DNA of 64,000 nt. It comes from the human T2T-CHM13v2.0 reference genome, Homo sapiens. Under the pieces are notes generated by a model, which saw nothing but the letters and a program-made list of their open reading frames with translations, was not told where the DNA came from and ran no database searches. Where the stretch lies: the NCBI RefSeq assembly GCF_009914755.1, contig NC_060925.1; one strand, given 5' to 3'. Position numbers and translations under genes: made by a program. This document shows positions 1 through 64,000 of the stretch, piece after piece (the stretch's first letter is position 1; each line of letters begins with the position of its first letter).

Positions 1-81
1 GCCAGCAATCACATCACACCAACCTCTGCACCCATCAACACATCTCTTTCTCTGATGCTCTTGCCTCCCTCTTTTTACTTA

Positions 82-770
<689 letters not shown>

Positions 771-909
771 GCTGCCACCATGCCGGCGTATGTTACTAAG
801 TTTTGGGGTAATTTGTTATGCAGCAATAACTCTTTCAAGGGACTAGAGAGGTGAGAGTTTCGAAGGGGAGGCAGTCTTTTAAAGCAGTTCCCCCATAAAA
901 ATGTCCTTA

Positions 910-1520
<611 letters not shown>

Positions 1521-1672
1521 CAAAAAAAAAAATTCTTAAAAAAAAAAAAATTCTTAAACAGCTGTGTCACCTGGCACATTTTTGATAGCTGTGTCCTCTG
1601 CCTGGGATGCCTGATTTTCACATGGCCGACTCTTATCACTCAACTCTTTCTAGAAGGATTCTTCCAGCAGCA

Positions 1673-2040
<368 letters not shown>

Positions 2041-2339
2041 TTAGGTTGCTTGGTTGGTTTTTACTGTCTCCCCCACTAGAATGGAGGTTCCATGAGAGCA
2101 GGGAGCACCCTCTTGCTCAGCATGGTGCCCTCAGCACACAGAACAGTGCTTGGCATAAATAGATGAGCCCAATGGCTCTCATTTTCTGCCTTTGCTTCCC
2201 CGCCACCCATGCTTCCTGTCATACTCTGCAGGACTTGAAGTTGCTTTTCAGTCATTCTGTCTCACACATTGTTCCTTCTCCTAGAATCCCTTTTCTCCTT
2301 CTCTTCTTCAGTTGTTGAGATGATTGAGACCTACATATC

Positions 2340-3033
<694 letters not shown>

Positions 3034-4291
3034 TCAGCCACCTGTCATCTGTCCCTCCTAAGTGCAAGTGTCGCATGCTGGGCTTCCCTGCCATCACACT
3101 TACTGTCCACTGGGGCTGGCAATGACTGTTGAAGTGTCTCTGCCCTGCCAGGTGTTGAAAGGCTGCGTCTCCTTCACTGTTGCATCCCTAGGGTCCATGG
3201 TTGTCTCACTGAGTGTTTGCTGAATAGAGAGGTGAGTGATGATGAGGAGGGCCCTGTGAGAGGCCCCTGGGGTTGGCCTGTACCTACACGATGTTCTCCT
3301 TCTCAGGGCCTTGCCCCTGCTGGCTGAGGAAGGGATGGGATTTATTCTGCATTCCCTATATGTGAGTGTCTCAACCTAAGTAAAACTCACTTCTGCTGTG
3401 CAATGATCCTTGAGGTGAACTTGGGGCACTGGAAACAGTCTCGGGGCGGGGGTATGGGCAAAGGAGTGACCTCAGCTGCCAATCACTGGAAGCCCAGAAC
3501 AGCTTTCTCTCATCTCAAGGTGGGATGCCGCTGCATCACCTTCCCCTCATGCTGCATCGGATAGTTCCCTGGACAACTGCGCTCCATGGACTCACAAGCC
3601 CGCACGATGGGAGTCAGGGGAGGCAACGTTGTCTGCCCTCCTCTCCTCCCACAGCATGCAGGAGGCCAGCGGTGGCGGGTGGCTTTGGTGATAGGAGGGA
3701 GTGTGTGAATTTGGGGCAGAAACCTGGTGGGAGAGAAAAAAGAGAGAAGAGAGAAAGATGAGAAGACAGTGGCCACTGCTGGCTTGCAGGCATTGACTCC
3801 CACTCCAAAACGCCTGACATAGCCTCCTGGATGTAGAATATCTCCCCTCCCCAACACAAAAAACCCCCTTTCCAGAACAAAAGCCCTGTCACTGAAAGCA
3901 CTTATTTAACAACAATAACAGCAGAACACACAAGGTACAAAAACATTTTTCTAAAAAATTTTCCCAATTCAATTCAACAAATATTTATTTTCCAGAAAAA
4001 GCGGAGATATATAAAGAAATAGAAATGTGTGGGTTTTTTTCTTGTTTTTGATTGAAAAGCCTATCGGCACAACCAGGAGAACAGCACTGCCCTGGTGAGC
4101 CAAGCACAATGGGAAAGCATTTTTAAAATAGAAAAGAACACTAATATATAAATATACCCAGGTAATTTTAAAACATAGTGCAGCCTCAATGCTAGGGTGG
4201 GGGATGGGCCTCAGGCTCACAGGCAACCTGTGTTCTGTCTTCCCTGTGGGCTGCCTGGGGATACAGTTTAATCCAAGGTGAGCCTCCCTCA

Positions 4292-5074
<783 letters not shown>

Positions 5075-5616
5075 TCAGGAGAGCCAGTTTTGGGTAAGAA
5101 AAGAGCACCGAACTAGAAGACAGAAGGCCACTTCCCTGCCCCATGCCTCAGTTTCCTCATCTGTAAAATGGATTCTGTCACCTCTACTATTCCTTCTGGC
5201 TCTAATAGGCCATGATTCTAAAGGGGTTGCTTAGGAATGTAGGGGCAAACATGGTGGAGGAGATGTGGAAATCCCATTAGGGACCTTCTAGCTACCTCTA
5301 TCTGAAGACAAAGACCAGGGAAGACATCCCAGGCAAATGAATTGCGACCACAAAACTCCTTTAGGGAAACCAGTGGGCCCTGCCAAACTGAGCAGGAGTT
5401 TTTAACCTGTGTGCCATGAATCCTTTACAGGTTTTGATCATTGTGTCAAATTGATCTTTGCCACTGCTGTGGATACACGTATATTTCAGTGATTTCTTTT
5501 GCACAGAAGGGGGACATGGGCAAGTTGTGTGAGATGACACACAGTGGGCACCACTTGCCGTTGGGTAGAGGCAAGAGGCATTGCTGAACAGGCTCAACTT
5601 GGCCAAGGATGGTGTC

Positions 5617-6480
<864 letters not shown>

Positions 6481-6606
6481 TCAGTGTTGTTCTGAGTTCT
6501 TTTAGTCTCTTCAAGGATATTGCCAACACCTGTAATATTTGTAACATTACAAATATTAAATATTTATATTTATATTTATATTAAATCTTTATAAATAAAT
6601 ATTTAG

Positions 6607-6915
<309 letters not shown>

Positions 6916-8615
6916 TTAAAAATACAACATCTGTAATAAATGTACCATGAGCACTGTGGAGAACTCTGGGTACAAGGGATTCCCATGTTCCTTGCCTTAC
7001 TGGTCAGTGAATTAGGCCTCTCGGGTCTCACTCCATTTTCTTCCTGTGCCTGAAGCACTTGTCTGTTTCAGCTGCCTTCTCTCCCCTGCTCTGGTTCTCT
7101 GCCCTCACCCCATACCCAACCCACACAGATGTACCAAGGGGGAACCTGCCATATCCTCTACCCCCACCCCATGCCCACAGACAATCCTGTCCTGAAGGCC
7201 ATCCCCTGGCTTAATTATTTGCAGACCTTCCTTCTCTTTTGGGTCTCCCAAAGTCCAAGACTTATACATCAACCAGGTGCAAACAAACAAGCAAACAAGC
7301 AAAAAACAAGAAATGAAAGTCCAAGACTCTTCAGATAATTAAACCTGGAGGGAGAGGAAGGGCGAGGCCCACCCCCTGGGCTTTTGGAATCGGGCTGAGT
7401 GATTAGGTCATAATTGATCTTTATTGTTGCAGCTGAAGATTATTTATCCCACTCCCAGAGGAGCATGTGTCACCCGCCTGCCCCACCCCCAGCTTTCTGA
7501 AGCTGAACCGCCTGCACCCAAGTGGAACAGGGGGACTGGGGGTGGTGGCTGGGCTGTTTACTCATTCTCCCTCCTTGGGGGCCTCTGGCAGCTGCCCCTC
7601 CCTGACACGTCACATGGATTTTTCTCACTCTTCTCTTCACTGCCACGGGGCATCTCAGCCCTCCTGGGGACCTGGGCCAGGGACCAAAGCCCAGGCCAAA
7701 GACAGCGTCCTTAACAGCAGCCTCGGTTCACGAGTTCCTAAGAACTTTCCCAGGCATGCCCTGGAAAGGAAACAGGGGCGGGAGGAATGAGGTTCCCTAA
7801 AAATACATTGAGATTTCCCAGTGGAGGGATGAGTGGGAGGTGGAAGACAGGACTGTGAGTTACATGGGACATTCAGCTCCACTCTGTCCCCAAGGTGCAG
7901 AGGGGCCTGCTGGAAAAAACCTCCCTGAAAAAGAACGGGAAAGAGAAGAAGTTCTACTACCCACAGATAAATCTCCAAGGGCTGCCCTGGGCCATGTAGA
8001 TTAATTCTATTATGATTTGTGATAATAATTCGTTTTATTTTTGTAGAGTCCTTTAAAACATTTTTTACTGATTTCATGTTGCTTGTCAGCATGACCTCAT
8101 TTGTCCTGGTCTATGAGGCAGGGCAGAGATGAGCCCGATTTCATAAACAAGAGAAGTAAGAACGAGCACAGCTAAGGGACTTGCCAAGTCCGAGTCAGAA
8201 CCCGAGTTCCCTGACTCTCCCCCTTAGATCAGTTATGCAGTTTAACTGTGACAAAATGGGGGTCTCCTCTGGGGGGCTGTGACTTTCACTTGCTGGGTTG
8301 AAATCCCCTAGTAGGACTGCCTGGAGACACACAGCCTCCCCTGGTGAGGGGATTCCAGGTCTCCCACCTCTCTTAGGCAGCAGGTCCTTCCTGGGACTGC
8401 CACGCCACCTTGCTCTAGAAAGCAGAGCGGTGCCGTCCTCAGAATGACGGACTAACCATGGCCAACACGGCTGCTCACCTGCTGTGTCCCAGATCTGTGC
8501 CAAGGATTTACACCAATTATCTCACTTGGTCCTCCAGGAACCCTGGGTAGTGGGCACTCTGACCACTCTTATTTTTCAGGTGAGGCAGTAGGAACAGAGA
8601 AGTGAATATGCCCTA

Positions 8616-8970
8616 TGTATTATTCTGTTCTCATGCTGCTAATACCCAAGACTGGGTAATTTATAAAGAAAAAGAAGTTTAATAGACTCACAGTTCCACA
8701 TGGCTGGGGAAGCTTCACAATCATGGTGGAAGTTGAAAGAGGACAAAGGCACATCTTATAGGGTGGCAGGCAAGACAGAGCATGTGCAGGGGAACTCCCC
8801 TTTAGGAAACCATCAGATCTTGTGAGAGATTTATTCACTATCATGAGAACAGCACAGGAAAAACCCATCCCCATGATTCAATTACCTCCCATTGGGTCCT
8901 TCCCATGACACGTGAGAACTATGGGAACTACAGTTTGAGATTCGGGTGGGGACACAGCCAAACTATATTA
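8616..8970 (-). mobile_element. THE1 solo LTR inserted in a MIR
   Basis: GACTGGGTAATTTATAAAGAAAAAGAAGTTTAATAGACTCACAGTTCCACATGG; TSD CCCTA at 8611-8615 and 8971-8975; MIR halves on both sides. Confidence 0.92.
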
Positions 8971-9104
8971 CCCTAGGTTACACAGCTAGCAAGAGGCAAG
9001 GGCCAAGATTTGAGACCAGGACTGCCTGAGCTCCAGAGCAATGCCTTTAACTGTGAAAGACGGGCTATGCCGCATGTAGAAATCTCCTAGGAGGGGGGAA
9101 GCAC

Positions 9105-9791
9105 AACTGTCAAAAATAATACCATAGACTAGGTGCCTTAAACAGCAGACATTTATTCCTCGCAGCTCTGGAGGCTGGGAAGTCCAAGATGAAGGAGCCA
9201 GTAGATTTGGTTTCTGGTGAGGGCCTACTTCCTGGCTTGCAGATAGAAGCTGTGCCTCCTTGCTGTGTCCTCACATCATGGAGGAGAGAGGGAGAAAGGG
9301 CTCTAGTCTCTGGCTCTTCTTTTATTTTTTTATTTTTTTTGAGACAGAGTCTCGCTCTCTCACCCAGGCTGGAGTACAATGGCACAATCCCAGCTCACTA
9401 CAACCTCCACCTCCCAGGTTCAAGTGACTCTTCTGCCTCAGCCTCCTGAGTGACTGGGATTACAGGCACCTGCCATCATCCCCAGCTAATTTTTATACTT
9501 TTGTAGAGAGGGGGTTTCACCATGTTGGCCAGGCTGGTCTCAAACTCTTGACCTCAGGTGATCTGCCCACCTCGGCCTCCCAAAATGCTTAGATTACAGG
9601 TGTGAGCCACCACACTCAGCCTCTGGCTTTTGTTATAAGAACACTAATCCAATCCTAGAGGCTCTCCCTCATGACCTCATCTAAACCTAATCACCTCCCA
9701 AAGGCCCCATCTCCTAATACCATCACACTGGGGATCGAAGTTTCAACACATGAATTTAGGGGGTGGAGACACAAACTTTCAGTCAATAACA
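9105..9791 (-). mobile_element. MLT1A-like LTR with nested Alu (-, 9317-9621)
   Basis: CTCTGGAGGCTGGGAAGTCCAAGAT and CCTCATGACCTCATCTAAACCTAATCACCTCCCAAAGG motifs. Confidence 0.8.
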
Positions 9792-10670
9792 AGACCTCAA
9801 GCCCTTAGGTGCCAACCCATGGGTGTAGGGGCATTGATGAGAGAAACCAAAGAGCATTGAAGATAAACTGTCGGAGAACTTCGATGCTGCCAGGGCCCCT
9901 AGAGATCACCTGCAGATGATTGCAGAGTACAGCTGAGAGCATGCAGACCCAGGGAGAGGGAGCGATTTGTCCTGCATCGCCTGGCACAGCCAGAACTAGA
10001 ACCGGAGTATCCTGGCTTCCGGTCCCACAGCTGTCCCCTTGACCTATCCCAGGTCACTGGCCGCTTCCTCCTTCTGCTTCACAATGTCAGCTCCCCACCC
10101 CCACCCCCCGGCCTGCCATGCCAGAGGCCTTCAGCAGAACCAATGATGGTCACCTCTTTTCAGCCTGTAAAGAAACTTCTTGGATTAAAAACAAACCCCC
10201 AAAACACAAGCAAGCAAGCAGTTCCTTAAATACTTCCTAGGATCTCTGAGTTATGCTCCTATGAGAGTGTCCACATAGATGCCCGATATGTTCACCTCGT
10301 GGTCTCACCCCATTCCCTTCATCCTCCAACCCCAGACCCTCCACTCACTGCTGTGTTTGAACCAGGGCAAAGAAACACTCAGCACCTGACTGGAGCTTCG
10401 GTTTGGCTTCCTGACCTTCAGAACTCAGTATGGTACAGCAGAGACAAATTCTTCCTAGGACTGGATTCCAGCACCCTCCACCTATCTCACGGCCACTCCT
10501 GTCCCACTACTGCGTGGAGTGAGACCATTTTCTCAACTGCTGAGGCCTCCAGTCTCCTGGGGTCTGTGTTCAAAGGGCAAATAAGCCACACCTGGTTGGG
10601 ACTGCTTGGTGAGACCTGGGTAGGGAGTGTGATGGGGGTCACAGTCTTCTACACGTCCTGTCCCAGCTCT

Positions 10671-10671
<1 letters not shown>

Positions 10672-10704
<33 letters not shown>

Positions 10705-10905
10705 AGAAGGAAAGAGAGAGAGAGAAGGAAGGAAGGAAGGAAGGAAGGAAGGAAGGAAGGAAGGAAGGAAGAAGGAAGGAAGGGAGGGAGGGAGAAAGGA
10801 ATGAATGAAGAAGGAAGGAAGGAGGGAGAAAGGAAGGAAGGAGGAAGGAAGGAGGAAGGAAGGAGGAAGGAAGGAAGGAAAGAAGGAAGGAAGGAAATAA
10901 AGAAA
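10672..10905 (+). repeat. (GA)n/(GGAA)n polypurine microsatellite
   Basis: Direct reading. Confidence 0.95.
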
Positions 10906-13012
10906 GCCTTGATTTGTAGAATTTGCTGATATCTATGAAATAAAAACTCCTACAATAACCAATTGCAAGCTACCAGTGGATTTAACATTCCTGAGCTCCT
11001 GTGAGCTGGCATGGGCTGGCTCCAACACATTATTGCCCCCTCCCAGGTGCCCACTCTTGGCTCTCAGATGTCCTTGATGCAGGGGAAGTTTTAATTTCGT
11101 CTCAGTCCCTGGCAGGTGTCTGATGAACAGTCTAGGAAAACCAAGTCCCAGACACTCCATCCCTCTCCAAGCTCCCAGGCTCCAGCCACAGGGGAAAGAA
11201 GCAAACATTGTAAAGCCTTGATGTCTAAAAGGGTTTTTTTCTTCCAAGGAGTTCAAAGCAGTTACTGTGTCTGATCTTACCTTATCCTCCCAACACCCTG
11301 GGGAAGTGGGGAGACAGCAGGAATGATGTTGGTATCCCTTCCTGAAAGATGAGGACATAAGGCCCAGAAAGTGTAGACAGCTTGTCCAAGGCCACCAGCA
11401 GTTGGGAGCAAAGGCTGGAATGGGGAGACCAACTATGCCTTGAATTCTCAGCCCCACGCCACTTCCCCCACTTCACCTTCGTGTAACCCACAACAAGAGG
11501 TGGATAGCAGTGGAGAAGCATGAGATCTCCGTGTGGTTTTCCCAGACAGAACCCAGGTCTCCACTTCCCAGCTCTCCTAGTCTCAGACCACACACCCATA
11601 GCGCCTCCAGGGTAGCTGGCCCGACAGGCTTCCCTTGGGGCTGTGCCAGCTCTGTCTCTGCTCATTAGCAGGTCTATTTCCAGGTGGATCCACCATAGGG
11701 TCATTAAAGCAATAAACAAGTTCCCAATTGTCGGTGGGCTAGACCTGGCACCCACCACTCCCTGCATTGTGCTGGAGTTCCAGCGGGCCCACACAGCCCA
11801 AGAAACAATGCCTCACTTCCTCCCAGGAAGCCGCAGACCCGAGCCAGCCTCCTGGGCTCGCCCACGTGCTCTGGCCAAGCCATTGTCTCCAAGTCTGAGG
11901 GGTCCAGCCATTCCCATGACCAGGGTAGTTGCATCCTCTTTGCCTTCCAAAAGTGGGAGGTCAAGAAGCCAGGGCAAAGAGCTATAGCTCCCCTAAGGAT
12001 GCTACTGTCCAGATCCCCACAGTCCGTGGCCAGGAGTCCTGTGGCCTTTGCTGTGCATGTGAATTCCATGCCTCAGTCTTTCCCTGGAACAGGGATGCAA
12101 AGAAGACTCTAGAAACAAATGCGGGCCTGGGGCCCTAATCAAGCCCCCCGGCCTTCCTGGCACTTCTTTCTCTCTGTTTGGCTAGGATTGCTCCCCATAC
12201 CCCAAAGTATTCATGCATTATATCCCCAGGGAGGGGCTCAGTGGCAGCAAGGGTAGGCCCATCAGTAATGTGAGCAATGAGGTCATCGAGCTTCGCAAAG
12301 AGTCCCTCACTTGGTGGAGGAGAAATTCTGGCAGCCCAGGGTTTTCTTTCTCAAGGGATTCTAATAGGCATTCAGCTGGGTCCCCCCTCAAAGTGGGTTA
12401 TCAGGAGGCCTATGCCAGAATCACCACCAACCTGGATTTCTTTGTTTTCAATGTCTCTACTTGGAATTCCTTAGATGGAATGATGCCTTAGGGGAGGGAG
12501 AGAACTTGGGTGTGAGTGAGCTAGGATCTGAAAAAAGGATGGGATTCGGGGTAGGGTAGAGACCAAGAGGCCTAGGCCGGATTTGTGCAACCTCATGCAC
12601 AGGCCAGGGAAAAGCTGGCCCTGGTGCTCCACAAGATGAGAAGTGTTAAGGTAGGAAGGCAAGGGTGCCAGAGACTCTGCGTGTAGTCTCTCGCTCTTGC
12701 CAAGACCCAGCAAGAGCTGGTGAGGCTGATGATGTATTTAGTTGAGGGCCAACTCTGCATCAGCTAAACACAATTTGCTAAGTCTGCTCAGCTTTGGCCC
12801 TGAGCCCTCACCCAGGGAAGCGCAGACAGCTTATCCATAGAGCTCGCTGGGAGGGGATACAGGAGCTCTGGATTGTGGAGGCTGATGGAGAAAGGTCCTG
12901 GCCGAGGACCTGGGGACTGGGGAGGACATGCTGGAAAAAGGATCTTTCACAGAGGAAGGAGCCCCTGCTATGAGATGGCTGTGGAGTAAAAGATGTTAGA
13001 AGTATGTGGAAG

Positions 13013-13732
<720 letters not shown>

Positions 13733-13936
13733 TTAAATATAAAATAAAATATGAAATAAAAATGCACCGTTTTTATTTTATTTCATTGGAGATAGCATCT
13801 CACTTTGTCAGCAAGGCTGGAGTGCAGTGGTATGACTATAGCTCACTGCAGCCTCACTTCCTTGCCTCAAGCCATCCTCCTGCCTCAGCCCCCTGAGTAC
13901 TTGGGACCACAGGTATATGCCACCATGCCCAGCTAA

Positions 13937-14128
<192 letters not shown>

Positions 14129-14487
14129 TAAACCCATGTAAACAGCACCACAATCTAGATATAAAACGTTTCTCTAAAAGTTCCCTCCTGCATCATTGCA
14201 GCCAGTCTCTCTGCAGCTACTGGCCCCAGGCAACCACTGATCTGGTTTCTGTCACTATTGAATAGTTTTGCAAATCTGAGATTTTCATATAAATGAACAC
14301 ATAGAATATGGGCTCTTTTGTGTGTGGCTTTCCTCAGTTGTTGCATGTACCAGTAGTTTGTTTCTTTTTATCGTTGAGTAGATTCTACTGTGTAGCTAGC
14401 TATACCACAGTTTGTTTATTCATTCACTTGTTGGTGGACATTTTGATTGTTTTCAGTTTGGGGCTGTGATGAAGAAAGCTTCCTTCA

Positions 14488-14649
<162 letters not shown>

Positions 14650-14915
14650 TTAGCCAGGCATGGTGGCGGGCACCTGTAATCCCAGCTACTCAAGAGGCTG
14701 AGGCAAAGAGAATTGCTTGAACCCAGGAGGCAGAGGTTGCAGTGAGCTGAGATTGCGCCACTGCACTCCAGCCTAGGTGACAGAGCGAGACCCTGTCTCA
14801 AAAAAAAACAAGTCTTTGTGGATACATATTTACATTTGTTTTAGGTATGTATCCAGCAGGGGAATTGTTGAATCTTGTGCTAAGTGTATGTTAACTTTAT
14901 AAGAAATTGTGGCTA

Positions 14916-15301
<386 letters not shown>

Positions 15302-15419
15302 TCAGGCATCCCCAGCAACTTATGAGAGTTCCAGTTGCTCTACATCTTTGTGCACTTTTGGTATTATCCATCTTTTTTCTTTTCTTTTTTTGAGGCAGTC
15401 TCTTTTTTTGAAAAAAATT

Positions 15420-16166
<747 letters not shown>

Positions 16167-16384
16167 TAAGTTTTTGTAGAGATGGGGTCTCTCTACATTG
16201 CCCAGGCTTGTCTCGAATTCCTGGGCTCAGGCGATCTTCCTGCCTTGGCCTCCCAAAGTGCTGGAATTACAGGCGTTAGCCACCGTGCCTGGCCTCCATC
16301 TTTTTTCCTTTAATCATTCTACTGGGAGTGTAGTAAAGTCTCATTGTGGGTTTAATTTGCATTTCCTTGATAATTAATGATGTT

Positions 16385-16666
16385 TTTAAATTTTATTTTA
16401 TTATTATTATTATACTTCAAGTTTTAGGGTACATGTGCACAACGTGCAGGTTAGTTACATATGTATACATGTGCCATGCTGGTGTGCTGCACCCATTAAC
16501 TCGTCATTTAGCATTAGGCATATCTCCTAATGCTATCCCTCCCCCCTCCCCCCACCCCACAACAGTCCCCGGTGTGTGATGTTCCCCTTCCTGTGTCCAT
16601 GTGTTCTCATTGTTCAATTCCCACCTATGAGTGAGAACGTGCAGTGTTTGGTTTTTTTGTCCTTGC
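16385..16666 (-). mobile_element. 5'-truncated young L1PA 3' end
   Basis: Near-consensus L1PA 3' UTR; 13-bp TSD AATTAATGATGTT at 16372-16384 and 16667-16679. Confidence 0.92.
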
Positions 16667-16801
16667 AATTAATGATGTTCAATGTGCCTATTTGTCATTC
16701 ATATATCTTTTTTGGTGAAATGACTGTTCAAATCTTTTGTCCATTAAAAACAATTGGGTTGGCAGGGTGCGGTGGTTCATGCCTGTAATTCCAGCACTTT
16801 A

Positions 16802-17532
<731 letters not shown>

Positions 17533-18457
17533 TAGAGGCAAGTTCTCACTCTGTCCCCCAGGCTGGAGTGCAGTGGTACAATCATAGCTCACGGCAGCCT
17601 CCAACCCCTGGGCTCAAGAAATCCTCCCACCTCAACCTCCCTAGTAGCTAGGACTATAGGCACGTGCCCCCATGTCTGGCCTCTTTTCATTTTCTGAAAG
17701 TGTGAAGAGCAGAAGATTCAAATTTCAACAGAGTCAGGCTTATTGTTTCCTTTATGGTGAATGCTTTTGGTGTCCTAAGAAACCACCGCCTACCCCAAAG
17801 TCAGAAAAACATTTCTTTTATGTTTTCTTTTAGAATTTTACCATTTTAGCTTATATTTTTAGCTCTGTGATCCTTTTCTAGTTTATTTTTGTGTGTATTA
17901 TGAGGAAGGGGTCAAGGTATATTTTTTTCCCCCTAAGACTATATAGTTGTTCTAGTATCATTTGTTGAAAAGATATCCTTTCCTCTTTAAACTACCCTGG
18001 CACATTTGTAAAAAAATCAATTGACAAAACATGTGTGGATCTATTTCTGGACTCTGTTCTGCTTTATTGATCTGTGTGTCCACCCTTATGCCAATACCAT
18101 ACTTGACTTGATTACTGTAGCTGTACAGTAGGTTTTGAAGTCAGGTGATATGAGTCCTATTTTGCTCTTCTTTGTCAAGGTAGTTTTGGATATCCTAGGC
18201 CCTTTGAGTTTCCACATAAATTTTAGAATTAGCTTGTCAATTTCTGCAAAAATTACTGGATAATTATTATTGGGATTGTATTGAATCTATATATCAATTT
18301 TGGGAGAATTAACATTTTAACAATATTGAGTCGGCCGGGCATGGTGGCTCACGCCTGTAATCCCAGCACTTTGGGAGGCCGAGGTGGGCCTCAGGATCAC
18401 CTGAGGTCGGGAGTTCGAGACCAGCCTGACCAACATGGAGAAACCCCGTCTCTACTA

Positions 18458-18654
<197 letters not shown>

Positions 18655-18658
18655 CTAT

Positions 18659-18752
18659 TTGATGGGTAATTTTAGGTGTCAACTTGACTAGATTAAGGGT
18701 ACCTAGAAACCTGATAAAGCATTATGTTTGGGTGTGTCTGTGAAGGTGTTTC
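18659..18752 (+). mobile_element. MLT2 (ERVL) LTR 5' fragment
   Basis: TGATGGGTAATTTTAGGTGTCAACTTGACTAGATTAAGG...GGGTGTGTCTGTGA. Confidence 0.7.
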
Positions 18753-18777
18753 TGTGTGAGCTACTGCGCCTGACCAA

Positions 18778-21661
<2,884 letters not shown>

Positions 21662-22199
21662 TAAAAATTAATTGGGAAATATTCCTTCTTTCTCTGTTTT
21701 CTGAAATAATTAATGTATGATTAGGATTATTTCACCTTTAAGTGTTTGATAGAATTTTGCCAGTTTTTAAAAATAACTGCTTCAAGTCTTTAATATATAG
21801 AAGGCTATTCAGATTTTCTATTTCTTCTTGGGCCAGTTCTGGTAATATGTGTGTTTCAAGTAATTTGTCCATTTTATCTAAGTTGCCAAATTTATTCTAT
21901 AAAGTTGTTAATAATACTCCTTTTTAATCCTTTTCATGTCTGTAGAATCTGAAGTGATATGCCCCCCACCCTTCATTCCTGATATTGGTATTTTTGTCTT
22001 TCCTCTTTTGTTGTTGATCAATCTAGCTAGAGGTTTATCAATTTCATTGGTCTTCTCATGGAAACAGCCTTTGCTTTCATTGATTTTCTTTACTGTTGTT
22101 CTGTTTATTATTTCACTGATTTCCACTCTTATCTTTATTATTTTCTTCCTAGTATTGCTTTTTGAAGGCCATAGAAGGGCATAGGCTTCTACTCCCATC

Positions 22200-22600
22200 T
22201 CCAATCATAAATCACAGAAGGTCTGAGTTAAAAGGGATCTTAGAAACAATCTTGTCCACCCCTTTCATTTTATAGGTGAACAGAAATTCAGAGGGGGAAG
22301 TGGTTTTCCTCCGGCCACTTAGCTTTCATCTATGGTCAATTCATTTATTCATGTATTCATTCCTTTCTTCATTAATATGTTCTTATTCATTCATGTTAGA
22401 TATATTTGTTGAACTTATACTACGGACCAGAGGCTGTTCTAAGACCAAAGATGAATAAATTGCAGCCTTTGCTTTCAAAAATCTTCCATCCTAATGAGGG
22501 AAGTAGCAAGTTCTCAGCCAATGCAGTGACAAGTGCCATAGCAGAGGTAGTCTCAGAATGCCATGAAAGCACCGAGAAAGTGATTCAAACTCTGATGGAT
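22200..22600. mobile_element. MIR and L2 3'-end remnants
   Basis: CATTTTATAGGTGAA MIR core; (TTCA)n-like L2 tail. Confidence 0.6.
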
Positions 22601-22966
22601 GATGTGAAGATGAGGATGGGGGCAGAAGATGCTCAGGGAAGACTTCAAAGAAGACGTTTAAAATAGGTCCACCAGGCAAGTAACTTTTTCACTCCAGAGA
22701 GAGCTTTGTGAATCTACTAAAACTTTGTCTAAATAAGGCAAATGGAAAGCAATACAAGTCTCAATAAGCAGCCACCAATTAATCAATTAGCTAATTCGGT
22801 GTCCAGCATCAGCTATGAGGATTGGGAAAACACAGATTATGCGATGATTCAATCACGCTTTCCAGAGAATAAATATTCTCTCAGATTCCCATTTATTGAT
22901 TTTCTATTTTGCAAGTGGCTGATCCCATCCATAGAAGGTAAATATATTTAGAAGCTATAGAGTTAT

Positions 22967-23273
22967 CGGCCAGGCGAGGTGGCTCATGCCTGTAATCCCA
23001 GCATTTTGGGAGGCCGAGGTGGGCGGATCACCTGAGGTCAGGAATTCAAGACCAGCCTGGCCAACATGGCAAAACCTGTCTCTACTAAAAATACAAAAAT
23101 TAGCTGGGCGTGGTGGTGTGCACCTGTAGGCCCAGCTACTTGGAGGGGCTGAGGCAGGAGAATCACTTGAACCCAGAGGCAGAGGTTGCAGTGAGCCTAG
23201 ATTGCGCCACTGCACTCCAGCCTGGATGACAGAGCAAGACTCCGTCTCAAACAAACAAACAAACAAACAAACA
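22967..23273 (+). mobile_element. AluS with (AAAC)n tail
   Basis: Alu consensus; TAGAGTTATC TSD. Confidence 0.93.
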
Positions 23274-23324
23274 AGAACCTGTAGAGTTATCTTAGCGATA
23301 TTGACATCCTTTTCTATTATCTCC

Positions 23325-24168
<844 letters not shown>

Positions 24169-24510
24169 GATATCTTTATGGGCTGACTACAATTTTAATA
24201 ATCTGGAAGTTTAGTGACATTGAGATTTAAATGGTCAATCCATCTTTGCCTCATTTTCCACACAGCACTGTAAGGAAAAAGTCCTAATTCTTAGAAATGA
24301 AATTATTTCCTAGAATCTTGTCCTCTTTAAATATATTGTACTATTATATACTAAAATAAAAAATAATGGTTAGACCTACACATATGCAGTGAAAAAAAGA
24401 AAAGAAAACAAACAACAAACAAAAGTAATGGGAGTTTTTATTGAGAACCCAATCCAGTCCCATGATGGGAGAAATATCTTATATATTAGAAGGCAACTTC
24501 AAAAAATCTT

Positions 24511-27701
<3,191 letters not shown>

Positions 27702-28739
27702 TTCCACTGTGTTCCTGTTGTTGTTGTTAAAATTAAACCTACAGAGATATGTTGAGAGCTCTTCCCAAAGTGAAATTTCGTACCTACCACACCCAACCTG
27801 ACAAGTAATATGCTCTTTTTATAGGTTTGGTCTAATGTCCAGTGATGGTACATTTCAGATGCACATAGAGCAATTTGATGGCATATGATGTGAGAAAGCC
27901 AGGCTGTTCCAGCAGTTCAGATGGGTTATCACTATAACTATCTTCCTGATGGAGTTTTTCCCCAGGATCTCTTATCTTACACAGATTAATCCTTATAGAC
28001 AGGAGGGGCCAGCTTTGGTGCAAATGGAGCATCTAGAAGGGGTGGTTGGAAGGGCCCACTCCAGAAGGCAGAGAGGGCAGCCAGCCTCCTCCTCCACTTA
28101 GGGCCTGGGTTAGCCTTGAAGCTCTCCCCTGAGGGCTGTGTTTCCAGCCTCTGCGTTTAATAAGCAGAGAGAATTGAAAACAGTAAAAAAATGGAAGATA
28201 ATACAACAGTCAATAAAAAGATAAAGTAAACTAAGAAGAAATAAAAAAAAGGTGGTAAAAACAGTTAAAAAAAGAGGGCGGCAGGCAATAAAGTGATAAT
28301 ATGAACTAAAAATAAACCAAATAAGCTAAAAAGAAATTAAAAGCTAGAACAAAGACATGACAAGGCAAAGGTTAGAAATAAAAGATGCGGAATAAAAAGA
28401 TAATACAATAACAATAAATCTAGATAAGATGAGATCAAAGAAAATAGTATAAAGTAGCTAGAAGACAAAACAGAGATTAAAAATGACTGAGATAAGCAAA
28501 ATCATTAAAACCAGAAAAATAAAAAGACTAAAGGGATTAAAACAATAAAATGTATTCAACCAATACCAAAAGAAATAAAAAATTTAAAAGACTGAGCTAT
28601 GGGGGAAGGGAGTAATAGATCAATTTTGCTTCAAGTTAAAATAATGCTGCAATATAAGTACAAACATATCCCTCATTCAGATGCATTCTTTGGTCCAGGC
28701 AACCTAAGGCTATGCAGACCTTCCAGCATCTAAGCCTCT

Positions 28740-29346
<607 letters not shown>

Positions 29347-29898
29347 GCAACCCTGCAAGAAGTCCCTGGGAGGATCCCTTTGGGCAGAGAGGTGAAGGCA
29401 GCAAGCAGAATCTTTGACCTCTTTCTTGCCTAATTTGGGGCCTCCGACACAACTGACTTTTTTTCTGAGTAATATTTTTTATTTCACTTGGACCCACAAG
29501 TCAGTGAGGCTGAGCCCTAGAAGGACAGGTCTCTACAGTCCCTAACCCATTTTCTCTTATGATGTTAGGGTTGCTGAGAGCAAGAAATGTTCTGAAGGTC
29601 TGTTCTCCTATGGCTAATGAAGAGGCCCACCCATGAGGCCAGGCCTGATGTGCTTGGCTGCTCGTGCCAAGAAACTTCTGCAACCGGGAGCAACACCTTG
29701 TGAGATGAAAGGTGTTTTCTAAATCCCCTAGGATAGACATCATGTTCTTCAGCAGGATTTTGGAGCTTTGTACATCTCACTGTCTTCTGCCTTTTCCAAA
29801 CAGGGAAGCCTGGGATAGCTGGTCATCACTGGTTACCAGAACACCCCACTCTTGGGAATGGGTTTTCTGTACTTGGTTTCTCTCTTGCTCAAAGGTGA

Positions 29899-30245
29899 AT
29901 GTCTTAATCCATTCAGGCTGTTAACAAAATACCTTAGACTAGGTAATTTATAAACAACAGACATTTATTGCTCAAAATTCTAGAAGCCAGAAAGTCCGAG
30001 ATCAAGATGCTGGCAGACTCAGGGTCTTAGGATGGCCCAGTCTTCATAGATGGCACCATCTGTGTCCTCCACATGACTGAAGGGGCAAACAGGCTCCTCA
30101 AGCCTCTTTCATAAAGGCACTAATCTCATTCATGAAGAGTCTGCCTTCATGACCCCTCCAAGGCCCCACATCTTAATAGGATCCCAGTGGGGATTAAGTT
30201 TCAACATATGAATTTGAGGGGACACCATCATCTAGACCATAGCAC
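29899..30245 (-). mobile_element. MLT1A/MSTD-like LTR
   Basis: TGTCTTAATCCATTCAGGCTG...GACCATAGCA. Confidence 0.75.
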
Positions 30246-30278
30246 ATGCTCAGAAATGTGTGCAGTGGAGAGGTCTGT

Positions 30279-30287
30279 CTCTCTCTT

Positions 30288-30343
<56 letters not shown>

Positions 30344-30350
30344 GCATACA
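30279..30350 (+). repeat. Compound (CT)n(CA)n microsatellite
   Basis: Direct reading. Confidence 0.95.
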
Positions 30351-30390
30351 TTGAGCAGGCAGACAGAGCCCAGCCCCAAGCTCCTCCTGA

Positions 30391-31139
30391 CAGGGCTGGC
30401 TTTATGGATGTGCAACCTGTGCACTGTGCTCAGAGGGCCCTACACTTGATGCTCTGCTTTTGCCATCTTGAAATTCTTAACAATTTTGGAACATTTCTTT
30501 CTTTTTTCTTCCTTCTTTCCTTCTTTCCTTCCATCCCTCCCTCCCTCCCCCTCCTTTCTTTTCTTTTTTCTTTCTTTCTTTTCTTTCTTTTTCTTTTTCT
30601 CTTTCTTTCTCTCTTTCTTCCTTTCTCTCTCTCTTTCTTTTTCTTTCTTTCTTTTTCTCTTTCTTTCTTTCTCTTTCTTCCTTTCTCTTTCTCTTTCTTT
30701 CTTTCTTCTCCTTCCTTCCTTCCTCTCTCTCTCTCTCTCTCTTTCTTTCTCTTTCTCTCTCCTTCCTTCCTTCCTCTCTCTCTCTCTCTTTCTTTCTTTC
30801 TCTTTCTCTGTTTCTTTCAGGGTCTCATGGGTCTCTGTCACCCAGGCTGGAGTGCAGTGGCACGATCTCCACCTCTTGGGTTCAAGCAATTCTCCTGCCT
30901 CAGCCTCCCAAGTTGCTGGGACTACAGGTGTATGCCACCATGCCAGGCTAATTTTTGTATTTTTAGTAGAGATGGGGTTTCACCATGTTGGCCAGCTAGT
31001 CTTGAACTCCTGGCCTCAAGCGATCCACCCGTCTCAGCCTCCCAAAGTGCTGAGATTACAGGTGTGAGCCACCGCGCCTGGACTAATGTTGGAACATTTC
31101 ATTTTGTACTGGACCCTGCAAGCTATGTAGACAGTCCTG
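30391..31139 (+). mobile_element. MER45A-like hAT element interrupted by Alu (-) with ~330-bp CT-rich tail
   Basis: CAGGGCTGGCTTTATGG...TCTTGAAATTCTTAA / TTTCATTTTGTACTGG...GTCCTG; Alu TSD TTGGAACATTTC. Confidence 0.7.
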
Positions 31140-32252
31140 CCTTCACTTCTTCACTTTCCACCACGTCCTGATGAGAAGGGATGCAGAAGCCACCAAGCTT
31201 TTTGACCGTGAGGTGTCCATCCAGGGCAGAGACTTGATCTTTGGGTACAGTTCTTAGCATAAGGTAAGCCCTTTGGAAAAAGAGGAGGAAGCACTCAAAT
31301 GCCTTTGATTCAGTCCCCAGGGCTTCCTGTCTAGTCTTAACTCCCCAGTGAGCCCTCAGCTAAGGCTTGAATCTTGGAGTTGCCCACCTCTAATCTCCAG
31401 CCTTCAGACTTGGCCTGTCCCAGCCCTGTTCCCTTTGGGATCCCTGGCAGAAACCCAAAGGGGCGGAGAGGGGAGGGATGAAAGGAAAGTGAAAGTATCA
31501 GCCTCTCTGGATGCCCCTTCTCTTCCTCCTCCTCCCTCATCTCCCCCCCACCCCCCGCTGTTGTCATGGAGACCAGAACAAAGCCTCTCTTTCGCCTCTT
31601 TTCTGGATTGTTAATTGTCTTTACTCCATGGTGCCTTTGTTAATTGTTGCCAGTCCCTCCCAGGATGGGGATCTAGGTCTCCTCAAGGCAGGAAACAGGG
31701 ATTTAAAAAAAGTTTGGGGATGGGTGTGGGGCACTGTAAGCCAGGTGGTAGGTGGGGAGGAGAAGAGGACTGAGGAGGCGGCCTAAGGATTTTCTAAATG
31801 GCCCAGGCTTCTGGGAGGGAAGCACCTTCTGCATCTCTTTTCCTCCCTCCCTCACCTGCCTTTGCTGGTGTGGCCCAGTGGCCCCTCTCTGTGGGAAGAG
31901 ACAGAAGAAAATGAAAAAAACCACCATTGTGTGTATTCGCATGCGTGTGGGCGTCCTCTCAGGGGGAAGTGGCCCTGTCTTTGCACTGCCCCCATTCCAA
32001 GTAGATCAGGAAAACATGCGGCCTGATTGTTGGCCCTACACTTAGGACTCCAGATAATTACATTCACAGAGAGTGTGCACTAGCCCTGGAGGTGAGAATG
32101 ACTACTCCAGCCCTCTTCCCAAGCTCATTCCCTGTGGCAGCTGAACACGTGAAGGATGGAGTGGAAAAGCTCTGGAAGTGTGCATGTATGTAAAAAGGAC
32201 TCAAGTCGCCAACATTAGCTGAACCCACACACTGAGTGGGGTCCCTGCGTGT

Positions 32253-32368
32253 TTCTGTGCCTGCGTGTTAAGGAGTGGTGGTATGGGTTGGGTCCTCTGT
32301 CCCTGGGAGATTCTGTGCCTGCGTGTTAAGGAGTGGTGGTATGGGTTGGGTCCTCTGTCCCTGGGAGA
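32253..32368 (+). repeat. Perfect 58-bp tandem duplication
   Basis: 32253-32310 identical to 32311-32368. Confidence 0.97.
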
Positions 32369-32724
32369 AAGTCCGCCACTCAGGAAATAGGAGGCTGACT
32401 GGCATACGGAAAGCAGAGAGCTGCTTCAACTTCTAGGGTCTAGGCTAGAATCTAGGGTACGGAATAATACTCAGCTGCTGTTTATTATATGTTTCAGATT
32501 CCAAGGACCAGAAAACCCCACAAGCAGCAAGGCAGCATGGTATGCTGGACAAAGCATGGATCAGAGGGCCGGAAAGCCTGGGTTCAGATGTCTGATGGTG
32601 CCCCTTCACTGTGTGGTCTTGGGAAATTTCCCTCCCCTTTCTGAGTATCTTTTTCCTCATCTGTGAAAGGAACTGTCCCGGTCTTCACAGAGCCGCTGAT
32701 AGCTTAAGCGAGTCCTGTGTGTAA

Positions 32725-34375
<1,651 letters not shown>

Positions 34376-35118
34376 TTATATGGGAGGAAAGGGGAAGATG
34401 AGAGAAGAGACATTTTTGTTGAGACAAGAGGATGAAAAGGTGCCCACTCTAGGAAGAGGAGGGTTTGGGGAAGAACTTAACAGGTGTAAAGATTTTTATC
34501 GGGTTTGAAGTCTAGTTCAAGGCAGATCTTTCAATATGGGGATCTGATTGGGACTGGGCAAAATTTATAACAGTTTAGGATTGGAGGACATGGTGAAGGG
34601 AGGGTCTTGAAGAATAAACAATTGTTTGATAAGCTACTGGTTTGCCCAGTTAAGCAAACTATTGTCCCGAGAAGGGGGCTGTTTGAGCAGTCTATTGTTC
34701 AGATAAATTGATTTTCAGGAAGTTCCTGAAGGAAATAATGAAGTTATTTACCAGTTTACAGTCTTATCTTCCTGGGGAAGAAATTTCTGGAACAAATATT
34801 AAAGTCATGCAGATGTAGGCAGCCTCAGTGAAATGATGTCACCGCAGGTGAGGCCGTTGTAGTCTGGCTGAGTGGTAGGTAATTGTGGCCTGGACTAGGG
34901 TGGGGTGGTAAAGACAGGAATGGATGGATTGGGATATATTTTTGGAGATAGGCCAGTGACTCACTAAATTGATTAGATGAGCGAGAAACAATCACAGATG
35001 ATGGCTAGGTTTTTGACTTGAGCCATTAGGTAGGTGGTAGTACCATTTACTGGATGGGAAAGAAGATGGTACTGGGTTGGGGATGATGGTTAAAGGTTCA
35101 ATGTTAGGGTTAGGATGT

Positions 35119-36049
<931 letters not shown>

Positions 36050-36860
36050 ATGTCTGTGAGGCCCTGGGGTAGAAACATCAAGTGTGTGGTTGGATAATAG
36101 TCTTGGATATTAAATAATTGGGAGAATCATCACCACATAGTTGGTACTTAAAGCTATGGAAAAGGACAAAATTTTACCTAGGAAGATGTGGTAGGAGGAA
36201 AATAGGGTGTAGGAGAGAGCCCACAGGGAATGCCCACCTGGAGACCAGGATGGAGGAGGGAACATAAAAAAGGGTGGCTGGGAAAGAGCAGCCAGTGAGG
36301 TGGGAGGACTCAAGAAAGTGTGGACTCATGAAGTGAGTGTTTCAAGGAGTGGCTGACTGGGTTACATCATGTAAATTTGATAGTTGTTCCTGGGAAATGG
36401 TGCAGTAGTAGAGAAAATCTAGAATCTTCAGTCAGATAGCTTCCTGTCTCCACTAATTGGAGCTTCATTTTTCTTATCTCTAAAATGGGATTCCAGGTAC
36501 TCAGGGACTTGCAAAGAGATGGAATTAAATTAAATTAAAAAATAAGATAAAATGGGGATAATGACACCAACATCACAGAACTGGGATAAGGTACAAATAG
36601 ATACCATATAGGAAAACAGTATTGTGCCTAAGACCCAGTAGGGAGACACTTTATATCTTAATTTGGTGGCAGTGAGTGGAAGGGCTGATCTTTGCTCTTC
36701 CTCTCTTAATCTGCTGTTGCTAAGGACAGCTGCAGGGAGGTACCCACAATCAAGTTGCCCCCCTGAAGATGATCAGGGGCCAGAGAAAAACAACCAGATA
36801 TATGGAAAACACAGGCATGTTGTCTGGGAGGAGGAAAGTCTTGGTGGCACTTGGGTACCC

Positions 36861-38844
<1,984 letters not shown>

Positions 38845-38899
38845 CAGAGATCAGGTTCTTAAGGGAAGTCCGGAGAAATGGGGTTTTTAAAAAACCCGA

Positions 38900-39270
38900 G
38901 TCCAGGCTATCTGTTTGGAGGGGTTGGGAGGCTTGGAGCTGGACCAATAACTTCTTAGGTCTTGCTTTAAGGAGTGAAGATTCTCTGTAGCGACCCTCAT
39001 ACCTGGGCAGTGGGAGCGGGCAGAATCCTTCTTTCTTCTCTTCTCTACACCCCCTCACTCCACCCCCACCCTTCCCCGCCGCCCGTAAACCTTAGCTTTC
39101 CCCTTTCCAACAGAGGTTTCCAGCTGTTGATGCCTGGATGGACCCGGCTGCAGGGAGGAGGAGGAAACTCTCTGTCCCTCCCTTCTTCTGCAAGTCCCCA
39201 CCCTCCCTCCCTCCTCCCCCTGCGCGCTCTCGGTCTCCCTCCCTCTTTCTCCTCTAGGCTGTCCAGTCGC
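38900..39270 (+). promoter_or_regulatory. SOX13: TATA-less proximal promoter
   Basis: CCAAT at ~38944, GC-box-like CCCCGCCGCCC at ~39074, CCCTCC/CACCC (SP/KLF/MAZ-type) tracts, Inr-like CCAGTC around 39265. Confidence 0.65.
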
Positions 39271-39861
39271 CTCGCAGCAGCGAGCCGCGAGCGCCCTTCT
39301 CCAGTCCCGGCTTGGAACTGAACTGTGTGAGCACGGGTCCTGGAACCCGGGCCCAGAACCGGCGAGCCCAGGTCTGAGCCCAGAGCTCAGCGGTCAGCCT
39401 CGTAGGCCCTGACTCGGAATCGAGCCGAGGCGCTGAGGTTGGAGCCGGAGAGCGGGAGAGCCGAAGAGCAGGGAGGGCGGGCCGGCTGCGCGTCCGACGA
39501 GTCGCAGAGCAGGACCGCGGAAGGCAGGGAGACGGCCGCAAGCCCAGGGCAGAGGGCAGAGGGCAGAGAGCGGCCTGGCTCGGCGGAGAGGGCGCCGCCC
39601 GGCCGGAACCAAGCTCGCCGCCCGGGACGGCGGGCCCCGTGGGGCGCGGACCCAGGGTGGCCGTGGGTCCGCAGCGACTCCCCGGCCGACGGCGGGGGGC
39701 GTGCCCCCTCCCAGCCCAGCCTCCCCAACCCGGCCCGCCCGCCGCGTCGCGGGGGCATGTGAGCGGGAAGCCTAGGCTGCCAGCCGCGAGGACCGCACGG
39801 AGGAGGAGCAGGAGCGCGGAGCCGCGAGCCCCGAGCCCCGAGCCCGGCGCCTGGCTGAGTA
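39265..39861 (+). other. SOX13: Non-coding first exon (5' UTR), likely SOX13 exon 1
   Basis: GC-rich ~597-nt segment ending at donor GTA|GTAAGT (39862-39867); its only ATG is immediately followed by TGA. Sequence and length match my recollection of the SOX13 mRNA 5' end; gene identity and TSS are recall, not verified by search. Confidence 0.75.
39388..39628 (+). repeat. Inverted repeat arm A (in exon 1)
   Basis: Reverse complement aligns to 41296-41549 at roughly 80% identity by eye. Confidence 0.92.
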
Positions 39862-40113
39862 GTAAGTGCACCCCTCCCCGCCATGATCGCGCCGTCGCGC
39901 CCATTTCCCCAGCTCTCTGAAGTTTGACACTTGCGCCCCTACGTTTCTGGGCACCCACCGGCTCTCTTCCCTGCGAGTTTCCACCCTGTGCAAAGTTTTT
40001 CGAGGAGAGACGGACCCTCACCTACCCCCAACAACGCTGGGCAGTGGCGGCTCCTCCCTGGCCGACTTGGGTCCTTGTGGAGAGGGATGGCAGCCTCTAA
40101 GGCAGTGCGTGGC

Positions 40114-40160
40114 TGTGTGTGTGTTTGTGTGTGTGTGTGTGTACGCGCGCGCGCGCGCGC
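40114..40160. repeat. (TG)n-(CG)n alternating purine/pyrimidine tract
   Basis: TGTGTGTGTGTTTGTGTGTGTGTGTGTACGCGCGCGCGCGCGCG. Confidence 0.95.
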
Positions 40161-41147
40161 GTTCACCACGCGGGTCGAGCTTAGGGTGCACCCCCAACCC
40201 GCTCCTCGCCGACCGCAGAGGACTAGGTCTTTCTCATCAGCCCGACTATGCGCCTAGTTTAAGGATTTCTCAGCGGGAAGCCGAAGCGACCTGCGCGCGT
40301 CCTGCGTGGGGCTCAGGTGCCTGCGACGAGGCGCAGAGCTCCTCCACCATGGTTGCGTGGGGTGCTGGGGGACAGACGCGCTCCCCTTGCCACGGTTTCA
40401 GGGTCGTTCCCCAGCGGACCAGACCAGCGCGGCATCCTGTTTGTTTTCTGCTCCGGCTGCTCCTGTCCCACCCCCACCCCCACCGCAGGCTGCTTCTTGC
40501 TACCCCCACCTCCCGCCCTGGGATATCGTAGGTGAGCCTTTTCATCCCGATTCCGCTGCAAACGCTGATCGCGCCTAGGGGTAGGGAGATGCGGAGCGGG
40601 TAGTCGTTCAGTTCCCAGCGGCTCGCCATTGTTTTCCCACCCCGCGCGTTCCGTACGTAAACACACACGCACACACAAGGTTGTGTGTGTGCGCCGGCTC
40701 TGGCTGCTTCCCGTCCCCAGGCGCGCAGGGATCGCCCGCGGGATTCGCTCAGCTGCCCGCATGGGTCTTCAGGCTGGAGGCGCTCCAGGACTTAACTGGA
40801 GCTGGAGAGGACAAGAGACGTGGGGGTTGCCGGACAGTACCGGGCGGGGCGGTGAGCCGGGCCTGGGCGGGAAGTGAATTTTGAACTTCAGCCCTGGACC
40901 TTTCCGGGAGGACCCCGAGCGCTGGAGCGGCGGCTCCCGCCCTGGAGGGCCCGCGGCAGCTGCAAAGACTCCGCTGGCGCTCTTGGCAGCCGCCTCGGTG
41001 ACAGAGGCTTGGAGGAAGCCGAAGAGTTTTCCTGGGAAGTTTGCTTTGACTCTCTGGGAATTTCCGGGCAGGACGCCTCGGCGCTGGCGCTGGCGCTGGC
41101 GCTGGTGAAGGGGTCTGGCCAAAGACGGCCAGAGACGATGCTGCTGG

Positions 41148-41291
41148 CTCTTGACCACTAGGCTGTACTTGGCTCTCAGCAGTCCAAGTAGGTGGGTCTC
41201 TACCTCCCGGAGTTCATGCCTTCCAAACCAGTATCCCCCAAAGGATCACGACATGCCGGTTTCAAAGATGGGTGCATAACTCTGCTCGTTT
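41148..41291 (-). repeat. Inverted repeat arm B
   Basis: Reverse complement of 41659-41805; core 41209-41285 matches 41665-41741 at 73/77. Confidence 0.95.
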
Positions 41292-41295
41292 TGGA

Positions 41296-41549
41296 GTCCA
41301 GGGAGGCAAGCTCGGTTCCAGCCGGGCGGCGCTCTCCGTCGAGCCAGGCCGCTCTCTGCCCTCTGCTCTCTGCCCTGGGCGTGGGGCTGTCTCCCTGCCT
41401 ACCGCGGTTGTGCTTTCGGACTCGTCCGACGCGGCGCCAGCCCGCTACCTCCCGCTCTCCCTCTCCCCCGCTCCCTGGCTCCCCGGCTCCCTGACTCCGT
41501 AATCTGCGCCTCGGCGCAGTTGCGAGTCAGGGCCTGAGGCTGACCCCTG
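41296..41549 (-). repeat. Inverted repeat arm A' (antisense copy of exon 1 segment)
   Basis: e.g. GAGCCAGGCCGCTCTCTGCCCTCTGC and CGAGTCAGGGCCT are exact reverse complements of exon 1 sequence. Confidence 0.92.
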
Positions 41550-41658
41550 TTTCCACTGTGCTTCATTAGAAAGCGCTTCGCAAGATGCTGGGATTCAGCA
41601 CATTTGGATTCCAGTTCCCCATCGATGAGCAGCGTGGGTTTGGACTTCCCCGCATGCG

Positions 41659-41805
41659 AAATGGGCAGAGTTATGCACCCAACTTTGAAACTGGCATGTC
41701 GTGATCGTTTGGGGGATACTGGTTTGGAAGGCATGATCTCCAGGAGGGTAGGGACCCACCTACCTCTGGATCATTAAGGGCCAAATATAGCCTAGTGGTT
41801 AAGAG
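41659..41805 (+). repeat. Inverted repeat arm B'
   Basis: Partner of 41148-41291; its last ~20 nt are the 5' end of the adjoining MIR. Confidence 0.95.
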
Positions 41806-42020
41806 TCCTGGAGCTGGAGTTAGATCCCGGATGCCACTGGCGGTGTGACTCTGGGCAATTTAACTTAACCTCTGTGCCTCAGTTTCCTCAGCCATAAAAT
41901 AGGGTTAATATGAACGCTTCATGGGGTTGTCTTGAGGATTAAAAGACTTAATAAAGTGAAACTGAGAACAGTGCCTGGCACATAATAAGTGCTAGGTAAA
42001 TATGAGCTATTATTGCCATT
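41787..42020 (+). mobile_element. MIR SINE
   Basis: TAGCCTAGTGGTTAAGAG start, core CTCTGTGCCTCAGTTTCCTC, end ACAGTGCCTGGCACATAATAAGTGCT. Confidence 0.88.
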
Positions 42021-42949
42021 ATTACTTAACTGACCTTGTACAGAGCCCAGAAGAGCACTTGGTGATTGTGCTCAACTAATCAATTATAACATTGCCCACT
42101 TCTGGAGAGGAGGAGATCTTGTACTCTCTCCCACCCTTGCCTGATTCCAGCCCCTCAGATCAAACGTATCCTTCTTACTCCTTGTCTAGTGCCATCTTCT
42201 CGAGTCTTTTTTCTTTTTCTTGTTTCCTTCCTTTCTCCCTCCCTTCACAACTTTTGTGAAAGCATTTCATTCCCTCCTTTCCTCATTCTTAAAAATCAAT
42301 CTTGGCTCAACTGCAGTGTTCTCTCCATGGAAATCAGGTCCCAGGAAGGAATTGTCTCCAAAAGGGTGTCCCTTGAGCGTCCTCAGCCTGGGCTGCTGGA
42401 TCAGGATTGGATGTGCATTTGTGTCTCTGGGGCAGGGTGAATTTCCAGAGCAAAGAGCCTGTCAGGTGTCTGGGGCCCAGGGGAAGAGTCAGGTGGAATG
42501 GGCTGGGACTGTCCCAGGAGGAGCCCTGCTCCCTGGGTAGTGTCTGTGTCTCCTGCTGCTGGGCTCACTTGGGAACCTGGAATAGCACAGCTGCTTGGGT
42601 AGACTGGATGTGGGATTTGGGGTGAGGGGCAAAAGTGTCACCTCCAACTTTCCACTTGCAGTTGGAGGATTTTCTAGGAATTTGGGTTTGTCACAAGTTC
42701 CTTGTCTGATTCAGGACTCTGCAAATGCATAGCACAGGTAAGGGGCGAGCTGAGCAACCAGGAGGAAGAACAGGGTGCTGCTGCCCAGCCACACTGCCTT
42801 GGACAACAGGCTCCTGTCCTCCTTTCTCAGACCCTCCAACCTCCACCCCAGGCATGGGGGAGGATGGCCAGAAGGTTGCTTCTTCATGTTGGAGATCCTG
42901 CAATTGGCAGTTTTTAGTCATTATGACAACTGGCACTGCAGTCACCCCA

Positions 42950-47351
<4,402 letters not shown>

Positions 47352-48204
47352 ATGACTTCTTTCTTTTTTTTAAAGATCGTGGCTCATATTCGTTTTCTTA
47401 TTTCTGTAGTCTCTAAGAGTAATACAACAATGTGTATCACTTTCGTCATCAGGATGAAAAGGATTTAAAATAAATCTAATATTTCCAGATAGTGAAACAG
47501 AAATGTCATCAGTGTTTGTTTCCACGGAAGACCAAGAGGAGTCACGGTTTGACCAGCGCTAAGAGGGGATGTGGCAGGAAGAGTGGTTGTGCAAATGTGT
47601 CAGACTGGGCTGATGCCCTTTCACGATGACAACTGAGTGGGCCCCACGGACCCCCTGGCGGGCTCTGGGGGTGGGGGTTGGGGGGTTGCCTGGGACTCAT
47701 GGGGCCTCCTGCTTTGGCCCTGGCGCCTAGGAAAGGCTAGACAGGGAGGGGAGCCTTGGCGTGAGCTGCCCTCACACTGACTTAAAAGCATTAACTCTTG
47801 CCTGGCCACACAAGGCAGGACCTGGCACTCCTCAGAGTGGAGGGTGAGGAGGGTTTTCTGTCTTAGCCCTCAGCCTGTGTGGGGTATGAGGTCCCCCACC
47901 CTCATGCGAACAACCTCTCCCCACCCTCCAGCCCTATTGAAGGAGTCTGAAGTCACTCAACCATCCTTGTGAGGTTTTGGTTCTGGCCTGTTCCATGAGG
48001 GTGGGGTAGGGTGGGGAAAGAAGGGGGAATAAAATGTAGTGGGGAGGGGTGGAAGGAAGCCTGTGTGCAGGTACAGCCGTGGCTCAGAGGCAGGTGGGGT
48101 GAGGGCAGTGGGGCTTGAATAGGGCGCTGTCGAAAGCAGAGGGAGTGGCCCCTTCAGCCCCTGCTGTTTCTCAGGCTTGCCCGGCTCCTCTTTTCTTGGC
48201 TGGT

Positions 48205-48410
48205 GGTGGGGTGTGTGTGGGGGGGAGGGAAGCTGAGTGTGATGTGTGTGTGAGTGTAATGTGAGTGTGATGTGTGTGTGGGTGTATGTGTGGGGGGCCA
48301 GGTGTGTGTGTGTTTGTGAAGGGCTGAGCGTGATGTGTGTATCTGTGAGTGTGATGTGTGTGTGTGGAGGGCCAGGTGTGGTGTGTGTGTGTGTGTGCAC
48401 ATATGTGTGC
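48205..48410 (+). repeat. Degenerate (TG)n-rich repeat
   Basis: GTGATGTGTGTG and GGGCCAGGTGTG subunits repeated. Confidence 0.9.
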
Positions 48411-51400
48411 AGGCAGGCAGGGGCCTGTGCTCTGGAGACCCTGGCCAGGCTCCTCCAACCCATGGGAACCAGGCAGGGCCTCCGAGAACTCCAGGGAGAC
48501 AGTGAGGACATTAGACGGATGTCAAGAAGGAAGGGAGAGTAGAATGGAAGAAAAAGGAAGAGTCAGAACAGCCAGCTTCTGGTGCCCCAAGCAGGTTGGG
48601 GTTTCAATCCCAGTATACCTGGGGAGGAGCAGTAGTGGGCTATCACCCCCTTCCCTCCTTTTGCTGTCAACTTTGTTTCCGGGGCAGTCATGGAACCCCA
48701 GCCATCCCCCTCGCCCGGGAGCACTTAATATGGGAGTGTCTGGCCAGGGCAAGGGGCTGAGGAAGAGAAAGGAGAGGTAGAGAAAGACCCAATGGTGGGC
48801 TCCCTAACTGGGGCTTGTGGGGCAGGGAGAGGAGGCCTCTCCTCCCTATCCAGTAAACTCCTAGGGACCAGAACAGGAAACAGGGTCAGAGAATAGAGAA
48901 AGGGGACCTGTGTCAAATCTTGACTTGGGTAGAGGTGGGTAGCAAGAGGGCTTTCTGTTTGATATCTGAGTAGACAAGGGATGGACTTGACTGCTCTCGG
49001 CCAGAGAATCCTTGAAATGGGTGTACAAGTCTAGGTGAATGGGCCTTTCTTAGAGTTGTGCAGTGCACAGTCTGTACAACTGTACACGATAGCCTGTTGG
49101 AACTGGCTGAAAGCATCAGGGACCTTTGGTTTTCATAATGTAAATTCCCCTTCTCTTCTACTGGGTTCACCTGACCTTAGATCCGTACTTCTCACCATGG
49201 TGGCACCCTCCATTTGGGGCTCATTTTGGCTATCTGTGTTACCCTTTTCTGGGCACTGATTAACTTGAAGTTTGGAGAACCAGAATTGTGTGTGTAGTGG
49301 GGAAGGGGGTTGTGTGTGAGTGTTGGTGTGTTTGGCAGTTTAGAGAGGGTCTGTTGGACTGTTGACACCCTTTATTGAGCCTGAGTCCTCTTGGGCCAAT
49401 TGGCCACAGGTGTAAGGAACCTCCTGATTCCTGAGTCAGGACTGATGGGGTTTAGGAGCTCTCAGATGGGGCAGGTAAGACTGAAAGGAGGCACGTGGGG
49501 AAGAGAGGAAGTTTCTGCCTCACCTGACAGCAACCCCTGCCCCAGGCCCTTCTGCTTTTCCTCAACCCACAGGGTCTTCTTTATATCCCTGCCTTCCTCT
49601 CTCTATCTCCCATCATCTAAACTCATCCATTCCTTGCCCTTCGGGATCCGTGCTCCTTGATCTCTAAGGAGATAGCTTGGATAGTCAGCTTTACCAATCT
49701 AGGTGTGTGGACAGATTAACAGGTAACTCCAGAAGCACATTGGCCTTTTAAGCAGCCGCGGGGCCTTACTAATCCAAGAGGTGATTGAAAAGCAAGAACT
49801 TGAGGTGGAGATGGAGTGGATGTTGGGGACTGCGGGGGCCTTCTCTGGTCCTCCGTCCCTGAGGCAGGTATGTAGGGAGCACCTGCCTTGTGGCTATGCC
49901 GGGCCACCCTGGGCTGGGGCTGAAAGACCATGAAGCCAGCATAGCCCTGACACAACTTGGAGAAAGTGAAGTAAGTAACTGATACCAGTACTGACAAAGT
50001 GAGGGGAGGGAGGGACAGGGCAGGATGTTTCGGGAGCACCCACGAAAAGTTCCCTGAAAGACATAACATAAAGATCTGGAGGGTGGGGAGGAGAACAGGT
50101 TAGAGGGAAGAGGAGGTCATAAGGGTAGGTCCCCTCCACATCTCCCAGGGGCCCCACCTGGGCCTCTAAGGGCATGTCAGATGGTCCTATTCCTCACTAA
50201 GGACCCAGGCACACTATGACTTTGCGGGAAGAGTGAGTGCTGGGCATTTGAAGACAAGGTGGCCAGGGGCTCCCAGAGCTCAGGGGCCTTATTCAGCTAC
50301 AAGTCGTGTGTGCAAGCACGGGGCAGCATGGGTTTTGGTGTGCACTACCATACGTGGGGGCCCTGCCTGTGGTGTGGTGCTGTGGGTTCAAGCAGGACTT
50401 GGGCACTCTGTGGTGTGTGGCCCAAGCTGCCAGGGGATTGAAACCCCAAGCCTCTCCCAGGCAGCTGTGGGGGGTGCAGGATTGCTAGGGCCAACTGCAA
50501 ATTAGCCAGGCTGGCATTAAATGCCTTTGCTGCCTCTCTCCTCCTGTCCCTCCCTACCCTCCTGAAAATCAACAACTGTGTCAACAGCAGGGTGATTGTG
50601 CTTGGCCAGCAGCCTCCAGGGCTGCCAGGACCAGGCAGGTGCTGGCAGGGGCTGCTGGAGCCCCATGCTGGGAGCAGGCTGGGCCTAGCTGCCAGGGCTG
50701 CAGGATAAACAAGGCCGCACACAGGCTCAGCCGGGAGGGAGGCCACAGGCAGGCAGGAGGCGAGAACAGGTGTCTCAGGAGCTCTGTAGACACAAAGGGC
50801 CTCTTGTCTCCTCCTCCCTGGCCTCAGGGAGCCAGCCCCTTCCTCCCTCCTCTCAGGCCCCGCCCAGAGATCAGTGACCAGGTCAGCCAGGGGATGCTGT
50901 CTTCCAGATTCACCCCCTTGCCTCTCAGGGTTTGTTGTTCTTGCTTGAGACAGAGGTGAGACTAGACCATGTGGGGGTGAGGTGCATTAGCCTGAGAGGT
51001 AGGAAATCTGCCTCTGAGCGAATCCACCAGCCCTGAGGTCTCTGTGTGTTTCAGTTTCCCTGCTGGAAAGACAGCAAGATCTCTCCCACTGGGACACCCA
51101 AACATGAAATGGATGGGAGATGGGAAAAGCATCTGGAGATTTGGGGAAGAAAGACGTGGTGAATGTCAGGAGTGATGGAAGCTAAGATGAGACTTAAGGG
51201 ATTCCAGGTGGGATTTAGGGCAGGAGGTGGCCAGGGTGTGGCAACCCTCCTTCCTCCTTACCTATTTCTAAAGCAGACCTTTACAGAGCACCTACTGTGT
51301 GCCAGCCACTGCACTAGGGACTGGGGAGGACATGGAGAATAATATAGTACCAGCACAGACAGACAGGCAGCTTCTGGAGCCAGACTGTCTGTGTGATCTT

Positions 51401-51834
51401 GGGTAAGTAATCTAGCCTAACCATAGAGATGATAACAATTGTACCTGCCACAGGCTCATGGGGCTATTGTGATGGTGAAATGTAAAGATGTAAAGTATAG
51501 AGAAAGGATGTAAAACTGCCCGACATATAGTAAGGGCCATTTAAAAGATGCCTGTTATTGTCCCTCTTCTTGAGAGCATATTAAGGGCTCAAATCTAGCC
51601 AGAGTCTGGCGGGTACAGAGGTAAACAAATAATGGCAGGTTGGTTAAGTACTGGACACCAGTGATGTCCAAGGTCTCTAGGATGCCCTGGAGAAATAATG
51701 AACTCTTCTAAGATTGTTTGGAAGGGATTTATAAAGGACATCTAGGCTGGGTTTTGAGTGAGGTATGGGAGTTCGCTGGTCAAGAATGTAGGAATTACAA
51801 AAGCAGAAAGTGCATGTTTAAAAAAAAAAAAAGA

Positions 51835-53361
<1,527 letters not shown>

Positions 53362-56300
53362 TTTCTCCTTCCTTCCATGACTTCTGCAGAGGCAAAAGGG
53401 CCAGGCTGCCCATCACCTGGGTAGATAAGTCAGGCTGGGAGGCCTAGGACTGCTCGCCTTATACAGAGGGGTCAGGTGCCTGCCTTCCCAGGGGCACCAG
53501 CTGGACCCTGCTGACTCCATGGTGGCTGCAGCTATCTGTTCCAGGACCTTCCTGTAGCTTCCCAGGGCCTGCTCCCTGTGCATGAGGCAGTAGGCCCCCC
53601 TGTCCCACCTTTTCTTATGGGAGCACCCTGACATCTCCCCTTTCTGTCTGTGCTGGTGTTTCCGGGAGGTGCTGGGACCACCAGTGCTAAGGCCCTGGTC
53701 TAGCTTCTACTGCTAATGGCTTGTATGCCCTCAGGGCTGTCACTTAGCCACTTGGAGCCTTACTTCCTCCATCTGCAACTTGGGAAGGAGCATTTTGAGT
53801 TCTCTTGCTATAAAGTAAGAATTCTGGTTTGCTGGAAATAGAGTTAGATGAGGATGATGACAACCACACTGGCAGTTTTTGCTGCAGTTTCAAAGCCCGG
53901 ATGTGGAGTCAGACACTTTGCCACAGCCCCGCACAGGATGCTTCTGTGAGGCTTGTCTCAGGTACCTCATAAAACCTTCTAGTTTGGAAGGGCAGGGAGC
54001 ATCTACTCCTCAGATTTGGCAGATGAGGATATTGGAAATTGTCTAGGTAGTGGGGCTTCCAGAGTCCCACCTGGCTGTGGATCTGCAGGGATGAGGCTGG
54101 TCTATGCGGTATGTCTGACTCTGTTCAGAACAAGTGACAGCCCACACTGGGATCTTGCTTTAGAGTCCCTTGGCCTCCTGCCCTGGCATCTTGCCATTGG
54201 TTTTGGGGAAATGGTGATGGGAAGGGCCCATTGGGTCTCCAGACAGTCACAGGGAACCATCCTGAGACTGGATCTGGAAGGATGTGTGCTTGTAGGGCCC
54301 TCATTTACCTTCTCCTCCCTCACTTCCCACCTTGGCTGTGGACGTAGCCCTGTTTTCTCTTCCCCTGTGGTCATGTTTCTCAGATAGCCACAAAGTGGGC
54401 TGAGACCAAGGAGAGGCATTGGTGCAAAGGGGATGCTGGTCGATTCGGCTGGGGACACTACTCTGGGTTCTCCTAGCCAGGTGGTCAGATGACTCCCTAC
54501 GTAGCCTTGGAAACTGCCCAAATAAGAAAGAGAGCGAGGCAGAAAGAGCAGCAGGGACACTCGGATTTTTCCAGGGGCTTTGTCCATATTTACATGGCAT
54601 TTGCATATAACCAGTACACTAAACATAATTTTATAATCTATCCCCAGGCACATTCAGATTTGCCTTTTACTCTTGTTCTTTCCAGAGATGGCTGGTTCTG
54701 CCTTTTTGCACCTGTCTGTGCCTTCTCACTCCTGTCCCGTTACCCCCACTCCCAGACTGGGGGTAGGTGACTGGGAACAGAGTCAGTGTGGGGTAGGGGT
54801 CATTCCTGCTGTTGAACTGATCTGATAAGATGAGATCAGACCTGACCTCTCTGGGCTTAGCACAGACGGCTGGATGCACAGGCCCAGCCTCCCCTCTGCA
54901 TCCCACCCCAGCGGCCACCACCTCGCCTCGTCAGGGATCAGGACACCATGCCTGGCACTCAGCAGGTACCCATTAAATGTGAAGTGAAAGCTCAATTAGA
55001 GTTCGGACAAATACATACTGTGCAGGCTCCTCGGGACCTGGCTTTTGAGCTCATGAAGGGAGATGCTGGTGGGTTGAGGGGAGCCTCCAGTGGTCCAGAG
55101 GGTGGGAGGAATCAATTTCCCTCTCAGCGATTGTGACCAGGGAGGCATTTCTTTCTCTGCTTGGCCTTGCAGGAAACAGTGTTGAGAATGAGAGGAGCAG
55201 AAAGGAAGAGCTAGGCCTTGTATTAATTTGTTTTTCAGATTGAGTCTCTGTTACTAGCAATTTATTACATCCGGGTCTCCAGCCAAGCACATTCTGTTCT
55301 CCAGTGTTGGGGGAAGATGCATGGGGGGTGGGGAAGAGGCTGGACAGGAAAGAGGAGCAGATCAACAATTTTATGACTGAGTGTGTGGTGTCTTGGCGTG
55401 CGCTAGAGGACGGTTTTAGCACAGGGCATTTTGAGCCCAGCCCCGTGTGGGGAGGCACTCCTCTGGACGGCATGGCATTCCCATGCGAGCCCAGACAGCC
55501 CTGGGGAGCAGGATGAATGGGCTTCCCTCCCACTCTCATGCCCGCCGGCCTCAGGGTCCAGATTTCTCTCTGTGAAATGAGGTCAGGACAGTGATGCCTG
55601 GAACAAAATCATAGTTTCTTGAGGCAGCGGGGCCTGGGGAGATCCCTCCGAGGAACAGGGGAGCAGCTGTGTGAGGGGACCCCGGAAGAGGGGTAGCAGG
55701 CAAGGCGGCCACCCTGTGGAAAGAATGGTGCACAAGCAAAACAACCCCCTCTCTGCAGAAGTGCTGAGCTGGTGGAATTTCACTTGGCGGCTGTGAGATC
55801 AGGGCAGTAGATAGAGCCCTGCGGGCACCAGGGCTGTGTGGGTGCAGGGGGTCCCGGAAGAGAGGGCAGGGGCAGCACCTGTGGCACCCTCTCCCCTGAG
55901 CTGGCCTCCACATTGCCCAGGGCTCATCACTGGTCCCCATTCCTGGAGGTGCGTCCCTTATCTCTATCCACCTGTCACGTAAGTTGGTCTCATTCTTCCC
56001 ATTTTCCCTCATTCTCTTCCCAACTGTGGCTTTGACTAGAAGTAGCTACATCATCTAGTCTTCAAGGGGCCAGCATTGCGTAGAGGGCCATGGTGCCAGA
56101 GGGCAGGGAACTCTGGTAGGAGGAACTCTCTCCGACCAGGATGGTGGTGGCTGAAGCCCCCGGGGCCTCTGCCTTATGGCTGGGCCTCTGGTGGGAGCCC
56201 AGGCTGCTTAGGGGAGAGTGAACCCTTCGGTAGTGGTTTTTTGCATCCCAGCCACATCTTCAAGCTGGGTGCCATTGGATGGTTGTTGAAGGGCAGATTC

Positions 56301-56527
56301 ACTGGAAGGATAAGAAGCTCTGGTGGGACTCTGGGTAGAGCCAGCACAGAGAATGTGTGTGTTGGGCAGTCGGGGAGAGAGGGTGTTAGGCAGGGAGAGC
56401 ATGGGCCTGGTTTCCAGCTGTGAGGTTTGAACTATTATTATCCTCCACACTGAGCTGATGGCCACTTAACCCTGAGGCTGGTTACTTGTTCTCTGTTCTC
56501 TGGGTTGACTGCCTCCTCCCTGACTAG

Positions 56528-58622
<2,095 letters not shown>

Positions 58623-61600
58623 TCAGAACTTTCTTAAACCCTAGTTTTCTCACCTACAAAGTGGGAAAAGAATAACACCTACTTTGAGAGATTAAAAGGA
58701 TTTAATGAAGTGATGTATATATTATGGCCCTTAGTATAGGACCTGGAGTATAGAAGGCTTTGGTAAGTGGGAGCTGATATTAGTGTGATGGCTGCTGTGG
58801 AGGTGGTTGTTGAAGTCTGTCCTGGGGTGGGGACAGTCCAGCATTCCTGGGCCTACTTGGATTTAGGGGGCTGCTCCTCCTAGGGTCATGGGCATGGCCT
58901 TTATGGGGTATGGGAAAGGAGGGGAATCAGCTTCCCGGTGTGTGGTGGGGACAGGCACTGTCTCCTATAACACCTCCTTTGGTTGCTACGTGCAGATTTG
59001 CTGTGCAGCACGGGTCAAGTTACTTAGCCTCTCTGTGTTTCCGCTTCCTAACTGTGAAATGCCATTAATCACAATGCTCTCACTTGAGAAGAGAGAACAT
59101 TAGAAGGGTCACATGAGAAGAGTCTAGAATAGTGCGTGGGAATCTTATCCAGGTGTTGGCTATTTGTTGCTGTGATTATTCTGTTTTTGGAGTGACCCCC
59201 GTTCAGTCAAAGAAGCAAGGGTGAGAGCTGCTGTCCCAAGTGTATCAGCATAGGGACGTGGGGACGTGGGGGAGGTGGACTGGGGCATGGACCTCGCTAT
59301 GCTGGCCCCAGGGAGCAGCCTAGAGAAGGAAAGAAACTGTTTCTCGAATGCTAGCTGTAGGTAGGGCGTTCCCAGGTGTGACTGAAATGACAGTCTGGCT
59401 CAGAGCACACTGCCTTTTCTTCCCACCTTAACTGGTTACTAAGGGGACAGTTCTACACTACACAGGATTGATTTCTGTGAAATCTATGGAATTTACATAT
59501 AGTTTTGAGGGGCTGCTTTGAGGCATGAAGCCACCGTATTCACAAAACCCAGCTGCGGGTGAATTGCAATTTATAATAATAAACAGCCTGTACCTGACCT
59601 TTGGACCCTGGGTGCTCAGGATGATGCCTGTGGGGCCTGACAGGAAGTGAAGGCGGTGGCATGGGTGTGGGGGGCCACCCCTCCCTCTGACCATGGTGGC
59701 GGGTGGCATCCAGGCCCAGAGAAGCCTTGTCACTGGCTGTCCCCTTGGCACCCAGCCCAGCAGGCGGAGAGGGTTAATTGGGATTTGGAGTGTCTGTGGA
59801 AAGTAGCCTCTTCTCAAATATCTTGTGCTATGGTTTGGAACTTTGGAATCAGGCATACCGAAAGTGGAATTCTGTCTTCAAGTAAGCCTCAGTTTCCTCA
59901 TCTGTACAATGAGTTTTGTCCCTGAAGAAAATCCACCTGTGAAGTGCTTAGCTTGTGATCACTCAGTAAATAGGCACTGTCATTATCTTTCTGATGAGGG
60001 GCTTCCGTATGTGACCTGCCCTGGGCTACAACTCGAACATGGAAATCAGAAGCTTAGCAACACTATTATTTCCACTGCATCAAAGGCCTGGGAGCCCTCC
60101 CCTGCCTATACTTTTGTCTCTCAGAGAAGAAGTAATAATTCACTCCATGTGCAAATGGAAAAACTGAGACCTGAAAGGTTGAGTGGTTTGTCCCAGGCCC
60201 CATAGTGAGTTAAAGGCATCAAAATCCCTTACACATGTATGGGGCTTTATAAACCATCAAGTGTGTAAAGGGTGTTGACATTTAGAAAATAACTGTGCCG
60301 AGTCTCCTAGGGATCTGGTACATGTATTTTGACTGCCAGTTTACGGATGGGAACGATGAGACTCAGAGAACTTAGATGAGCCCAAGATTGTACATTGAGT
60401 TTGTGGCAGAGTTGACGCTCAAACTCGAGCCCTCTGCTCTTTCCACCGCACACGCAGACCTCTCACCTGGGCCCTTCTAGACCCTCTCTGCAATTATTTT
60501 TTCCCCTCCATACAGGTAGATCTGTGAAGGTGGAGAGTCATGAGCCAGCAGGGACAGGGTTAAATTCTTCCTAAGCAACAGAGCTGGTTTTGAGCTGGGC
60601 ACCTTCAGTGACCCCATTGTTGACCCCCTTCCCTCGGGTCAGGACTGCAGGCAGTGGGGGAAGGGAAGCACTGCAGGGAGCTCTAATGGCCCAATGCGGG
60701 CAGAGAGAGGGCCAGGAAGGGATGCTCATCTGTCTCCCTCTTTGGACAGAGATGAACAAAGATGCCGGTGGCTTTTTCAGTCTCCATAGAAAATCCCCAA
60801 GGCTCCCTTGGGGCGGGCTGCCATCAGCTCTTCCTGCACTCTTAATCACACCGTGGAGCACGGGCAGCTCCTGTAGACACAGCAAACCCTGTGATGTGTT
60901 GTTGGTTAAGTGGGAACTGGGATAATTTTTGCCAGTAAAGCACCAAATCAGAAAATGGAAGCATCAAATGAACCTTAGGGCTAGTGGGATTTTGGGGCTT
61001 GCCTGTCATTCATTCATTGAAAAGGAAAAGGATGGCTTGGGTGGCCCACAGAAGCCAGCATCTGTGACCTCAAATGGATGAGTCCCTGCAAACTGGGAAG
61101 GCTGCCCAGTTCCTCTTCCTCTTCCCAAGTGGCCCCCGTCCTGCCACTCCCTTCTATGAGCGCAGACCTTCTGGTTTAGAGCTTCAGTCTGGACCATTGT
61201 GCTGTGTCCTCTCCAGGCGGGGAGGGCATCAGGAGTAAACCTCCTTCCACGGCCCTGAGCCGTACAGTAAGTCTCCCAGGGTTGTACGGCAAGGCAGGGG
61301 CAGAGCTGTTCTGTAAACAGGCGTCAGTTCAGTTGCCTTGAAACCGCCAACTCTAAGATGGACATCCGAGGGGAAAGGATTTCCAGGAAAGTCGAGGAAC
61401 TGATTTTAGGGGAAGACTAAATCTCTTTCTCTATCCCCATCTTCTTGTCGTCTGGGTCCCTTGAACTCCCTGCTGAGAAATCCTAAATACACCTTGTCTC
61501 TGGGTTGCGCATGGAAGCCTTTAATTGTTTCTAGAGGCAGTGAGGGAAGGCCTTCTAGTTGGTCGGGCAGGTCTGGCACTGTCTGGGTCTCGCTGCTTCT

Positions 61601-61794
61601 AGACACTTCAATTAGGGATGTTAATTATGGCCTTGTGAACACAGGCTCTCCCAAGGCAGCCGCTCTCCAGCCCTGCTGCCCCCATGTTGTCCCCTCGCCA
61701 GTCAGTGAGGCTATGTTTATGGTCTCGCCTCTGTCCATCTGCAGATTAAAGATGCCCTGAAAGCATAACTTATTAGCAGTTTTTTGTTCTCTCC

Positions 61795-63080
<1,286 letters not shown>

Positions 63081-63549
63081 TCTTTTAAGGGGGAAGTCAA
63101 GGCCTGAGAAACACTGATACGTGCCTCTGCATTGCAGAGCCCCTTGGGCCCAGGCTTTCTAGCCCCATCCTGGCTTCCATTCTCTGTCCTAAACCCCTTT
63201 GTCTCCAGTCCATCAAGAGAGGGCAGGGGCGAGGTCCACTGACTGTTAGGGGCCCTGCCTTCCCTCCTGTCACAGCAGCAGAGTGGCTGTGACCTGGCAG
63301 AGGTGTTGGGAGGGTGGATGTCCCTAGGGGTCAGGAGGAGGTTTCAGTAATGTGAAATTGGAAGAGTTGAATCATTTCAACCACGGGGCATGGGGATAAA
63401 GGAAATCATGATGCAGCCATAGAGTGGAAGATGTGCAGCCATTAAATATGGCTTTATGAATAATTTTTAATATCCAGTTTTTGGTAACATGAAAACTGCT
63501 GATGTGTACTATTAAGTGGGAGAAAATAAATATAAAAACTTGCTTATGA

Positions 63550-63874
<325 letters not shown>

Positions 63875-64000
63875 TTATGAATGAAAAACAAAACCACCTT
63901 CAGAAAAAAAGATTTGATAGAAATAGGCCAAATTGTTGTCAATGGCCACCTCCTGGATGGATGTGAAATGGGTGATTTTTAAAATTGTTTTCTTATTTTT

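What the first reader, a model, noticed from the sequence alone, without database searches (positions are those of the whole stretch)
39388..41805. Interleaved inverted repeats (A..B-A'..B'): an antisense copy of exon 1 caged inside a second hairpin
Seen: exon 1 segment A (39388-39628) is present in reverse complement at A' (41296-41549, ~80% identity), 1.4 kb inside intron 1. A' is abutted upstream by B (41148-41291) and followed ~110 nt later by B' (41659-41805), the reverse complement of B. Apart from ~20 nt of MIR at the outer end of B/B', I recognise neither repeat as a transposon. The order A<B<A'<B' gives crossing (pseudoknot) pairings with only ~4 nt between B and A'. Inference: in the nascent pre-mRNA, an A:A' duplex would close a loop containing the exon 1 donor and mask 240 nt of the 5' UTR, while B:B' would cage A' in its loop. 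Helices this long are topologically hard to form together, so they could act as a co-transcriptional structural switch affecting splicing, pausing or dsRNA processing. An excised intron could also carry an antisense sequence to its own mRNA. I know of no description of this, but cannot check the literature.
Basis: partly seen in the sequence, partly recalled or inferred. Interest (0 to 1): 0.85.

Follow-up and report, generated by a model that had tools for sequence, protein, structure and literature searches.

The report
Old inverted two-piece insertion in SOX13 intron
A 400-base stretch in the first intron of SOX13 is a back-to-front copy of two nearby pieces, one of them part of exon 1, most likely left by a single ancient copying accident; it could make the RNA fold on itself, but nothing found here shows that the cell uses this.

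Summary
A (39388-39628, in the exon 1 5' UTR) matches the reverse complement of A' (41296-41549) at 205 of 236 aligned bases. B (41148-41291) matches the reverse complement of B' (41659-41805) at 127 of 144. In the whole T2T genome each pair has only these two copies (E 5e-50 and 6e-38), so neither is a transposon family.

Read on the minus strand, 41549-41148 is A + 4 nt + B'. That is one block of inverted copies of two segments that lie 2 kb apart. B' runs in register into a dispersed SINE, so B is the derived copy. The two pairs are equally diverged (non-CpG 14/165 vs 13/134). All four homology edges are sharp, and there is no target-site duplication or poly(A).

The best explanation is one old serial template-switch insertion. 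It happened tens of millions of years ago on a rough, recalled clock.

The RNA pairings are thermodynamically strong and mutually exclusive in nested folding. The tests available here give no sign of selection for pairing: G:U vs A:C is 15:12, the mismatches are transversion-rich, and there is tandem-repeat slippage. Conservation, editing and duplex reads could not be tested. Interest is modest.

The parts
39388..39628 (+). A: the source segment in the SOX13 exon 1 5' UTR. It is purine-rich, with GC 0.74 and 30 CpG.
   Evidence: Alignment to rc A'. Only two copies in the genome. Composition. Exon 1 is 39265-39861.
39442..39475 (+). 8-nt tandem array inside A (3.5 copies). Its counterpart in A' has 6.1 copies. 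This is the site of most A/A' indels.
   Evidence: TRF rows; gap runs.
39862..39867 (+). Exon 1 splice donor (GTAAGT). It lies 233 nt after A and 1434 nt before A', so it sits inside the A:A' loop.
   Evidence: Sequence; exon end at 39861 from RefSeq.
41148..41291 (-). B: the derived inverted copy of B'. Its outer edge cuts through the head of the SINE sequence.
   Evidence: 127/144 identity. Unique pair in the genome. Sharp edge at 41147/41148.
41292..41295 (.). 4-nt filler (TGGA) joining the two inverted copies. It matches neither source flank.
   Evidence: Junction print-out.
41296..41549 (-). A': the inverted copy of A, antisense to the 5' UTR when read in the pre-mRNA. It is still CpG-rich (25 CpG, o/e 0.79).
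   Evidence: 205/236 identity; E 3.6e-50; composition.
41441..41498 (+). Expanded 8-nt tandem array inside A' (6.1 copies).
41550..41658 (+). S: a 109-nt resident spacer between A' and B', taken to be the ancestral right flank of the insertion. It has no homology to the sequence that precedes A.
   Evidence: J3a. No repeat partner was found.
41659..41805 (+). B': the resident source segment. Its last 12 nt or more belong to a dispersed SINE that continues downstream.
   Evidence: SINE body matches from 41832 onward.
41794..41990 (+). Dispersed SINE copy (MIR by recall). The head motif is at 41794-41805 and the body runs to about 41990. The exact start is not determined.
   Evidence: 38 genomic matches to 41832-41956. 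6 of 6 fetched copies align within 41832-41990. Head and core are linked at 14 other sites, 0 in the control.
41323..42014 (.). RefSeq functional element 'H3K27ac-H3K4me1 hESC enhancer'. It overlaps A', S, B' and the SINE.
   Evidence: Annotation table, (chr1:203339323-203340014).

Best explanation
The block 41148-41549 (B + 4 nt + A') is a single, old, complex templated insertion in SOX13 intron 1.

During replication or break repair, a growing + strand left its template at about 41147. It then made three moves:
1. It copied the opposite strand backwards over 41805-41659, which made B.
2. After 4 untemplated bases it jumped again and copied 39628-39388 backwards, which made A'.
3. It returned to its own template at 41550.

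This is serial template switching of the FoSTeS/MMBIR kind. It is the large, two-jump counterpart of the short switch-and-return events known to create inverted repeats. Both interleaved inverted repeats are by-products of that one event.

Since then the arms have decayed at similar, apparently neutral rates, by about 12-13% between arms. On recalled primate substitution rates that is very roughly 40-70 million years.

As a consequence, the SOX13 pre-mRNA can in principle form either of two long imperfect duplexes: A:A' of 236 bp or B:B' of 144 bp. These look like ordinary ADAR-type intronic dsRNA. They are a latent property of the sequence, not a demonstrated regulatory device.

Shown: the anatomy, the uniqueness, the equal divergence, the polarity of B/B', and the thermodynamic potential. 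Inferred: the switching mechanism, that A is the source of A', the age, and the neutrality.
For: 1. One block. Both copies are inverted, 4 nt apart, and on the minus strand read A-filler-B' in the same order as their sources.
2. Same age. Overall mismatches are 31/236 vs 17/144 (Fisher p 0.75). Non-CpG mismatches are 14/165 vs 13/134 (p 0.84).
3. Polarity. B' continues in register into a dispersed SINE whose head and core motifs co-occur at 14 other genome sites, 0 in the control. The SINE body has 38 genomic matches. B stops inside the SINE head, so B is the copy.
4. Sharp edges. All four homology edges are abrupt and the flanks beyond them are unrelated.
5. Not a mobile element. There are no other copies genome-wide, no target-site duplication and no poly(A).
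6. Not a spliced-RNA copy. There is no GT/AG at 39629 or 41658.
7. Junction features fit the literature on replicative rearrangements. Short untemplated insertions of 1-20 bp occurred at 13 of 57 join-points, and imperfect 'microhomeology' of >=5 bp at >=70% at 19 of 57, in PMC6902434 (passages read). Here the filler is 4 nt, and the U end matches the priming site beyond B' at 6 of 8 bases with a 1-nt offset.
8. Known mechanism. Intra- and inter-strand switching that copies a fragment in reverse complement and so makes a new inverted repeat is the model of PMC5453318 (section 4 read).
9. No signature of selection on pairing. G:U vs A:C is 15 vs 12 (p 0.70). A/A' has 13 transitions and 18 transversions. 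The tandem array has 3.5 vs 6.1 copies.
10. Long inverted pairs are routine here. Of 260 pairs of >=80 nt within 10 kb in the window, 256 have both arms in masked repeats. 18 other pairs, all overlapping masked repeats, lie in the transcribed SOX13 part, with a median of 292 nt at 77% identity.
Against: - No outgroup sequence was available, so the ancestral empty site (41147 joined to 41550) is assumed, not seen.
- Microhomology is weak. One 6-of-8 imperfect match could be chance, and there is none at the other two junctions.
- Equal divergence also fits two events close in time, and it could be distorted by gene conversion between arms.
- Neutrality is argued from small counts (27 transitions) in one genome. 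Such a test has little power.
- A' has kept CpG-island character (o/e 0.79, 25 CpG vs 30 in A) and lies under a RefSeq hESC enhancer feature. The DNA may therefore not be inert.
- Both duplexes resemble the 'edited non-repetitive' class of the dsRNAscan preprint in length, percent paired and longest perfect run (27 and 29 bp, against medians of 144 bp, 87.5% and 30 bp). Formation in vivo is therefore plausible and could have consequences.
Confidence: 0.65

Rival explanations
1. The two interleaved duplexes are a selected co-transcriptional switch. A:A' loops out the exon 1 donor and masks the 5' UTR, B:B' sequesters A', and the balance between them tunes splicing, pausing or dsRNA processing of SOX13.
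For: Both duplexes are strongly favoured over local folding, by a net -218.7 and -167.0 kcal/mol. They are mutually exclusive states only 32 kcal/mol apart out of about 1400. A:A' enters the MFE as soon as A' is transcribed: 84 pairs at 41400 and 193 at 41549. Competing long-range pairings that control splicing are known in ATE1 (PMC7797038, abstract in the listing). Duplex-forming inverted repeats that loop out a 5' splice site are cited in the reference list of PMC10691357 (Nasim 2002; reference entry only).
Against: The arrangement is fully explained by one mutational event. There is no excess of G:U-preserving changes (15 vs 12). Pair-breaking transversions dominate in A/A' (18 of 31). Tandem slippage has added bulges. 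Functional conserved pairings catalogued in human introns are far shorter, with a median of 13 nt (PMC8052449). No competing 5' splice site for exon 1 is annotated. Before A' appears, 112 of the 241 nt of A are already paired within A. No paper links SOX13 to such a structure (searches; listings only).
Confidence: 0.07
2. Two or more separate events. One version is an inverted duplication of B' first and a later insertion of A' exactly at its inner edge. Another is an inverted duplication of the whole 39388-41805 stretch followed by an internal deletion of about 2 kb.
For: Only one genome was seen, so the order of events is not observed. Equal divergence cannot separate events a few million years apart. 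Fold-back inverted duplications are a known class (PMC3907307, title and abstract in the listing).
Against: This needs a second hit within 4 nt of the first junction, or the insertion of a segment into the middle of its own source followed by a precise deletion. The 4-nt filler matches neither internal edge expected from a deletion remnant. The divergences are indistinguishable (p 0.75 and 0.84).
Confidence: 0.15
3. DNA-level exaptation. The copied CpG-island fragment A', with its flanks, works as an intronic enhancer or promoter-proximal element of SOX13. The RNA pairing is irrelevant.
For: RefSeq places an 'H3K27ac-H3K4me1 hESC enhancer' at 41323-42014 over A', S and B'. A' has kept 25 CpG (o/e 0.79), while the neighbouring B and B' have o/e 0.42 and 0.24. 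This suggests long-term freedom from germ-line methylation.
Against: A' adjoins the large SOX13 CpG island (39629-41147, o/e 0.84) and may simply share its chromatin state. Other hESC enhancer features tile this region at 39944-40628, 43642-44570 and 44571-45499, so the one over A' is not specific to it. No test of activity of A' itself was seen. This rival is compatible with the same mutational origin.
Confidence: 0.12
4. B...B' are the terminal inverted repeats of a DNA transposon or MITE that captured an exon 1 fragment, or the block is a retro-copied piece of SOX13 pre-mRNA.
For: The layout is arm-cargo-arm, with 144-nt arms.
Against: There are no other copies in 3.1 Gb. There is no target-site duplication at 41147/41806 or at 41147/41550, no poly(A), and no splice-site dinucleotides at the deleted interval. 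The B' arm is continuous with an older SINE rather than ending an element.
Confidence: 0.01

Closest known systems
Template-switch mutations that create inverted repeats and hairpins (four-point model, PMC5453318, section 4 read; RNA hairpins from template switching, PMC8794818, abstract only)
   Same: [quoted passage not shown] This instantly creates a new inverted repeat able to fold in RNA, without selection.
   Different: Those events are short, at the scale of mutation clusters, with one switch and one return. The authors state they do not model serial or long-range switches. Here two fragments of 144 and about 241 nt were copied from sites about 0.25 kb ahead and about 1.5 kb behind, with two jumps.
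FoSTeS/MMBIR complex rearrangements with templated insertions and microhomeology (e.g. the PLP1 locus, PMC6902434, passages read)
   Same: Several template switches occur in one event, with inverted segments, short untemplated filler at join-points and imperfect microhomology.
   Different: Those are recent, kilobase-to-megabase copy-number gains studied in a disease locus. This one is a fixed, roughly 400-bp, ancient insertion. Its junction homology can no longer be judged securely: one 6/8 match.
Intramolecular dsRNA from inverted repeats in introns (inverted Alu pairs; 'non-repetitive dsRNAs' of the dsRNAscan preprint, PMC11838218, passages and Table 1 read)
   Same: Two inverted copies within a few kb of one transcript. 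Length, percent paired and longest perfect run fall near the medians of the edited classes.
   Different: The arms are not dispersed repeats. They were the only 2 of 260 inverted pairs in the window with both arms unmasked. One arm is exonic (5' UTR). Two duplexes interleave. Editing is unknown.
Competing long-range pre-mRNA pairings that regulate splicing (ATE1, PMC7797038, abstract in a listing; PCCR catalogue, PMC8052449, passages read)
   Same: Alternative, mutually exclusive base pairings over hundreds to thousands of nt near a splice site.
   Different: Known functional cases are short (median 13 nt), conserved and supported by compensatory changes and mutagenesis. Here the arms are 144-241 nt and conservation is untested. 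The PCCR scan excluded exons by design.
Hairpin-RNA or miRNA genes born by inverted duplication of their target gene (plant and Drosophila examples; recalled, no paper read here)
   Same: An inverted copy of part of a gene yields RNA antisense to that gene's own mRNA.
   Different: Here the antisense copy sits in the same transcript's intron, not in a separate hairpin locus. No small-RNA evidence exists, and Rfam gives nothing above threshold: 4 weak hits, with the best miRNA-like one at 31 bits against a gathering score of 55.

Membership tests
Serial template-switch (FoSTeS/MMBIR-type) templated insertion | The inserted DNA is a copy of nearby sequence from the same locus, here in reverse complement. 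| tested here: met
   A' = rc A at 205/236; B = rc B' at 127/144. The sources lie within 2.2 kb. There are no other copies in the genome.
Serial template-switch (FoSTeS/MMBIR-type) templated insertion | Two or more templated segments joined at one site, with abrupt breakpoints and short filler allowed. | tested here: met
   B and A' are separated by 4 nt. All four homology edges are sharp and the flanks are unrelated.
Serial template-switch (FoSTeS/MMBIR-type) templated insertion | Microhomology or microhomeology at the join-points. | tested here: inconclusive
   There is one 6-of-8 imperfect match with a 1-nt offset at the U/B junction and none at the other two. The event is old, and chance is not excluded.
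Serial template-switch (FoSTeS/MMBIR-type) templated insertion | All segments arrived in one event, so they have the same age. | tested here: met
   31/236 vs 17/144 mismatches, p 0.75. Non-CpG 14/165 vs 13/134, p 0.84.
Serial template-switch (FoSTeS/MMBIR-type) templated insertion | An ancestral allele or outgroup lacks the insertion, with 41147 adjoining 41550. | not testable with these tools
Transposable element with terminal inverted repeats | Multiple dispersed copies. | tested here: not met
   The whole-genome searches found only the two arms of each pair.
Transposable element with terminal inverted repeats | Target-site duplication flanking the element, with arms that end the element. 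| tested here: not met
   The flanks at 41147 and 41806 are not duplicated. B' runs on into a SINE in register.
Retrocopy of SOX13 (pre-)mRNA | Poly(A) tract, target-site duplication, and intron removed at GT-AG. | tested here: not met
   There is no A or T tract at either end of 41148-41549 and no duplication. The missing interval 39629-41658 is not bounded by GT...AG.
Functional long-range pre-mRNA structure (PCCR/ATE1 type) | Complementary regions within one pre-mRNA with stable predicted pairing. | tested here: met
   A:A' cofolds at -443.6 and B:B' at -246.6 kcal/mol. A:A' has 196 pairs in the MFE.
Functional long-range pre-mRNA structure (PCCR/ATE1 type) | Evolutionary conservation with compensatory substitutions. 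| not testable with these tools
   No orthologues are available. The single-genome proxy (G:U 15 vs A:C 12, p 0.70) shows no bias toward kept pairs.
Functional long-range pre-mRNA structure (PCCR/ATE1 type) | Experimental support: proximity ligation, editing, or mutagenesis that changes splicing. | not testable with these tools
   No such data are accessible. Four literature searches pairing SOX13 with 'intron 1', 'inverted repeat', 'A-to-I' and 'dsRNA' listed nothing relevant. Supplementary catalogues are closed.
ADAR-type intronic dsRNA (inverted-repeat duplex) | A long, mostly paired duplex between inverted copies in one transcript. | tested here: met
   236 bp at 86.9% with a longest run of 27, and 144 bp at 88.2% with a longest run of 29. 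These are near the medians for edited dsRNAs in PMC11838218 Table 1.
ADAR-type intronic dsRNA (inverted-repeat duplex) | Clustered A-to-I editing on both arms. | not testable with these tools
   Editing databases and reads are not available here.
Known structured RNA family (Rfam) | Score at or above the family's gathering threshold. | tested here: not met
   There were 4 matches at E<=1 in 38800-42300, and none reached its gathering score.

The most novel reading that the evidence does not exclude
The accident was co-opted. In primates the SOX13 pre-mRNA toggles between an exon-intron duplex (A:A', which hides 40% of the 5' UTR and loops out the exon 1 donor) and an intron hairpin (B:B', which cages the antisense copy). 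After splicing, the excised intron can stay base-paired to the 5' UTR of its own mRNA. This would give a lineage-specific brake on SOX13 output through splicing delay, ADAR editing or nuclear retention. It would be a self-antisense intron created in one step by template switching.
Probability: 0.07. Interest if true: 0.7.

Novelty: new member of a known kind. Interest (0 to 1): 0.3.

Why it matters
This is a clean, datable example of how one replication accident can create two long interleaved inverted repeats in a single step, one arm of which is a 5' UTR exon. It extends the short template-switch events known to seed RNA hairpins to a two-jump, 400-bp scale.

It also gives a concrete, non-Alu test case for whether long exon-intron duplexes form on nascent human pre-mRNA, and whether they are tolerated, edited or unwound.

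If the duplexes form, they could affect expression of SOX13, a developmental transcription factor. If they do not, the locus is a useful negative control for thermodynamics-only dsRNA prediction.

Tried and rejected
- Transposon origin: rejected. Whole-genome searches with 41100-41960 and with exon 1 found no further copies, and there is no target-site duplication.
- Retrocopy or spliced-RNA origin: rejected. There is no poly(A), no duplication, and no GT/AG at the edges of the missing interval.
- Known RNA family: 4 weak Rfam hits, none at gathering score. They include a mir-150-like 31-bit hit on the minus strand of A' and a mir-297 hit that is just the TG tract.
- Confirming the SINE head by similarity search: this failed twice. 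The 81-nt query found only itself, and 0 of 6 fetched copies reached upstream of 41832. The linked-motif pattern search then gave 14 other sites against 0 in the control.
- Microhomology at the junctions: only one weak 6/8 match, so it is not used as evidence of weight.
- Misalignment in the tandem array as the cause of the transversion excess: rejected. The ratio is still 11 ts to 14 tv outside the array.
- Cross-species conservation and covariation: not possible. The collections hold no vertebrate genome other than this reference.
- Literature: searches pairing SOX13 with 'intron 1', 'inverted repeat', 'A-to-I' and 'dsRNA' listed nothing on this structure, judged from titles and abstract starts only. 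SOX13 has 0 occurrences in the main texts of PMC8052449, PMC10691357 and PMC11838218. Their supplementary catalogues (PCCR lists, dsRNAscan tables) may well contain this locus, but supplements are closed, so 'not described' means only 'not found in these searches'.
- A genome-wide count of exon-1/intron-1 inverted copies was considered but not attempted, because only the window and small fetched loci are available to scripts.


Full report
**1. Is it there?**

The ungapped repeat finder on 38800-42300 returned 14 inverted pairs. Three of them tile A/A' (117 nt at 86%, 70 nt at 74%, 41 nt at 85%) and two tile B/B' (89 nt at 92%, 29 nt at 86%).

Gapped local alignment gave the following:
- A 39388-39628 against the reverse complement of A' 41296-41549: 205 matches in 236 aligned bases (86.9%), or 79.2% when the 23 gap columns are counted.
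- B 41148-41291 against the reverse complement of B' 41659-41805: 127 of 144 (88.2%), with 3 gap columns.

B and A' are 4 nt apart, and A' and B' are 109 nt apart. RefSeq puts exon 1 at 39265-39861 and the next exon of the main transcript outside the window. The donor GTAAGT at 39862-39867 therefore lies between A and A'.

Chance is excluded. Against the whole T2T genome the pairs score E 5.2e-50 and 5.7e-38. The exon 1 query has 2 of 2 matches, itself and A'.

**2. Is it a repeat family?**

No. In one search, 42 matches were listed (94 candidates, 40 scored). They were the query itself, A, the two reciprocal B/B' hits, and 38 others. All 38 fall in query 733-857, which is window 41832-41956, the body of a dispersed SINE downstream of B'. 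Nothing else in 3.1 Gb resembles A, A', B or B'.

Within the 64-kb window, a blastn self-comparison found 260 inverted pairs of at least 80 aligned nt and at most 10 kb apart:
- 256 have both arms at least 80% inside RefSeq-masked repeats.
- 2 are mixed.
- Only A/A' and B/B' have both arms unmasked.

Long inverted pairs as such are therefore commonplace. 18 others lie in the transcribed SOX13 part of the window, with a median of 292 nt at 77% identity. Non-repeat pairs are exceptional, however, and both of them sit in this 2.4-kb stretch.

**3. Anatomy and origin**

On the minus strand, 41549 down to 41148 reads A, then 4 nt, then B'. This is the same order as the two sources on the plus strand, but with the 2,030 nt between them (39629-41658) missing. 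The block 41148-41549 is thus one composite of inverted copies of two non-adjacent neighbouring segments.

Polarity of B/B' can be read from the SINE. The 12-nt head motif at 41794-41805 (inside B') and a 13-nt core motif 70-odd nt downstream (outside B') occur together at that spacing at 14 other genomic sites, against 0 for the reversed control pattern. The body from 41832 on has many genomic relatives. B' is therefore resident sequence continuous with an older SINE, and B is a copy whose outer edge cuts the SINE head. Two direct attempts to show the head by similarity failed. The name MIR is my recall.

That A rather than A' is the source follows by inference from A' being welded to the derived B.

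The two pairs are equally diverged:
- Overall: 31/236 vs 17/144 mismatches (Fisher p 0.75).
- Outside CpG context: 14/165 (0.085) vs 13/134 (0.097), p 0.84.
- K2P distances: 0.145 and 0.132.

All four homology edges are abrupt, and the flanks beyond them are unrelated. There is no target-site duplication, no A/T tract, and no GT/AG at the edges of the missing interval. This removes the transposon, retrocopy and spliced-RNA origins.

The 4-nt filler matches neither source flank. At the first junction, the 8 bases before B match the bases that would precede the copy in the source at 6 of 8 with a 1-nt offset. That fits the published definition of microhomeology (at least 5 bp at 70% or more; PMC6902434, passages read), but it is not beyond chance. 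The other junctions show nothing.

The simplest history is one serial template-switch event:
1. A nascent plus-type strand leaves its template at about 41147.
2. It copies the other strand backwards over 41805-41659.
3. It adds 4 bases, then copies 39628-39388 backwards, possibly using itself as template.
4. It returns at 41550.

Switch-and-return copying in reverse complement, intra- or inter-strand, is exactly what the four-point model describes as a source of new inverted repeats and RNA hairpins. Its authors say they do not model successive switches, which they assign to FoSTeS/MMBIR (PMC5453318, section 4 read).

**4. Age**

This is a rough estimate and rests on recalled rates. About 0.13-0.145 substitutions per site between arms is about 0.07 per copy. 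With a primate-lineage rate near 1e-9 per site per year (my recall, not a tool result), this is on the order of 40-70 million years.

The SINE is older. Its copies match this one at only 72-93% over short stretches. Gene conversion between arms would make the true age greater.

Prediction: the block is present in apes and Old World monkeys, perhaps more widely in primates, and absent from rodents and carnivores.

**5. What could it do in RNA?**

ViennaRNA gives the following:

| Quantity | A:A' | B:B' |
|---|---|---|
| Cofold energy (kcal/mol) | -443.6 | -246.6 |
| Sum of separately folded arms | -224.9 | -79.6 |
| Net gain | -218.7 | -167.0 |

Swapped control pairs give a net of about -7.

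The nested MFE of the nascent RNA 39265-41950 (-1402.0) contains 196 A:A' pairs and no B:B' pairs. Forcing an 18-bp core of B:B' yields 133 B:B' pairs, no A:A' pairs, and -1369.9. In a growing-chain series, A:A' enters the MFE as soon as A' is made: 84 pairs at 41400 and 193 at 41549. Before that, 112 of the 241 nt of A are paired within A, which is a kinetic obstacle.

For both helices to be complete, the 109-nt spacer (64-71 nm at full stretch) would have to span a 66-nm, roughly 21-turn helix (inference from standard helix parameters).

Both duplexes have longest perfect runs of 27 and 29 bp. In length and percent paired they sit near the medians the dsRNAscan preprint gives for edited non-repetitive dsRNAs: 144 bp, 30 contiguous bp, 87.5% paired, n = 4,597, against 492,832 unedited (PMC11838218, Table 1). 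They are thus plausible ADAR substrates if they form. All of this is potential, not observation.

**6. Any sign of selection?**

Only weak single-genome proxies are possible, and all are negative.
- Among transitions, those leaving a G:U in the sense RNA (6 + 9 = 15) do not outnumber those leaving A:C (7 + 5 = 12), p 0.70.
- A/A' mismatches are mostly pair-breaking transversions: 13 ts to 18 tv overall, and still 11:14 outside the tandem array. B/B' is 14:3. The transversion excess is unexplained.
- Most A/A' indels are slippage of an 8-nt tandem array, with 3.5 copies in A and 6.1 in A'. This adds bulges to the duplex.
- Functional conserved pairings in human introns are much shorter, with a median of 13 nt, and that catalogue excluded exons and repeats by design (PMC8052449, passages read).

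**7. Points against a purely inert fossil**

A' has kept CpG-island character: GC 0.72, 25 CpG against 30 in A, and o/e 0.79. The adjoining B and B' are CpG-poor, at o/e 0.42 and 0.24. CpG transitions are somewhat more often missing in A' (5) than in A (1).

RefSeq lists an 'H3K27ac-H3K4me1 hESC enhancer' at 41323-42014 over A', S, B' and the SINE. This may simply reflect the neighbouring large SOX13 CpG island (39629-41147, o/e 0.84). It does keep a DNA-level role open.

**8. Literature**

Four searches paired SOX13 with 'intron 1', 'inverted repeat', 'A-to-I' and 'dsRNA'. Judged from titles and abstract starts, they listed nothing about this structure. SOX13 does not occur in the main text of the PCCR paper, the PHRIC paper or the dsRNAscan preprint. 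A broader search for inverted duplications of a first exon in a first intron listed only plant and unrelated cases.

**9. Verdict**

The best explanation is a single ancient serial template-switch insertion that, as a by-product, gave the SOX13 pre-mRNA two alternative long duplexes. It is a new member of known kinds, namely template-switch-born inverted repeats and non-repetitive intronic dsRNA. Its unusual two-jump, exon-copying, interleaved layout makes it a good test case. I found no evidence of a new mechanism.

Noticed in passing
window 40114-40161 and 40652-40690: A (TG)14.5 tract runs straight into a (CG)9 tract, an alternating purine-pyrimidine stretch of the Z-DNA-prone type. A partly complementary CA-rich tract lies about 510 nt downstream (inverted pairs I10/I12, 26 nt at 81% and 20 nt at 90%). 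The weak Rfam mir-297 hit at 40105-40172 (E 0.29) is just this tract.
   Followed up: partly
window 41080-41105 and 41117-41137: A perfect GGCGCT hexamer occurs 4.3 times, followed by a 10-nt unit 2.1 times, immediately upstream of the insertion point at 41147. A slippage-prone tract next to the breakpoint might have favoured polymerase stalling. This is speculation and was not tested.
   Followed up: no
window 41481-41540, minus strand (inside A'): There is a weak Rfam match to mir-150 (31 bits against a gathering score of 55, E 0.0016). It is below threshold and is taken as chance similarity of a GC-rich local hairpin.
   Followed up: no
window 39388-39628 vs 41296-41549: The divergence between A and A' is transversion-rich (13 ts : 18 tv, and 11:14 outside the tandem array), unlike B/B' (14:3). 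This is unexplained. It may be related to the CpG-island context.
   Followed up: partly
window 41323-42014, 39944-40628, 43642-44570 and 44571-45499: RefSeq hESC enhancer features tile the start of intron 1. One of them covers A', S, B' and the SINE. A predicted alternative first exon of SOX13 (XM models) lies at 45716-46834.
   Followed up: no
window 41575-41595 (spacer S) and 38800-38845: A 21-nt stretch in S is 81% like the Alu-derived sequence at 38800-38820 (family D9). The latter is part of an Alu-type element that gives a partial SRP-RNA Rfam hit. The similarity in S is probably chance.
   Followed up: no
window 39546-39568 and 41354-41376: A perfect AGGGCAG unit occurs 3.3 times in the 5' UTR (a run of G-triplets on the sense strand). 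Its C-rich mirror in A' is 87% intact. The GC and AT skews of A (+0.27, +0.51) are mirrored in A' (-0.22, -0.52).
   Followed up: no
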